64,000 nt of DNA from NCBI GenBank assembly GCA_031370005.1, contig JANMPT010000077.1:1-64000 (forward strand), given 5' to 3'. Both the position numbers and the translations under genes were made by a program. Below, piece by piece: positions 1-64,000 of the stretch (within the stretch, counting starts at the first letter, position 1; every line of letters starts with the position of its first letter). The notes beneath the pieces are model-generated. The model ran no database searches and was not told the DNA's origin. It was given only the letters and a program-made list of their open reading frames with translations. The DNA comes from Bdellovibrionales bacterium (GTDB lineage: Bacteria; Bdellovibrionota; Bdellovibrionia; Bdellovibrionales; Bdellovibrionaceae).

Positions 1-539
1 CATGTTCAGTTGATATAAATTCCTTAAGTCACGCTAACGAGCTGAATTTTATCATGTTTTTTAGTTCACTTTTGAGCGATTTCTCGATAGGGTCTGTTTT
101 GGGTGCCCGGTTCAATAACGCCTCTCACTGCCATTATTCAAGCTGTTCGAACTAGCGCCATAAAAAAAGTTCGGTGTCAGATTCGCTTCAGCAGGTTTTA
201 AATTCAAAAATTCAGATCCTTCTTGTTGAAAAGCTTAGGCCATTTCCACTCGCAATTAAATTTCTTCCTTCGCTGATGGATAAAACGGTACATCCCTTGT
301 TTAAGTCTCTATCGGCAATTCTGTATCCTTCTTTGATAATAAAGCGCGCGCTACTCAATCGCTTCATGGAGCGCCGTACTGCATATCATTCAGACCTAAT
401 TTTTTTTACGTGGATTTTGAAAAGTTCAAACGGAAGGAGTTCCTTTATCTTTTCGAGTGATCGACCAATTTCAATGATTCCATCTACGGTTCTTTTCCAA
501 GTGACAAGAATGTTCGTAAGCGGTCTATCAACCCCACGC

Positions 540-629
540 TTAGGTTTCGTCGCTGGGAGCACGATCTTTTGTAGCGTAGTTCAAATGATAGCTGGCACTT
601 TGTCCCCAACGGATACTAACGTAGGCCAT
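540..629 (-). pseudogene. Truncated relaxase N-terminus (29 codons then TAA)
   Basis: ATG at 629 overlaps the end of mobC, where a relaxase normally starts. Translation MAYVSIRWGQSASYHLNYATKDRAPSDET* resembles relaxase motif I (catalytic Tyr in HLNYA) but stops immediately. Confidence 0.5.
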
Positions 630-951
630 GAACACCTGCGAGCATTTGCTGCAGTTCCGAAATCGCCTTCAGCGCGTCTTGAAACTCAGAATACCAACCT
701 TCAAGGGCTCCACTGTTTACGCACCTTGCGATTTGGTTAATGTTATTCCCAATACGTCTAAGCTCGGTGCAAACCTGATGACGTTCTTCCGCGGCGAGAA
801 GGAGCCTCAGTTTCTTTTTACTGAAGTGACTCAATTTCAAAAGCTTGGGAATACTTAGTCCGGTAATTTCTACGTCAATTTTAAGTTGGGCAAATTCCTC
901 TTCCGTAAATCGAACCGTTGATCTTTTTTTTGTTTTAAGTATTTCATCCAT
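616..951 (-). CDS. mobC: Plasmid mobilisation relaxosome protein MobC (RHH + MobC domain)
   Basis: N-terminal TVRFTEEEF ribbon-helix-helix-like segment and the signature ELRRIGNNINQIAR; GGAGG RBS upstream. Confidence 0.85.
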   Translation of the reverse strand: MDEILKTKKRSTVRFTEEEFAQLKIDVEITGLSIPKLLKLSHFSKKKLRLLLAAEERHQVCTELRRIGNNINQIARCVNSGALEGWYSEFQDALKAISELQQMLAGVHGLR

Positions 952-989
952 TGACCACCTCCAATTTTTAAAAAGGTCCTATTACTAAT

Positions 990-1445
990 TAGAAATGCAC
1001 AGACGTTGCCAGCGAGCGAGTTCAACTAACATATTGAAATAATTGGTTTTGCATTTTTTGTAGTGGAGCTTCAAAAGTATGAATCGTCGGGATCGCACCA
1101 AATGAGATATTTTGGACGTTTTTACCTGTCGAGATTTCGCCAAAATTCTTTCTGGCCAATTGAGAATGAGGTAAGGTTGTCGGTTTTTCGTCATGTTGTT
1201 GTGGTTAGCTGATTATTTGTATTTGGCGATTTGGTTTTTTATTAAATTTTGGTTGTTGATGATTTTGATTTGTATTTTTTTTGGGATTTTTATTTAGGTT
1301 CGTTTTGTTTTGGGCAAGCAAGGGGACTGACGTCAGCCCCCATTTTTGAGGGCTTCGCCCCCAATCCCCTGGGAATGAGAAATCAATCACGACCCACCAT
1401 ATAGGTGGATCGCAATGCGAACAATTGCGAATGCGATCGGCACAA
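990..1445. other. Candidate oriT/relaxosome region upstream of mobC
   Basis: Non-coding region upstream of mobC with a strand-biased T/G tract (~1190-1315), GGGG-A-CTGACGTCAG-CCCC (1322-1340) and a GGGC-TTC-GCCC hairpin (1350-1360). No nic site firmly identified. Confidence 0.35.
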
Positions 1446-1535
1446 GCCATTTGATGATACTTCGTAGCTCAAACTCACGAAAGGTCTAGTTTTTATAGGA
1501 TAGCATTCTAGGATTTATGCAGCTGCCATAAGGAC

Positions 1536-1562
1536 TTAAGAGCTTCAGTTTTTTACCGATAA
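1536..1562 (+). promoter_or_regulatory. Putative sigma28 (FliA)-type promoter upstream of hsdR
   Basis: TTAAGAGC-N11-ACCGATAA versus consensus TAAAGTTT-N11-GCCGATAA, ~55 bp before the hsdR ATG. Confidence 0.35.
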
Positions 1563-1615
1563 GTTATTGAAAACTCACAACTAATAATCGTCACTGAGGA
1601 ACAGCAACAGCAGCC

Positions 1616-4366
1616 ATGTCAGAAAAACAAACACGCCAAGAGATCATCGACAAGCGTCTGAAGGATGCCGGATGGGATGTTAATAATCCCACTCAGGTCA
1701 CTTCGGAGCACCCGGTATTGTACCAAAAAAGTGCGAGCCAAGGCACCGGGTATTGTGACTATGTTTTGCTCGGGCGTGATGGTGTGCCCATCGCAGTTGT
1801 TGAGGCAAAGAAAACTTCTCGAGAAGCTGAGGCTGGCCGCGAACAAACAAAGCAATATGCCGATGGCTTGGAAAAAGAAAATGTCCAGCGACCTCTAATT
1901 TTTTACACCAATGGCGTTGAGATTTTTTTCTGGGATGACAAACGCTATCCACCAAGAAAAGTGTACGGTTTTTTTACGCGTGATGATCTTGAACGCATCC
2001 TCTTTCAAAACAGTGAACGACGAGAGCCTTCAATGTCGTTGATTGATCGAAACATTGTTGAACGTCCTTACCAAATTGAAGCCATTCGTAGAGTCTGCGA
2101 AGCCTTTGAAAAAAGGAATCGCCGAAAAGCCCTTGTGGTGATGGCAACAGGGTCGGGCAAAACAAGAACCGCAATGGCCCTCATTGATGTTTTGATGAGA
2201 GCCAACTGGGTGAAGCGAGTTTTATTTCTTGCCGACAGAAAGGCCTTATTGAAGCAAGCAGACGGTGCCTTCAAGCAGTTTCTGCCAAATGCTCCTCGCA
2301 CGAAAGTTTCTAAAGACAATTGCCCACAAGACAAAAGAGTTTACTTGGCGACTTATCCGGCCATGCACGGAATCTATCCCACCATCTCGCCAGGATTCTT
2401 TGATCTTGTGATTGCTGATGAGTCCCATCGCAGTATTTATAAACGCTACAAAGAAATCTTCGATCACTTTGATGCCTACCAGATTGGCCTGACCGCTACG
2501 CCTATTGATTTCATTGAGCGCAACACGTTCAAACTTTTTGAGACCGAAGATGGCGCGCCCACTTACAATTACAGCTACGAAGAAGCCGTCGAGGCTAAAC
2601 ATCTTGTGACTTTTAAAGTTTTAAAAATTCAATCTCGCTTTCAGGTCGAAGGAATTAAGTCAGGGCAACTGCCGCTATCAATTCAAAAGAAACTTGTGGC
2701 GGAAGGTAAAGATCTTGAAGAAATCGACTTTGAAGGGACCGAGCTAGAAAAGACCGTTACCAATTCCGGCACCAATGAAGTCATCGTGCGCGAGTTCATG
2801 GAGCAATCCATCAAAGACGAATCGGGAACTCGCCCAGGTAAATCTATTATCTTTGCGATCTCCCACAAACACGCACTCAGGCTCGAGCACACATTTAATA
2901 TCCTTTACCCAGAATATAAAGGGCTTCTTGCGCGGGTTATTGACTCGCATGATCCCAGAGCTGCGACCGAGGGCGGTCTGCTGGATCAATTCAAAGACCC
3001 AGCCAATCCTCTAAAAGTGGCGATCTCGATTGATATGCTCGACACCGGTGTTGATATTCCTGAAGTCGTGAATCTGGTTTTTGCCAAACCTGTATTTTCA
3101 AGAGCCAAGTTCTGGCAAATGATTGGCCGAGGCACAAGACTCTGTAAGAATCTTTTTGGACCGGGCAATGACAAAACACATTTTCTTATCATCGACCACT
3201 GGGATAATTTTTCCTATTTCAGCATGACCCCAGAAGGTAAAGAACCAAATGCCACGATGTCAGTTCCCGAGAGACTTTTTGAAGCAAGACTCAAACGAGC
3301 TGAAGCTGCAATTCTCAACAACAATGTCGATGTGCTCAATAAAACTATTGAAGAATTAAAAGCTGACATCGTAGCCCTACCGAAAGACAGCGTGGTCGTT
3401 AAAGAAAAAATGCTCGCCGTCAACCAAACTACTGAGGCAGGCTATTGGAATAGCTTCAGTGAGCAAACTGTGCAGGATTTAAGAAAAAATATTCTGCCCA
3501 CAATGCGCGTCCGATCTGCTGAAGACTTTGATGCCATTCGCTTTGACATCGACATCATTGAATTTGAAACAGCTCTGCTGACAGCTGATTCTGATGCCGC
3601 AGAAAAAATTCAAGAGCGTATTCTTGAAAAAGTTAAAGAGTTACCACTGACACTAAATCAGGTGCGAGCCAAAGAAGTGGCTGTGACCAAAATCAAAACG
3701 CCAAAGTTTTGGAAGGACGCAAATTTTGAAAACTTGGAGGCCGCAAGGAAAGAACTTCGCGGGCTGATGAAGCATAGAACTCGCGCCACCACTGACATTG
3801 AAAAACTCGACATCGCCGATCAAATTCTAATTCGCGATACCGTTGAGTTTGGCCCAGAGATGGAACGCTCTACGACAGCTGAATACCGCCGCAAAGTGGA
3901 AGAGACTGTAAAGAGCCTGCTTGTCACCAATGAGGTCTTACAAAAACTCAAGCGCGGTGAAGAGCTTGACGAGTACGACGTTGAGTCCCTCACTAAACTT
4001 TTGCGCTCACAAGATCCCTATGTGACCGAAGAGCTTCTGCAGCGTGTGTACGACAATCACACTGCTAAATTTATTGACTTCATCTGCCATATTTTAGGGC
4101 TTCGCAAACTTCAAACTCGCACCGAGATTATATCTAAGGCGTTTGACGATTTTATCGCTGCACATAACGACTTGAAGGCCGATCAAATTCAGTTCTTAAT
4201 GCTCATCAAGAGCTTCTTCCTGGATCGCGGTAAAGTCGAACGTGAAGACCTCATCGGGCCACCCTTCACCAATATGCACCCCAGCGGAGTTCGAGGCCTA
4301 TTCCAACCCAACCAGCTTAATCAGGTTTTGAGCCTAATCGAACAAATAGGGCAATCAGATCAATAA
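1616..4366 (+). CDS. hsdR: Type I restriction enzyme R subunit (EcoAI/EcoEI-like)
   Basis: Nuclease motif CDYVL...VEAKK, Walker A MATGSGKT, DESH, TATP, QMIGRGTR, EcoEI_R_C-like C-terminus. Confidence 0.95.
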   Translation: MSEKQTRQEIIDKRLKDAGWDVNNPTQVTSEHPVLYQKSASQGTGYCDYVLLGRDGVPIAVVEAKKTSREAEAGREQTKQYADGLEKENVQRPLIFYTNGVEIFFWDDKRYPPRKVYGFFTRDDLERILFQNSERREPSMSLIDRNIVERPYQIEAIRRVCEAFEKRNRRKALVVMATGSGKTRTAMALIDVLMRANWVKRVLFLADRKALLKQADGAFKQFLPNAPRTKVSKDNCPQDKRVYLATYPAMHGIYPTISPGFFDLVIADESHRSIYKRYKEIFDHFDAYQIGLTATPIDFIERNTFKLFETEDGAPTYNYSYEEAVEAKHLVTFKVLKIQSRFQVEGIKSGQLPLSIQKKLVAEGKDLEEIDFEGTELEKTVTNSGTNEVIVREFMEQSIKDESGTRPGKSIIFAISHKHALRLEHTFNILYPEYKGLLARVIDSHDPRAATEGGLLDQFKDPANPLKVAISIDMLDTGVDIPEVVNLVFAKPVFSRAKFWQMIGRGTRLCKNLFGPGNDKTHFLIIDHWDNFSYFSMTPEGKEPNATMSVPERLFEARLKRAEAAILNNNVDVLNKTIEELKADIVALPKDSVVVKEKMLAVNQTTEAGYWNSFSEQTVQDLRKNILPTMRVRSAEDFDAIRFDIDIIEFETALLTADSDAAEKIQERILEKVKELPLTLNQVRAKEVAVTKIKTPKFWKDANFENLEAARKELRGLMKHRTRATTDIEKLDIADQILIRDTVEFGPEMERSTTAEYRRKVEETVKSLLVTNEVLQKLKRGEELDEYDVESLTKLLRSQDPYVTEELLQRVYDNHTAKFIDFICHILGLRKLQTRTEIISKAFDDFIAAHNDLKADQIQFLMLIKSFFLDRGKVEREDLIGPPFTNMHPSGVRGLFQPNQLNQVLSLIEQIGQSDQ

Positions 4367-4437
4367 ATAGGGTAATAACGACTTTACATTACCCCTTTAG
4401 TCAGTTATATTACCCTTATTAGCCATAGGGGTAATAT
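4344..4437. promoter_or_regulatory. Array of GGGTAAT/ATTACCC repeats upstream of the Fic gene (putative operator)
   Basis: GGGCAAT 4349-4355, GGGTAAT 4370-4376, ATTACCC 4388-4394, ATTACCC 4409-4415, GGGTAAT 4429-4435. Confidence 0.55.
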
Positions 4438-5479
4438 GCGCTCGCTTACAGAAAAGTATCTAAAAAACCTAAGCCTTTCCACAGATGAGGCCGCTGCCAT
4501 GCGGACCTTGGGCGAGTATCAAGGTAAGCAAGCCCTCTTCTATAAACAGTCGCCCGAAACCCTAGAGTCCCTGAAACAAACGGCAGTTATAGAATCCAGT
4601 GAATCATCGAACCGCCTTGAGGGTATCACAGCTCCCAAAGAGCGCATTGAGGCCATTGTTCTTAAGAACTCCACCCCCAAGGATAGGTCCGAGCAAGAAA
4701 TCGCAGGATACCGTGATGCCCTATCGTTAATCCATGACTCTGCGGAACACATGGAGTTTTCAACCAATGTGATTCTACAGTTTCACTCAATGGTCTATCG
4801 CTTCATGCCCAACCCCGGCGGCAAATGGAAAAGCACAAACAACGAGATCGTTGAAAAGCATCCTGATGGCACTAAGCGGGTTCGATTTGTTCCCACCTCA
4901 GCCCATCTTACGCCGCAAGCAATGGATGATCTGATTACCAATTATAAAACTGCGATTCACAGTCTTCATCAAGATCCACTCATTGTGGTGCCGCTCACTA
5001 TTCTTGATTTTTTGTGCATCCATCCTTTTTCTGATGGCAATGGACGTGTGGCAAGGCTTCTTACGCTCACGCTGCTTTATCACTTTGACCTTCAAGTGGG
5101 CCGCTACATCAGTCTTGAGCGCATCTTTGAAGAATCAAAAGAAAGCTATTACGAGACTCTGGAAAAAAGCTCACAGGGCTGGCATGAAGGAAAACACGAT
5201 GTTCGCCCTTGGCTCAATTATTTTTGGGGTGCGCTAACTCGCGCTTACCGCGAATTTGAAGAGCGTGTAGGCAATATCAAATCAGGTCGCGGCTCTAAGA
5301 CTGAACAAATACGACAAGCTGTTGAAAGAAAAATAGGACCATTCTCAATCTCTGAGGTCGAGGATGTTTGCCCAGGCATTAGCCGCGATATGGTCCGAAA
5401 TGTTTTACGCCAAATGAAAGATGAAAATTTAATTGAATCCACTGGTAAAGGACGAAGTGCCAAGTGGATAAAAAAATGA
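4436..5479 (+). CDS. Fic family protein with C-terminal winged HTH
   Basis: Canonical Fic motif HPFSDGNGRVAR; N-terminal inhibitory motif SNRLEG; C-terminal wHTH-like segment ending GKGRSAKW. Confidence 0.92.
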   Translation: MRSLTEKYLKNLSLSTDEAAAMRTLGEYQGKQALFYKQSPETLESLKQTAVIESSESSNRLEGITAPKERIEAIVLKNSTPKDRSEQEIAGYRDALSLIHDSAEHMEFSTNVILQFHSMVYRFMPNPGGKWKSTNNEIVEKHPDGTKRVRFVPTSAHLTPQAMDDLITNYKTAIHSLHQDPLIVVPLTILDFLCIHPFSDGNGRVARLLTLTLLYHFDLQVGRYISLERIFEESKESYYETLEKSSQGWHEGKHDVRPWLNYFWGALTRAYREFEERVGNIKSGRGSKTEQIRQAVERKIGPFSISEVEDVCPGISRDMVRNVLRQMKDENLIESTGKGRSAKWIKK

Positions 5480-5486
5480 GGACTCA

Positions 5487-6986
5487 ATGTTAGCACAAGA
5501 ACTTAAAAGTCAGGTCGATAAGCTGTGGAATCTTTTTTGGTCCGGTGGAATTGCCAATCCACTGACAGCCATCGAACAAATTTCTTATTTAATTTTTATG
5601 AAACGCCTCGACGAAGAGGATCTCAAACGCAAAGCCGACGCCGAGTGGACTAAGAAAAAATATGAATCCATTTTTCCATCTGAAAAACTTCGCTGGTCAC
5701 GGTGGAAACATCTTGAGGCCGAAGAGATGCTCAAGCACGTTCGGGACAAAGTGTTTCCGTTCATCAAAAAACTCAATGGCGAAACAGGTAATAGTTTTTC
5801 TCATCAGATGAAAGACGCTGTTTTTATAATTCCCAAAGTCAGTCTCTTGGTTGAGGCCGTTGAGATTATTGATAATTTAAAAATCACAGAGCAGAATCAG
5901 GATACCCAAGGCGACATATACGAATACTTGCTATCAGAACTTCAGTCCTCCGGCAAGAACGGTCAGTTTAGAACACCAAGGCATATTATTAAAATGATGT
6001 GTGGCTTGGTGAATCCAAAGTTGGGTCAAACAATTTGCGATCCTGCTTGTGGCACCGGTGGTTTTTTAATTGGAGCTTATCAACATATTCTTAAAGCAAA
6101 CACATCACCCACTCACATCAAGATTGATGAGGATGGCACTGAGCATGGACTTGTTGGTGATAAGATCAACGACAAGAAACTTTGGAACTTTCTGAAGGCA
6201 AAAACATTCTTTGGCTATGACTTCGATTCAACCATGCTTCGCATCGGCACAATGAACATGGTTCTACATGGTATCGACCAGCCAAATATCGAATACATGG
6301 ATACGCTTTCAAAAAGGTTCGAGGAGCAGAATAAATACGATGTCATTCTCGCTAATCCGCCGTTTAAGGGCAGCATCGACAAGGGTGACGTACATGAGTC
6401 GCTCACTAGAGCTGTGAAGTCCACAAAGACAGAGCTGCTCTTTGTCCTGCAAATGGAAAGGCTCCTTCAGAATGGCGGTCGTTGCGCTGTGATTGTGCCT
6501 GACGGCGTATTGTTTGGTTCAAGCAATGCCCATGTCGCCGTTCGTAAAAAGATCGTCGATGAGTGTCAGCTAGAGGGTGTGATCTCAATGCCGGGCGGAG
6601 TATTCAAACCCTATGCGGGGGTATCAACTGCCATATTGATATTTACCAAGGGCGGCGAAACCGACAAAGTTTGGTTTTACGATATGCAAGCCGATGGGTT
6701 TACCCTTGACGACAAGCGTGATCGAACCAGTTCCAATGACATTCCTGACATTATAGAAAAATGGAACAAGCGAGCGAGTCTGAAGTCCCCAGACAAGGGC
6801 GATAAATGGTTTTGGGTTCAGAAAGCTAAGATTCTTGAATCAGATTACGATTTATCAATTACGAAATACAAATTGGTTTCCATTGAAACAAATAAACATG
6901 AGAAACCGAGTGAAATAATTGAGCGACTACTGGTTTTGGAGAAAGAAATTTCAAAAGGACTTGATAGCCTGAGAGGACACCAATAG
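5487..6986 (+). CDS. hsdM: Type I RM methyltransferase subunit M
   Basis: GQFRTPRH, DPACGTGG (SAM binding), NPPF (m6A catalytic). Confidence 0.95.
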   Translation: MLAQELKSQVDKLWNLFWSGGIANPLTAIEQISYLIFMKRLDEEDLKRKADAEWTKKKYESIFPSEKLRWSRWKHLEAEEMLKHVRDKVFPFIKKLNGETGNSFSHQMKDAVFIIPKVSLLVEAVEIIDNLKITEQNQDTQGDIYEYLLSELQSSGKNGQFRTPRHIIKMMCGLVNPKLGQTICDPACGTGGFLIGAYQHILKANTSPTHIKIDEDGTEHGLVGDKINDKKLWNFLKAKTFFGYDFDSTMLRIGTMNMVLHGIDQPNIEYMDTLSKRFEEQNKYDVILANPPFKGSIDKGDVHESLTRAVKSTKTELLFVLQMERLLQNGGRCAVIVPDGVLFGSSNAHVAVRKKIVDECQLEGVISMPGGVFKPYAGVSTAILIFTKGGETDKVWFYDMQADGFTLDDKRDRTSSNDIPDIIEKWNKRASLKSPDKGDKWFWVQKAKILESDYDLSITKYKLVSIETNKHEKPSEIIERLLVLEKEISKGLDSLRGHQ

Positions 6987-8134
6987 TGGCAGCAGAAGTA
7001 CTTCAGAAACTATGTACCTTTTTGAACGGGGGAACACCGTCAAAAAAGAACTCCGAGTTCTTTCAAGGTGATATTCCTTGGATTAGTAGTGCCGACATAA
7101 GCAATGGCTTTGTTACGCAGCCAAGACACCACATTACAAAGCAAGCAATTGAACAATCCGCAACGAATCTGGTCCCAAAGGGAACTGTCTTACTTGTAAC
7201 GCGAACTGGGGTTGGCAAAGTTACAGTTGCACCCTTTGATCTTTGTTTTTCTCAGGACATCACCGCAATCATTCCACAAAAAAACGTCAATTTGATTCCA
7301 GAATACCTAGCCTATTTTTTGAGAAGCTGTGAGTCCGCAATAAGGTCGCAGCAGCGTGGAGCAACGATTCAAGGAGTAACAAGAGACACTCTTACTAACC
7401 TCAAGATTCCTCTTCTTAATAGCCTCCAGCAAAAGCGAATTGTCGATAATCTCAATTTAGCGAAGTCTCTGGAAATCAAGCGTTCAGAATCAATAATGGA
7501 GCTGGATAATTATATCCGCTCTCTATTTATAGAAATGTTTGGCGATCCAACGACCAATCCGATGCGCTGGCCGATTAAAAAATTGAGTGAATTGGCTAAT
7601 AAGATCACTGATGGAACACACAAAACGCCCAAATACCAGGATTCGGGAATTATTTTCTTATCAGCGAAAAACGTTAAGAACGGCGAATTAGATCAGGTTG
7701 GGCCAAAATATATTTCTGAAAAAGAGCACCAAGATCTGATTAGGCGGTGTAAGCCAGAAAAAGGTGATATTGTACTTACAAAAAGCGGAAGCCTGGGCGA
7801 TCCAGCCATCGTAAAGTTTGATTTTGAATTTAGTATATTCGAAAGTTTAGCGTTAATTAAGCCGAAACCAGAGGTTCTCTCTACCTATTTATATAGTTAT
7901 CTAGCTCTTCCGCAGACTAAAGTAAGATTGCTTAAGGAGCAAAAAGGGATAGGAGTGCGACACTTGCACCTCGTGGACCTCAGGGAACTGGAAGTTCAGT
8001 TGCCTCCGATGGAACTACAAAAAACTTTTAGTGATAAGCTAAAACAAGTAAATGTTTTAAAAGAGACCTTAAGGAAAAGTAGACAAGACGTGAACAGCCT
8101 GTTCACGTCACTATTGTCTGAGGCATTTCAGTGA
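6986..8134 (+). CDS. hsdS: Type I RM specificity subunit S
   Basis: Two TRD repeats (GGTPSKK..., DGTHKTP...), conserved LFIEMFGDP and LPPMELQ segments; GTG start overlaps the hsdM stop. Confidence 0.92.
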   Translation: MAAEVLQKLCTFLNGGTPSKKNSEFFQGDIPWISSADISNGFVTQPRHHITKQAIEQSATNLVPKGTVLLVTRTGVGKVTVAPFDLCFSQDITAIIPQKNVNLIPEYLAYFLRSCESAIRSQQRGATIQGVTRDTLTNLKIPLLNSLQQKRIVDNLNLAKSLEIKRSESIMELDNYIRSLFIEMFGDPTTNPMRWPIKKLSELANKITDGTHKTPKYQDSGIIFLSAKNVKNGELDQVGPKYISEKEHQDLIRRCKPEKGDIVLTKSGSLGDPAIVKFDFEFSIFESLALIKPKPEVLSTYLYSYLALPQTKVRLLKEQKGIGVRHLHLVDLRELEVQLPPMELQKTFSDKLKQVNVLKETLRKSRQDVNSLFTSLLSEAFQ

Positions 8135-8662
8135 GCAACGAGTCCTCAGGTAACCTTTTGGATGACTTCAAAGCTAAATTCCCTGAATTGAAAGCGGAGT
8201 ACGATGACGTTTTCAAAAGACTCAATCTCTATCTTGAGGCGAATGATAAGACTGAAGTTCTAGCTCAGTTCCTGATGATGTCTGCATTTGCTCCAGAGGA
8301 CAGCCCCTCTTTTAATTCAGAGTACCGCGAATCGTCGCCAATGAGTCACTGTTTGTCGGGGCTGGCACTCAATTCTGCAATGGAAAATCCTGATTCATTT
8401 GACGCAGGTAATTTCATGCCATTTGTTTGAAGACATCCAGGCTCTAATTTCAAAGCACCACTTCTTAATGATGGTCGAGTCTAACCGATCAACTTCGGCT
8501 TACGACGTGGCTCATATTGCACGACTACAGGCAATAATGAGTCAAATGAACGGAGCTGAATTGGTAGGAACTTTTGTCTCTCTAAGGTTCGTGGGAGCAT
8601 TATTTGGAGGACTCCTTTCCATCGAAGCCAGTTACCGCATTCGTAGAATTGCCAGTCCTTAA
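8131..8662 (+). pseudogene. Frameshifted/truncated hypothetical gene (ORFs 8131-8430 and 8399-8662)
   Basis: Start is coupled to the hsdS stop (GTGA). The two overlapping ORFs join if one T is removed at CCATTTGTTTGAA (~8419-8431). Confidence 0.45.
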
Positions 8663-8764
8663 GATTAATTTGGCAGAGTAAAACACCTAGAATGTTTAAT
8701 TTTAGAGCAACTTTTTGCTTACCTTATTGATATTCAAGTACGAAGTGATTTTGACTGTTTACAT

Positions 8765-9376
8765 TTGAACAGAAAAAATATTACCATTCAAATTATGCAT
8801 CATGACATTTCAGAAATGGAAATACGGACAGCGATATTGAAGGAGATTCATAAATCAAGAAAACGAGGTCTTGTTGTGGAAGAACTTGGTTTGTGTCAAG
8901 GATGCTCGAGAATCGATGTTGCATATATCGGGAATGATTTAATTGGATTTGAGATAAAAAGTGACTATGACTCTCTCAAGAGATTGTCTAGCCAGATTGA
9001 ATTTTATAATGCTGTTTTTAATAAAGTTTTTTTAGTTACCACAGAACGACATTTCTCTGCCGCCATTAAAGCGGTGCCGAACACTTGGGGTATTTATCTA
9101 ATTCGGCGTGAAAATGAAAAAATTAAAATTAGAAAAGTACGTCCAGGAAAAAAAAATAACTTAGTAAGCAGTTCAAAATTAGTTCAGCTTCTATGGAAAG
9201 AGGAAATGCTAAATTTATTTAATAAATTGAGCATAGATCAGCCATTTTGGGGAAAAACCAAGAATGAGCTTTATCAAATTCTTGTCGATAATTTTGACCT
9301 TAAATTTATTCAAAAACTTGTCTCGAATACTCTTAAGAACCGTAGTAACTGGAGATCTGTTCAAGAACTAGCGTAA
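8765..9376 (+). CDS. sce7726-family protein, PD-(D/E)xK nuclease-like (start may be ATG 8795)
   Basis: EELG...RIDVA...GFEIKSDYDSLKRL..Q...Y..VF pattern, WGI and LLWKEE motifs typical of the family. Confidence 0.8.
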   Translation: MNRKNITIQIMHHDISEMEIRTAILKEIHKSRKRGLVVEELGLCQGCSRIDVAYIGNDLIGFEIKSDYDSLKRLSSQIEFYNAVFNKVFLVTTERHFSAAIKAVPNTWGIYLIRRENEKIKIRKVRPGKKNNLVSSSKLVQLLWKEEMLNLFNKLSIDQPFWGKTKNELYQILVDNFDLKFIQKLVSNTLKNRSNWRSVQELA

Positions 9377-10391
9377 CATGGTGATTTAATTCGGCAGAAA
9401 TCCAGGTGGTGGCATTTCCCGGTGTATCTTCGTCGCAATTTTTGATATAATCATCGCCCCATGAGAATTCACAACCTTTATAGCTCGCATGTTTTAGAAC
9501 CAATTTTGCGAGTTTAGGATTTTGAAATTTGCTAGCTGTTTTTTTGTTGCTCTCACCCTTAAAAATAATGACGTTATCTTTATCTGAATACCTAATTCGG
9601 CTAGATCTTGTCATTGTCTTAGGATTAATATTCTGAACACTAGGATTTAAAACTGTGTAATCGGAATACACGATATCATTTTTTGCTACCAAAACTTGCC
9701 AGAGGTCCCAGTCCAGTCTTTTTTGAAAAGAGACTTCATTAGAATCGAATTCAGACATTTTTTCCGGCATACAAGCTGAAGAAATAATGAGTTTTTCGTA
9801 ATGAACCTTTTTGGTAATTTCTTTGATTGCTGTTTCAGCCAAACTTTTCGCGGAAGTGATGCTTTCAATTTTTTCTAGATCTAGGACAATATAAATATTA
9901 TTTTCAGGAAATACATCACTGACCAGATTCGCAATATCATCTACATGAAGAGAAATTGCTTCCAAGTAGTCTTTTGAAATTCGAATACACAAGTCTCTTC
10001 CACGAAGAAGACCAAATGTTTTGATGCTATCAATGTATCCATCCTCTTCAGCCCGGTCGAAGCTTATAACTGGAGCATAGTTAGTCCCTAGCTTGTTGAG
10101 TTCCTGGAATAAAAATTCCGAATAATGTCTTTCTAAAATTTTAACATTTGGATCTGTTTCGAAATCTATAAAACATGCAATATCATTTTCAAAATGCTTC
10201 CCAATGTACTTCGCTATTCTAGAGAACTGCTCCTTGTGCCCACATTTCCATTTCGGCGGGGATAAATCATAATCTAAGTCTGGATCCGTTATTCGTAGAA
10301 GTGGCCTAATCTGACTTTTAATATTATTCGAAAGATTTTTTAACCCTTTAAACTCTCCTAATTTTCCACGCAATATTGGAACATACATCAT
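9333..10391 (-). CDS. Beta family protein (P4 beta / sce7725-like)
   Basis: N-terminal YVPILRGKLGE..GL, internal YSDY, IRYS, C-terminal FSWGD..I...PGNATTW....NHH signatures. Confidence 0.85.
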   Translation of the reverse strand: MMYVPILRGKLGEFKGLKNLSNNIKSQIRPLLRITDPDLDYDLSPPKWKCGHKEQFSRIAKYIGKHFENDIACFIDFETDPNVKILERHYSEFLFQELNKLGTNYAPVISFDRAEEDGYIDSIKTFGLLRGRDLCIRISKDYLEAISLHVDDIANLVSDVFPENNIYIVLDLEKIESITSAKSLAETAIKEITKKVHYEKLIISSACMPEKMSEFDSNEVSFQKRLDWDLWQVLVAKNDIVYSDYTVLNPSVQNINPKTMTRSSRIRYSDKDNVIIFKGESNKKTASKFQNPKLAKLVLKHASYKGCEFSWGDDYIKNCDEDTPGNATTWISAELNHHVTLVLEQISSYYGS

Positions 10392-10394
10392 TTT

Positions 10395-11561
10395 TTATGC
10401 TCCAAACATCTTTCTAACAGATCCTTCACCCAAGAAGCTTCTCATTATTTTATAATTTTTAATTTCTCTCTGTAATCTTCCAGCAACTATACTTGGATGA
10501 ATCCTTAATCTCTGACTTAGATTCAAAACTGATTGTTCAGAACGATCTTTTAAAGCTGAACTATTCTTCCAAATGTTTAATGGAATAAAAGAATCTTTTG
10601 CTAAAAAGTCGGCTTCCTTCTCAAGAACATCAACATAGTCTGTCTCATCAAGATCATCACAAAAAATAAAGTGTTCGGAAGATAGGTGCTTAAAAACATG
10701 AGCTAACTCATGAAGTAATGTGAACCAAAAGCTATCTAAGCGGTCATGTCTCAGAGACAAAGCAATGACAGGCAAGCCATCTTCTCTTAGCAGAGCTACG
10801 CCATCGACTTTCAAGCCACTTAAATACTTTTCTACAATAAGTAAAATCCCATTTTTACTTAGAAGCTCAACAGCCAGCAGAGGCCCCTTATCTAAATAAC
10901 TCAGATTAGCGACCTCTTTCAGAAAAGATTTAGTAATGAATTCTTTCCTAAAAGACCCTTTGTTTGCAGGAACTGTTTTGTAAGAGACATTAAGAATTCT
11001 GGACAACCACGCCACGAGAAGCCCTTCGTAGCCCTCGCTATTATTAGATCTTCTGAATAACATTTGCGAAGACAGATTTAGCACAGGGGCAATGAATTGC
11101 TGTAAACTCGAAGCATTATTGGTTTTAATCCAACCCCTAGAAAGCATCTCCTTAGCTGGAAGTTTTGAAAGATCAATAGTCAAATTTTCAGCGGGGATAT
11201 CATCGTCACTCAGTAAAATATCAGCAGAAATATCTAATCCTTTAGATAAAGCCTTAATCATATTTAAGGATAATGGTCTTTTGCCTGAAAGGATTTCTGA
11301 AACCTTACTTTTGTTGCCAATATAAGGAAGCAAATCAGATCTATCCAAGCCCTGCTCTTCCATTCTAAAAAGAATCGCCTCGACTGGAGTAGGTTTTTCA
11401 AATTTGAAACGATCCTTTTCATATCTTTCGACTAAGACTGAAAGGAGTATAATATTCTTAGCCTCGGTAGAGTCTGGCTGAGGATTTTGACTCATCAGCT
11501 TATCTATTGCGACTAAGGAGTCGTCATATTCTTTTTTATTAGTAATAGGCTTGATATCCAT
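10395..11561 (-). CDS. higA: HigA-type XRE antitoxin fused to ImmA/IrrE (M78) metallopeptidase
   Basis: IKPI...EY..., LVERYE, PTPVEAILFRMEEQGL...KSKVSEILSGKRPLSL HTH; HEXXH (FTLLHELAH) plus EKEAD; GGAGG RBS before ATG 11561. Confidence 0.9.
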   Translation of the reverse strand: MDIKPITNKKEYDDSLVAIDKLMSQNPQPDSTEAKNIILLSVLVERYEKDRFKFEKPTPVEAILFRMEEQGLDRSDLLPYIGNKSKVSEILSGKRPLSLNMIKALSKGLDISADILLSDDDIPAENLTIDLSKLPAKEMLSRGWIKTNNASSLQQFIAPVLNLSSQMLFRRSNNSEGYEGLLVAWLSRILNVSYKTVPANKGSFRKEFITKSFLKEVANLSYLDKGPLLAVELLSKNGILLIVEKYLSGLKVDGVALLREDGLPVIALSLRHDRLDSFWFTLLHELAHVFKHLSSEHFIFCDDLDETDYVDVLEKEADFLAKDSFIPLNIWKNSSALKDRSEQSVLNLSQRLRIHPSIVAGRLQREIKNYKIMRSFLGEGSVRKMFGA

Positions 11562-11572
11562 ATTTCCTCCTT

Positions 11573-11872
11573 TCATTGAAAACTCTTTTTCGAATACTCT
11601 GCATGTGTTCCAGCCCATTTCACGTTCACAGCTCCGGTTGACTTATCAGTTCCATGCAAAACCTGAGTAACTAGTCTATATGAATTGCCATTCACATTAA
11701 AAATAACAACATTAAAACCCAGGAAGCTCGCAGTTTGATACCGGTTCTTAATATCTTGAGATGTTTTCCATACTGCATTTTCCACTTCGCTAACCCATGC
11801 ATTGACCCAGTTTCTCACGGGCGGATGCTTCTGCTTAAATGCCGTTAATAAATTTCTTCCCGTGAGAAGCAT
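11573..11872 (-). CDS. higB: HigB-family mRNA interferase toxin
   Basis: W...VENAVW.T..DIK..Y..AS...VIFNVNGNSYRLV...WAGTHAEY signature; start at ATG 11872 with RBS. Confidence 0.9.
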   Translation of the reverse strand: MLLTGRNLLTAFKQKHPPVRNWVNAWVSEVENAVWKTSQDIKNRYQTASFLGFNVVIFNVNGNSYRLVTQVLHGTDKSTGAVNVKWAGTHAEYSKKSFQ

Positions 11873-11930
11873 CTTCCCTCCTAGAACGATACCAATACAC
11901 TTTACGGAAGTTCCCTTAAATAGTAAAGGA

Positions 11931-11955
11931 AAATGTTCCCAAAAAAGGAACATTT
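11931..11955. promoter_or_regulatory. Inverted repeat, putative HigA operator
   Basis: AAATGTTCC-CAAAAAA-GGAACATTT, perfect 9-bp arms ~60-80 bp upstream of higB. Confidence 0.65.
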
Positions 11956-12049
11956 ACTAAAATGATACATATGTTCATCTTAAAGTTGGCTATATTGGAT
12001 TTGTAGGGCTGTGCCTGACGGACCATCCCCGAAAGAAAACCGCATTCCA

Positions 12050-12080
12050 ACTCAGCCACCACTCAGCCAAAACTCAGTCA
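12050..12080. repeat. Three 11-bp-phased direct repeats, putative integrase arm-type sites
   Basis: ACTCAGCCA (12050), ACTCAGCCA (12061), ACTCAGTCA (12072), ~125-155 bp from the tRNA-His 3' end. Confidence 0.6.
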
Positions 12081-12205
12081 ACGAGACTGACGCCGGCTGA
12101 TTTTCAGTGACGCTTTCGCGAAAGCAATACCGCTAAACCCTTGAAACCTTTGGGTTGTGTTTTTCGGTACTTGGAACATTTTTGGGGAAAGTCTTAAAAG
12201 AAAAT

Positions 12206-12283
12206 TGGGGTGAATGACGGGACTTGAACCCGCGACCCTCGGAATCACAATCCGATGCTCTAACCAACTGAGCTACAATCACC
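12206..12283 (-). tRNA. tRNA-His (GUG)
   Basis: Reverse complement GGTGATTGTAGCTCAGTTGGTTAGAGCATCGGATTGTGATTCCGAGGGTCGCGGGTTCAAGTCCCGTCATTCACCCCA: cloverleaf, GTG anticodon, G-1, encoded CCA. Confidence 0.97.
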
Positions 12284-12442
12284 ACAAAGAGGAGTCTTTA
12301 TAAAACCTTGCGTGAAAAAGTGCAAATAAAATTATGAGAGCCACCTGCCCCTTTTTAAGTTGCATACAAGACCTTAAGTTACTGTATTTAAACTATATTT
12401 TTGCTTTAGCAGCTAGTTGACAAAGAAGGGTAATACAATAAA

Positions 12443-13399
12443 TCAGTAGTCGCAGTCCTTCACTAAAGGCTCCACTCCGCAGATATTTGGCTCTTTATTT
12501 TTAGAAACCTCTAATTCCTCAGCCCACTCCCCGTTTGCGTTACAGCGCCGGCGAAGACAATGTACCTCTGGATTATCGAGACGGCACACTTTCTTTTCTT
12601 TTTTGGGATTATTTTCACAAGTCCAAACACACTGATTGAGCTTACCGTAGGGTCGGTCGCAGATTTCGTTTTTGCCCTTTGGATGCACTTTCGATTTTTT
12701 CTCGTTCTGTACTTTTTTAAGACGCAGATTTTCTTCTTTTTTTTGCTGCGCTTCGGAGTATAGCTTTTTCTCCTCACTCGAAAAGCCTTCAACAAGACCT
12801 AACTTGCCGCGAGGTATTTTTTTGCCCTTTAAAAGAACATCATAAACGATTTCGCCGCTTTCTCGCACTCCTTGAAAACGGCACTTCTGCCCCGCCGTGA
12901 CCAAAGCCACTTCTTCTGCATTCATGGCCGAGAACTCCATTGTACCCTTAATTACCTTCACCTCGGCCGCGGGCTTACTTGGATCATAACTGAAAATAAA
13001 GTCCCCTTGTGGGCTTACAAATTCAAAAAGATCCGAACTGAGTGTAATATCATAGGTCTTCCCGCCAGTTTCTTTCCAACGAAAAGATCCCTGCCTGAGG
13101 ATCACAAGTGGCGCATCGCCGGTTTCCCAACTGATTGATGGAATTTCTAAATAACTATGGGGATACAATCGCAACTGTCTGCTGGCATCGATCTGCACTA
13201 GCACTTGTCCATCCTCAGTCTTGAGCCCAGCACTTTCGATCAAGACTTGATGGAGTTTCAACTTCCCCATTTGCTTGTCTTTATTGGTCCAAATCACTTT
13301 ACCCTGGATTTCCTCCACCCGAGGATATTTGGAAGCCGCCCTGGACACGCCGACAAGACACATTAGTAAAAGACATAAAGCTAATCTTGAGATTTTCAT
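12443..13399 (-). CDS. Secreted protein, FecR-like N-terminal domain and Cys-rich C-terminus
   Basis: Signal peptide MKISRLALCLLL at ATG 13399 (ATGA overlap with upstream gene); beta-rich FecR-like pattern; 8 Cys in the last ~75 aa. Confidence 0.55.
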   Translation of the reverse strand: MKISRLALCLLLMCLVGVSRAASKYPRVEEIQGKVIWTNKDKQMGKLKLHQVLIESAGLKTEDGQVLVQIDASRQLRLYPHSYLEIPSISWETGDAPLVILRQGSFRWKETGGKTYDITLSSDLFEFVSPQGDFIFSYDPSKPAAEVKVIKGTMEFSAMNAEEVALVTAGQKCRFQGVRESGEIVYDVLLKGKKIPRGKLGLVEGFSSEEKKLYSEAQQKKEENLRLKKVQNEKKSKVHPKGKNEICDRPYGKLNQCVWTCENNPKKEKKVCRLDNPEVHCLRRRCNANGEWAEELEVSKNKEPNICGVEPLVKDCDY

Positions 13400-14163
13400 A
13401 AACGAGTGTTTTTCTTCATTTCGAGCTCCCAAAGCTTCCCGTGCCGCAAAAAAATCGAGTAGGCCGCCCCCACTGCAATGATAAAACCTGGAAGTCCATC
13501 GCGGAAACCCTGCTTTATAAAGTAGCACTCAATAAACTTTATCCAAGGCTTGAAAACAAGCTTTAGCAATGAAAAGCGCTTGCCTGACTTGGCCAGCTTC
13601 TCAGCGCCCAGGCTTGAATATTTGTCATTGATCATCACCTGATTGCTCAGACTGTCAAATACCCAGTGATAGAGATCATGCTTCAAACGCTTCCTTGATT
13701 TTATTTCAACTTTCTCATGCAACGCATCGTGAGACCATTGTGAATACTGTCTGTTAAAAAGTCGCAGTTGAGCATCTGGATACCAGCCCCCATGATCAAT
13801 CCAGCGGCCCAAGTGAAAACTTCGGCGAGGTAATTCATAGCCCACTTCAGGATTTAGACCTGCAAATATTTCCGCGATTTCCTGTTGCAATTCGGGGCTT
13901 AAAGCCTCATCTGCATCCAGTGATAAAATCCAATCGTTCTTAGCTTTGGAGACAGCAAAAGACTTCTGAGGGCCATAACCCCGCCATTTTTCCTGAATAA
14001 TCCTGGCGCCCAATTTTTCAGCAATCTCAAGGGTCCGATCCGAAGAAAAGCTATCAACCACCACCACGTCCGAGGCAAAGGGAACCGAGCGCAAGCAGCG
14101 CTCTATATTGGCCTCTTCATTGAGGGTAACGACAACAAGACTAATTGGAAGTTTCATGGACAT
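13396..14163 (-). CDS. GT2 glycosyltransferase (WaaE/KdtX-like LPS glucosyltransferase)
   Basis: VTLNEE, VVDSFSSD, LDADE, GGWYPD, GFRDG motifs. Confidence 0.88.
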   Translation of the reverse strand: MSMKLPISLVVVTLNEEANIERCLRSVPFASDVVVVDSFSSDRTLEIAEKLGARIIQEKWRGYGPQKSFAVSKAKNDWILSLDADEALSPELQQEIAEIFAGLNPEVGYELPRRSFHLGRWIDHGGWYPDAQLRLFNRQYSQWSHDALHEKVEIKSRKRLKHDLYHWVFDSLSNQVMINDKYSSLGAEKLAKSGKRFSLLKLVFKPWIKFIECYFIKQGFRDGLPGFIIAVGAAYSIFLRHGKLWELEMKKNTRL

Positions 14164-14247
14164 TAATTAAAAGTCCCAAGTCTTCATTGTCTTGTCAAAC
14201 ATAAGTCGAATAGCTAACATCGCACTTTAACCAGAAAGGAAGCTCTT

Positions 14248-14874
14248 ATGAGAGTATTGTTAAGTCGCTGGACCCTTCTTCTGAGCATACTACTTGTTTC
14301 ATCATCATCATTGGCTTATCTCACTATCAGTGAGACCGCTGAGCTTCCCGCTGCAGGTTATTATCAAGTTGGTTTTGAGCCCCAATTCTTCACCAACGCT
14401 GGCGGCGGTGCTAATCTAACTGGCTTCTTCGATGCTCCCTTCACTGATTCCACCTCAGGTCGTTTGTGGCTCGGCACTGGTGCAATTGACTTCAATGCAG
14501 GAGCAAGCTTCAAATATGTACCCTTTCCAGATGTGGACAGACAACCAGGCATAGGCTTCCGTACCGGCGGTTTTTTTTCTCGTAAAGGCAGCGAAAACTT
14601 TCTTACTCTGCAATTGGCTCCGATTTTCAGTAAAAAAGTAAATACTGAGAATGGGCTTTTTACTCCTTACACCGCCATCGCTTTGGATTTCACAAATACC
14701 AAAGAAAAAAACTTCACAGGCTCACAAGTAATGTTTGGCACAGAATACAAAACCCCCGAGGTCCCAAAAATGTATTTTGGCTTAGAGGCCGGTTTTAGTC
14801 TTAACGACTCTTATTCCTATATCTCGGGAACTGTGACTCTTCCCTTTGATTCCAGCAAAGGACTTTTTGAATAA
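14248..14874 (+). CDS. Secreted, probable outer-membrane beta-barrel protein
   Basis: Signal peptide; alternating aromatic/Gly beta-strand pattern. Confidence 0.55.
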   Translation: MRVLLSRWTLLLSILLVSSSSLAYLTISETAELPAAGYYQVGFEPQFFTNAGGGANLTGFFDAPFTDSTSGRLWLGTGAIDFNAGASFKYVPFPDVDRQPGIGFRTGGFFSRKGSENFLTLQLAPIFSKKVNTENGLFTPYTAIALDFTNTKEKNFTGSQVMFGTEYKTPEVPKMYFGLEAGFSLNDSYSYISGTVTLPFDSSKGLFE

Positions 14875-14875
14875 T

Positions 14876-15925
14876 ATGGAGTTTTTCACTTGGCTGACAA
14901 AATCAGACTCTCACTCTGCTGCTGATATCTACGTTGATCTTGGTACAGCCAACACTTTGATTGCCGCTCGAGGCAAAGGGATCATTCTCAATGAGCCCTC
15001 ACTCATTGCCTACACTCAATCAGGCCCTGGGAAAAAAAAAGTTGTGGGCGTAGGCCTTGAGGCTCAGGAAAAACTTGCGAAAACTGCAGGGAATATTATT
15101 GCGCAAAAACCCATTCGCGACGGTGTAATTGCAGATTTCGAAACCACCCAGGCGATGCTAAAACACTTTCTTAGCAAGCCGGGGGTTAAGTCCGCATTTT
15201 CACGCCCCCGTATTGTGGTCTCTCTTCCCTATGGAGTCACCGACGTTGAAAAGCGCGCAGTGGTGGAAGCCTGTAAATGGGCGGGAGCAAAACAAGTCTT
15301 TTTAATCGACGAGCCCATGGCTGCAGCTATCGGCGCTGGCATTCCTGTAAAAGCCGCAAAAGGCAATATGGTTATTGATATTGGTGGAGGTACCACTGAG
15401 GTGGCTGTGATTGCCCTTGCTGATATTGTATACTGCCAAGCTGTCCGCGCGGGGGGACATCGTCTGGATGAAGCTATCATTGATTACTTTAAACGTTACA
15501 AAAAATTTATTATCTCCGAGGCAACTGCTGAGTATTTAAAAGTGACTATCGGCACCGCCGTGCCAAAAAAAGACATTCAAATGGCAATGGCAACAGGCCG
15601 TGATGCTGAAACTGGGCTTTCTAAAACCATTGAAATTTCCTCTGAAGAAGTCGGTTTTGCTATGAACGACGGCATTCAAGAGATCATAGATGCCATTCAT
15701 CGTGCAATTGAAAACACACCACCAGAATTGGTCTCTGATATTATTGAAAATGGCATCATGCTAGCCGGAGGCGGAGCCTTGATTCGCAATCTTGATTTAC
15801 GTATTCAAAACGAAGTCCGACTTGAAGTCAGAATTACAGAGAGCCCATTAACTGCAATTGCAAAAGGTGGGGAAGCCGTTCTTAGCGATCCCGAGCTTCT
15901 TGAGAAAATTAAGCTCGAAATTTAG
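14876..15925 (+). CDS. mreB: Rod shape-determining protein MreB paralog
   Basis: DLGTANT, EPMAAAIGAG, DIGGGTTE, AGGGAL actin-ATPase motifs; no mreCD adjacent. Confidence 0.92.
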   Translation: MEFFTWLTKSDSHSAADIYVDLGTANTLIAARGKGIILNEPSLIAYTQSGPGKKKVVGVGLEAQEKLAKTAGNIIAQKPIRDGVIADFETTQAMLKHFLSKPGVKSAFSRPRIVVSLPYGVTDVEKRAVVEACKWAGAKQVFLIDEPMAAAIGAGIPVKAAKGNMVIDIGGGTTEVAVIALADIVYCQAVRAGGHRLDEAIIDYFKRYKKFIISEATAEYLKVTIGTAVPKKDIQMAMATGRDAETGLSKTIEISSEEVGFAMNDGIQEIIDAIHRAIENTPPELVSDIIENGIMLAGGGALIRNLDLRIQNEVRLEVRITESPLTAIAKGGEAVLSDPELLEKIKLEI

Positions 15926-15928
15926 TTA

Positions 15929-16879
15929 TCACAACCTCATGTCATCTATTAAATATCGTCTAAGGGTTTGGGCAACAAAACCTGGCATGCCCTCCCCTAT
16001 TTTCTTATCTTCATATTTGGTTACAGGAAGTACATCAAGAGTTGTTCCCACCATCATTACTTCTTTGGCAGAAAAAAGATCCTCTTCGTAGAGATCAGCT
16101 TCAATAATTTTTGTGATTTGTTTTTGACTGACAAGATCTTTTGCTAAATGCAAAGCCCTCATCATCGTTGTCCCCTTGAGAATTTGTTTTAGTTTCGGAC
16201 GAACAAGCTCATTATTGGAATTAACCAAGATAATATTTTCAGTGCTTCCCTCAGTAAGGACACCACGTGAGTCGAAACCGATAGTAAAATCCAGCTTTCG
16301 ATCCACTGCCTCTTTTTTCATCATTACATTTTGCAGATAATTACAAGACTTAATGCTGGCAAACCATGGGTCTTTCGGCGCAATTTCACTGCGACCCACG
16401 ACTGCACCATCTTGATATATCTTTTCAGACATCGGTTTTAAATGGGTGGTGATGCAGTAAACCTGCGTGCCAACGGAATCATAAGGATTCGTGCTAAATC
16501 CTCCAGGCCCTCGAGACATAAATAGACGAATAATAACTTCCTCATGGGGGCCTGAGGCCTTAACTACTTCGTGAATAATATGAGTCATCTTTTCACGAGT
16601 AAAAGGCCACTCCATTCCAAGTTGTTTAGCTGAAGACTCCAAGCGGTCTAAGTGGTCATCCATTAAATATACTTTTCCATGGACAAATTTCATTGCTTCA
16701 AACACACCATCGCCCCGGTGGACTATGTGATCATCCACAGGAACCATCATCATGGATGGATCTTTAGTAATGCCACCGTACCAAGAAGAGTACATCGCCA
16801 AGTAGGTCTTTTTTTGTTCATAGTTGTAAAGCCTTAGTTTATTTAAAATATGATCAGACGATAGAATAGGAATGCTCAT
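15929..16879 (-). CDS. Aminotransferase class IV (D-amino acid/branched-chain type)
   Basis: HRGDGVFEA, HLDRL, KSCNY (PLP Lys), EGSTEN, ILKGTT. Confidence 0.9.
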   Translation of the reverse strand: MSIPILSSDHILNKLRLYNYEQKKTYLAMYSSWYGGITKDPSMMMVPVDDHIVHRGDGVFEAMKFVHGKVYLMDDHLDRLESSAKQLGMEWPFTREKMTHIIHEVVKASGPHEEVIIRLFMSRGPGGFSTNPYDSVGTQVYCITTHLKPMSEKIYQDGAVVGRSEIAPKDPWFASIKSCNYLQNVMMKKEAVDRKLDFTIGFDSRGVLTEGSTENIILVNSNNELVRPKLKQILKGTTMMRALHLAKDLVSQKQITKIIEADLYEEDLFSAKEVMMVGTTLDVLPVTKYEDKKIGEGMPGFVAQTLRRYLIDDMRL

Positions 16880-16957
16880 AAGACTCCTTTTTCAAACCAC
16901 TTTAGTTTATTATAAACTTCCATATTATGCGCTTTATTTCAGAGAGGAAATTTATTT

Positions 16958-17788
16958 ATGAAAATTTTAATTACCAGCCTCCTAGGACTCGCTCTTGCTG
17001 GCTGTAGCAGCAGAATGGTGGCAAGCAATGAGCCGGCACAAAGTCCAGCACAAGTCAGCCCGGCCCCAAACGCTGAAACTCTGAAAAAACTCGCCGACAA
17101 AGAAATAGGTAAGGGCGATGATGGCCGCAATTCCACTGTTAAGCCAGCTCAACCCGCTCCGGCTGCAAAACACCAGGCCCATGTAAGTAAACGCAGCCCT
17201 ATATCTTCAGATAAAGCCCTGGGTTGGTTGAAAAATGGTAATATCCGCTTTACAAAACACTCCCTCCGCAATGACGGAGAATCCGTAAAAGACCGTACTC
17301 GCCTTGTTTCGGGTCAAAATCCTCACACTATTATTCTTTCTTGCAGTGACTCCCGTGTTCCACCGGAAGTTGTTTTTGATCAAAAACTAGGCGAGGTCTT
17401 CGTAATTCGAACTGCCGGAGAGTCTCTGGATGCGGCGGGCATCGCGAGTATCGAATATGCCTTGGAACATTTGGGCACCAATTTAATCCTAGTTCTAGGT
17501 CACGAGTCCTGCGGCGCAGTTAAGGCTGCCCTAGCAACGCTTGGCGGCGCAGACGCAGGCAGTCCATGGTTGAATAAATTAGTAGCAGATCTGCACCCAC
17601 ATTTAAAAAGTTTTGAGGGAAAAACGGTCTCATCAGGAACTCTAGTTGAGGTATGGGCCAATACCGAAGGAGTTGCAAAAGATTTGGTAGAGAGATCTCA
17701 AATCGTGCGTGACGCCCTTAATACTGGTGATGTAAAAATTCAGACGGCCGTGTATCATCTTGGCTCTGGAGTTGTTGAATTCAAATAA
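16958..17788 (+). CDS. Beta-class carbonic anhydrase, lipoprotein
   Basis: CSDSR and HESCG zinc motifs; lipobox LAGC followed by an Ala/Pro-rich linker. Confidence 0.92.
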   Translation: MKILITSLLGLALAGCSSRMVASNEPAQSPAQVSPAPNAETLKKLADKEIGKGDDGRNSTVKPAQPAPAAKHQAHVSKRSPISSDKALGWLKNGNIRFTKHSLRNDGESVKDRTRLVSGQNPHTIILSCSDSRVPPEVVFDQKLGEVFVIRTAGESLDAAGIASIEYALEHLGTNLILVLGHESCGAVKAALATLGGADAGSPWLNKLVADLHPHLKSFEGKTVSSGTLVEVWANTEGVAKDLVERSQIVRDALNTGDVKIQTAVYHLGSGVVEFK

Positions 17789-17822
17789 GGCAACTCCGTA
17801 GTTAATCTCGGGGAGGCTTTTT

Positions 17823-19877
17823 TTGAGCACATCATCATTATTGCCACGAAAAATTCTGATGACCTGCGCCCTCCCCTACGCCAATGGCTATATCCATATG
17901 GGTCACTTAGTTGAATACCTTCAAGCTGATTACTGGAATCGCTTTCAGAATATGCGCGGTCATCAGTGCACTTTTATCTGCGCTGATGATACCCACGGCA
18001 CTCCGATCATGATCAAAGCTCGGGAACAAGGCATCACACCTGAGCAATTAATTGCTAAAAGCTATGCAGAACATACAGCAGACTTTAAAGATTTCCAAAT
18101 TGAGTTCGCTCACTATGGCTCTACAAATTCGGAAGAAAACCGCACTTTAATTGAATACTTCTACAAAAAATTCCAAGAGGGAAAACACATTGTCTCTCGT
18201 CCAATTGAGCAGCTCTATTGCGAACGTGATAAAATGTTTTTGCCGGATCGCTTTGTCAAGGGAACATGCCCTAACTGCGGCGCAAAAGAACAGTATGGTG
18301 ATTCCTGCGACCTATGTGGCGCAACCTACACTCCTATTGATATGAAGGACGTACACTGCTCTGTTTGTGGAACAACTCCTGTTTTAAAAAATAGCGAAAG
18401 TATTTTCTTTAAACTCAATAACTATAAAAAGTATCTCGAGGAGTGGATTCCAAAACACTGTCCTAATGATATTGCCAAAAAAATGCTTGAGTGGTTTAGC
18501 GAAGATCTCCATGACCTCGATATCTCTCGAGACGAACCCTATTTTGGTTTTGCGATCCCAGACACTAATAACAAAAAATTTTTCTACGTATGGGTTGACG
18601 CCCCGATGGGCTATATGTCCTCTACTGAGCAATGGGCTAAAAAACAAAGCCAAACACTTTCTGATATTTGGCAAGATCCACAACGTGAGATCTATCACTT
18701 TATTGGCAAAGACATTGCTCGCTTCCATACCATTTTCTGGCCAGCTTTTTTAAAAGCAGCGGAATTCAAATCCCCCAATCAGGTTTTTGTTCATGGACAC
18801 TTGATGGTGAATGGCGAGAAAATGTCTAAATCTAAGGGCACTTTTATCGCTGCTCGCAATTATTTGAATCATTTAAGTCCTGAGTTCTTGCGCTACTACT
18901 ATGCGACCAAGCTCAACGGGACCACCGAAGATATTGATTTGAATCTCGAAGACTTCATCACTCGTGTGAATTCAGATCTCGTCGGGAAAATTACCAATCT
19001 GGCTTCCCGCGGAGCACAGATGCTGAAAAAGAAAATGGACGGAGTCATGTCAGCTCCAGATAAGCAGGGCGAAGAGCTCATTCGCTATGCTCAGGCTAAA
19101 AACAAAGAGATTGCAAAATACTATGAGGCCCGTGATTTTGTGAAGGTAACAAATGAAATCCGTGCCTTGGCCGATAAAGCCAATCAGTACTTTGATGAGA
19201 AAGCTCCTTGGAAGACTCTTGAGAATGATCCTCAAGGAACTAAAGAGGTTCTCACAAGTACTTTGAACGTCTTTCGTATTTTGAGTATTTACCTAAAGCC
19301 GATTCTTCCCCATTATACAGCTAAGGTAGAAAAACTTTTTGGCGAAAAAACTTATTCTTGGATGGATGCTCAAAAGATTCTCTTGGGCACGAGCATCCAA
19401 GACTATGAACATCTCGCAAGCCGCATTGAGGCAGACAAGGTCAAAGCAATGGTCGATGAAGCAAAAACTCTCAACGAACAAATTAACAATGAAAAGAAAA
19501 CTACAAACACAGTGCCGGTAAAATCAGCACCCATAGCAAGCAAACCAACAGAAATTGACTTCGATGACTTCATGAAGGTCGACCTTCGCATTGGCAAAAT
19601 TGTTGAAGCTGAGGAAATCAAAGAGGCCGACAAACTCCTGCGCTTAAAAGTAGACATTGGTAACGATGAGGCCCGCCAAATTATTGCGGGCATCAAGGGA
19701 GCATACTCTCCAGATAAGCTTTTAGGTCGTCACGTTCTGGTTTGTGTAAACTTAAAACCACGTAAAATGAAATTCGGCATGTCCGAAGGTATGGTGTTGG
19801 CTGCGGGCGAAGGTGGCAGTGACTTGTATGTTCTTTCTCCAGATTCTGGGGCGAAGACGGGCCAACGCGTAAAATAA
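17823..19877 (+). CDS. metG: Methionine--tRNA ligase
   Basis: LPYANG..HMGH, zinc knuckles, KMSKS, C-terminal tRNA-binding OB domain. Confidence 0.97.
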   Translation: MSTSSLLPRKILMTCALPYANGYIHMGHLVEYLQADYWNRFQNMRGHQCTFICADDTHGTPIMIKAREQGITPEQLIAKSYAEHTADFKDFQIEFAHYGSTNSEENRTLIEYFYKKFQEGKHIVSRPIEQLYCERDKMFLPDRFVKGTCPNCGAKEQYGDSCDLCGATYTPIDMKDVHCSVCGTTPVLKNSESIFFKLNNYKKYLEEWIPKHCPNDIAKKMLEWFSEDLHDLDISRDEPYFGFAIPDTNNKKFFYVWVDAPMGYMSSTEQWAKKQSQTLSDIWQDPQREIYHFIGKDIARFHTIFWPAFLKAAEFKSPNQVFVHGHLMVNGEKMSKSKGTFIAARNYLNHLSPEFLRYYYATKLNGTTEDIDLNLEDFITRVNSDLVGKITNLASRGAQMLKKKMDGVMSAPDKQGEELIRYAQAKNKEIAKYYEARDFVKVTNEIRALADKANQYFDEKAPWKTLENDPQGTKEVLTSTLNVFRILSIYLKPILPHYTAKVEKLFGEKTYSWMDAQKILLGTSIQDYEHLASRIEADKVKAMVDEAKTLNEQINNEKKTTNTVPVKSAPIASKPTEIDFDDFMKVDLRIGKIVEAEEIKEADKLLRLKVDIGNDEARQIIAGIKGAYSPDKLLGRHVLVCVNLKPRKMKFGMSEGMVLAAGEGGSDLYVLSPDSGAKTGQRVK

Positions 19878-19882
19878 TCCTT

Positions 19883-20656
19883 ATGAATCCCAAAGACCTA
19901 AAAGATCTAAATCATATTCACAGACAAATGCTGGAACTCGAAAAACAAGCCACAACGCAGGGCTTTCACCCCGAGGCTTTATCAAAGCTTCAGAAAGACC
20001 TTGAAGCCTTCACCACCCACAAAGACCTGGAGTATCGTAGGATTTCTGAAATAGCCTCTCATCTTCACCCCGAAATGAGCATGAAGCATTATGTTTCATG
20101 GATTATCCCTATTGAAAGACTTTTACGAAAAGAACTACGTGATGATGAGTTTTTAGTTTTTTCTCAAGATGGAAGCCAAAAGTCTCTGGAAAAAATTCCT
20201 TTAGTTTTTGTGCTTCACAATTTACGTTCTGCTTTTAATGTTGGCTCGATTTTTAGAACTGCTGAGTGTTTTGGTGTGAGTCAAATTTATCTCTGTGGCT
20301 ATACACCTCTTCCGACCCAAAACAGACTGGCTAAAACGGCTATGGGCACAGACACTCTAGTGAAGTGGGTGGAGGCGCCAAAGATCACCGATCTCTTGCC
20401 GCTGCTTCACCGAGACCACTACAATATCATCGCTCTTGAAACCACCTCACATGCAACGGCATTGAAAAAAGATTTTCCGAATAGCCCAACAGCCTTGGTT
20501 CTTGGCAACGAACGCTTTGGGCTTGATTCCGAAATTCTTGAACTTTGCACAGAGGTTCGAAAAATTCAACTTCGTGGTCAAAAAAACTCTCTCAATGTAG
20601 GCGTGGCTGCGGCCATTGCGGCCTACGAGTTTTCTCGCCAGCTGGGCTCACAATGA
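19883..20656 (+). CDS. TrmH/SpoU RNA 2'-O-methyltransferase with N-terminal extension
   Basis: NLRSAFNVGSIFR, GNERFG, SLNVGVA SPOUT motifs. Confidence 0.88.
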   Translation: MNPKDLKDLNHIHRQMLELEKQATTQGFHPEALSKLQKDLEAFTTHKDLEYRRISEIASHLHPEMSMKHYVSWIIPIERLLRKELRDDEFLVFSQDGSQKSLEKIPLVFVLHNLRSAFNVGSIFRTAECFGVSQIYLCGYTPLPTQNRLAKTAMGTDTLVKWVEAPKITDLLPLLHRDHYNIIALETTSHATALKKDFPNSPTALVLGNERFGLDSEILELCTEVRKIQLRGQKNSLNVGVAAAIAAYEFSRQLGSQ

Positions 20657-21432
20657 GCTCCGCTATGACCTTTACTCCAATTGGAATCTACCATTCAGAG
20701 GCGAAAGCTCCCTATGAAGCAGCTCGACAGCCTCTTCACCGTATTACAAGCCAGGGTGAAGTTATTCTTCAATCTGGTCAACAATTTGAGCAGGCTCTGG
20801 AAGATATCGAAGGAATTGAACGCATTTGGCTCATCTATGTTTTTCATCACAATACAAACTGGAAATCGAAAGTGCGTCCACCACGGGGAAGTAATACCAA
20901 AATTGGTGTTTTTGCCACCCGCGCGCCCTATCGTCCGAATCCCATTGGTATCAGTTGCGTAAAGCTCATCCAAGCAGAGGGCCTTCGCCTTGTCGTCGAA
21001 GGGGCTGATCTCCTCGATGGTACCCCAATTCTTGATATTAAACCTTATCTTCCCTACGCAGACTCATTTCCAGATTCAAAAACCGGTTGGCTCGAAAACC
21101 CAAAAAGGTACGCCGTACCTTTTTCGGAAGCGGCGCGTATGCAAATAGACTTTTTAGTTGGGCATGGAGTTTCACAACTTCAGGATTTTATCCTTAACCA
21201 ACTTGAATACGAGCCAACCAACATCAAAAAAAAAAGAGTCTCTCTATTCCATGATCACTTCGTTTTGGCCTATAAAACATGGCGTATTCTTTTTACAATG
21301 AATGATGAAGAATCAGAAGTTACAGTGATAAGGATCTTTTCTGGGTATAGTGATGAGGATCTGACAAGTGCCACCGACCCCTACTCTGATAAAAATATAC
21401 ATCGGGAATTCTTAGGACGCTTTGGCAACTAA
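20653..21432 (+). CDS. trmO: tRNA m6t6A37 methyltransferase TrmO/TsaA
   Basis: VRPPR, GVFATRAPYRPNPIG, DLLDGTPILDIKPY; ATG 20653 overlaps the previous stop. Confidence 0.92.
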   Translation: MSSAMTFTPIGIYHSEAKAPYEAARQPLHRITSQGEVILQSGQQFEQALEDIEGIERIWLIYVFHHNTNWKSKVRPPRGSNTKIGVFATRAPYRPNPIGISCVKLIQAEGLRLVVEGADLLDGTPILDIKPYLPYADSFPDSKTGWLENPKRYAVPFSEAARMQIDFLVGHGVSQLQDFILNQLEYEPTNIKKKRVSLFHDHFVLAYKTWRILFTMNDEESEVTVIRIFSGYSDEDLTSATDPYSDKNIHREFLGRFGN

Positions 21433-22728
21433 AGCGGTACCTTGATTTGAAATCTTTTTCCAACGACGGGACTGCAAAACCACTGGAATGCAAAAAGCCA
21501 TTCTAAGAACACTGCCAACTCCAAATAAAATCCAATACCCTTTCTTCTCTTCGCCTATAAGAGTTAAAATCTTTGCCCCTAAAAAAGTTCCCCCAATAAT
21601 AGCGACAGAGTTTAAAAGATTATAAATTGTTAGCACGGGAACTTTCTCCTCTTGTCGAAGGTCTTGGAAAAATACCAAAGCCAGCCCAACCTCAAAACAA
21701 GCCCAGGCCATACCGCTTAAGATCTGCAGAGCCACAACATAATAATAAGTCTCACTAAAGGCCCACAACAAAGGCAATGGCGTTATCAACACCAAACCTC
21801 CTATCATGATCTTAAAGCCATCAAAATTTGATTTCACTCTTTGCATCAATGATAAAGAAATAATCTTACCTACCATCAACGCTGCAATAGCGATCATGTA
21901 ATGACCATAATTCATTTTCAACTGTGCCAACATATATGGAGTCACAAAGGGCGAAGATATGAAAATAGAAACTTGAAATAAAAAAAGATACACAAAGAAC
22001 TTCTGTTTGTGCTTATGCTGCCCTTTCCAAAATAAAGCCCAGGAGTCACGCAAACGATGCACTTGATCCTCAAGCACCCACTCTGTGCGGTACATTTTTT
22101 TTGAAAGAACAATTGTTGAGATCACACGACAAATAAAGGCAAAAACAAATAGTAAAGAGAATACTGATGTGAAGGGGCCAATCTGTACTTTATTGTGAAG
22201 AGCCACGCCGCCCCCGACAATACCAACAACAATCCCGATTTGCTGAATCCGCGCCCGAAAAGAGAAGTATTTACTGCTTTTAGCCTCTGGGACAAGGCGT
22301 CCCATCCAGAATGTCCAAGCCGAAACTGCTGAGAATCCGGCCCCCCAGTATAAAGTGAGAATAAAGAACAAAACCCAGAAATTCGGCGCCCGATTTAGAG
22401 AAAAATAAATCAGAGGCAAAAACGCCAGGGCCTGCAACAAAGTTGAAAGCACCACCCAATATTTATGTGAATGAACTTTATGCAAGAGCCGCGGTGTAAA
22501 AAGTTGTAAAACCGCGCCGCTTACCAAGGGCAATGAGGCCAATATCCCCGCAAAAACTTCACCCATGCCGATAGAGAGTGCATAGGCCGGTAAGTAAGAC
22601 TCTCCGGCGCCCACCATCAAACTGTATAAAAATGCATCAATGTTTGAAAGTTTTAAACTTTGCTCAATACTGCTGACACTTTTTCCAAATAACATTGGAG
22701 AAAATCCTTGGGGTTCAGATAGAACCAA
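21412..22728 (-). CDS. MFS transporter
   Basis: ~12 hydrophobic segments in two halves. Confidence 0.75.
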   Translation of the reverse strand: MVLSEPQGFSPMLFGKSVSSIEQSLKLSNIDAFLYSLMVGAGESYLPAYALSIGMGEVFAGILASLPLVSGAVLQLFTPRLLHKVHSHKYWVVLSTLLQALAFLPLIYFSLNRAPNFWVLFFILTLYWGAGFSAVSAWTFWMGRLVPEAKSSKYFSFRARIQQIGIVVGIVGGGVALHNKVQIGPFTSVFSLLFVFAFICRVISTIVLSKKMYRTEWVLEDQVHRLRDSWALFWKGQHKHKQKFFVYLFLFQVSIFISSPFVTPYMLAQLKMNYGHYMIAIAALMVGKIISLSLMQRVKSNFDGFKIMIGGLVLITPLPLLWAFSETYYYVVALQILSGMAWACFEVGLALVFFQDLRQEEKVPVLTIYNLLNSVAIIGGTFLGAKILTLIGEEKKGYWILFGVGSVLRMAFCIPVVLQSRRWKKISNQGTALVAKAS

Positions 22729-22779
22729 TGAATGACTTTACATAAGTATATCCCTGCGCTTTAAAGGACTACTACGGTT

Positions 22780-23421
22780 TTAAAAGAGACTAGCCCAAGG
22801 TCTTTGGGCAAAACTCCAGATACCCGTTCCCAAAGAGTAGAAAAAAAACAACATCACAAAGGTCATGAAATAACCAAAAAGAATTAGAAAACCATCCTCT
22901 TCTAACTGAGCAAAAACTATAGACAAAATCACAATGGCAGGAACCGTATTGGTAAATGGAATAGGCAGAGGAAGGGCCAGTAAAAGGGCGCTTAAAATCA
23001 ACGCAAGAAGATTTACAAAACGAAATACCGGCACCCGCGTTAAAAACAACAGCCTTGGATTTAGAAATCTCTCTAAACGAGACCAAATTTTTCGCGCCAC
23101 TACAGCAATCTTATGCAACGCTTTTTGTGGAATCACGTGAAGGCGAAATCGCCTTGGAATCCATGGGGCCTTATTTAAAAACTGTAAAATCGCGGAAACA
23201 ATAATGATCATTCCAATGGGAGTCGAGATTCCAGGCAGCGGAATCGGTTGAAGAAAAAAAAGACATAGTAATAAAATTAAAATTCCATGTCCCATTTCAC
23301 CCAAAAGATCAACAAGCTCGCCCAAGCTCAGCCCTCTGTGCTCGCTCTCTTTTTCAATCAGCTCGATGGCTTCAAGCAGATTGCTATTCGCTATTTTAGA
23401 CTTTTGTTGTGCTTTAGACAT
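22780..23421 (-). CDS. ExoD-family membrane protein
   Basis: QPIPLPGISTP, PWIP, LPLPIPFTNTVPA...EEDG signatures. Confidence 0.85.
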   Translation of the reverse strand: MSKAQQKSKIANSNLLEAIELIEKESEHRGLSLGELVDLLGEMGHGILILLLCLFFLQPIPLPGISTPIGMIIIVSAILQFLNKAPWIPRRFRLHVIPQKALHKIAVVARKIWSRLERFLNPRLLFLTRVPVFRFVNLLALILSALLLALPLPIPFTNTVPAIVILSIVFAQLEEDGFLILFGYFMTFVMLFFFYSLGTGIWSFAQRPWASLF

Positions 23422-23443
23422 TCTAGGATTTATAGTAACTCAT

Positions 23444-23983
23444 ATGATGTCTAAAAGTGACCAAGAACTGCTCCTCGAACTTGCCCAGGGTAATAATGCG
23501 GCCCTGGATCACTTCTTTAAACGCCATTCAAATAAGGTTTATAACTACGCTTTGAAACGTGGCCTTAATGGTGAGCAATCCCAAGACCTAGTACAAATTG
23601 TATTTATGCAAATTTATCGAAAACGAATCAAGTACAACCCTAAATACGCAGCCCTAGCATGGGTTTATATTATCACCAAGTCAGAGGTAAAAGACTATAA
23701 GTTAAGAGAACTTAAGGGTTTTACGGAATTCGACGATTCTTTGTCACAAAACCCTGGCCCAACCCCTATTCTAGAGAGTGACACCCCCGAGATCCAACAT
23801 TATTTATCGGACTTGGACGACAGGGAGAAACAGATTATCGAGGACCGCTATTTAAATGAGTTAGAATACAAGGAAATTGCACATAAGCTTAGCGAGAGTG
23901 AAAGCAATATTCGGCAGATTGTTAGTAGAAGTTTGAAGTTTTTGAGAAGAAAACACACAGTTAAACCATCGGGAGAGCGGTAA
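23444..23983 (+). CDS. ECF RNA polymerase sigma factor
   Basis: SDQELL, DLVQIVF, W.Y.I (region 2); YKEIA..L..SESNIR (region 4). Confidence 0.85.
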   Translation: MMSKSDQELLLELAQGNNAALDHFFKRHSNKVYNYALKRGLNGEQSQDLVQIVFMQIYRKRIKYNPKYAALAWVYIITKSEVKDYKLRELKGFTEFDDSLSQNPGPTPILESDTPEIQHYLSDLDDREKQIIEDRYLNELEYKEIAHKLSESESNIRQIVSRSLKFLRRKHTVKPSGER

Positions 23984-24480
23984 TGAGAGATTTCGAATCA
24001 TTCTTAGAATCCGGCCATGCCCAACTGGAACCCTCTAGTTTAGAGAGCCTCAAAAAAGAAATCTTTCCAAGTATTTCCAATGTGGCTCTAAAAATGGGCC
24101 TCATTCACCTGGCTAGTTCTATCCTAACTCTAATGGCCTGCCCTCAATTTGGCTTACGCCTGTTCTTTGGTGGCCACGGACTTATGCACTACTTTATGAA
24201 AGCAGGCAGCATAGCTTGCTTTGCATTTTGTGGCGCCTTCTACTTGGGATCCAGCTTTTGGATTGCAAAAATATTCTTAGGTGAATTCGAATGGGCATTG
24301 CTTCGCAAGAATTCGATACTGACTCTTGGAATCCTGTCCCTGCTTTCTCTCGGAGCTTTCTCAATAATGAGTCGCGAGCTAAACTTTGAGGTTGGCTTTG
24401 TCTGGTTTCTTGGAGCCGTTATCAGCGGAGCCATTCCGCTATTAACAGATGTCCGACATAGATCGCTAATAAAAATATAA
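23983..24480 (+). CDS. Membrane protein, probable anti-sigma factor
   Basis: Translationally coupled to the ECF gene; ~4 TM helices with CPQFG and CxxxCG motifs. Confidence 0.6.
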   Translation: MRDFESFLESGHAQLEPSSLESLKKEIFPSISNVALKMGLIHLASSILTLMACPQFGLRLFFGGHGLMHYFMKAGSIACFAFCGAFYLGSSFWIAKIFLGEFEWALLRKNSILTLGILSLLSLGAFSIMSRELNFEVGFVWFLGAVISGAIPLLTDVRHRSLIKI

Positions 24481-24492
24481 TTTACCTCAGCT

Positions 24493-25272
24493 CTACTCAA
24501 AACTTAACGTGACCTCCAGTGGCGTGTGATCAGATCCCTTAAATCCATGCAAGACCTCATTTTGGTGAACATCTATTCCACGAACAAAGATATGGTCTAG
24601 CTTAAAGAAGCGAGTGTCGTTTGCAAAATCCACAGGATAAAGCTTCAGCTGTGAAAGCATTTGCACGAGGAGTATCCACCGCCTTGTATTCCAAGTATTA
24701 AAATCACCTGCAAGTATCAAGGGCCCTTTATGATCTTCTATTTGCTGGAGCTTTTCCTCCATGGATTTAATAAATAAAGACGTTGTCGTGAAGTTCAGAG
24801 AATGAGTATTCATCACCATTAGTTTTTCCACCCGTCCTTCGATTTTAAATTGTGACAGAAGTGCAATTTTTGGTGTGAGTATAAAAAGCTCACGGCTTTT
24901 GGTTCGAACGAACTTCAGATCAAAAGACTCTGCCCTTGCACCAATCACGACACCAGTGGCTTCTTGAGGGTTCAAATGAAAGCTCGCAGCCATATTCCAC
25001 GCATATTTGGCAAAATCATCTCGCCATATCTTTGGCATACGATGATCTGTAATCGCCTCTTGCAGAAGAACTAAATCATGACCACGGATAATATCCCGGA
25101 ACTCCTTTTCCCAGCGAGGATCTTTTCCTTTATAGACATTCCAAATTAAAACTTTAACATTCTTTTCTGGCAAAGCCCTTTCACTAAAAACCCCCACACT
25201 AATGAGGCTATCCTTAGTTGAAGGTACATAAAAGGGAGCAGAAAAAAACTTTGACTTATATGGCTTTGACAA
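24493..25272 (-). CDS. Endonuclease/exonuclease/phosphatase family (YafD-like)
   Basis: WNVYKG, LLQE, NTH, GDFNTW, LDHIF, SDH. Confidence 0.88.
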   Translation of the reverse strand: MSKPYKSKFFSAPFYVPSTKDSLISVGVFSERALPEKNVKVLIWNVYKGKDPRWEKEFRDIIRGHDLVLLQEAITDHRMPKIWRDDFAKYAWNMAASFHLNPQEATGVVIGARAESFDLKFVRTKSRELFILTPKIALLSQFKIEGRVEKLMVMNTHSLNFTTTSLFIKSMEEKLQQIEDHKGPLILAGDFNTWNTRRWILLVQMLSQLKLYPVDFANDTRFFKLDHIFVRGIDVHQNEVLHGFKGSDHTPLEVTLSFE

Positions 25273-25361
25273 GACACTCCCGCTTTTGGAAAAAATAGAG
25301 ATTTCACTTTAGCCCTTATTCAGAGCTAACTCCAGAATATGCAGACGTGTCATTTTATTTT

Positions 25362-26879
25362 TCAAGAGGCCGCTTTGATATTAGCTGTAGCTTCTTGCTT
25401 TTGCTTATGCTCATCGACCATGTCATTCAGGTAGTTTTGAGCTTGATACTTGGTAATCGCAGGCACCGAGTCCTTTTGTACATGCAAATGGGTCACTCCT
25501 TGTTTCTTAAGACGATCCATTTGTTTGTCATAAAAGACCCCACCCTTGGGGGTGTAAAGAACATATTTGTTATTGTTAGGTAAATATATATAAAGATCGA
25601 ACTCCACTTGACGATCCCCTTGAAGTTCACTGAGAAGGATCTTTGCCATATCCATACTCGGAGACTCCTCCAATATCATTTTGATTGGGCGACGTGGAAA
25701 AAAAGCCATTGCCACTTCATTGCCTTGATGTACAGATTTTCTTAAAAAATCCGCGTATTCCAAGGCCCAGGGTTCAAAATCCACTTGTTTGATTTTAACA
25801 TCCATAGCATCACTCTCACTGAGCTCCTCTCCATTTTCTTTTAAAAACTTAAAGAGCTTTGTCTTAATAGACTCAATAAAAGTCTTATCGATCTTGCAAT
25901 TTTTTCCCATAACGGCCACGAGGTAACCTGAGAATCTTAAGGACTCCACCACGATGCACGCAGCACTCGTGGTTTCTTCAATTTTATCTTTAACAATCCC
26001 ATCACCAAGCTCCACAGAATCTTCGAGAGACTTCTGTGCTCCTCTGGCAATCAGAGTTTCACTAGTATCACTCGGTACCCAGCTAGCTGCACTTTGATTT
26101 CGACGGTATTCCCGGGAACCCAACCCGGCATTTGAAGGAATATAAGTCCCAATGTTGCCTGTAGAACCTTTTTGAACATAGGTTTGTCCAAAACCCTTTG
26201 ATCGACTTTGCTCCTCCTGAGTATCCTCTGTCTTTTGACCCGGAATATAATTGGCATCAGCAGTCCTGCTGTCGTCATCTATAGCTTGAGCAAAAACCAA
26301 ATTGCTATCTGCTTTTGCTGCTGCGAGCAAAGTCTGACTGTCAGCCTCTTCACCTAAAAACTCGGACAGCAAGCGATTTGCATTATTGCTATTAAAATCA
26401 GACCCACTCCCTTTGATTGAGATATTGTTACTCCCAAAATGATTACTGTTTATTGATCTTAAATTTTCATTCGCCTGAATCGAGATTTTTGTCTGTTGAT
26501 CCTTGAGATATTTATTCACACAACGTTCAATTGCAGGCCCAGTCACCGGCGGGTAAACACGATACTCCGTTGCTGATTCATTTAAAGCGTTATAGGAGAA
26601 TGAGGACTGTGTCTCTGCAAAGACAATTGTGGCAACTGGAAACGCCGAAGCTAATAATTTAGGAAGTGCTCGAGCTTTTTTATTAGCATGATCAACGCTG
26701 ATAAGAACATAACTTGGCTTTTGAGAGACAATCTGAACGAGAGCGTCTTTAAGATTCACAGTCGAGTATATTTTCCAACCACGATTTCGCAAAAAAATCT
26801 CAATCACTGTGATTGCAGTTATCTGGGACTTTAAAATAAGCATTGTCTTAGGTATTAAAGCCTCGTGTGTCTCACTCAT
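25362..26879 (-). CDS. Hypothetical protein: degenerate receiver-like N-terminus, low-complexity linker, conserved C-terminal domain
   Basis: 505-aa ORF; N-terminal alpha/beta pattern lacks the canonical Asp; C-terminal DLYIYLP...GVTHL module. Confidence 0.6.
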   Translation of the reverse strand: MSETHEALIPKTMLILKSQITAITVIEIFLRNRGWKIYSTVNLKDALVQIVSQKPSYVLISVDHANKKARALPKLLASAFPVATIVFAETQSSFSYNALNESATEYRVYPPVTGPAIERCVNKYLKDQQTKISIQANENLRSINSNHFGSNNISIKGSGSDFNSNNANRLLSEFLGEEADSQTLLAAAKADSNLVFAQAIDDDSRTADANYIPGQKTEDTQEEQSRSKGFGQTYVQKGSTGNIGTYIPSNAGLGSREYRRNQSAASWVPSDTSETLIARGAQKSLEDSVELGDGIVKDKIEETTSAACIVVESLRFSGYLVAVMGKNCKIDKTFIESIKTKLFKFLKENGEELSESDAMDVKIKQVDFEPWALEYADFLRKSVHQGNEVAMAFFPRRPIKMILEESPSMDMAKILLSELQGDRQVEFDLYIYLPNNNKYVLYTPKGGVFYDKQMDRLKKQGVTHLHVQKDSVPAITKYQAQNYLNDMVDEHKQKQEATANIKAAS

Positions 26880-27072
26880 AAGCTGCCCATCTTTACCTTT
26901 TTGCTATAAACGAAGCGAGTCACTCACTCAGCTTATTTTATTATCTAACGGCATATTGAAGGCATTCTTTACAGGTTTTTAACAAGTCTAAGGGCTAAAT
27001 GTTTAATGATTTATGAACTCATCAAGCAAAACAGGACCTTGTGCTGGTCTTAATCTTGCTCCATTGAGCCTT

Positions 27073-27624
27073 ATGCTGACTCCAAGACGTTTTCAAAATG
27101 ATTTAAAATTTTTTCATCTGAACTCCGGACTGTCGGATCGGACCTGGCGAACAACAAGGATGCCAGAGCGCTGGAGAATTTTCTGCCTAGCCCTTAGTAA
27201 TATTCAATTCAAGACCGACTTCGCCGCCCATGCTTTTGTTCTCATGGGTAATCATTTTCATATTCTGTTCTCGACTCGCTCGCAGAAAGAACATATTTTA
27301 GCCGAAGAGTTTCACCAAAATTTAACAAATCTATGCAATAAAACCTGGGAGGCCCTCGAGGTGCCTTTGTTCTGTGATCCAATTTTAAGTTCTGAGTATT
27401 ATAAAAATGCCTATAAATATATTTACCGAAATCCCCTGGACGCCGGTCTCTGTCGCACTGTTGAGGAATACGAGTATAGCAGCTTACGTGGACTGCTGGG
27501 CCACAGCCCTCTTGTGGTTCCGGTCATTGACAATATGGGATTAATTCACACGCCGCTAAAAATATTAGATTGGCTGAATCACGAGAGCGCGCCACTCAAA
27601 CCGCGTTTTGTAACAAAACTTTAG
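27073..27624 (+). CDS. Divergent IS200/RAYT-like HUH (Y1) transposase homolog
   Basis: HAFVLMGNHFHIL (HUH) and YIYRNPLDAGL...YEYSS signatures; start chosen at ATG 27073 (track start 27013). Confidence 0.75.
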   Translation: MLTPRRFQNDLKFFHLNSGLSDRTWRTTRMPERWRIFCLALSNIQFKTDFAAHAFVLMGNHFHILFSTRSQKEHILAEEFHQNLTNLCNKTWEALEVPLFCDPILSSEYYKNAYKYIYRNPLDAGLCRTVEEYEYSSLRGLLGHSPLVVPVIDNMGLIHTPLKILDWLNHESAPLKPRFVTKL

Positions 27625-28334
27625 TTAAGATATTTTTTACGGAGTCTTAGAATGTCATTTAGAACGCGAAAAATTTCACGAAGAATTTTCACTTTTGAGC
27701 CAGGAATATCTTGCCATTGACGGAGTGGATACTCGATGACCAGTTTTCCCTTAAGACGTAGTAAAATTTCAACATCGAAAATCCAATTGCTTAAGAAACT
27801 TTCAGAAAATGCTGTTTCAATCTGTTCACGGCGAAAAAGCTTAGCGCCGCATTGAGAGTCATAAGATTCTATTTGAAGAAAAGTCGCAATCACCGTCGCA
27901 AATCCACGTCCTAGATAATGGCGAAGCGGGGAGCGCACTATCTTGCTGCCTAAACGATAGACCCGACTACCCCAAACTGAGTCAACCTGCATATCATAAA
28001 GCTCAGCATACTTAATCATATTTGGAACTTCCCAAAGTGGCGTCGCAAGATCCGCATCCCAATAGCCCACCCAATTTGCCTTAGATAGCCTTGAATGATT
28101 AGCAAGGTAGAGCATGCCTTCGCGCACTGCCGCTGCCTTACCTCGATTTTTAGCGCAGGCATATACATGAAAATTCTGTTTGTCCGCAATAAAATTTTTA
28201 ATCCGTAAAAGTGTATTATCTTTAGAGCCGTCATCGATGAACAGAATTTGAATTTCGCCCTGCGCCCCTTCTTCAAAAGCAACTAGGTCGAGGCGACTCT
28301 CTTCATTGTAACATGGCACAACAAGGACTATCAA
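27621..28334 (-). CDS. GT2 glycosyltransferase (polyprenol-phosphate glycosyltransferase-like)
   Basis: PCYNE, DDGSKD, GKAAAVREG, DADLA, DSQCGAKLF, FDVE. Confidence 0.88.
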   Translation of the reverse strand: MIVLVVPCYNEESRLDLVAFEEGAQGEIQILFIDDGSKDNTLLRIKNFIADKQNFHVYACAKNRGKAAAVREGMLYLANHSRLSKANWVGYWDADLATPLWEVPNMIKYAELYDMQVDSVWGSRVYRLGSKIVRSPLRHYLGRGFATVIATFLQIESYDSQCGAKLFRREQIETAFSESFLSNWIFDVEILLRLKGKLVIEYPLRQWQDIPGSKVKILREIFRVLNDILRLRKKYLN

Positions 28335-30187
28335 AATGAATCCTCCGGCGAGTACTCTTGAATCAGAACTTTTAAAAGTCCACGAATCTTTGCCGTATCG
28401 CCCTGCTTACAGGCTTGCTGCATTTCACTAAGCTTTTCCTTTAAAAAAGCTGCATCCAAAAAATATTCTTCCGCCCTCATAATTCGTGGGTGCTCAGTCC
28501 AGGTAACTTTGTCGCCGATGAGAAGTTCCTCATAGAGTTTCTCCCCAGAGCGTAACCCGATGAACTCGATAGCGATATCACCACTCTCCGTATTTGGCTC
28601 GCGAACTTCTAGCCCGCTAAGTTCTATCATTTTGCGAGCAAGATCTACGATTTTAACAGGCTCCCCCATATCAAGAACAAAAACATCGCCACCCTTTCCC
28701 ATAGACCCCGCTTGTAAAACCAGTTGCGCGGCCTCAGGGATAGTCATGAAGTATCGAGTCACTTCAGGATGAGTGACCGTAACTGGCCCTCCGTTCTTAA
28801 TTTGCTCTTTAAACAATGGAACAACCGAACCTGATGAGCCCAGAACGTTGCCGAAGCGAACCATACAGATACGTGTTGCTTGATGGGGCTCACTTGCAAG
28901 CCCTTGTAGGACCAGCTCAGCAAGACGCTTGCTAGCTCCCATAATATTAGTTGGTCGAACGGCCTTGTCTGTGGATATCAATACAAAATTAGCGACTCCA
29001 GTTTTTATTGCAGCTTTTGCCGCAGACCTAGTTCCGTAAACATTGTTCAAAATCCCGGAATCCGCATTGACCTCAACCAAGGGTACATGTTTATAAGCTG
29101 CCGCATGATAAACAGTTTGTACGGAGTGCCCTGCCATTAACTTCTCAAGATGCTCTTGATCCAAGACATCTCCAAGAACACTGATGATTTTAGAATCTGG
29201 ACTTAATCGCAAAAGCTCTTGTTCAATTTTGTACAGTGCAAATTCACTGCGCTCAAAAAGAATCAACTTTGTCGGCGAGTTCAAAAGAATCTGACGACAG
29301 AGCTCAGAGCCAATAGAGCCACCAGCCCCCGTCACAAGAACCACGCGTCCTCTTATACAAGCTGAAATGAGGTTTTCAAATGGCGGTACAGGATCGCGGC
29401 CTAAAAGATCCTCAACCCCAACTTCGCGTATGTCTTCAATGCGTACCCTTCCTTGAACCAAATCACCAAGACCGGGTAGAATTTTTAGAACAATATCCTT
29501 ACCCTCAAACCGGCTAATGATCTGCTTGCGCACCGTCCGCGAAGACGATGGCATCGCCAAAAGAAGCTGACTACAGCCCTTTTGTTCCATGATCTTAAGG
29601 GCGTCTTTCGGATTATAGACACGAAGACCCGCAACAGAAGTTCCCTGCAAGTCTGTATTATCATCAAAAAAAGCAACAGGTCTGTATTCTCGCCCAGAGA
29701 CAAGAGCCAGGGCTGTCTGCAAACCTGCCTGGCCAGCCCCGTAAATTGCAACATTCTGTTTTCGATCTCTTCTAGTTTCGATGGTTCGAATTAAACCTCG
29801 GGCAACAAAACGGCTAGCACCAATATAGGCAATGGCAATAACCCAGTAAATAACAATGGAGGTCCTAGGTAAGGCCACCAATTTTGCCATTACCACAACC
29901 GCCATTAAAATTAAAACTGAAAGCGAGACTCCATATATGACTGTATAGATAATTTTATCGTCCATATAGCGAATAACTGCGCGATAAAAACCAAAACGAA
30001 TAAAAATCGGTACGGCTGTAAAGGGAATGGCAAAGAACACCCACCAAAACTGAGAAACATCTGGAGTGAAAGTTCCTAACCTCAGAGCCACCGCCGACCA
30101 CAGTGCCAAGGGCAAGAGCACAATGTCGCACAAAAGCATAATTAGAATTTTGAATTTTCTTGGTAATTCAGCTAATCTTAAAAACAT
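28331..30187 (-). CDS. Membrane-bound UDP-GlcNAc 4,6-dehydratase (CapD/WbpM/PglF family)
   Basis: 4 N-terminal TMs, TGAGGSIGSE, HAAAYKHVP, STDKAV, RFGNVLGSSGS, GEKLYEEL. Confidence 0.93.
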   Translation of the reverse strand: MFLRLAELPRKFKILIMLLCDIVLLPLALWSAVALRLGTFTPDVSQFWWVFFAIPFTAVPIFIRFGFYRAVIRYMDDKIIYTVIYGVSLSVLILMAVVVMAKLVALPRTSIVIYWVIAIAYIGASRFVARGLIRTIETRRDRKQNVAIYGAGQAGLQTALALVSGREYRPVAFFDDNTDLQGTSVAGLRVYNPKDALKIMEQKGCSQLLLAMPSSSRTVRKQIISRFEGKDIVLKILPGLGDLVQGRVRIEDIREVGVEDLLGRDPVPPFENLISACIRGRVVLVTGAGGSIGSELCRQILLNSPTKLILFERSEFALYKIEQELLRLSPDSKIISVLGDVLDQEHLEKLMAGHSVQTVYHAAAYKHVPLVEVNADSGILNNVYGTRSAAKAAIKTGVANFVLISTDKAVRPTNIMGASKRLAELVLQGLASEPHQATRICMVRFGNVLGSSGSVVPLFKEQIKNGGPVTVTHPEVTRYFMTIPEAAQLVLQAGSMGKGGDVFVLDMGEPVKIVDLARKMIELSGLEVREPNTESGDIAIEFIGLRSGEKLYEELLIGDKVTWTEHPRIMRAEEYFLDAAFLKEKLSEMQQACKQGDTAKIRGLLKVLIQEYSPEDSF

Positions 30188-30306
30188 AGAGCGATCATGA
30201 CATAGGAGGGGCTTTCCTTCAACAGATTGGGACTCTTCCACTGTTAAACATTGCATTAACAGCAAATCAAGTTCTCAAGTGAAATCGAAGTCCCTATACT
30301 AAGCCA

Positions 30307-30870
30307 ATGACTAAACGATTATTCGACCTAGCTTTTGCGCTGGTACTGCTTTTGATTTTACTGTTCCCTCTATTAATTGTTGCCATATTGATCAAGCTAA
30401 GCTCCCAAGGGCCCATTCTTCATTGGTCTAAACGGGTCGGAAAAAACAATAAAATTTTCCTAATGCCGAAGTTTCGATCCATGAAAATAAATACTCCTCA
30501 ACTAGCCACCCATCTTTTGACAAATCCACAAGATCACCTAACCCCTGTGGGTGCTTTTATCCGTAAAACCAGTCTCGACGAACTCCCACAGCTATGGTCG
30601 GTGCTTGTTGGAGACATGAGCTTCGTTGGCCCCCGCCCAGCCTTGTTTAATCAGGAAGATCTTATTAAGTTGCGAACCGAGCGAGGAGTCAGCCGTTTGC
30701 GCCCCGGAATTACCGGATGGGCCCAGATCAATGGCCGCGATGAACTGCCCATTCCACTGAAAGTTGAATTTGACAATTATTACTTCAATAATGCTTCGTT
30801 TTTCTTAGATCTAAAAATTATTTTTCTAACGGCCTATAAAGTGTTTAATGCTGAAGGAGTTAAACACTGA
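30307..30870 (+). CDS. Phosphoglycosyl transferase (PglC/WcaJ-like sugar transferase)
   Basis: [36 protein letters not shown]. Confidence 0.93.
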
Positions 30871-32171
30871 TGACAAAAAAAATACTCAATAACCCCTGGT
30901 TCTATTTTGTTTTAAGCCTAGTGCATCAATGCCTAGTAATCTTACCTGGTGAATTTCCTAAGCTCTTTCCCGACAGCGGTTCTTACTTAACCTGGTTTCC
31001 CCATCGCACACCTCTTTATCCTTTTCTACTCTCTATTTTTCAGACTACAAGAAATATGGCGATTTTTCAGATGCTGGTATTTGCGCTTTCCGCAGTAGCT
31101 TTTCACCTTATTTGCCGAATAGTTCTCGAAAAAATTCAACAGCCAAGATGGGGCCGAGAGGTTTTTATATGGATAGGCAGCTTGTACTTTGCAACGAATT
31201 TTGAAATGCTACAGTTCGCACCAGTAATCTTAACAGAGAGTTTAGGCATTAGTTTTTTCACTTTTTATTTTTTCTCTGTATTAAGGTGGGCCTCGTCAAA
31301 TCACAGCACAAATTACGCTCCGAAGCTCTACTTCGGATTGTCATTTTTATTTTTTCCAATTTTACTTTTTATGCTCCGACCTAGTTTTATTTTAGTCCCA
31401 ATGGCAATTACATTTTTCTATGTCTTAAAGTCTTTGCAGGAGAAAAGATACCGTATTTTTTCTTCAATTTTAGCTTGTCTTTTAGTTTACATTGGAACCA
31501 TCGAAGCCTATTCCTTTTGGAATCAAAAGCGAATTGGCCACATTGGCATTTCCGATATCCCTCAACACCAAATTTTCGCTAACTATATGGCTCGCGGCAT
31601 CTTAAAAGACGAGGGCGCCAAAAGCGAGGCCTCTCCAGGACTTAAAGGCTTTGCCCAAGCCTATGCTGAAATGGATCCAAAACTCCGAGATTCCCAATAC
31701 TCCTTATTTGAAAAATGGGCCGAACTCAACCCAGGAAAAAACCTCTATACCGAACTTGTTCCAGTTAATAAGGAACTCTTGTCAAAACGTCCTTTTGCTT
31801 ACGTCAAGGCATCCCTGAAAAACCTTTCTTCCCTGATTGACGGAAGAGCTAGCTTTAATTACTACCTGATCGTCGATCGAGACTTGCCGTCAAAACTCTA
31901 CTTCTGGCTGCAATTTGCACTAGACAATGTTTTCTGTGTCCTTTGGTTCACTGCTCTAATTTACTTCTTTGCTACTATTAGAAAGAGGCCTCTTTTTAGT
32001 TTCGAAAATTTAATTTTCTTAACTGTAGCAACACAGTTTATGACCATTGCTATATTAGGATATAGTGAACTCCGACGCCAATCAGTTGGCGTCGCCAGTA
32101 TACAAATGTTGTTTGTACTAATCATGTGGGCGCATCTTACAAAAAATCGTTTAAAGCCGAATATCCTTTAG
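30870..32171 (+). CDS. Polytopic membrane protein, possible GT-C glycosyltransferase
   Basis: Multiple TMs, PDSGSY...RTPLYP after TM1, ILTESL, large periplasmic loop. Confidence 0.55.
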   Translation: MTKKILNNPWFYFVLSLVHQCLVILPGEFPKLFPDSGSYLTWFPHRTPLYPFLLSIFQTTRNMAIFQMLVFALSAVAFHLICRIVLEKIQQPRWGREVFIWIGSLYFATNFEMLQFAPVILTESLGISFFTFYFFSVLRWASSNHSTNYAPKLYFGLSFLFFPILLFMLRPSFILVPMAITFFYVLKSLQEKRYRIFSSILACLLVYIGTIEAYSFWNQKRIGHIGISDIPQHQIFANYMARGILKDEGAKSEASPGLKGFAQAYAEMDPKLRDSQYSLFEKWAELNPGKNLYTELVPVNKELLSKRPFAYVKASLKNLSSLIDGRASFNYYLIVDRDLPSKLYFWLQFALDNVFCVLWFTALIYFFATIRKRPLFSFENLIFLTVATQFMTIAILGYSELRRQSVGVASIQMLFVLIMWAHLTKNRLKPNIL

Positions 32172-33122
32172 CCAGCTTTTATTTTCTAGATGCCACTGGA
32201 TGGTCTTATCCAGTCCCTGATCAAAGTCAATCTGAGGCTCCCAACCGAGAAGTCTCTTGGCTTTTGAAATATCTGCCCAGGTTTCTTTAATATCTGCTAC
32301 ATGAAAAACGCGATTATCGATTGCCGCGCGCTTTCCCAATCGAGCCTCAATTCCTGCGATCACTGTATTAAGACTGATTGGATTCTGTCCGCCACCAAGG
32401 TTAATCACCTCGTAGCCTAGCTCTTTACCCGCAAGAATGGTTCCTCGTGCGATGTCATCTACAAAGGTAAAATCCCGAGACTGAGCGCCATCACCAAAAA
32501 CTTCCAAACGATCGCCTTGGTCAATCCATTGAATGAATCTAAAAATTGACATATCCGGACGCCCCCCAGGGCCAAACACTGTGAAGTATCGAACCACAGA
32601 GACATCGATGCCATAAAGATAATGATAAGAATAGGCCATGACCTCTGCTGCTTTTTTGGAAGCCGCATAAGGTGAAATCGGGGTGTTCACGGCAAGATCT
32701 TCTGAAAATGGCATTTTTTGTCCAGCATACAAAGAGGATGTCGATGCCAATACGAACTTTTTAATATTTTTTCTTTTCATCTCTGTTAAAAGATTCAATG
32801 AACCCATCGCATTGGTCGTCATATAGACGTGGGGATTTTCCATACTATAGCGAACCCCTGCCCGTGCCGCCAAATTAAAGACAACATCAAATTGATGCTT
32901 ATCAAAAAGGGTCTTCAAGGTCTCGCGATTTTCTATATCGAGCTCTTGAAATTCAAAGCCTTTTTTTTCCTTCAATTGCTCTAGGCGGTATTCCTTTAAC
33001 CGAACATCATAGTAATCATTGAGATTATCAATGCCCAGAACTTCAACACCCTCTTGAAGCAAAAACTCTGTAACTCGATTAGCAATAAAACCTGCAACTC
33101 CTGTGACCAGAACTTTTTTCAT
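32151..33122 (-). CDS. NAD-dependent epimerase (UDP-glucuronate 4-epimerase-like)
   Basis: TGVAGFI, DNLNDYYD, AGVRYS, YAASK, GRPDM. Confidence 0.92.
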   Translation of the reverse strand: MKKVLVTGVAGFIANRVTEFLLQEGVEVLGIDNLNDYYDVRLKEYRLEQLKEKKGFEFQELDIENRETLKTLFDKHQFDVVFNLAARAGVRYSMENPHVYMTTNAMGSLNLLTEMKRKNIKKFVLASTSSLYAGQKMPFSEDLAVNTPISPYAASKKAAEVMAYSYHYLYGIDVSVVRYFTVFGPGGRPDMSIFRFIQWIDQGDRLEVFGDGAQSRDFTFVDDIARGTILAGKELGYEVINLGGGQNPISLNTVIAGIEARLGKRAAIDNRVFHVADIKETWADISKAKRLLGWEPQIDFDQGLDKTIQWHLENKSWLKDIRL

Positions 33123-34402
33123 AGACGTCCATCCACAAGCTCACGGGGTAATAGGCCTTTCACGTCATAGATTACATGGTCCTTTGAGTTCAGCTGGTGC
33201 CAGTTAATTTCTTTAAATTCATTATGAGCAACCGCTAAAACCACCGCCCTGTATTTCGAAAGATTTTTCAGGCAATCCACCTCTACGGGCTTAATGCTAT
33301 ATTCGTATTCAAGTTCCTCCGAAATAGCATGCGGATCAAAGATATCGACCTTGCAACCAAATGTCTTGAGCTCATTGATAACGTCAATCACGCGACTGTT
33401 CCTAACGTCAGGACAGTTTTCTTTAAAAGTCATACCCAAAATCAAAACACTGGCATTATTAACCGTCAGGTTCTTTTTAATCATAAGCTTCACCACCTGA
33501 CCGGCAACATGAACTCCCATATTGTCGTTGATACGGCGACCGGCGAGAATCACCTGGGGATGATAACCCAAAGACTCTGCCTTAAAAGTCAAATAGTAAG
33601 GATCCACCCCAATGCAGTGTCCACCCACTAGCCCTGGATAAAATTTCAAGAAATTCCACTTCGTGGAGGCCGCCTCAAGCACTTCGCGGGTATCAAGCCC
33701 CATACGCCCAAAAATCAAAGAAAGTTCATTTACAAAAGCAATGTTAATATCACGTTGAGAATTCTCAATAACTTTTGCGGCTTCTGCGACCTTGATTGAA
33801 GTAGCTCTAAATGTCCCCGCTTCGATAATCGCGCTATAAACTCCATCGACCACTTCCAAAGACTCTGGGGTCGATGCACTGACCACTTTTTTTATTTTTG
33901 TAATTGTTCGCTCTTTATCTCCTGGATTGATACGTTCTGGGCTGTAGCCGCAAAAAAAATCTATGTTAAACTTTAAGCCACTGCCTTTTTCCAAGATAGG
34001 AATGCAAACTTCCTCAGTACAGCCTGGGTAAACAGTGGACTCATAAACAACAATGTCCCCTTTTTTCAAAACACGAGAAACACTCTCTGAGGCCTTAATC
34101 AGAGGTGTCAAATCGGGCAGCTTGCTTTCATGAACCGGAGTCGGCACCGTAACAATATAAAAATCTGATTTAGCGATGTCCTCCAAATGAGAACTATAGC
34201 GAAGTTTAGACACTTTTAACTGAGCACCTTCAACTTCCCGGGTACGATCAAAACCACTTGAAAGCTCTTTAATGCGAAGATCACTAATATCAAACCCCAT
34301 TACAGGCATTTTCCGAGACAGTTCAACTGCCAAGGGCAACCCCACATAACCAAGGCCAACCACGGCTACGCTTCGCACAGAATTTTGCATAGAATTTCCC
34401 AT
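33119..34402 (-). CDS. UDP-HexNAc 6-dehydrogenase (TviB/WbpO family)
   Basis: GLGYVGLP, ESTVYPG, SPERINPG, GGHCIGVDP, FKENCPD. Confidence 0.92.
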   Translation of the reverse strand: MGNSMQNSVRSVAVVGLGYVGLPLAVELSRKMPVMGFDISDLRIKELSSGFDRTREVEGAQLKVSKLRYSSHLEDIAKSDFYIVTVPTPVHESKLPDLTPLIKASESVSRVLKKGDIVVYESTVYPGCTEEVCIPILEKGSGLKFNIDFFCGYSPERINPGDKERTITKIKKVVSASTPESLEVVDGVYSAIIEAGTFRATSIKVAEAAKVIENSQRDINIAFVNELSLIFGRMGLDTREVLEAASTKWNFLKFYPGLVGGHCIGVDPYYLTFKAESLGYHPQVILAGRRINDNMGVHVAGQVVKLMIKKNLTVNNASVLILGMTFKENCPDVRNSRVIDVINELKTFGCKVDIFDPHAISEELEYEYSIKPVEVDCLKNLSKYRAVVLAVAHNEFKEINWHQLNSKDHVIYDVKGLLPRELVDGRL

Positions 34403-34567
34403 AGATACTCCTAAAAAAGATCCATGGCATAATACATTGAACCGAGGCCCAGAGCAAAAAACCTGCAGTACGCGCATTGCATTATGCATGTGAGTGGCTC
34501 GTGAAAATAGATTTTTAACAAGAGCTCTGCTAAATTATAGATCCTAATCGCCAACATAAGGATTTTA

Positions 34568-35115
34568 TGGTTTTGGTTTTCGAAAAAACGGTCAAATAGC
34601 CTCAGCTTTACGCGAACTCCTTCCCCAAGCCACTTTTTTAAGCAGTACAGAGGCAAATTTCCTAGATCCGGCTTCGATTTTAAAGGCACTCAATCATCAC
34701 AATCCAAACGTGGTCATCAATGCCTCAGCCTATACCCAAGTCGATAAGGCGGAGTCTCTTGGGTATACAGTCCCTCGGGACAGAATATTAAAAAAACGAT
34801 TTTACGCTTAGCTGAGGAGCGTGAAGAGCTAAATATTGTCGGCGACCAGTGGGGAGCCCCCACTAAGGCCGAAGATATCGCTCGAGAAACCAAAAAAATT
34901 ATTGAGAACTACCAATGCAAAAAACCTTTAAAGTTCGGGCTCTATCATTGGAGATTTAGCGACTATACAACCTGGCGTCAATTCGCAGTGGAAATAGTCA
35001 AAGAGGCAAAAAAAAAGGGGGCGGGCACTTGAGAATTAAAAACATACATTCAATTCCCACCGAGGCCTACCCCACTCCAGCAAAAAGACCAAAAAACTCA
35101 AGATTGGGAACTATT
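34568..35115 (+). pseudogene. rfbD: dTDP-4-dehydrorhamnose reductase pseudogene
   Basis: Manual translation gives GQIASAL..., VVINASAYTQVDKAES, then after a frame change SWVYSPSGQN...IVGDQWGAPT...GLYH and PTPAKRPKNSRL; frameshifts plus an internal deletion at ~34755. Confidence 0.88.
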
Positions 35116-35118
35116 CAC

Positions 35119-36087
35119 TCAGAGCTTTCTTTTCAAACCCTTTAAGTCATCCATAATTTTCGTAAGAACGCCCTTTTCTTCTTTATCATGGTTGACATTA
35201 TTTTTCAGCTGTTTGATCGAAGCCTGTAGGCTAGCATAGTCTTCCTTGTGCTGAACATATCCCATCTCTTGTGCAATTCTCAACTGCTCCTGAGCATCGT
35301 TAAGTAAAACATTAGCTTCTTTTTTGTTAATCTTTTCCTCAGAAGACTGGCGCTGGACTTCTTCTAGGAGTGCCTGAGCTTTTATAACTGGTAAGGGTAT
35401 GGTTTGCTCTGTGATCACCACACTATTAAGTGCAGCAATCAACTCAGCTTTAGCTTCAGCAGCTTTATCTTCGCTGATCAGTTTTGCTGCGTTACGAATA
35501 GCCAAGGGGTAGACGGCCATTGGCAAGTTAGTCATTGAAATATTGATCTCACTTGAAAAGTCCCTTAAGGACTCACGCGCTAACTGGAACTCATTTTTAT
35601 TCACCTCAGTTTTAATTTGCTTTGCCATTTTTTTAACATTGGCCTCGTCAGCTACAAAATCTAAGATTCGCACATCCGTTGACATGGGAATCAGATCCAT
35701 ATTGGGATGCTCACTAAGCAAAATATCTATTTTCCCGAGGGCTTTTTCAAGTTCTGCACTAGCTTTGGTTGTATCTTTCTCATCCAAGTATTTAACTGCC
35801 ATACGGGTCTGCTCCCATACACCGAGGGCTTCTGCAATGGGCTTAAAGTTGCTTTCTGCTTCTGCTCTTTCTTTTGCAATCCGCTCTTGTTGAAGTTGGT
35901 CGGAATGACTTTTCTTAACGCCGCCTTCCATCTCTGGCTTCATAGCCTTTGCCGGGTTGCTGGAAGAGCCAACGGCCTTTGCATAACTCGAATTAAAAAT
36001 AAACATACACGTAACTGCGATCATAGTTGCGAACATTGGTGCTCTTATATTACAGGGTTTCATAATTCCTCCTAGTTGGTGTTTCAT
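35119..36087 (-). CDS. YfdX-family secreted helical protein
   Basis: Signal peptide; GKIDILL..P...L.P, LPMAVYP.AI..AA.L, IPLP...A..LL, QL.IAQ.MGY patterns. Confidence 0.75.
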   Translation of the reverse strand: MKHQLGGIMKPCNIRAPMFATMIAVTCMFIFNSSYAKAVGSSSNPAKAMKPEMEGGVKKSHSDQLQQERIAKERAEAESNFKPIAEALGVWEQTRMAVKYLDEKDTTKASAELEKALGKIDILLSEHPNMDLIPMSTDVRILDFVADEANVKKMAKQIKTEVNKNEFQLARESLRDFSSEINISMTNLPMAVYPLAIRNAAKLISEDKAAEAKAELIAALNSVVITEQTIPLPVIKAQALLEEVQRQSSEEKINKKEANVLLNDAQEQLRIAQEMGYVQHKEDYASLQASIKQLKNNVNHDKEEKGVLTKIMDDLKGLKRKL

Positions 36088-36239
36088 ATGCTAAAATAGC
36101 CAAGCAAATAAGTGGCATCCTATGATATGAAGAAATTATGACGACTTAGACGCAAAATATTGGAATGCCAGGCCTCCGACTAAGCGCAACATTCTAGACA
36201 CGCCCTTGCCTTTTAGGCCCTCTCACTCAAGGATAGTCC

Positions 36240-36953
36240 ATGGTGAAAAAGTCCTCGCAAAAACCTGAAAATGCCTTCTTAAATATTATATTTAATATCT
36301 TAATTCCGATCTTGATTCTCAATAAAGGCAGCAAGTCTCTGGGCTCTTTTTGGGCACTTATCATAGCCTTGGCCTTTCCTCTGTCCTATGGAATTTATGA
36401 TCATATCAAGCGCAAAAAAACCAACGCGATTTCTGTTTTGGGGCTTCTCAATGTTGGAATTACTGGGACCTTGGCGCTTTTCAAACTTCATGGAATTTGG
36501 TTTGCAATCAAAGAAGCAGCTTTCCCATTGCTCGTTGGCAGCTTTGTGTTCGGATCAGCTTTTTCAAAAAATCCATTCATTTCGACCCTGTTTCTAAATC
36601 CACAACTAATTGATGTTGAAAGACTTAAGGGTCAATTATTTGAAAGGAAAACTGAAACAGATTTCCATAAACTACTCAAAAGATCAACTTTATGGATTTC
36701 CTTATCCTTCGTATTCAGTGCAATTTGTAATTTTCTTTTGGCGATTCGAATTTTTGAGCCTATCAATGAAGCTCTGGATTCCGAGGCTCAGTCTTTGATT
36801 CTAAATGAACAAATCGCTCGCATGACCACTTGGTCAATGGCAGTGATAGTGCTTCCCTCCATCATATTTTTAGTAGTGATTTTTTTATATTTAACCAAGG
36901 GAATGCAAAAGTTGAGTGGCTTAACCGAAGATGAACTCCTCGTTCAGAAGTAA
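36240..36953 (+). CDS. Membrane protein (VC0807/IspZ-like)
   Basis: NIIFNILIP.LIL.K, WFAIKEA, ~6 TMs. Confidence 0.6.
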   Translation: MVKKSSQKPENAFLNIIFNILIPILILNKGSKSLGSFWALIIALAFPLSYGIYDHIKRKKTNAISVLGLLNVGITGTLALFKLHGIWFAIKEAAFPLLVGSFVFGSAFSKNPFISTLFLNPQLIDVERLKGQLFERKTETDFHKLLKRSTLWISLSFVFSAICNFLLAIRIFEPINEALDSEAQSLILNEQIARMTTWSMAVIVLPSIIFLVVIFLYLTKGMQKLSGLTEDELLVQK

Positions 36954-36957
36954 GTCT

Positions 36958-37686
36958 TTAGAATGAACTTCCATCCATGGGCATTGGTGGAGGAGGCGGT
37001 GGAAAGTAGCCCCCATCAAAGTCAGATCCTGGCTCCCCTGGGAACGGAATTGGTGGTGGCGGAGGAAAACCTTCAGGCGGCGGCTCAAAGGATTCAGGCG
37101 GCGGAAATGGTGGTGGCACATAGCCATCACTGAAGTCATCAAAGGTCGGCGGCGGAGGAAAGTTTGGCAATGGACTGTTGCCATCATGAATACTTCCTGA
37201 ATTGCTACTTGGAGTACTGATTCCAGGCTTGTTACCATAAAGATTTCTTTTAGCAATATCAAAACGCGGTCTTTCCCTATCAAGGCCGTACTCCTTTAAA
37301 GCCCACTCATCACGTTTTTCTTGTTCCTTGGTATTTTTCGGTTCTAATTCTTTTTGTTCTTTTGCATAGGCCTTTCGACTTCTTTTGTGCTCTTCATATT
37401 CTTTATACTTTTCTTCAAGATCAGCTCTGTAATCAGGGCTATTCACACTGGGAGCTTCTTGTACTTTTCGCTGCTTATCGGCTTGGCGATCTTTTTTGCG
37501 CTGCTCTTCCCAATCGGCCTGATCTTCCAGATAATCCTTTAGGCCGGCTTCGCGCTCCTGATCAAATTCTTTATCTGCCTTTTGTTGCAGGAGAAAACCC
37601 CTATATCTCGCTTCCTCGCTTTGCGCCAAAGAGTGAGCGCTCACTAAAACACCAATAAGAAAAACCCCAAGAGTTCTTAGAAACAT
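36958..37686 (-). CDS. Secreted protein with charged coiled coil and poly-Pro C-terminus
   Basis: Signal peptide, E/K-rich middle, repeated FPPPP motifs. Confidence 0.7.
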   Translation of the reverse strand: MFLRTLGVFLIGVLVSAHSLAQSEEARYRGFLLQQKADKEFDQEREAGLKDYLEDQADWEEQRKKDRQADKQRKVQEAPSVNSPDYRADLEEKYKEYEEHKRSRKAYAKEQKELEPKNTKEQEKRDEWALKEYGLDRERPRFDIAKRNLYGNKPGISTPSSNSGSIHDGNSPLPNFPPPPTFDDFSDGYVPPPFPPPESFEPPPEGFPPPPPIPFPGEPGSDFDGGYFPPPPPPMPMDGSSF

Positions 37687-37812
37687 AGAGATAGCATACC
37701 CTGCTTTTAACTTTTGGAATAAACAAAGTAAAATCCCGAAAAATATACTCGACCTTCATCTGAACAGGCTCTATTATGAACGCCGATCTCGTTGCCCACA
37801 GGAGTCTGTTAA

Positions 37813-38823
37813 ATGGAAGTCTTACAACAATTTGGACTATTTACTGCGCAAACGATAGTTATCGTTCTGGCTATAGCTTCCATTCTGATTTTAATTGCCC
37901 TACTTGCCGCCAAGGCCCAAGGCAAGCCTGAGCTAGAAATCGAGCACCTAGACAAAAAATACAAGCATTTTGCGAAAATTCTTAAAAATGCAACTCTAAA
38001 CAAAGACGAGCGAAAAGAAGAAAAGAAAAAAGAAAAAAAGAACCTCAAAGTCAAAAGCAAGGAACATATCCGCAAAGTTTTTGTCATAGACTTTGATGGC
38101 GACATTAAAGCATCAGCTGTTGAACACTTACGTCAGGAGGTTACTGCCGTCATTAATGTCGCTAATCCTCAAGATGAAGTGGTGATCCGCCTTGAAAGCC
38201 CCGGTGGGGTTGTTCATGGTTATGGGTTGGCAGCTTCTCAATTACTTCGCCTCCGCGAAAAAAAAATTCCATTAACAATTTGTGTGGATAAGGTAGCTGC
38301 GAGCGGTGGTTACCTAATGTCTTGTACAGCAAACAAAATCCTCTGTGCCCCCTTTGCCATCATTGGTTCTATTGGAGTCGTGGCTCAGGTGCCAAACCTT
38401 CATCGTGTTCTAAAAAAACATGATGTGGATTATAAAGAATATACAGCTGGCGAATTCAAGCGTACGGTCAGTTTGCTTGGTGAAATCACTGAAAAAGGTG
38501 AAGAAAAGTTTAAAGAACAACTTGAAGCTACTCATCGCTTATTCAAAGGATTTGTTCAGAAAAATCGTCCAAACCTTGATCTCACCAAGGTAGCCACTGG
38601 CGAGTACTGGTACGGCCAAGATGCTCTTGATTTGGGCTTAGTAGATGAGATTCGTACTAGTGATGATTATTTATTGAACCAATCTGACACTAATCATATC
38701 ATTAAGGTCAGCTTCGCTAAAAAACAAAAACTTAGTGATAAGATCTCTGGAATTCTGGGACAAGCGGCTCACTCTGTGCTTCTGAAAGTCTATGAGAATC
38801 TTGAGAGAAAAACCTTCCTGTAG
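37813..38823 (+). CDS. sohB: S49 protease SohB
   Basis: LESPGG, YGLAASQL, DKVAASGGY, GSIGV, TAGEFKRT. Confidence 0.93.
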   Translation: MEVLQQFGLFTAQTIVIVLAIASILILIALLAAKAQGKPELEIEHLDKKYKHFAKILKNATLNKDERKEEKKKEKKNLKVKSKEHIRKVFVIDFDGDIKASAVEHLRQEVTAVINVANPQDEVVIRLESPGGVVHGYGLAASQLLRLREKKIPLTICVDKVAASGGYLMSCTANKILCAPFAIIGSIGVVAQVPNLHRVLKKHDVDYKEYTAGEFKRTVSLLGEITEKGEEKFKEQLEATHRLFKGFVQKNRPNLDLTKVATGEYWYGQDALDLGLVDEIRTSDDYLLNQSDTNHIIKVSFAKKQKLSDKISGILGQAAHSVLLKVYENLERKTFL

Positions 38824-38931
38824 CGCCGCACTAAAGTCTTTACTTTACTTTACATTGCAGCGCGCACTGAGATATTCATTCTTAACTGCCTCGTCAACTC
38901 GTTTTCTAAATCGGCTTAATATGGTAGGAAC

Positions 38932-39912
38932 TTGAAGGAGATTGCTTTGTCAGAAGTTGTTTTGTCTGTGCGGGATTTAGAAACCACTTTTAAATCAAAG
39001 TTTGGTCCAATTCATGCTGTGAATAAAATTTCTTATGATATTCACAAAGGGCAAACCCTCGGCATTGTTGGTGAATCCGGCTGTGGTAAATCTGTAACCT
39101 CATTTTCAATTATGCGCTTGATTGAGCCTCCAGGAAAAGTCTCTGGTGGAGAAGTGTTCCTAAATGGTCGCGATCTTTTAAGTCTTTCAGAAAAAGAGAT
39201 GGAAGATGTTCGTGGTGCTGAGATGGCCATCATCTTCCAAGAACCAATGACTGCTTTGAATCCCGTTTTAACCATTGGCTATCAAATGGACGAACAAATT
39301 AAACGTCACATGAAGCTTTCTCCAAAGGATGCCAAAGACCGAGCAATCGAAATGCTGAATCTCGTAGGAATCCCCTCTCCGGCAAATCGCTACGGAACTT
39401 ATCCACACCAGCTTTCCGGCGGCATGAGGCAAAGAGCCATGATCGCCATGGCTCTTTCATGCAATCCAAAATTTTTGATTGCCGATGAGCCAACGACAGC
39501 TTTGGATGTTACAATTCAAGCCCAGATCTTGGAACTTTTCCAAGACATTCAAGAAAAACTTCATATGACCGTGCAATTCATCACCCATGATTTAGGAGTG
39601 ATTTCTGAAATTTCAGATCGAGTTCTAGTTATGTATGGTGGGCAGGCCTGCGAAAAGTCCGCAACCTCAGAAATTTTCTTAAATCCTCATCATCCCTATA
39701 CCGCAGCTCTAATTGAGTCTCGCCCCCGACTCGATCATCGAGTGAATCGCTTGAAAACAATTGAGGGGAGCGTTCCTGCCCCCATGGACCTGCCCCCTGG
39801 ATGTCCTTTCCAAAATCGTTGCCCTCGTGCAAAAGCTGAGTGCTTGACACAAAAACCTCCAATGACCAAAATCGGACCAGACCATGAAGTGGCCTGCTTC
39901 AATCCTCTTTAA
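38932..39912 (+). CDS. oppD: Peptide ABC transporter ATPase (OppD/DppD)
   Basis: [25 protein letters not shown]-terminal oligo_HPY Cys domain. Confidence 0.92.
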
Positions 39913-39923
39913 GGAGAATCGCC

Positions 39924-40910
39924 TTGCAAGAAGTTCTTCTCGAAGCACGTAACATTAAAAAATACTTCCCAATTAAAAAGGGATTGCTTATGCGTGAGGT
40001 GGGCCAAGTCAAAGCTGTTGATGATGTCTCATTGATCGTCAAACGCGGAGAGACCCTTGGCTTAGTGGGCGAGAGTGGTTGTGGAAAGTCCACTTTGGGT
40101 CGCACATTGATCCGTCTTTACGAACCCACGAGCGGCGCTCTTAACTTTGGTGGCAAGGATTTCTTAAAACTTTCTGGCCAAGAACTCCGCCAAAAACGCA
40201 AGAATATCCAAATGATTTTCCAAGATCCATATGCTGCCCTTGATCCACGCATGACAATTGGGCAAATCATCAGTCAACCCTTCCAAATTCATAGCACGCT
40301 AGGCACAAAAGAAACTGAAATGAGAGTTAAAGAGCTTCTCGAGCTTGTAGGCCTTAAATCTTCTCAAATCAATCGCTACCCGCACGAGTTCTCTGGCGGC
40401 CAACGCCAGCGTATTTGCATTGCTCGCGCAATTGCCCTAGAACCGGAGCTAATTATTTGTGACGAGCCCGTAAGCGCTCTGGACGTTTCAATTCAAGCGC
40501 AAATATTAAATCTTCTCAAGGATCTACAAGTTCGTTTAAATCTAACTTATATTTTTATTTCTCACGATCTCTCCGTGGTAGAACACGTCTGCGACCGCGT
40601 GGCAGTCATGTATTTGGGGAAAATTGTTGAGGTTGCCACCCGTAATGAGCTTTTCGCCAAGCCTCTTCATCCTTATACTCAAGCTCTTTTAGGGGCAATC
40701 CCTCAAGTTGGTGAGGGCAAGAAACAAATGAGGAAGTCTCTGAGTGGCGATGTTCCAAGTCCAATCAACCCACCATCCGGCTGCCACTTTCACCCTCGCT
40801 GCGTCTATAAGATGGATATCTGCTCAAAGGAGCGCCCCCTTCTCAAGGGAACTAGCCACCAGACCTCATGCTGGTTGGTTGAACAAAATAAAAGCTTAGA
40901 TGAACGCTAA
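39924..40910 (+). CDS. oppF: Peptide ABC transporter ATPase (OppF/DppF)
   Basis: [29 protein letters not shown]. Confidence 0.92.
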   Translation: MQEVLLEARNIKKYFPIKKGLLMREVGQVKAVDDVSLIVKRGETLGLVGESGCGKSTLGRTLIRLYEPTSGALNFGGKDFLKLSGQELRQKRKNIQMIFQDPYAALDPRMTIGQIISQPFQIHSTLGTKETEMRVKELLELVGLKSSQINRYPHEFSGGQRQRICIARAIALEPELIICDEPVSALDVSIQAQILNLLKDLQVRLNLTYIFISHDLSVVEHVCDRVAVMYLGKIVEVATRNELFAKPLHPYTQALLGAIPQVGEGKKQMRKSLSGDVPSPINPPSGCHFHPRCVYKMDICSKERPLLKGTSHQTSCWLVEQNKSLDER

Positions 40911-40923
40911 AAAAGGAGTCCCT

Positions 40924-42624
40924 ATGAAAGCAATTTTCGCTCTGACTATGCTTGCAGCACTTGGCTGTGCGACCCCGGCACAGTCTGCGCCAAGTAATAC
41001 GGAACTCAAAATCGGCATAAGCCAAGAGTTCGAAAACTTCAACCCACTTATTAAAACTATGTCGGCGACATCTTATATGTTCAGTCTTGTTGGCCGAACC
41101 TTAGTCAGCCTTGATGCTAACGGCAAATGGTATCCACAACTCGCAAAGTCCATTCCATCTTTGGCCAATGGCAGTGCTAAAATTATCGACGTCGATGGGA
41201 AAAAGAAAATCGTGGCAACTTGGGAAATCATCGACGCTGCGAAATGGGGTGATGGAAATCCTGTTATATGCGAAGATTTTGCTTTTGCCTTGAAAGTTGC
41301 CAGGGCACCAACCGTCTCTGTTGGCGAAAAAGAAACTTATACTTTAGTTGAAAAAATCGAAGCGGATCCTAAAAATCCAAAAAAATGCACTTTCACATAT
41401 GAAAAAGCTCGTTGGGATTTCTATCAATTGGGTCAATTCACCCCACTCCCAAAACACATTGAAGAAGCTGTGTTCAATAAATATGGAAAAGAAAAAGAAG
41501 GCTACGAAAAAAATTCGAACTATTCTAGAAACCCAAGTCTGAAGGGTCTTTACAATGGACCCTACGTGATCTCAGAAGTTAAGTTAGGGGACCATGTCAC
41601 CTTCACGCCAAATACGTACTTCTATGGGCCTCCAACTAAAATCCAAAAGATCATCTTCAAATTAATTCCAAATACAGGTACTTTGGAGGCGAATCTTCGC
41701 TCCGGAACCATCGATATGATTTCCCCTCTAGGTCTTTCTTTTGACGAGGCCGTGGCTTTTGACAAAAAAGTAAAAGCTGAAAAATTGCCGTACGAGGTGA
41801 CCTTCACACCATCTGTCACTTATGAGCACATCGACTTAAACCTCGACAATCCTATACTTAAAGATGTGAGAGTACGTAAGGCACTTGTTTATGGTTTGAA
41901 TCGTCAAGAACTTGTAAAAGCCCTTTTCGATGGAAAACAAGAAGTGGCTGTCCATAATATTTCACCAAAAGACTCTTGGTTCACCAAAGATCCGAAGGAG
42001 ATTGTTCTTTATCCATACTCAAAACGCGAAGCGGGAAAGCTACTCGACGAAGCTGGCTGGAAAATGGGCACTGATGGGTATCGTACAAAAAAAGGCAAGA
42101 GATTGTCTTTAGTGTTTATGACCACTGCAGGAAATAAAGTTCGCGAGCTTGTGCAGGTATACATGCAAAATCAATACAAACAGTTGGGTATAGAAATTAT
42201 AACTAAAAATGAACCGGCTCGCGTCTTCTTCGGAGAAACCACAAGAAAACGTAAGTTTGGTGCCATGGCGATGTTTGCCTGGGTTTCAAATCCAGAAAAC
42301 AGTCCAAAATCAGTTCTGCATACGGCTTCAATTCCAACCGAGAAAAATGGCTGGTCCGGACAAAATTTTATGGACTGGTCTAACAAAAAAGCTGATTTAT
42401 TAATGGATAATCTGGAGCTTGAATTTAACCCTGTGAAACGTACGCAACTGGTCCATCAAATCTTAAAGCTTTACACAGATGAAGTTCCAGCACTTCCATT
42501 GTACTACCGTTCAGATACCACTGTGATTCCTAAGAATTTAAAAAATTACAAAGTCACTGGCCATCAGTTTTCTGAGACCAATGAAGTAGAAAAATGGGAC
42601 CTCAACGGTACCATTCTGAACTGA
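40924..42624 (+). CDS. oppA: Peptide ABC transporter substrate-binding protein (family 5)
   Basis: Signal peptide after GGAG RBS; GPY, DVRVRKAL, LLDEAGW motifs. Confidence 0.88.
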   Translation: MKAIFALTMLAALGCATPAQSAPSNTELKIGISQEFENFNPLIKTMSATSYMFSLVGRTLVSLDANGKWYPQLAKSIPSLANGSAKIIDVDGKKKIVATWEIIDAAKWGDGNPVICEDFAFALKVARAPTVSVGEKETYTLVEKIEADPKNPKKCTFTYEKARWDFYQLGQFTPLPKHIEEAVFNKYGKEKEGYEKNSNYSRNPSLKGLYNGPYVISEVKLGDHVTFTPNTYFYGPPTKIQKIIFKLIPNTGTLEANLRSGTIDMISPLGLSFDEAVAFDKKVKAEKLPYEVTFTPSVTYEHIDLNLDNPILKDVRVRKALVYGLNRQELVKALFDGKQEVAVHNISPKDSWFTKDPKEIVLYPYSKREAGKLLDEAGWKMGTDGYRTKKGKRLSLVFMTTAGNKVRELVQVYMQNQYKQLGIEIITKNEPARVFFGETTRKRKFGAMAMFAWVSNPENSPKSVLHTASIPTEKNGWSGQNFMDWSNKKADLLMDNLELEFNPVKRTQLVHQILKLYTDEVPALPLYYRSDTTVIPKNLKNYKVTGHQFSETNEVEKWDLNGTILN

Positions 42625-42643
42625 GCATGATCAGGAGGCTTCA

Positions 42644-43615
42644 GTGACCACATATATTCTTCGGCGTCTAATTCAAACCTGCATAGTGATAGTGATCTTA
42701 TCCTATGTGTGTTTTTACTTAATGACTTTGATGCCAGGTGACCCTGTGGACCTGATGGTCTCCTCCAACCCTAAAATCACAGCTGAGGACGTTGTCCGTT
42801 TAAGAAAGCTCTATGGCCTTGATCAACCTTCCTATGTCCGCTATGGACATTGGGTTTCTGATCTTGCTAAAGGAGAACTCGGCTATAGCCGCACCTATCG
42901 CGTTCCTGTGGCGGTTCTTTTGGGGCCACGCCTAACTAATACTTTTATTCTGTCCATGACCGCCCTTGTGTTTTCCCTTCTAATTGCGATTCCGGTGGGT
43001 ATAGTCTCGGCTCTGCGCCCGGGAAGTGCAATTGACTATTTTTTTAATTTTTTCGCTTTTGCAGGAATTTCTATCCCTTCTTTCTGGCTTGGGATCGTAT
43101 GTATTATTATTTTTGCCGTATGGATTCCACTCTTTCCGGCAGGGGGGACTCAAACCATTGGCGGACCTGAATTGGGCTTCTGGGCTGATATTGCTGACCG
43201 CTCAAAATACCTCGTGCTTCCCGTCTTATCCTTGAGTCTACAACAGATTGGACGCTTTTCGCGCTTCACTCGATCCTCAATGTTAGAAGCACTTCGCAAT
43301 GACTTTATTCGTACAGCAAAAGCCAAAGGGCTTTCGAGGCAAGTAATTATCTGGAAGCATGCTTTTAGAAATGCATTGATTCCTTTGATTACGATCTTGG
43401 CACTAAGTATCTCTTCTATTTTTTCTGGCGCTATTATTACTGAAACAGTTTTTGCCTACCAAGGCGTGGGCAAGCTGACCTATGATTCTATTATCGGCAA
43501 TGACTTTAACGTCGCCATGGTGAGCTTCATTATTTCCGTGGCTATGGTTCTGCTAATGAATTTATTAGCCGATTTACTTTACGGCGTGGCTGACCCGCGT
43601 ATTAACTTTACATAA
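42644..43615 (+). CDS. oppB: Peptide ABC permease (OppB/DppB)
   Basis: YILRRL, PGDP, GLDQP, DFIRTAKAKGL, HAFRNALIP. Confidence 0.92.
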   Translation: MTTYILRRLIQTCIVIVILSYVCFYLMTLMPGDPVDLMVSSNPKITAEDVVRLRKLYGLDQPSYVRYGHWVSDLAKGELGYSRTYRVPVAVLLGPRLTNTFILSMTALVFSLLIAIPVGIVSALRPGSAIDYFFNFFAFAGISIPSFWLGIVCIIIFAVWIPLFPAGGTQTIGGPELGFWADIADRSKYLVLPVLSLSLQQIGRFSRFTRSSMLEALRNDFIRTAKAKGLSRQVIIWKHAFRNALIPLITILALSISSIFSGAIITETVFAYQGVGKLTYDSIIGNDFNVAMVSFIISVAMVLLMNLLADLLYGVADPRINFT

Positions 43616-43634
43616 ATAGGTTGTTGGAGCAAAT

Positions 43635-44840
43635 GTGGAAATGACAGAAAACCTTACAGCCACTCCCATCTCGGATGCTAATCGCAAAAAACTCGAGCAA
43701 GCCCTCCCCATGTGGAGGATTGTTCTAACTCAATTTTTAGAACATAAAATGGCACTTGTTGGTGCTATAATTATTGCTCTGTTTATGATCGTAGCCTTTT
43801 CGGCGCCCCTTATTAGGGTCCTCACGGGCATTGATCCCGAAGCACAGAATGTATTCAATCGTTATCAAGCTCCATTTACTAGTGCTATTGCTGGACAGGA
43901 CATACGTGAAACTGCCATTGAAAAATTCCGCACAGATCATCCGCAGCTTTCTGAAAGTCTTGAAAAAGATTTAATTGCTAAATCCTTAGTGTCAACCACA
44001 ACTCCAGCAGATGCTCTTTTTGAACTCACCACAAAAGAAGTTCCTGAGGCCTTTAAAATTCTAGATCAAGTGGGAACTAGCGGGGCCAAAGAGCTTCAAG
44101 AAACTTTCAAAAACTTTTCAACCTATCACCTATTTGGAACTGATGAACTCGGTCGTGATGTTTTCATCCGTCTGATTTATGGCACTCGCATTTCTATGAG
44201 CGTTGGCATTCTCGTTGCCCTGGTTTCGGCCCTCGTGGGCCTTTTGGTAGGCAGCCTTGCTGGCTTCTATGGTGGAGCGATCGACACTGTTTTGATGCGA
44301 GTAACAGATGCACTTTTGTCTTTGCCACTTTTGCCTGTGATGATTGTTATTGCTGCTGTTGATATGCAAAAACTGCCTTTCTTGAAGTCGCTTGTGAGTC
44401 CACAAAACGAGAGCATTCTTAAGATGATCCTCATCCTTTGCTTGTTCTCTTGGATGACGGTGGCTCGTCTGGTGCGCGGAAGTATTTTAACTTTGCGTGA
44501 ACGTGAATTTATTTTGGCAGCAAAAACTTTAGGCGCCACCGACTTCACTATTATTATCAAACATATGTTTCCCAATGTCGTCGCGCCCATGCTTGTTTCT
44601 ATTACACTTGGAGTTGGTGAATCTATTTTGTTTGAAGCCGCCCTCAGCTTCTTAGGACTCGGCATTCAACCCCCCACTCCAAGTTGGGGAAATATGCTTT
44701 TCAACGCTCAAGAGTTAATTTATCAGGCCCCTTTCCTGGCAATCCTGCCCGGGATTATGATTCTTCTCACAGTGATTAGTTTCAATTACCTAGGCGATGG
44801 CCTTCAAGATGCCATGGACCCAAAAGCCATTCGCCGCTAA
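43635..44840 (+). CDS. oppC: Peptide ABC permease (OppC/DppC) with periplasmic insertion
   Basis: FGTDELGRD, EFILAAKTLGA, LSFLGLG..PP.PSWG. Confidence 0.92.
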   Translation: MEMTENLTATPISDANRKKLEQALPMWRIVLTQFLEHKMALVGAIIIALFMIVAFSAPLIRVLTGIDPEAQNVFNRYQAPFTSAIAGQDIRETAIEKFRTDHPQLSESLEKDLIAKSLVSTTTPADALFELTTKEVPEAFKILDQVGTSGAKELQETFKNFSTYHLFGTDELGRDVFIRLIYGTRISMSVGILVALVSALVGLLVGSLAGFYGGAIDTVLMRVTDALLSLPLLPVMIVIAAVDMQKLPFLKSLVSPQNESILKMILILCLFSWMTVARLVRGSILTLREREFILAAKTLGATDFTIIIKHMFPNVVAPMLVSITLGVGESILFEAALSFLGLGIQPPTPSWGNMLFNAQELIYQAPFLAILPGIMILLTVISFNYLGDGLQDAMDPKAIRR

Positions 44841-44960
44841 TTGCTGTGCATCTCTGTAAAAAAGAAAGGTCACCCTGGGCCCTTTCGATTTTAAGGGCAT
44901 CTGGACCTTTCATTTATAGGCATATCTTTTGTAAGTCTTTTGATAAGACAAGAGGTGCTT

Positions 44961-45533
44961 ATGAATGCTTTATTAAACAATATTTCATTTTTTATACTTA
45001 CTTTTGGCGCTATAACAGCCCATGCTCAACTCTCATCTTTGGAACTTACCTGCCGAGCAAAAGCTAAAGAAATTGCAACACACACCTACTCTGGTTGTGT
45101 TACAGAAGCAAGAAACACACAAGTTGATCAAATCCGTAAAGATTATCAAAAACAATTAACGGATCTTAAAGCTAAGTACGATCGAGAGCTTAAGAAGGTC
45201 AGCGGCAAAGGTTTCACTAAAGCGACCACTATAAAGCAAACTCATAATATAACTTCCGCATCTACGGGATCTACACCAAGAGCCACTAAGGGCATCGCCA
45301 AAACCCTTCCTACCCGCAGAGAGGTAAAAAACACCGCTCCTGCAGCGCAGTCTTCGACTCAAAGTGTTCAAGAAGACAAAATCATGATTAGTCCTGACTC
45401 AAGCACTCCAGATGTTGAGAGTGAAGCGACTCAAAATAAAACAACGGGTGAGCTTAAAATCGAATTAGTTCCAGTTCCAGGTTCAAGCTCTTCTGACAAG
45501 TCTGCAGTGACCTCTGATGACCAGACTTACTAA
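44961..45533 (+). CDS. Secreted hypothetical protein
   Basis: GAGG RBS before ATG 44961, signal peptide, Cys pair, Ser/Thr-rich tail. Confidence 0.65.
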   Translation: MNALLNNISFFILTFGAITAHAQLSSLELTCRAKAKEIATHTYSGCVTEARNTQVDQIRKDYQKQLTDLKAKYDRELKKVSGKGFTKATTIKQTHNITSASTGSTPRATKGIAKTLPTRREVKNTAPAAQSSTQSVQEDKIMISPDSSTPDVESEATQNKTTGELKIELVPVPGSSSSDKSAVTSDDQTY

Positions 45534-45616
45534 GGCCCATTATAAGACCTATTAATTCGTGACAAAAACCTTCCTATATCATATATAATAAGCTTAGATC
45601 CTTACGGGAGGTCATT

Positions 45617-45877
45617 ATGGGTGAGTTTAGCCTTACACATCTTCTTTTACTGGCTGTGGTTTTTTTAATTTTCTTTGGCCCTAGCCGCTTACCTCAATTG
45701 GGGCAATCTCTCGGTAAAGCAATTCGTGGTTTTAAAACAGGTTTGAGCGAAATTGATGTGGACGTGAAAGATGTTCATGATACCCCACCAAAGACCGCTG
45801 AGCAGATCAATCAAAATCAAACTCAGTCCATGAACTCTCAAAAAGTTGAAACCCCAGAAACTCAAAAGAAAACTTAA
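45617..45877 (+). CDS. tatA: Twin-arginine translocase TatA
   Basis: TM followed by FFGPSRLPQLGQSLGKAIRGFK. Confidence 0.92.
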   Translation: MGEFSLTHLLLLAVVFLIFFGPSRLPQLGQSLGKAIRGFKTGLSEIDVDVKDVHDTPPKTAEQINQNQTQSMNSQKVETPETQKKT

Positions 45878-45928
45878 TATAAACATATAATTATATTAAA
45901 TTTATTTATGCTTCTGGACCTTATCCAC

Positions 45929-45955
45929 TATATTTTTTCTGAAAAAAGCCGATAG
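45929..45955 (+). promoter_or_regulatory. Putative sigma28 (FliA)-type promoter
   Basis: TATATTTT-N11-GCCGATAG versus TAAAGTTT-N11-GCCGATAA, ~35 bp upstream of the HD-GYP gene. Confidence 0.45.
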
Positions 45956-45989
45956 ATAATAGATAGGTAATGTTAGCGAGGCTTTTTCA

Positions 45990-47342
45990 ATGAAAAAAAT
46001 TTTGTTGGTTGAGGACGATGACTTTTTCCGTACAGCATTAAAAGATATTTTATCTAAAAAATACAAAGTTGTGGAAGCTCAGAACGGAAAGATCGCTCGG
46101 GACATTTTTTCAACCCTTGATGATGTTGATCTTATTATCTCAGATATACAAATGCCACATCTTACCGGTCTTGATTTATTGGAGTGGGTTAAAAAAAATA
46201 AGCCGGTGCCATTTATCCTTATGACCGGATTCTCACATATTCTTGAAACCCAAAGCGCTCACGAAATGGGTGCAGACGAATTTCTACCAAAACCCTTCAA
46301 GGAACAAGAGCTGATCGAAAAAATCACTAAGGTCTTAGGTGAAGAAAAAAAAGAAGACAAGCTCCCTACAGCAGATCTTGATAAAGAATTCTGTAAAATC
46401 CCAATTGAGGACTTTATTGCCGAAAAGGAAATGGACTACGGAGTTTATATTCGCATATCCAAATCCAAATATATTAAAATTGCTCATAATGGTGGAAAAC
46501 TCTCTGAAGACAAAGTTCAAGCGTTCCGCGCAAGGTCCGTCACTCATCTTTATATACGTCAAGAGGATTTTGCAAAGCTGGTGGGATTTACTCTTTTGGT
46601 TTCCAAAGCAGTTTCCAATAGTAGCCAGATCGACAAAGAGAAAAAAATGCGCTTCATGCAATACACTGGCGAAATGATCATGCAACAAGCCTATGTTGCT
46701 GGAACAGATGAAGTTATTTTCCGTAACGCCAAGGATTTTCTTACAACCAGCCTTAATATCCTCACTGAAGATGATGAAACCTTCGCTTTGCTAGGACTTC
46801 TTAGCAATCACACAGATTTCCTGTATGCCCATAGCCTGGGTGTTTCTATGTTTTCAGTGATGATTGCAAAACAACTGGGATGGCAATCGCCACAAACATT
46901 ATTCAAACTTTCTTTTGCTGGTCTTTTTCATGATATTGGAAAAAAAGAAGTCCCCCCTGATATTTTAGCGAAGTCGCGGGCAACTCTCACTCAACAAGAA
47001 CGCGCACTCTTTGAAAGCCATACAACCAGAGGAATGGAAATCCTCCAGTCTCTGAAAACTGCCCCCACAGAGGTCATTCAAGTTGCCTATGAACACCATG
47101 AGGACATCCTCGGCCAGGGTTTCCCCCAAGGGATCAGTAAAACAAAAACTCATCCATTTAGCCTAATTGTTTCAGTTGCCAACACCTTTTGCGAATATAC
47201 AATTCGCAGTCCGCAGGTTCCGGCTCCTCGTACGGCAGCTGCTGCCATTCAAGCGATGCAAACTTTTAAGCTGGCCTCCTTAGATCATCAGGCATTTGAG
47301 GCCCTCTTAAAGGTTGTAAAAAACAGCAAAGACATTGTTTGA
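45990..47342 (+). CDS. Response regulator with HD-GYP-like domain
   Basis: REC (VEDD, SDIQMP, KPF); HS, FHDIGK, HHE...GFP; last metal-ligand Asp appears as Asn (VANTFCE). Confidence 0.9.
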   Translation: MKKILLVEDDDFFRTALKDILSKKYKVVEAQNGKIARDIFSTLDDVDLIISDIQMPHLTGLDLLEWVKKNKPVPFILMTGFSHILETQSAHEMGADEFLPKPFKEQELIEKITKVLGEEKKEDKLPTADLDKEFCKIPIEDFIAEKEMDYGVYIRISKSKYIKIAHNGGKLSEDKVQAFRARSVTHLYIRQEDFAKLVGFTLLVSKAVSNSSQIDKEKKMRFMQYTGEMIMQQAYVAGTDEVIFRNAKDFLTTSLNILTEDDETFALLGLLSNHTDFLYAHSLGVSMFSVMIAKQLGWQSPQTLFKLSFAGLFHDIGKKEVPPDILAKSRATLTQQERALFESHTTRGMEILQSLKTAPTEVIQVAYEHHEDILGQGFPQGISKTKTHPFSLIVSVANTFCEYTIRSPQVPAPRTAAAAIQAMQTFKLASLDHQAFEALLKVVKNSKDIV

Positions 47343-47504
47343 GATCAATTGTACATGTTTTTTATAAAATTCTTAACTTGAGATAGTTCTTGCTTTAACT
47401 CATCAAAAAATAAACAAAATGCAACAAAACCATCATGGCACACCCAGTACAGACCGAAAAGAAAGAGTGCCTAGGTTACTTAGGTCTGACAAGGAGTTGT
47501 TGAG

Positions 47505-48740
47505 ATGAAAAAATTTTTTACTAATGAAACCATGGAGTCTGAGGTCGAACTTGGTGAACGTGTTGTTTCTGGTCTGAATACCGTCCTTCACTGTCACCAC
47601 TACAATTCAAGGCTGCAAAAAACGCTTGAATCCTCTGAATTAATTCAAGGTCGCGATATTATCCGTAAGGCTGCTGCGCGGACTTTCGAAAAACAAGTGC
47701 GCCACAGTCTACACAAGTTCAAAGCCAAAGATACCAATGACAAATTGTTGATTGCCTCTGAACTTTATAGCTATTTGGGCTTTGGCATACTTAATTTCGA
47801 ACAAGTATTTGAAAATAAAATAACCTCCAGCTGCTCGCATTTTGTTGAAGGCTGGAAGAGTGGCTACAAACAAGAAAACAGAAAAGTTTGCACATTCGTA
47901 GAAGGCTTTCTTGAAGGCGCACTTTTTGCCGTTGAGGGCAAGCATTATAAGGTGCGTGAATCCGCTTGTATGAATGAGGGTTCCGAGTGCTGTATTTTTG
48001 AATTACAACCAGATGAACCATCTGATCTATTTGCATTCGATTACATTCGCAATTCCATCGCACCAAAAAACAAGGGAGATCTTCAGGCAGTAAAAGAATC
48101 AACGATTTCCACCACCGTGGATCTTTATGCCATTCAAAAAGCTGTTATCGAAATGCCTCTTTTTGGAAATAACTATGGCATTATCCCTGCATTTAATGTT
48201 TATCTAGCTCACATGCCCAGGGATTTTTACAATTTGGTTTGTCTAGAGTATATGGACCAAATGCGGGCGATTGGCATGGCTGAAATCGCCCATGACTTTC
48301 TAGAAGAAGATGCCGAGACCTGTTCTCTAAATACTTTCGCTGGTATCATGCAATCTGAGGAGTGGGCCGCATTGATCGAACCCATGATCAAGCGAACCGA
48401 AGACAATCTTTATGCATTAATTGCTGTCTCCAATGCCTTGGGCTGGGGAATCACTCATATCGCTAGCCACGTTCCCTACGAAAGCCTTGAACTCCGTACT
48501 GCCAATGGTTATGAATCGATTGGTACCCTAGAAATCAAAGGCCCTGGCGAAGGCACGGACTGCCCGATGCTTTCAGGTGTGGCGGCAGGGCTGATGTCCC
48601 TAGTTTATGGCAATGGTGATTTCAACTGTCGCAAAGGGGCATATAAAACGGCAGAAACACTATGCATTTCAAAAGAAGATCCTTTTTGTGCATTTACAAC
48701 TCAAATCGCCAGCGTCAAACAGGTTAAAAAAGGTGCTTAA
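47505..48740 (+). CDS. Stand-alone tandem XylR_N/V4R-domain protein
   Basis: Two repeats of G(F/W)G...C...G...G...E..C......C.F (V4R zinc pattern); N-terminal HCHHYN. Confidence 0.75.
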   Translation: MKKFFTNETMESEVELGERVVSGLNTVLHCHHYNSRLQKTLESSELIQGRDIIRKAAARTFEKQVRHSLHKFKAKDTNDKLLIASELYSYLGFGILNFEQVFENKITSSCSHFVEGWKSGYKQENRKVCTFVEGFLEGALFAVEGKHYKVRESACMNEGSECCIFELQPDEPSDLFAFDYIRNSIAPKNKGDLQAVKESTISTTVDLYAIQKAVIEMPLFGNNYGIIPAFNVYLAHMPRDFYNLVCLEYMDQMRAIGMAEIAHDFLEEDAETCSLNTFAGIMQSEEWAALIEPMIKRTEDNLYALIAVSNALGWGITHIASHVPYESLELRTANGYESIGTLEIKGPGEGTDCPMLSGVAAGLMSLVYGNGDFNCRKGAYKTAETLCISKEDPFCAFTTQIASVKQVKKGA

Positions 48741-48750
48741 GGAAAACAGC

Positions 48751-49035
48751 ATGAGTCAAACGACGCGTGTAAAGATTAGAACCTGTATTCGTGAAAACAC
48801 TTTTCGTTATCAAATTGATCCGAAAACTTTCCCTCTGATATGGAAGTGCCTAGAGTCTCGCTTTGGCTTGTCCATCGTTTTTGGAGTTCCCAACCTTATG
48901 CAAATTGAAACGAAAACTTTTCTCCTGCGAAGCTGCATAAGCAATGCCACGATTACTTTGATCAAAAAGCCATTTTGTGATGAGATTTTTTTAACAGAAT
49001 TCCACAATATCATTCATTTTGAGGTTTCGACATGA
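48751..49035 (+). CDS. Small hypothetical protein
   Basis: AAGGA RBS before ATG 48751; ATGA overlap with the kinase gene. Confidence 0.55.
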   Translation: MSQTTRVKIRTCIRENTFRYQIDPKTFPLIWKCLESRFGLSIVFGVPNLMQIETKTFLLRSCISNATITLIKKPFCDEIFLTEFHNIIHFEVST

Positions 49036-50444
49036 GTAACAACACTTTTTTAATGGATCAACAAATGAGGCTTCAGGGAGATCCAAACCTCTTTTTTTCA
49101 CGGCTTGGCATTACCGACGAAAAATTAAATACAATTAGATCGTTAATTGACATACAAAAGCAAACTACCAAAAATCAATTCTATCGCTGGGTACTCTCAG
49201 GCTGCATTGATTATCTACAAATTGAAATTCAGCACCCACAACTTCAGGATTCGATACAATGCATTTTTTCGCCATTTGGCGAGTTGGTCAAAATTAATTT
49301 CGACTTTAAACAAGAAGAAAAAAAGATTTATACAGAAATAAAATTCGATTTCTGGGACACCTTCAAAAAGTGCTTTTCCGAGGGCGTGTTTTTCACAAAC
49401 AAAGACGGCTATATTATCGAAATCTCAGACCGCACCACGCAGGTTTTTCCAATTTACAATAACCATGACGTTTTGCTGAATCGCGATGCCATTGTCGGGA
49501 CTAAATTTGAAGACTATCTTGATGACGCCAGCAAAGAGAAAACAATTCATTTCATCAAAACTAGTCAAGCAAACTCGCTGGCTCGATTTGAAATACATAT
49601 TGAGCGTAAAAATCGCTTTCTTGAGATTAAAGGATACACTTTATATGAGGGTAGTTTCCCCAACGGCTTCATGTTTCTTATTTTTGATGTTAGTAAAAAT
49701 ATCAAACTCGAGAAGCAACTGCAAGAAGCCCAGGAAGCTATTTCAAAAAAATCGCACCTGATTGTCTTAGGTGAGCTAGCAGGAAAAATTGCTCATGAAA
49801 TCAATTCACCGCTGGGTGCGATTCTTTTAACCGCCGACAGCGCCGAAAGCAACATTGAAAACCTAACCAGAACCGAATGTAAAAAGCACTTTGCGATGAT
49901 TGGTAAAACTTCGGTAATAATAGGCGAAATCATCAAGAATCTTCTGACTTTTGCACGCAAAGACGAAACGGTCACCTTCTCTCAGATCACTTTGAAAGAA
50001 ATCTTTGATGATGTTTTTGCAATTACCAATATCGGTCTTAAAAATCAAAACATTCAACTCGAATATGTTTTTCCCGAAGATTTCACTCTGGATTGCCGAA
50101 AAATTCAGATGCAACAGGTTTTTTTAAATCTAATTTCTAATTCAATTACTGCGATCAAAAACCAAAATGAAAAATGGATAAAAATCATTGCCGCAGAAAA
50201 TAAGGGTAAAATCGAAATCATCATGACTGATAGTGGCCAGGGAATACCTTCTGAAATTGCTGATAAAATTATGGTCGAATATTTTTCAACCAAGGAACTT
50301 GGCCAAGGGCTTGGCATTGGCTTAAGTATTTGCCGCAGCGTTATCACTGCCCATGGTGGCACATTAACACTGGACAGAGGTCATAAAAATACTTGTTTTA
50401 AAATTACTTTGCCGCAAAGTCGGTCTGCGAAGCTGGTTGCTTAG
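49032..50444 (+). CDS. Soluble PAS-domain sensor histidine kinase
   Basis: PAS-like segment, AHEINSPL H-box, NLISNS, DSGQGI, GQGLGIGL; no TM helix. Confidence 0.9.
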   Translation: MSNNTFLMDQQMRLQGDPNLFFSRLGITDEKLNTIRSLIDIQKQTTKNQFYRWVLSGCIDYLQIEIQHPQLQDSIQCIFSPFGELVKINFDFKQEEKKIYTEIKFDFWDTFKKCFSEGVFFTNKDGYIIEISDRTTQVFPIYNNHDVLLNRDAIVGTKFEDYLDDASKEKTIHFIKTSQANSLARFEIHIERKNRFLEIKGYTLYEGSFPNGFMFLIFDVSKNIKLEKQLQEAQEAISKKSHLIVLGELAGKIAHEINSPLGAILLTADSAESNIENLTRTECKKHFAMIGKTSVIIGEIIKNLLTFARKDETVTFSQITLKEIFDDVFAITNIGLKNQNIQLEYVFPEDFTLDCRKIQMQQVFLNLISNSITAIKNQNEKWIKIIAAENKGKIEIIMTDSGQGIPSEIADKIMVEYFSTKELGQGLGIGLSICRSVITAHGGTLTLDRGHKNTCFKITLPQSRSAKLVA

Positions 50445-50453
50445 TTAATGCTA

Positions 50454-51158
50454 TCAAACGCTCAGCAGGCGATCAGAAATAATGCTATGGACACCCCAGG
50501 CAAATAGCTCTTTGGCGCGAACCTGGTCATTCACGGTATAAACTGCAATTTTAAAACCTAGGTCGATAAACTTTCGAACACGTTCCTCCGTTGTCATTTT
50601 CTGATCCCAGTGTAAGAAATGAGCTCCGCAAAGAGGCAGCAAGGTCATCTGCTTTAGAAACCAATAATTCTTAGGATCCGCTTCTTCGCTTACAAGTAGT
50701 GCGCGGGCAACTTCTGGGATAATTTCCTTTGCACGAATCAAGCAAAATGGATTGAAGCTCGAAAAGATCACACGCTCTTCAGTTTTGTACTTTTTGATTA
50801 ACTGAGATATTTTGATTTCAAGAGCCGGATCCACAGTTGAGTTACTCTTTAGTTCAATATTCAAATAGTTTGGAACTTCTTTAGACAGCAGAACTTCTTC
50901 GAGACTTGTCAAATTTTGGGCAAAAACCTTTGCTTGTTGAAAAGTCAGTTCATTCATATTCACAGGTGCCTTATGAAGACGTCCTAGATCTGCATCATGA
51001 TAAAGTACGGGAACATAGTCACTGGTCAAGCGAACATCAAACTCTACCATCTCACTGCCACGTTTTTTTGCTGCAATGAGCGACTCCAAAGTATTTTCCA
51101 TAATACCTTCGATCCAAAACCCACGGTGTGCTTGAAACCTCTTTTCAGCTAGTAACAC
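50454..51158 (-). CDS. Glycerophosphodiester phosphodiesterase
   Basis: AHRG, ENT, EFDV, HD, NIELK, YTVN. Confidence 0.92.
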   Translation of the reverse strand: MLLAEKRFQAHRGFWIEGIMENTLESLIAAKKRGSEMVEFDVRLTSDYVPVLYHDADLGRLHKAPVNMNELTFQQAKVFAQNLTSLEEVLLSKEVPNYLNIELKSNSTVDPALEIKISQLIKKYKTEERVIFSSFNPFCLIRAKEIIPEVARALLVSEEADPKNYWFLKQMTLLPLCGAHFLHWDQKMTTEERVRKFIDLGFKIAVYTVNDQVRAKELFAWGVHSIISDRLLSV

Positions 51159-53167
51159 TACTTTTTCTTCCTTATCGGGCTTATTAGGGTAAAGTTTGGC
51201 TCATCCCTTTTGCCGCTAAGAATCCATTTGTGGTTTATTTTTTCGGTTTGGGCGCGAATTTGCCCCCCGAGCTCGCCTTCAGCGTTCCACTCGCCATCTG
51301 AACTTAAGCGCCCGCCCTTTTCAAGTTGCGAAGAAAAATTTCTCCACCTTAAGACCTTAAAACTTTTTGCAAGAAACTGCGCATTGATATTTTTCATCTG
51401 CAAGCGATTCTCTATCATCCATTCGGGCTCAATCAAGCTCTTTAAAATTTGAAAGGCTGGAGATCCCACCGTGATGGCCATTTTTTGTATCTTTGCTTGA
51501 GACTGAATTTCTCCGCCGACAAAATCCACATTAAAACTTGCGTTTTCAGTACTCACACCTTCAACGTCCAAAGATTCCGAATTCAGAACCCCTTTGACAT
51601 AATCGGTCTGGCCATCATGAAATCTCATTGTCATATCACCGCTCAGCGCACCCATTTTCCCACCGGCGGTCATCAAACGTATCACATTCGGGGACAAACG
51701 TATTTCATGCGCCTTTGTTTTGATTTCTAAAAATTTAAAATCTCTATCCGCATTGACTCGAACCTGACCGTCAAACACACCTCGATCAGGAATAAATTGA
51801 GTGGCTTGAACTTGCCAACGATTTTTATTCAGGGATATATTCGTGGCAATTTCTTTTAAAACCTGCGCTTCTCTTTGACCTTTATTTGAAAATATAAGCT
51901 CAAGCCCCTTGTGGACACCACTGAGTTCAATATGATCTTGATCAATCACTTCCGCAGTACCCTCGAAAGTTCCTAGTTGACCCAACATTGCTGCAGGGTG
52001 GGGACGATTCAGTAAAGTAAAAAATTTTCCAGCGCTGAGGCGGCGTATATCTACCGTGAATGGAATATACTTAATGGGATCAAAAGAAACAATATGAGCC
52101 TCGGTAATTTTTAGGTCACCAAGATCTCCTTCGAGACGTAAATCTTTAACTTGCATGTTTGCGGTCTTTAAATTCGACTTGGTAACTGAAGACTGGGCAT
52201 TGAGAGAGACCCATACTTGGCGGCCATTTAAGTCTTCTTTGAGCCATTTAAATTTTTTGAGAATTTGAAATACCTGACTTAAGGGGATGTGCTTGAGATC
52301 AAGTTCCGATGAAAGCTCTTCCTCTTTCATTTCATATTTCATCTTAAGATGATAACTGCCTTCCCGCCAGTTACCTGAAATTCGAGTTTGTAATGTCGCC
52401 TGCGGAAAGGCACTGTATTCGCCCCAAACCGTGGCATGGGATAGATAATCCCCCACTTGATCATCTTTCATAAGGTGGGTTCTCGCTGTCATTTCAACAA
52501 CTCGAGGCGAATTAGATTTCAACCGAATAGCAAAAGAGTTTAAATCCACTGGTTCTGCCAAATTGGGTGCAAAAACTTTCAATTGATCAATTAAAATAGC
52601 GCGCACCTCAGAAGTCGCCTGTGATCCCTTGACGGGGCCAGCCCCCTCTTTAAGGGTTACGAATTGCTTAATCTTTGTTGCTTCGACTTTTTGTTGAGAA
52701 GCAGAACTGGTCTCGCAGTTTTTATAGGCACTTCGAAGATCAACACGAACCTGACCAGCCTCAATCTGAGTGATAGGATTTTCCCCTTGAATCATAGCCC
52801 AAAAAGAAAGCGGCAAACGAATTTCATCTGCCGTTAGTTCTGGCTTCATCCAGCACTCATTGTTTGACTCCATTTTTATTTTAGTAATCACAACTGCAAA
52901 ACGCGGAAGAAGTCCGTGAGAAAGACTGATCTGAGCACTATCAAACTCCACTAGCATGTCTTTGTGCATGCGTGAAGCCGCTCCCTCGATCAAGGTTTTG
53001 ACCTTATTTGGCGAAATCAAGCCTCGCAAAATTAAACCGAGAACCACAGCAACAAGAAGGCCACTGAAAAACACAATACGGCCTGGTTGCTCAGCAATTA
53101 GATTTTTATCACCATTAGAATAACGTGCTACGCGCGGCCCAATCATTGCTCTATTTTGACGAAGCAT
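51158..53167 (-). CDS. AsmA-like envelope protein
   Basis: Single N-terminal TM followed by a long beta-rich region. Confidence 0.5.
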   Translation of the reverse strand: MLRQNRAMIGPRVARYSNGDKNLIAEQPGRIVFFSGLLVAVVLGLILRGLISPNKVKTLIEGAASRMHKDMLVEFDSAQISLSHGLLPRFAVVITKIKMESNNECWMKPELTADEIRLPLSFWAMIQGENPITQIEAGQVRVDLRSAYKNCETSSASQQKVEATKIKQFVTLKEGAGPVKGSQATSEVRAILIDQLKVFAPNLAEPVDLNSFAIRLKSNSPRVVEMTARTHLMKDDQVGDYLSHATVWGEYSAFPQATLQTRISGNWREGSYHLKMKYEMKEEELSSELDLKHIPLSQVFQILKKFKWLKEDLNGRQVWVSLNAQSSVTKSNLKTANMQVKDLRLEGDLGDLKITEAHIVSFDPIKYIPFTVDIRRLSAGKFFTLLNRPHPAAMLGQLGTFEGTAEVIDQDHIELSGVHKGLELIFSNKGQREAQVLKEIATNISLNKNRWQVQATQFIPDRGVFDGQVRVNADRDFKFLEIKTKAHEIRLSPNVIRLMTAGGKMGALSGDMTMRFHDGQTDYVKGVLNSESLDVEGVSTENASFNVDFVGGEIQSQAKIQKMAITVGSPAFQILKSLIEPEWMIENRLQMKNINAQFLAKSFKVLRWRNFSSQLEKGGRLSSDGEWNAEGELGGQIRAQTEKINHKWILSGKRDEPNFTLISPIRKKK

Positions 53168-53184
53168 TTTGGGGGCGACAATGA

Positions 53185-53661
53185 CTATTTATACTCAAAA
53201 GCAATGATTTCGTAGTCTTTGTCACCTTTTGGGCTTTGTACCACAACTGAGTCACCATTCTTTTTACCAATCAAAGCACGGGCAAGTGGGGACAAAATTG
53301 AAATCATGCCTTTTTTGACATCGGCCTCATCTACGCCCACGATTTGGTAAGTAGATTTTTCTTCAGTTTCCAGGTCTACAACAGTAACGAAGGCACCAAA
53401 AACCACACGATCTGATTTGATTTCAGAAGTATTAATGATTTCAGCACCGGCAATTTTGCCTTGAATTTCGCCAATTCGCCCTTCAATCATGCCCTGACGC
53501 TCTTTTGCAGCATCATACTCCGCATTTTCACTGATATCACCATGGGCACGAGCCTCTTCAATAGCGCGAATGACTTCAGGACGGTCCTCAAGCATCAACT
53601 TTTTTAGCTCAGCATCAAGCAATGCCTTACCACGAACTGTCATTGGAAGTGTATCCGCCAT
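53185..53661 (-). CDS. greA: Transcription elongation factor GreA
   Basis: ARAHGDISENAEYDAAKE, SPLARALIGK. Confidence 0.96.
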   Translation of the reverse strand: MADTLPMTVRGKALLDAELKKLMLEDRPEVIRAIEEARAHGDISENAEYDAAKERQGMIEGRIGEIQGKIAGAEIINTSEIKSDRVVFGAFVTVVDLETEEKSTYQIVGVDEADVKKGMISILSPLARALIGKKNGDSVVVQSPKGDKDYEIIAFEYK

Positions 53662-53828
53662 GAGGCCAACTCCTTTAAAAATGAGAGTCAGGATTCTACT
53701 CATATTGGGACTAAACAGCAAGAAGTTATTGCTGCGCAGCAGGTTAAGTTTGTCCAGTTTGGGGCTAGACGGGGTACCCAGGACTCCTAAATCACATTAA
53801 AATAAAGCCTGTTAAGGGTCGGTGAATT

Positions 53829-54815
53829 TTGACAACAGTAACAGAACTTATTAAAGGATCACAGCGTATAGTTCTTTCCACCCATAGGCAGTGTGATGGG
53901 GACGGACTTGGCGCTGAGTTGGCCATTTACTATGCCCTTAAAAAAGCAAAAAAAGAAGTCCGTATTGTCAACGTCGACAACACCCCCCGCAAATACCGCT
54001 TCCTAGGAGCAGACAAAGTAATATCTCTTTTTCAGAATAATCCAGTGATGGACTTGAGTGCGGATCTTTGCATTATCTTTGACACCAATGACGAGCGTCT
54101 GCTGGAACCCCTTTTTTCAGGGCTTAAAAAAAATATTTCAAAGATCGTCTTTATTGACCACCATCCCCTTCTGAAAAATGGGCCTCAACCTGGAGTGGAT
54201 TCACATATTGACGCAACTGCGGCCTCCACCGGCGAGCTCGCCTACAATATAATCAAAGAGCTCGGTATCGAACTTGATGCCGATATTGCTAGAGCACTTT
54301 ACACTAGCATCACCTTTGACACTCAACTCTTTCGCTATATTCGCAGCTCACCAAAATCTCATTTGATTGCAGCTGAACTGTTACTTTATGACATCAACCC
54401 TCAAGAAGTACATCGTGCCCTCTTCGGAAATCAAACAGTGCAAAAAATGGCTTTCTTGTCAAAAGCCCTTGGTGAGATTGAATATTTTTGTCATGGACGC
54501 ATTGCAATTCTCTGTCTTCGGGATAGTGATTTGTTAGCCCACAATCTTGAGCCCGACGAAGCCCGCGACATCATAGATATGGTGATGAATATTGAAAGCC
54601 TCGAGGCTTCGGTCGTTTTTAGGGAAGATGCTAAAAACGAGTTTAAGCTGAGTCTTCGCAGCAAAGGAAAACTCGAGGTACTGTCTATTGCCGAAAGCTT
54701 CGGCGGAGGTGGTCACACGCACGCAGCAGGTGCCTTTATTAAGGGAATATATGTGGACTTAAAGGAAAAAGTCGTTAAGGATTTGTCGAAGAAAATTTCG
54801 CAAATTGGCTTATAA
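53829..54815 (+). CDS. nrnA: DHH/DHHA1 phosphoesterase (NrnA-like nanoRNase)
   Basis: H..CDGD, IDHH, DT, SLRS, GGGGH..AAG. Confidence 0.88.
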   Translation: MTTVTELIKGSQRIVLSTHRQCDGDGLGAELAIYYALKKAKKEVRIVNVDNTPRKYRFLGADKVISLFQNNPVMDLSADLCIIFDTNDERLLEPLFSGLKKNISKIVFIDHHPLLKNGPQPGVDSHIDATAASTGELAYNIIKELGIELDADIARALYTSITFDTQLFRYIRSSPKSHLIAAELLLYDINPQEVHRALFGNQTVQKMAFLSKALGEIEYFCHGRIAILCLRDSDLLAHNLEPDEARDIIDMVMNIESLEASVVFREDAKNEFKLSLRSKGKLEVLSIAESFGGGGHTHAAGAFIKGIYVDLKEKVVKDLSKKISQIGL

Positions 54816-54825
54816 CTGAAAGACT

Positions 54826-55080
54826 ATGCAAAAAAAAAACCGTGCTGAGATCATCTGTCGCTGCAACAACATCTCCCGGGATGTTATCGAAGACGCAATC
54901 AAAAATGGCGGCTGCGATACTCTTAATAAAATTTTCGATGAAACCACGGCAGGAGTTGGGCCCTGCGGAGGTTCTTGCCGAAGAAAGCTAAAACCATTAC
55001 TTGATCATTTTCTACAAACAGGAACTTTCCCGGAGGTGATCATTGAAGACCTTACAGGAAAACCACCGACTAAAAAATAG
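54826..55080 (+). CDS. BFD-like [2Fe-2S] protein
   Basis: ICRC...T.AG.GPCGGSC. Confidence 0.8.
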   Translation: MQKKNRAEIICRCNNISRDVIEDAIKNGGCDTLNKIFDETTAGVGPCGGSCRRKLKPLLDHFLQTGTFPEVIIEDLTGKPPTKK

Positions 55081-55087
55081 AAAACCG

Positions 55088-55555
55088 CTAAGCGCTCTTC
55101 TTATCAGCGACAGTGGCCATAGCGATTCCACCAGTTAAACGGTAATCAATCATTTTTTGAACGTCAGGACGACAGGTCCCGCAGGCTGTGCTTGCTGAGG
55201 TTTGACGACTAATAATTTCCGTACTATGAGCGCCCGCAATAATAGCCTGATCTATGGTGTGGCAAGTAACATTGCGACAGTGACAGACTTCAGCTTCCTG
55301 ATAGGGGTATTTCCACTCAGACCGGAGCTTTAGAATCAATTCACGCAAAAGAATTTCAGAATGTGAGCTTCCATTAGGAGTAGGCCACTGGCTTAAATCA
55401 ACACCAAAGTTCTTACGCATCAATTGCATAAGCCCCATTAATTCAGAGCAACCACGAAAACCAACCTTCGGAATCGCGTTCTTCATCTCGACCTCAATAC
55501 GGTCACGGCCTTCTAGTTCGACACTGAATTTTTTATTTCCTACTGAGATTGGCAT
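55088..55555 (-). CDS. Protein with C-terminal BFD-like [2Fe-2S] domain
   Basis: VCHCRNV...STACGTC. Confidence 0.8.
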   Translation of the reverse strand: MPISVGNKKFSVELEGRDRIEVEMKNAIPKVGFRGCSELMGLMQLMRKNFGVDLSQWPTPNGSSHSEILLRELILKLRSEWKYPYQEAEVCHCRNVTCHTIDQAIIAGAHSTEIISRQTSASTACGTCRPDVQKMIDYRLTGGIAMATVADKKSA

Positions 55556-55599
55556 ATTGGTATATTCTATTCAAATCTCTTTGAAGATAAAGGCTAGGA

Positions 55600-56406
55600 A
55601 TGATCTTTCTTATATTGAGCCGTGTTTCCAATATTTACTCCTCCCGGCGCTTGGTCCAGGAGATCAAAAACCGCAGGCACAGTGTCTATATTGAAAATCC
55701 AGAAAGCTTATGCGGAGGTATTTCTGCGGACATATTAATCCCTCGTTTAGGCAGCTTCCGGTACGAGAACTCCCTTTCAAATCTAATTCATTTGCAAGAA
55801 ACAAAAAAACCAAAAGTCACTCTTAATGGCCATCCCGCATTTCATAATGCACGAAATAAAAAACTAGCTCTTCAAATCTTAGCAACATTTCCTCAACCTC
55901 AATTATTTACCCAAGTAAATACTTACCCTGTAGTGGTAAAAGATTGTCTTGCAAGCCAAGGCGATGGGGTTTTTCTTTGTAATAATCCAAAGGAACTCGC
56001 GGACTGCCTTTATAAACTCAAAGGTCGCGAGCTTCTCTTTCAGGAGTTTATCACTGAAAGCAGGGGGCACGACATTCGTGCTCTTGTAATTGGCCCCAGA
56101 GTTATTGCCGCTATGGAAAGAGTTTCAAAAAATCCAGAAATCGAATTTCGCGCTAATATATCACTTGGAGGTCTTGCCACCTCCATTTCACTTACGAAAG
56201 AGGAGGAAAATATTTGCACGGCTGCCGTTAAAAGGCTGGGACTGGATTACGCAGGTGTCGATCTTATTAGATCACATCGAGGTCCCCTAGTTCTTGAAGT
56301 CAATCCATGCCCCGGCCTGGAAGGAATTGAAAAATGCAGTCAGATAAATATCGCTAAAGAAATTATTCTATATTCAGAACAGCTTTTTCATAGGATCCGC
56401 TCATGA
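55600..56406 (+). CDS. RimK-family ATP-grasp ligase
   Basis: YSSRRL, QEFI, DIR, FRANISLGG, GVD, LEVN..PG. Confidence 0.85.
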   Translation: MIFLILSRVSNIYSSRRLVQEIKNRRHSVYIENPESLCGGISADILIPRLGSFRYENSLSNLIHLQETKKPKVTLNGHPAFHNARNKKLALQILATFPQPQLFTQVNTYPVVVKDCLASQGDGVFLCNNPKELADCLYKLKGRELLFQEFITESRGHDIRALVIGPRVIAAMERVSKNPEIEFRANISLGGLATSISLTKEEENICTAAVKRLGLDYAGVDLIRSHRGPLVLEVNPCPGLEGIEKCSQINIAKEIILYSEQLFHRIRS

Positions 56407-57791
56407 TTTACCCATGACTCTTGCTGTAAATTCTTAATTAAAGAATCTCGACGAAACTGAAATATTCTTTCAATTTCACTTCGCACCAGAGCCCCCCCAA
56501 CTAGATTTCCAAAGTATCCCATAGGTAAACTGTAATGAACTCGGTCAATCATCAAAGTCCCCTCAGCTAATGGTCGGAATTCATGGCCGTGTCGCCACAA
56601 GTTGTAGGGCCCTTCTGATTGCACCTCAGTAAAATAAAAAGGTGGGTTCCACTCCTCAACGACTGCCCTCCACTTTACTGAAATACCATGAACCTTTAGC
56701 CGATATGCCAGCTTACACCCTAGTTCGATTTTATCCATAGGATCAGAGAGAATGTCAAATTCAAGACTTGGCGGAGTAATTTTTTGGAAATTATCAATAT
56801 TGCAAAAAAATGAGAATACTTTTTCCGGACTCCAGGGCAGGAACTGCTCACTCACAAAGATGTCTTCTTTCTCTGAATTAAATATGTTCACAAGGGCACT
56901 TTTCAATTCTGGATATAAAAACTTATAGCCACTTTGTAGTGCCGATCGAGGCACGGCCCTTTGGGATGAGAGCATCAATGTTGCCATTTCCCCTAAGGAA
57001 GTCCACAGAGCAAAGGCCGGAATTCTTGGGGTAAAACCTGCCCCTAAAACCGATGCCATAGTTTTAGTGAATTCCTCATTGGTAACCGGATTGGGGGATA
57101 CCAAATTCACTGGGCCATGAATCGCATTGTTATCTAGAATATGCATGACGAGCCCAACGACATCATCAATATGAATCCAACTCATCCACTGCTTGCCATC
57201 CCCCAGGACTCCGCCTAGACCACTACGAAAAAATGTTCGTAACTTATCCAGTGCTCCGCCTTGAGCGGCGAGTACCATTCCCGTGCGAAGAGCAACGATT
57301 CTCGTTGCAGAAGACGCTTCCGCATAGGAAAAGCTTAAAAGCTCCTCCTCCCAGTCCTGACAAACTTGCGCGAGAAAATCTTCACCGGCCGAAGAGTCCT
57401 CGGAAATCTCTTTATCGCCTTGAGGCCCGTAGTAACCTACAGCTGAGGCGTTGAAGAATATTCTGGGAGGTGTCGATAAACTTTTTATAAGATGACGCGT
57501 TCCAAAAATCCGTGACTCATAAATCCGTCGTTTACGAGCCTCATTCCATCGTCCACTTCCAATGGGTTCACCCGCAAGATTAATCACCACGTCCACCATC
57601 CTTAAATGGGCATTATTGGTGATCGGACCATCGACTAAATCCCCTTCTATAATTTCACAGGGAAATGGAAGTTGCTCTCGAGCTTTAACAGCATCACGAC
57701 TAATCACAAAAATTTCATAGCCTCTACTTACAAGCGCTTTGCCTAACTCTTTGCCAATAAGTCCTGTGGCTCCAGTCATTAATACTTTCAT
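56388..57791 (-). CDS. TIGR01777 (YfcH) oxidoreductase fused to SRPBCC domain
   Basis: TGATGLIG, INLAGE, SAVGYYG, WMSWIH; C-terminal KITPP...GPY..WRH.H.F SRPBCC domain. Confidence 0.88.
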   Translation of the reverse strand: MKVLMTGATGLIGKELGKALVSRGYEIFVISRDAVKAREQLPFPCEIIEGDLVDGPITNNAHLRMVDVVINLAGEPIGSGRWNEARKRRIYESRIFGTRHLIKSLSTPPRIFFNASAVGYYGPQGDKEISEDSSAGEDFLAQVCQDWEEELLSFSYAEASSATRIVALRTGMVLAAQGGALDKLRTFFRSGLGGVLGDGKQWMSWIHIDDVVGLVMHILDNNAIHGPVNLVSPNPVTNEEFTKTMASVLGAGFTPRIPAFALWTSLGEMATLMLSSQRAVPRSALQSGYKFLYPELKSALVNIFNSEKEDIFVSEQFLPWSPEKVFSFFCNIDNFQKITPPSLEFDILSDPMDKIELGCKLAYRLKVHGISVKWRAVVEEWNPPFYFTEVQSEGPYNLWRHGHEFRPLAEGTLMIDRVHYSLPMGYFGNLVGGALVRSEIERIFQFRRDSLIKNLQQESWVNHERIL

Positions 57792-57898
57792 AAAACCTTC
57801 TATTTTTTGACTTCTTACCTAAAGCGGATCAACTATTATAAGAACGGAATGCATTTTCATACTTTTTAGTTTAATGTCTATGAAACCTAAAGTAAAAT

Positions 57899-59299
57899 AT
57901 GTCATGGTTAAAAGATATGTCTAAAGACAAAAAAATAAACAAAATTAAGTCTTCTGTTTTTTCACGCAGCCTTTCCATGGCGAAAATGACTTTCAATGCT
58001 GGCGCTAGTCTAGCGGGGCACAATATTAAAAACACTTTTTCAACAAAAGAGGACAAGGCAAGTTCTTGGAAAAAGTTAGTCAAGTCCCAAGCTCAAGCAG
58101 TCAGTACTGAACTTGGAGAACTCAAAGGAAGTCTGATGAAGGCAGGGCAAATGCTTTCCATGTACGGCGAGCACTTTTTACCACCTGACGCCAATGCCTT
58201 TCTGAAAGGCTTGCAATCGAATTCCCCTGCCTTAAATTGGACGGTTATTGAGCCAGTTCTTAAAAAAAATCTTTCGACGGAGCAGCTGGATCAATTAGTA
58301 GTTGAGCACGAGGCATTATCCTGTGCATCTTTGGGACAGGTCCATCGCGCGCGCATCAAGGCCACGGGTGAAGAGATTGTTCTTAAAATTCAATATCCCG
58401 ATGTGGATAAGGCCATCGATAGTGATTTAAGAGCCCTTAAAACTCTTTTAGGGATAATGAAGCTCGTACCAAAGGACTTAGATCTCAATCCGATTTTTAG
58501 TGAAGTCCACGAAATGCTCGTTCAGGAAACGGACTATCATCTTGAAGCGAAGCTCACTCAGGCTTTCTACAATAAACTCAAAGATGATCCCCGGTTCGTT
58601 GTACCAAAAGTTTATCCTGAATTTTCAAATAACAAAATCCTTGCGACCTCCTACGAGGAATCCCATCGTGTCGATGCTATAGAAATTCAATCCTTATCTG
58701 AGACCCGTCGTAATCAAATTGCTATTCACTTTTTAGATCTCTACTTGAAAGAACTTTTTTCCTGGGGCCTAGTTCAAACTGATCCACATATTGGAAATTA
58801 CGGAGTTCGCCTCGAAAAAAATGGTCAAGACAAATTGGTACTCTATGATTTCGGTGCAACTCGCGAATACGATATCAAATTTATGGGCCCCTATCGTAGG
58901 ATGATTCAAGCAGCCCTTTATGCTGATGAAAAAAACCTGCGGAAAGCCGCCCAGGAGCTGCAATTCCTTGACCCCACGGATAAATCGGAACTCAAAGCTC
59001 TCTTCGAAGAATTTTGCTTCGAATTCGTTGAACCCTTTTTAGCTGCTGATGATCCGCGACTTCCAATTGGCGTCATGGATCAAGAGGGTAACTATGATTG
59101 GAAAAACACTGATCTTCCACAAAGGCTATCGAAAAAAATATTACAAGTTATTCGGCAACACTCTTGGCGAACACCTCCGCGGGAAATTATATTTCTTGAT
59201 CGCAAATCCGGTGGCGTTTTTATTTTTATGTCGGTCCTTCGGGCTCGTTGTCAGGGCCGCGATCTCCTGGTGAAATATCTGGACTCATCATCTGGCTGA
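57899..59299 (+). CDS. ABC1/AarF/UbiB-family atypical kinase
   Basis: LKGSLMKAGQ, ASLGQVH, KIQYP, QTDPHIGN, DFG. Confidence 0.9.
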   Translation: MSWLKDMSKDKKINKIKSSVFSRSLSMAKMTFNAGASLAGHNIKNTFSTKEDKASSWKKLVKSQAQAVSTELGELKGSLMKAGQMLSMYGEHFLPPDANAFLKGLQSNSPALNWTVIEPVLKKNLSTEQLDQLVVEHEALSCASLGQVHRARIKATGEEIVLKIQYPDVDKAIDSDLRALKTLLGIMKLVPKDLDLNPIFSEVHEMLVQETDYHLEAKLTQAFYNKLKDDPRFVVPKVYPEFSNNKILATSYEESHRVDAIEIQSLSETRRNQIAIHFLDLYLKELFSWGLVQTDPHIGNYGVRLEKNGQDKLVLYDFGATREYDIKFMGPYRRMIQAALYADEKNLRKAAQELQFLDPTDKSELKALFEEFCFEFVEPFLAADDPRLPIGVMDQEGNYDWKNTDLPQRLSKKILQVIRQHSWRTPPREIIFLDRKSGGVFIFMSVLRARCQGRDLLVKYLDSSSG

Positions 59300-61877
59300 G
59301 TTCCAAACTTATAAGATCTAAAAGTTTTTCAATAGCGATGGGCTTACTCAAAATTTTGACATTCAAATCTTGAAGCTCTTCGCCTAAAAAATGATGATAT
59401 CCAGACCACAAAATAAGCGGAATTTTTTTATTGATATCTCTAATTTTGCGCATAAACTCAGCCCCAGACATTCCTGGCATTGATAAATCCGAAATGATAA
59501 CAAAATAATTACTTTGTGATTCGGAAAAGACACGCATGGCCTCTAGCGGGTCTACAAATGCATCAACATGTAGGCCTTCAACAACTAATAGCTCTTTTAT
59601 AAGAGTGCCAATCTCGGGCTCATCATCAATGATCATTACTTTTTTATCAGATCTGAAGCTGAAGGGTTTCATCTTAACTTCTTCACTGTGCGTTGAGTTT
59701 GCGACCGGTAAAAAAATATCAAAAAAAGTGCCTTGACCATTAACACTTTTAACTTCAATAAACCCCTGGTGATTGTTAATAATTCTTTGCGCCGCTACCA
59801 TGCTAATATTTTGTGCATAAACCGGGTCGAAAATCTTTTCTATTTTATCACGATCCAATTCTTCGCCCTTGTAGTTCAAGCTCCAATTTACGTAAGGGCG
59901 ATCTTTGATTTGAGCTCGCCGCAAACTTACGCGAATCTCTCCACCATTAGTGGATCCGACTGCTCGCGCTGCATTCACACAAAGATTTAAAAATGCTAGT
60001 TGAATTTGGTCATGATTCGCATTGATAGTTAATTCTGCGCAATCTGAGAAATCAAGGCTGAGCCGAATTTGCGCAGGCAGTGTTGAATGTAAGAAGTCAC
60101 TCATCTCTGTACATATTTTTTTGATTTGAATAGGCTCAACGGAGGAGTCATCTCTTCTGCCAAAAGCGAGTATCTGAGTCACCAACTGCCGAGCTCTGTT
60201 CCCAGCACTTCTTATAATTTCCAAGTAATGCTGATCTTGAGCGGAGTCCTTATGCTCGCTCGTCATTTTTTCTGTCGTTGCCATGATTATTGCTAAAATA
60301 TTGTTAAAATCATGCGCAATCCCCTGTGCCAGGCTTCCAATGGCTTCCATTTTTTCTGACTGCAATGAACGCTCTTCAATTTGCTTTCGTAATTTCTCTA
60401 CTTCCTTGCGTATTCCGTCAGTGCGAATACGTTCTAGCTCAACCCCGGCTCTTGCTGCAAATACGGAAAGCACAGTGCGTTTTAAATCCAGATCGACCAT
60501 TTCCTCTTCGCTATAAATCATCATGATCCCATTGGCTTGCTGTTCCGAGTCCTGTAAAACCAAACCCATGCAGAACTCTACATTACGGTAACTGAGCAGA
60601 GGGTCTTGGGTGAAAATCTTACTAACAGATTTAGGATAAACAAAAAATTCTCCAGGTTTTAAATTACCAAAGGGTGTATTCTTGAGATCGTAAATATAAT
60701 TTGTACCAAATTGCCCATCGACTATGTTCACTACGAATTTCACTGAATTTAGATGCTCAGGTAGCAGCACCCCAATGGTCACATTCCGAACTGCAAATGC
60801 AGTGGAGATCTGCAGCCCCAGCTCACGTAGAAAATCTTGCCCTGTAAGAACCTCCGTTTTTTGTTGAATAAGGCGAATCAATTCTTCGCGGTTATAATGA
60901 TCTTCGAGATTTTTTCTTAAAGATTCTTGCCGCCTCTTCAAGAGATTTACCAGGTATATAAGTATCATCGTGAACAACGAAAAAATTGCAATTTCCATAG
61001 CACTAATAACTCGCCACCCGGTATAAATCGCCCTCCTGTTATATCCAACATAGGTCATGGCCCCGTAAGGGGCTAAAAATTTATAATAACCAATTTTTTC
61101 ATCACCATCGACATTGCTGCTCCCCTCAATTACCCCCTCCGAATCCATGCGTATATTTTCCGGAAAAGCAAAATGGGAGCTAGCAAGCAACCCACCTCTA
61201 GGAAACCGATAAATCACTTCGCCATCGTCACGAAAGATAGCAAAACTAACTCCCATAGGCAGCTCAAGTGTCTTGTAAAAGGACTCGAAGTCCTCAATCG
61301 AACGAGTGACCCCAATAACTCCGCTAAATCGACCCTCCTTAGTCCGTAAAATCTTATTAAGTACAAGCAGCTGCCTCCCATCTTTCGGTGAAATCGCCGT
61401 GGTCGTAATTGTAAAGTTTTTTTGAGTTTTCAAATAGTCAAATTCAGAGTCCTGCTTTTGCGCACTTTCTATCGTAGGGAATCCAGCCGACAAGCGTACG
61501 TGTCCGTCCACATCAAGGGCAAAAATCGACCGAACATTGGAACGGTCTGCAAAAGAAATCGCATCCGTAAATAAATTGTCGAATTCTCTTTGGCTTATTT
61601 TATCCAGACCGCCACGTCCCTGCACCTTGCGAGTCACATAATCAAGCGGCATGGCCATAGCCTCTAGTTGGCGGCGATTGATTTCATCCAGAGCCAAAGA
61701 CAATGTATATGTCTGCGCGTAGGCCGCCCTGCGGAGCTGAGATCTTGCATAAAATAAAGATATTAAAAGTAAGGCTCCTGGAATAAGAATAGTTAATCCA
61801 CAAGAGACCCATAAGTATTTACCGAAAATACGATTTTTTGTTTTCAAAGAATTATTAACACTTGTTTTAGCATTCAA
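59226..61877 (-). CDS. Hybrid sensor kinase (Cache-GAF-like-HisKA-degenerate HATPase-REC)
   Basis: 2 TMs flanking a Cache-like domain, AHDFNN H-box, NLCVNA, REC ISDLSMPG; G1/G2 boxes degenerate. Confidence 0.85.
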   Translation of the reverse strand: MNAKTSVNNSLKTKNRIFGKYLWVSCGLTILIPGALLLISLFYARSQLRRAAYAQTYTLSLALDEINRRQLEAMAMPLDYVTRKVQGRGGLDKISQREFDNLFTDAISFADRSNVRSIFALDVDGHVRLSAGFPTIESAQKQDSEFDYLKTQKNFTITTTAISPKDGRQLLVLNKILRTKEGRFSGVIGVTRSIEDFESFYKTLELPMGVSFAIFRDDGEVIYRFPRGGLLASSHFAFPENIRMDSEGVIEGSSNVDGDEKIGYYKFLAPYGAMTYVGYNRRAIYTGWRVISAMEIAIFSLFTMILIYLVNLLKRRQESLRKNLEDHYNREELIRLIQQKTEVLTGQDFLRELGLQISTAFAVRNVTIGVLLPEHLNSVKFVVNIVDGQFGTNYIYDLKNTPFGNLKPGEFFVYPKSVSKIFTQDPLLSYRNVEFCMGLVLQDSEQQANGIMMIYSEEEMVDLDLKRTVLSVFAARAGVELERIRTDGIRKEVEKLRKQIEERSLQSEKMEAIGSLAQGIAHDFNNILAIIMATTEKMTSEHKDSAQDQHYLEIIRSAGNRARQLVTQILAFGRRDDSSVEPIQIKKICTEMSDFLHSTLPAQIRLSLDFSDCAELTINANHDQIQLAFLNLCVNAARAVGSTNGGEIRVSLRRAQIKDRPYVNWSLNYKGEELDRDKIEKIFDPVYAQNISMVAAQRIINNHQGFIEVKSVNGQGTFFDIFLPVANSTHSEEVKMKPFSFRSDKKVMIIDDEPEIGTLIKELLVVEGLHVDAFVDPLEAMRVFSESQSNYFVIISDLSMPGMSGAEFMRKIRDINKKIPLILWSGYHHFLGEELQDLNVKILSKPIAIEKLLDLISLELSQMMSPDISPGDRGPDNEPEGPT

Positions 61878-62051
61878 CTCGCGGCCCCTAAGGATGTAGT
61901 AATTTATTTACTTTTATAATTTGTAAAACAGACTTCCAAATAGATTCGTTCAAATTTGAAGTTCTAAATGAAAAACAAATAAATGTGACGAAAACAGGAT
62001 GGAATTATCCAAGCAATGGGATTGCCCACCAGAGCTGGCTCACGTCACTGC

Positions 62052-62669
62052 TTAGGTTGTTAACTCATTAGATTCAATAAGACGATGAAGGAACTGAATT
62101 TTTTCATTGATGTCATTGAACTCAAGAGCCATTTGCTGAAGGTCATAATCTCTTACAAGGTAAGATGAAAAAGCACCTACGATCTCTTCAGGACCTGAAA
62201 GACTCTTCATAAAAATCTCTTTTTGTTGTAAATCCGGGATATGGAGTCGGATCCAACGTGTGAGAATCTTTAATAGATGTTCAAGTTTTATTGAATTTTC
62301 TGGCGTTGGTATCACAACTTCAATGACCTGTTCAGCTTCAACCACCATATAAGGTGTGCCACGTTCGACGACTTTTCCTAAACGTACTTTACCCACGCCT
62401 TGCAAAAAAACTAAGATTGTACCGTTAAGTCTTTCTTCGACGATCTGTAAATAACCAAACCCTGCCACTGGACGAACAAATGTGACGGAACCCCCAACTT
62501 TCACTGGCATCACTTGAGATGCATCTTCAATAAACCCAATGGCAACAGGAAGCTTTTTTCCCGCAGCTACTCTGACCATTTCCAGATATCTTGGCTCAAA
62601 AATATTCAAAGGTTTTGTTGTCTTCGGAAAAAGACTGACGTTTACTAAGGGGAATAAAAAAACTTCCAT
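62052..62669 (-). CDS. LON peptidase substrate-binding-domain protein
   Basis: LFPL...LFP...PLNIFEPRYLEM. Confidence 0.85.
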   Translation of the reverse strand: MEVFLFPLVNVSLFPKTTKPLNIFEPRYLEMVRVAAGKKLPVAIGFIEDASQVMPVKVGGSVTFVRPVAGFGYLQIVEERLNGTILVFLQGVGKVRLGKVVERGTPYMVVEAEQVIEVVIPTPENSIKLEHLLKILTRWIRLHIPDLQQKEIFMKSLSGPEEIVGAFSSYLVRDYDLQQMALEFNDINEKIQFLHRLIESNELTT

Positions 62670-62736
62670 GAAAAATTCACTCCACAGATAAAAGCTTAAC
62701 TATAGGAAGGACGGCTGCCAAAAGCTAGGTGAAAAA

Positions 62737-63135
62737 ATGCAGACACAAAAGCCAATTGTATTTTTTGACGGCATCTGTCATCTTTGTAACAGCTTTGTTG
62801 ATAAAGTCATACAGTTAGATCGCCAGTCTCAATTTCAATTCGCCTCTCTTCAAGGTGAAACTGCTAAAAAAATCCTCAGACCTGAAGAACGCACCCATCT
62901 TGAAACTGTTATATTGCTAGAAAATAAGAAAAAATATCATCGTTCGGACGCCATCCTCAGAGTTCTGACAAAGCTTGGAGGCATCTATAAAATCTTTTTC
63001 CTAGGATACCTGCTTCCTCAATTTTTACGAGATGGCCTCTATGCCTGGATAGCTCACAATCGCTACGCTTGGTTTGGACAAAGGGAGTTCTGCCGTCTGC
63101 CAAAATCCGATGAAAAAGATCGCCTACTTCCTTAG
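62737..63135 (+). CDS. DCC-family thiol-disulfide oxidoreductase (YuxK-like)
   Basis: FDGICHLC, FASLQ, RD..Y..IA.NRY.WFG. Confidence 0.9.
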   Translation: MQTQKPIVFFDGICHLCNSFVDKVIQLDRQSQFQFASLQGETAKKILRPEERTHLETVILLENKKKYHRSDAILRVLTKLGGIYKIFFLGYLLPQFLRDGLYAWIAHNRYAWFGQREFCRLPKSDEKDRLLP

Positions 63136-63548
63136 GATTTCATTCTTAAATTTTTTTTGATCATTTCAAGGAGAGGACGATCCGCTTCCGAGAGGACTCC
63201 GATGTCTAAGTCCACAGGTCTAATGTACTGAAAAGCATCATGCTCTGCCAGTGCAAAGCTTTCATTCGGAATCGATGCCCAATAAAAATGAAGATGTATT
63301 TTTTTTTCTGGGTATTGATGAATGTTCTCACCAATTTTTTCCTCCACCTGAATATGAATTCCTATTTCCTCAAGAATTTCCCTCTGAAGTGCTGCGGCAT
63401 GGCCCTCGCCGGGCTCTACTTTTCCTCCAGGAAACTCCCAGGAGCCTGCGCCACTCATCCCTGGACCACGGCGAAAAATTAAGACCTCATCACCCCGATA
63501 GAGAACTGCAGCAACAACATGAATAGCCTCTTGATGATTACTATACAG
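63132..63548 (-). CDS. NUDIX pyrophosphohydrolase (MutT/NudG-like); start uncertain
   Basis: WEFPGGKVE...REILEE Nudix box; in-frame IHVVAAVL..VLIFRR lies upstream of the first ATG (63458). Confidence 0.85.
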   Translation of the reverse strand: MYSNHQEAIHVVAAVLYRGDEVLIFRRGPGMSGAGSWEFPGGKVEPGEGHAAALQREILEEIGIHIQVEEKIGENIHQYPEKKIHLHFYWASIPNESFALAEHDAFQYIRPVDLDIGVLSEADRPLLEMIKKNLRMKS

Positions 63549-63668
63549 ACAACATCTCCCTAAAAAAAATCCAGACCAAAGTATATCCCCTCATTTAGGT
63601 TGAAATAAAGAAGTTCATTACAAAACTTGGACTTTTTTGCTATATTTGAAATAAATTAGGGAAGTGAC

Positions 63669-64000
63669 ATGATAGATCTGGGTAATTCGTATTTTATAAT
63701 TCTGGTAAGTGGTGTCGCAATCTTCCTCTATGGCATGAGTATGGCAAGTCACTCCCTTGAAAAACTCATGGCGAATAAAATCACTAGTCTCATGCACCAG
63801 CTTTCTGAAAGTAAATTTCTTTCAATCGTTGTTGGTATTTCTTTAACCACCCTGCTTCAAAGCTCGGGGGCCGTGACCTCATTGCTTGTTGGTTTGGGAT
63901 CGGCCCGAGTTATCACTCTTCGCCAAGTGATGGGTGTCATTATCGGGACCGCGATCGGCTCTACTCTGACCGTGCAGTTAATCTCTCTAGATCTCGGTCA
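63669..64000 (+). CDS. Na/Pi cotransporter family protein (runs off the window)
   Basis: Manual translation: GVAIFLYGM..., LLQSSGAVT, IIGTAIGST. Confidence 0.85.
   Translation, partial: MIDLGNSYFIILVSGVAIFLYGMSMASHSLEKLMANKITSLMHQLSESKFLSIVVGISLTTLLQSSGAVTSLLVGLGSARVITLRQVMGVIIGTAIGSTLTVQLISLDLG

What the first reader, a model, noticed from the sequence alone, without database searches (positions are those of the whole stretch)
8765..11955. Candidate new anti-phage system: HigB - HigA/ImmA peptidase - beta, convergent with an sce7726-like nuclease
Seen: an AT-rich block of higB, higA-HEXXH peptidase and a beta-family gene in one apparent operon (11-bp and 3-bp gaps). It converges on a PD-(D/E)xK gene whose 3' end overlaps beta by 44 bp, and it sits in a tRNA-integrated island beside a type I RM system. 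Established: in satellite phage P4, beta neutralises the Gop toxin, and gop-beta-cII has been reported as anti-phage. XRE-ImmA/IrrE fusions act as antitoxins in phage-defence TA systems such as RosmerTA. Inference: this is a gop-beta-cII-like architecture in which a HigB/HigA-peptidase pair takes the Gop slot. It would have two effectors (an RNase and a DNase) with a protease/beta sensing layer. That the convergent gene corresponds to P4 cII is my recollection and needs checking.
Basis: partly seen in the sequence, partly recalled or inferred. Interest (0 to 1): 0.82.

Follow-up and report, generated by a model that had tools for sequence, protein, structure and literature searches.

The report
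PD-lambda-2 defence variant retaining P4 cII
These four genes are mostly a known anti-virus system of bacteria (PD-lambda-2) plus a nuclease-like partner gene; this fuller form is widespread and may be older than the stripped-down E. coli form that was tested in the lab.

Summary
The anatomy is as described, but this is not a new system. higB, higA-M78 peptidase and beta match PADLOC PD-Lambda-2 A, B and C in canonical order, a validated abortive-infection system. The convergent gene is a P4 cII/sce7726 PD-(D/E)xK protein. A 2026 preprint already lists HigB, HTH-metallopeptidase, beta ('TIM-B') and a convergent REase as parts of such systems, and a GNAT-2B-2C-cII sibling has been shown to protect against phages. 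What this check adds: the four-gene form recurs across phyla (8 of 27 decidable A-B-C genome loci; 13 of 80 cII-anchored metagenome loci). Its HigB keeps the family's C-terminal motif in 22 of 23 loci, against 5 of 23 cII-less loci. The E. coli type, where the peptidase was the toxin and HigB the antidote, has lost both that motif and cII. So this form may use HigB as a true RNase; ancestry is suggested, not shown (AU p=0.074). It lies on an integrative mobilizable element at tRNA-His. The scan noted the beta/cII overlap before on other DNA.

The parts
8765..9376 (+). P4 cII / sce7726-family PD-(D/E)xK nuclease-fold protein, convergent with beta; true start probably ATG 8795 or 8816
   Evidence: PADLOC cll 5.5e-31; NF033832 161.6 bits; 25% identical to P4 cII; E40/D51/E63/K65 invariant in 44 homologues; model pLDDT 92.9, Foldseek top hits are PD-(D/E)xK proteins such as SfsA and PaqCI, best E 2.7e-4
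9333..9376 (.). 44-bp tail-to-tail overlap of cII and beta
   Evidence: sequence; 44 bp is the commonest overlap, 20 of 78 metagenome cII/beta pairs
9333..10391 (-). PD-lambda-2C / P4 beta family ('TIM-B') TIM-barrel protein
   Evidence: PF14350 7e-57; PD-Lambda-2_C 1.5e-52, P4-type beta 8e-13; 26% to the E. coli type; TIM-barrel model, pLDDT 89.9
10395..11561 (-). PD-lambda-2B: HigA-like N-terminus and Xre HTH fused to an ImmA/IrrE (M78) HExxH metallopeptidase
   Evidence: PD-Lambda-2_B 6.7e-133 over 1-386; 41% to the E. coli type over the whole length; N-terminus matches solved E. coli-type HigA, 5ifg and 5ycl, about 1e-13; RmrA only 1e-7 over the peptidase part
11573..11872 (-). PD-lambda-2A: HigB (PF09907) with the C-terminal YRL...GTHxEY motif intact (R66, H90, Y93); longest ORF starts at 11953
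   Evidence: PD-Lambda-2_A 7.4e-36; alignment with E. coli K-12 HigB; modelled complex with residues 1-130 of 2B
11931..11955 (.). perfect 9-bp inverted repeat with 7-bp spacer, 59-83 bp upstream of the likely higB start; candidate operator for the 2B HTH
   Evidence: I5; operator role is inference
12049..12080 (.). three 10-bp direct repeats at 11-bp spacing near the element end; possible integrase arm sites
   Evidence: D1; two similar words lie beside the far att on contig C110, but the word is not enriched over shuffles there
12201..12213 (.). att core: 13 bp at the tRNA-His 3' end, repeated once elsewhere in the genome (C110:2482, next to a tyrosine integrase)
   Evidence: similarity to same-genus genomes stops here
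12206..12282 (-). tRNA-His (GTG), integration site
1616..8134 (+). type I restriction-modification hsdR (1616-4366), Fic/SoFic-like gene (4436-5479), hsdM (5487-6986), hsdS (6986-8134): neighbouring cargo, not part of the system
616..951 (-). MobC relaxosome accessory gene of the carrier element
   Evidence: PF05713 2.9e-9
537..659 (-). 5' end of a relaxase gene; matches the last 123 bp of contig C110, which carries the whole relaxase, an excisionase, the integrase and the att

Best explanation
A PD-lambda-2-family abortive-infection module in its four-gene form (higB - higA/M78 peptidase - beta >< cII), carried with a type I RM system on an integrative mobilizable element at tRNA-His. Most likely working: (1) 2B's HigA-like N-terminus binds HigB and keeps it inactive, and its HTH represses the operon at the upstream palindrome (binding modelled; repression inferred). 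(2) Infection is relayed through the TIM-barrel beta/2C, which the tested type needs for defence but not for neutralisation, and switches on the M78 peptidase (inferred). (3) The peptidase cuts the HigA/HTH part, as ImmA/IrrE enzymes cut HTH repressors, which frees HigB to cleave ribosome-bound mRNA and stop the infected cell (inferred; about 50%). (4) cII is an obligate-looking partner of beta and acts as a second, DNA-cutting arm or as a counter-transcribed regulator (about even; untested). Family membership and anti-phage role about 85%; steps 2-4 are not shown.
For: PADLOC A, B and C all hit in canonical order. PD-lambda-2 gives Abi defence and needs C against lambda-vir (PMC9519451 section 9). 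The four-gene layout recurs: 8 of 27 decidable A-B-C genome loci, in Bdellovibrionota, Acidobacteriota, Chloroflexota, Planctomycetota and Nitrospinota; 13 of 80 cII-anchored metagenome loci (11 distinct by 2B sequence); 2 of the 4 other beta-bearing genomes among 401 of the host phylum. cII faces a beta gene in 78 of 80 metagenome loci (the other 2 end at the contig edge) and 45 of 62 viral loci. The HigB motif is kept in 22 of 23 four-gene loci and matches K-12 HigB, a proven mRNase. HExxH is present in all 118 2B proteins checked. HigB with 2B(1-130) scored 0.84 against a best control of 0.01; runs agreed in at least 95% of contacts, partner pLDDT at least 89; that mark was reached by 51 of 78 solved and 2 of 108 mismatched pairs, and a like complex (E. 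coli HigBA) is solved, so the pass may be from memory. A GNAT-2B-2C-cII sibling cut plaquing tenfold or more in both replicates for 7 of 28 phages (PMC13586616 File S4). gop-beta-cII protects against lambda and P1.
Against: No experiment exists on this locus or on any HigB-bearing four-gene form that I found. In the one dissected PD-lambda-2, 2B was toxic and 2A rescued it, which is the reverse of step 3. 19 of 27 decidable A-B-C genome loci lack cII and the type works without it, so cII is dispensable in at least one lineage. 43 of 80 2B relatives have neither beta nor cII, so A-B is also a free-standing TA pair. 16 of 62 viral cII loci have no beta. That the conserved HigB residues are catalytic is my inference; a search for mutagenesis on this HigB family gave nothing usable.
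Confidence: 0.7

Rival explanations
1. It works like the tested E. coli PD-lambda-2: the HigA-peptidase fusion is the killer and HigB is the restraint; the intact-looking HigB motif is incidental.
For: This is the only measured polarity in the family. 2B is the best-conserved part, 41% to the type.
Against: The tested 2A lacks the C-terminal motif (type identified by the paper's primers; alignment), whereas 22 of 23 four-gene loci keep it. Keeping it across phyla is hard to explain if HigB is only a binder.
Confidence: 0.3
2. cII is a regulator, not an effector: convergent overlapping transcription or DNA binding tunes the higB-higA-beta operon, and the nuclease fold is secondary.
For: The TIM-B preprint reports, citing the P4 work, that this gene regulates the Gop-beta operon, possibly at transcript level (the original paper was not read). 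The overlap is conserved: 76 of 78 pairs overlap, median 44 bp.
Against: E40, D51, E63 and K65 are invariant in 44 homologues, which points to catalysis. P4's own beta and cII do not overlap (27-bp gap with a terminator).
Confidence: 0.4
3. The module mainly stabilises or defends the mobile element itself (addiction, or exclusion of rival elements) and phage defence is minor.
For: It sits on an integrase/relaxase element. HigBA pairs can stabilise plasmids.
Against: All three tested relatives protect against phages. The neighbours are RM and a SoFic-like gene.
Confidence: 0.12
4. Chance juxtaposition of an ordinary higBA-type pair and an unrelated beta/cII pair in a defence island.
For: Both halves occur apart: A-B alone in 43 of 80 loci; beta><cII with other upstream genes in many loci.
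Against: The same order, strand and tight spacing recur in 23 loci from several phyla, and these cluster on the 2B tree (3 changes against a shuffled mean of 11.3; 0 of 500 shuffles as low, though near-copies lower such counts).
Confidence: 0.03

Closest known systems
PD-lambda-2 (Vassallo et al. 2022, PMC9519451; PADLOC PD-Lambda-2 A/B/C)
   Same: Three genes, same families and order, tight operon; 30%, 41% and 26% identity to a near-type E. coli locus.
   Different: The window adds an overlapping convergent cII gene; the two E. coli loci viewed have none (a SIR2 gene or a hypothetical gene follows). The window's HigB keeps the C-terminal motif that the tested 2A lacks.
gop-beta-cII of satellite P4 (Rousset et al. 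2022, PMC9122126; PADLOC/DefenseFinder Rst_gop_beta_cll)
   Same: beta >< cII convergent core; cII 25% identical, beta 22%.
   Different: No gop; higB-higA/peptidase is upstream instead. The beta is closer to PD-Lambda-2_C (1.5e-52) than to the P4 beta model (8e-13). P4's genes do not overlap. The carrier is not a P4 satellite.
TIM-B systems (bioRxiv 10.64898/2026.10.19.760177, section 33)
   Same: Lists HigB as one effector, an HTH-metallopeptidase gene between effector and TIM-B, and an overlapping convergent REase; proposes proteolytic derepression.
   Different: Computational only. The text does not name PD-lambda-2 and does not report HigB motif loss in the cII-less lineage. Its Figure 6B, which I could not see, may draw this exact layout.
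P4-hotspot 'PD-Lambda-2B + 2C + cll' with an acyltransferase (pFD413; PMC13586616, Nucleic Acids Res 2026)
   Same: 2B, 2C and cII together; protects against lambda, P1, CLB_P2 and four T7-like phages.
   Different: A GNAT acyltransferase replaces HigB. The authors call it a potential mix of two systems; no gene was dissected in the parts I read.
RosmerTA (RmrA ImmA-peptidase antitoxin)
   Same: HTH plus M78 peptidase next to a toxin, used in phage defence.
   Different: RmrA models match only the peptidase region at 1e-7 or worse. No HigA-type N-terminus, beta or cII.

Membership tests
PD-lambda-2 | A: HigB-like gene first | tested here: met
   PD-Lambda-2_A 7.4e-36, model 1-94 of 94; PF09907 above cut-off
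PD-lambda-2 | B: HigA/Xre HTH fused to an ImmA/IrrE peptidase | tested here: met
   PD-Lambda-2_B 6.7e-133, model 1-396 of 402; HExxH invariant
PD-lambda-2 | C: P4 beta-like gene third, same strand | tested here: met
   PD-Lambda-2_C 1.5e-52; PF14350; 3-bp gap
PD-lambda-2 | Abi defence; B toxic, rescued by A; C needed for defence | not testable with these tools
   needs bench work; polarity may differ because HigB keeps its motif
gop-beta-cII | gop toxin upstream of beta | tested here: not met
   no PADLOC gop hit on any of the 11 island proteins scanned; the gene upstream of beta is 2B
gop-beta-cII | beta convergent with cII | tested here: met
   cll 5.5e-31
TIM-B systems | PF14350 TIM-barrel gene behind an effector, optional HTH-metallopeptidase, optional convergent REase | tested here: met
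TIM-B systems | specific kinship of beta to deazaguanine transglycosylases (TGT/DpdA) with an equivalent active site | tested here: inconclusive
   TGT chains reach Z 12.5, rmsd 4.3, about 260 aligned residues (the longest alignments in the list) but tie with other TIM barrels; profile against the host's own TGT gave probability 0.1%. D244-Y245, R137 and R225 are invariant in 35 homologues
PD-(D/E)xK nuclease (cII/sce7726) | acidic E...D...ExK motif on the restriction-endonuclease fold | tested here: met
   nuclease activity itself not testable
RosmerTA | RmrA full-length match with a cognate RmrT | tested here: not met
   RmrA hits cover about 110 residues at E 1e-7 or worse; no RmrT hit
Integrative mobilizable element | tyrosine integrase, excisionase, relaxase/MobC, att repeat at a tRNA | tested here: met
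   the link between contigs C110 and C99 rests on a 123-bp overlap, and the assembly offers an alternative path

The most novel reading that the evidence does not exclude
The four-gene form is the ancestral, complete PD-lambda-2: an active HigB mRNase gated by a HigA-peptidase fusion plus a cII DNase, both wired through the beta TIM barrel. The catalogued E. coli system is a derived relic that lost cII, then lost HigB catalysis, and so inverted toxin and antitoxin roles. PD-lambda-2 and gop-beta-cII would then be one modular family with a fixed beta><cII core.
Probability: 0.35. Interest if true: 0.6.

Novelty: new variant of a known kind. Interest (0 to 1): 0.33.

Why it matters
As a discovery of a new defence system it does not stand. 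Its value is comparative. The odd result for PD-lambda-2 (the 'antitoxin' was toxic and the 'toxin' rescued it) has had no explanation in the papers I found. Loss of the HigB motif in the tested lineage offers one, and this locus is a natural control with the motif and cII intact. It also gives a direct way to test what beta and cII do, which is unresolved for P4 gop-beta-cII as well. Detection tools that call PD-lambda-2 on three genes would miss the fourth.

Tried and rejected
New system: rejected by PADLOC and papers. RosmerTA membership: rejected. A second tRNA-His on contig C51 as the far att: rejected, it is a different tRNA with no integrase nearby; the att is on C110. Hidden divergent cII behind cII-less loci: a broader profile found none in L007-L111, and 19 downstream ORFs from 19 cII-less A-B-C loci (16 convergent ones and three others) gave no sce7726 hit; some were SIR2, HEPN, ParE, RT or housekeeping genes. 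Monophyly of four-gene loci on the 2B tree: not rejected (p-AU 0.074, 34 chosen rows, LG+G4 quick tree), so 'ancestral' stays a hypothesis. The beta tree is the quick tree only, with long branches including the window's. TGT was not in the top 50 of Foldseek or of the wide search. phmmer of HigB against PDB sequences found nothing. Promoter-like sites were at chance level, 10 against 9.8. The repeat word near the far att was not enriched. No full-length 2B relative in 50,697 phage records; 7 near-full-length ones in plasmids were not followed up. Paper searches for the exact HigB four-gene form found only the papers cited; subscription papers, figures and bioRxiv supplements were not visible. 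The ECOR42 type contig itself could not be fetched; L176 stands in for it. RNA expression was not examined.
Full report
Observation. The four ORFs, the 11-bp and 3-bp gaps and the 44-bp convergent overlap are all in the sequence. The block is 35.8% GC in a 43.6% genome; 2 of 2927 equal-sized genome windows are as low. higB most likely starts at 11872, not 11953 (AGGAGG site; homologue starts). That leaves a perfect 9-7-9 palindrome at 11931-11955 in the upstream region.

Identity. PADLOC assigns the operon to PD-lambda-2: A 7.4e-36, B 6.7e-133, C 1.5e-52, in that order, and the convergent gene to cll of gop-beta-cII at 5.5e-31. NCBIfam calls the latter sce7726 family above cut-off, RefSeq gives P4 cII the same name, and BLASTP aligns them at 25% over 185 residues. 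Its homologues carry Pfam PF26915, which earlier scan notes name Phage_P4_cII. Its E40, D51, E63 and K65 are invariant in 44 sequences, and a confident model (pLDDT 92.9) finds PD-(D/E)xK folds with modest E-values. Beta folds as a TIM barrel (pLDDT 89.9). TGT is among the tied best matches in a second look (Z 12.5, about 260 residues), but I could not single it out.

What is published. Vassallo et al. 2022 (PMC9519451; passages, section 9 and supplementary table rows seen, figures not) describe PD-lambda-2 as HigB-like, HigA-peptidase and a P4 antitoxin relative giving Abi defence; 2B alone was toxic, 2A rescued it, and 2C was needed for defence but not for neutralisation. Rousset et al. 2022 (PMC9122126, passages) show gop-beta-cII protects against lambda and P1. 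A 2026 preprint (10.64898/2026.10.19.760177; section 33 in full and passages, Figure 6B and supplements not visible) defines TIM-B systems with HigB among the effectors, an HTH-metallopeptidase in between and an overlapping convergent REase. A 2026 NAR paper (PMC13586616, passages and supplement rows; its preprint, section 8) cloned an acyltransferase-2B-2C-cII locus; plaque ratios were 0.1 or lower in both replicates for 7 of 28 phages. I also saw passages of PMC10440598, PMC11980606, PMC11869752, 10.1101/2024.10.26.620412 and 10.1101/2023.04.06.535777. Ghisotti 1990 was not read. Searches found no text describing or testing the HigB-bearing four-gene form as such.

Recurrence. HigB is adjacent in 78 of 80 and beta in 34 of 80. 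By class: 8 four-gene, 19 three-gene with at least 500 bp of room and no cII, 43 A-B only, 10 undecidable. Of 80 viral loci I scored the 27 full-length ones: 1 had 2B-beta><cII without HigB, 3 three-gene, 21 without beta, 2 undecidable. From the cII side, the best 80 of 509 metagenome loci face a beta gene in 78 (2 end at the contig edge); 76 of 78 overlap, median and mode 44 bp (20 of 78). Thirteen are full A-B-C><cII (two are duplicates), 12 have a shorter HTH-peptidase, 15 another upstream gene, and 38 are cut short. Of 62 viral cII loci, 45 face beta, 16 do not, 1 is cut, and none has the HigB form. Upstream genes in 54 scanned cases included SIR2, FRG, DUF6932, a HigB-like family, M78 and S24 repressors; most had no Pfam hit. 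In the host phylum 5 of 401 genomes have beta; of the four others, two carry the full four-gene set, one peptidase-beta><cII, one a broken pair. These samples are biased towards the window's relatives and are not prevalence estimates.

The difference from the tested type. E. coli locus L176 matches the paper's cloning primers with 0, 1 and 2 mismatches and spans the same 2625 bp as the ECOR42 ORFs, so it stands in for the type. No cII follows it or the second E. coli form, and the cloned region had under 400 bp of flank. Its 2A lacks the C-terminal motif that E. coli K-12 HigB, a proven mRNase, carries at R68, H88 and Y91 (counted); the window keeps R66, H90 and Y93. A pattern test found the motif in 22 of 23 four-gene loci (the miss has one substitution), 5 of 23 three-gene loci (one miss is a split gene), 4 of 8 undecided, 54 of 60 A-B-only and 3 of 3 undecided A-B loci. 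That these residues are catalytic is inferred from conservation; one search gave no direct paper. On 2B trees the three-gene loci form one clade (98-99% local support; L075 falls outside), a motif-less clade of 20 rows nests in it, and four-gene loci lie around it. This suggests the order A-B pair, joining to beta><cII, loss of cII, decay of HigB. The AU test did not reject four-gene monophyly (p 0.074) and the outgroup was not clean, so the order is a hypothesis.

Mechanism. The 2B N-terminus resembles solved HigA, and a complex of HigB with 2B(1-130) scored 0.84 against a best control of 0.01 (contacts agree at 95% or more, partner pLDDT at least 89; 51 of 78 solved and 2 of 108 mismatched pairs reach the mark; a like complex is solved, so this shows likeness). 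I therefore favour canonical restraint of an active HigB, autorepression at the palindrome, and release by the fused peptidase after a beta-dependent signal, by analogy with ImmA cleavage of HTH repressors and the preprint's proposal. The measured polarity of the E. coli type is the main rival. cII is either a second effector or a convergent regulator. None of these steps is shown for this locus.

Carrier. Similarity to same-genus genomes ends at the tRNA-His 3' end. A 13-bp word there occurs only once more in the genome, on contig C110 beside a tyrosine integrase, an excisionase and a relaxase. C110's last 123 bp match window 537-659, next to mobC. This implies an integrative mobilizable element of about 15 kb. 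The assembly also offers a shorter path through window 142-536, so the junction needs long reads.

Verdict. A real, intact, known kind of system: PD-lambda-2 plus the cII partner of beta. It is a new variant of a known kind with modest interest, which rests on the intact HigB motif and retained cII as a test of why the E. coli type looks inverted.

Noticed in passing
window 1-659 and contig C110 (L167): Contigs C99, C110 and C98 share a 141-bp end, and C110 rejoins at window 537-659. Two paths exist: one with integrase, excisionase and whole relaxase, one 395-bp path without them. Could be a deletion variant in a mixed population or an assembly artefact.
   Followed up: partly
window 4436-5479 (+): A Fic/SoFic-like gene (PADLOC SoFic 3e-42) sits between hsdR and hsdM of the type I RM system.
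   Followed up: no
window 8131-8430 and 8399-8662 (+): Two short ORFs after hsdS with no family hit in Pfam, PADLOC, NCBIfam or PHROGs.
   Followed up: no
L012:6434-7951, L175:8704-10221, L029:6368-7903, L018:6321-6704: In several cII-less PD-lambda-2 loci another defence-type gene converges on beta where cII would be (SIR2, HEPN/Toprim-N, ParE); may be island clustering or replacement of the second arm.
   Followed up: partly
cII/beta pairs in L177-L256: Nearly all overlap lengths are 2 modulo 3 (29, 32, 35, 38, 41, 44...), a fixed frame phase, pointing to an inherited overlap.
   Followed up: partly
L203, L224, L241, L245; L219, L227, L243, L246, L265: Sibling systems: a PF05015-like HigB or a DUF6932 gene upstream of a shorter HTH-peptidase, then beta><cII.
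   Followed up: partly
L269, L270, L297, L300, L304, L305: In prophages beta><cII often lies directly behind an S24 (CI-type) repressor gene with no separate effector upstream.
   Followed up: no
L168 (contig C98): An MNT-HEPN toxin-antitoxin pair and an HTH-SLT transglycosylase gene on the contig adjoining the element's far end.
   Followed up: no
L167:598-2064: An IS1380-family transposase just outside the far att, with a related copy on contig C71.
   Followed up: no
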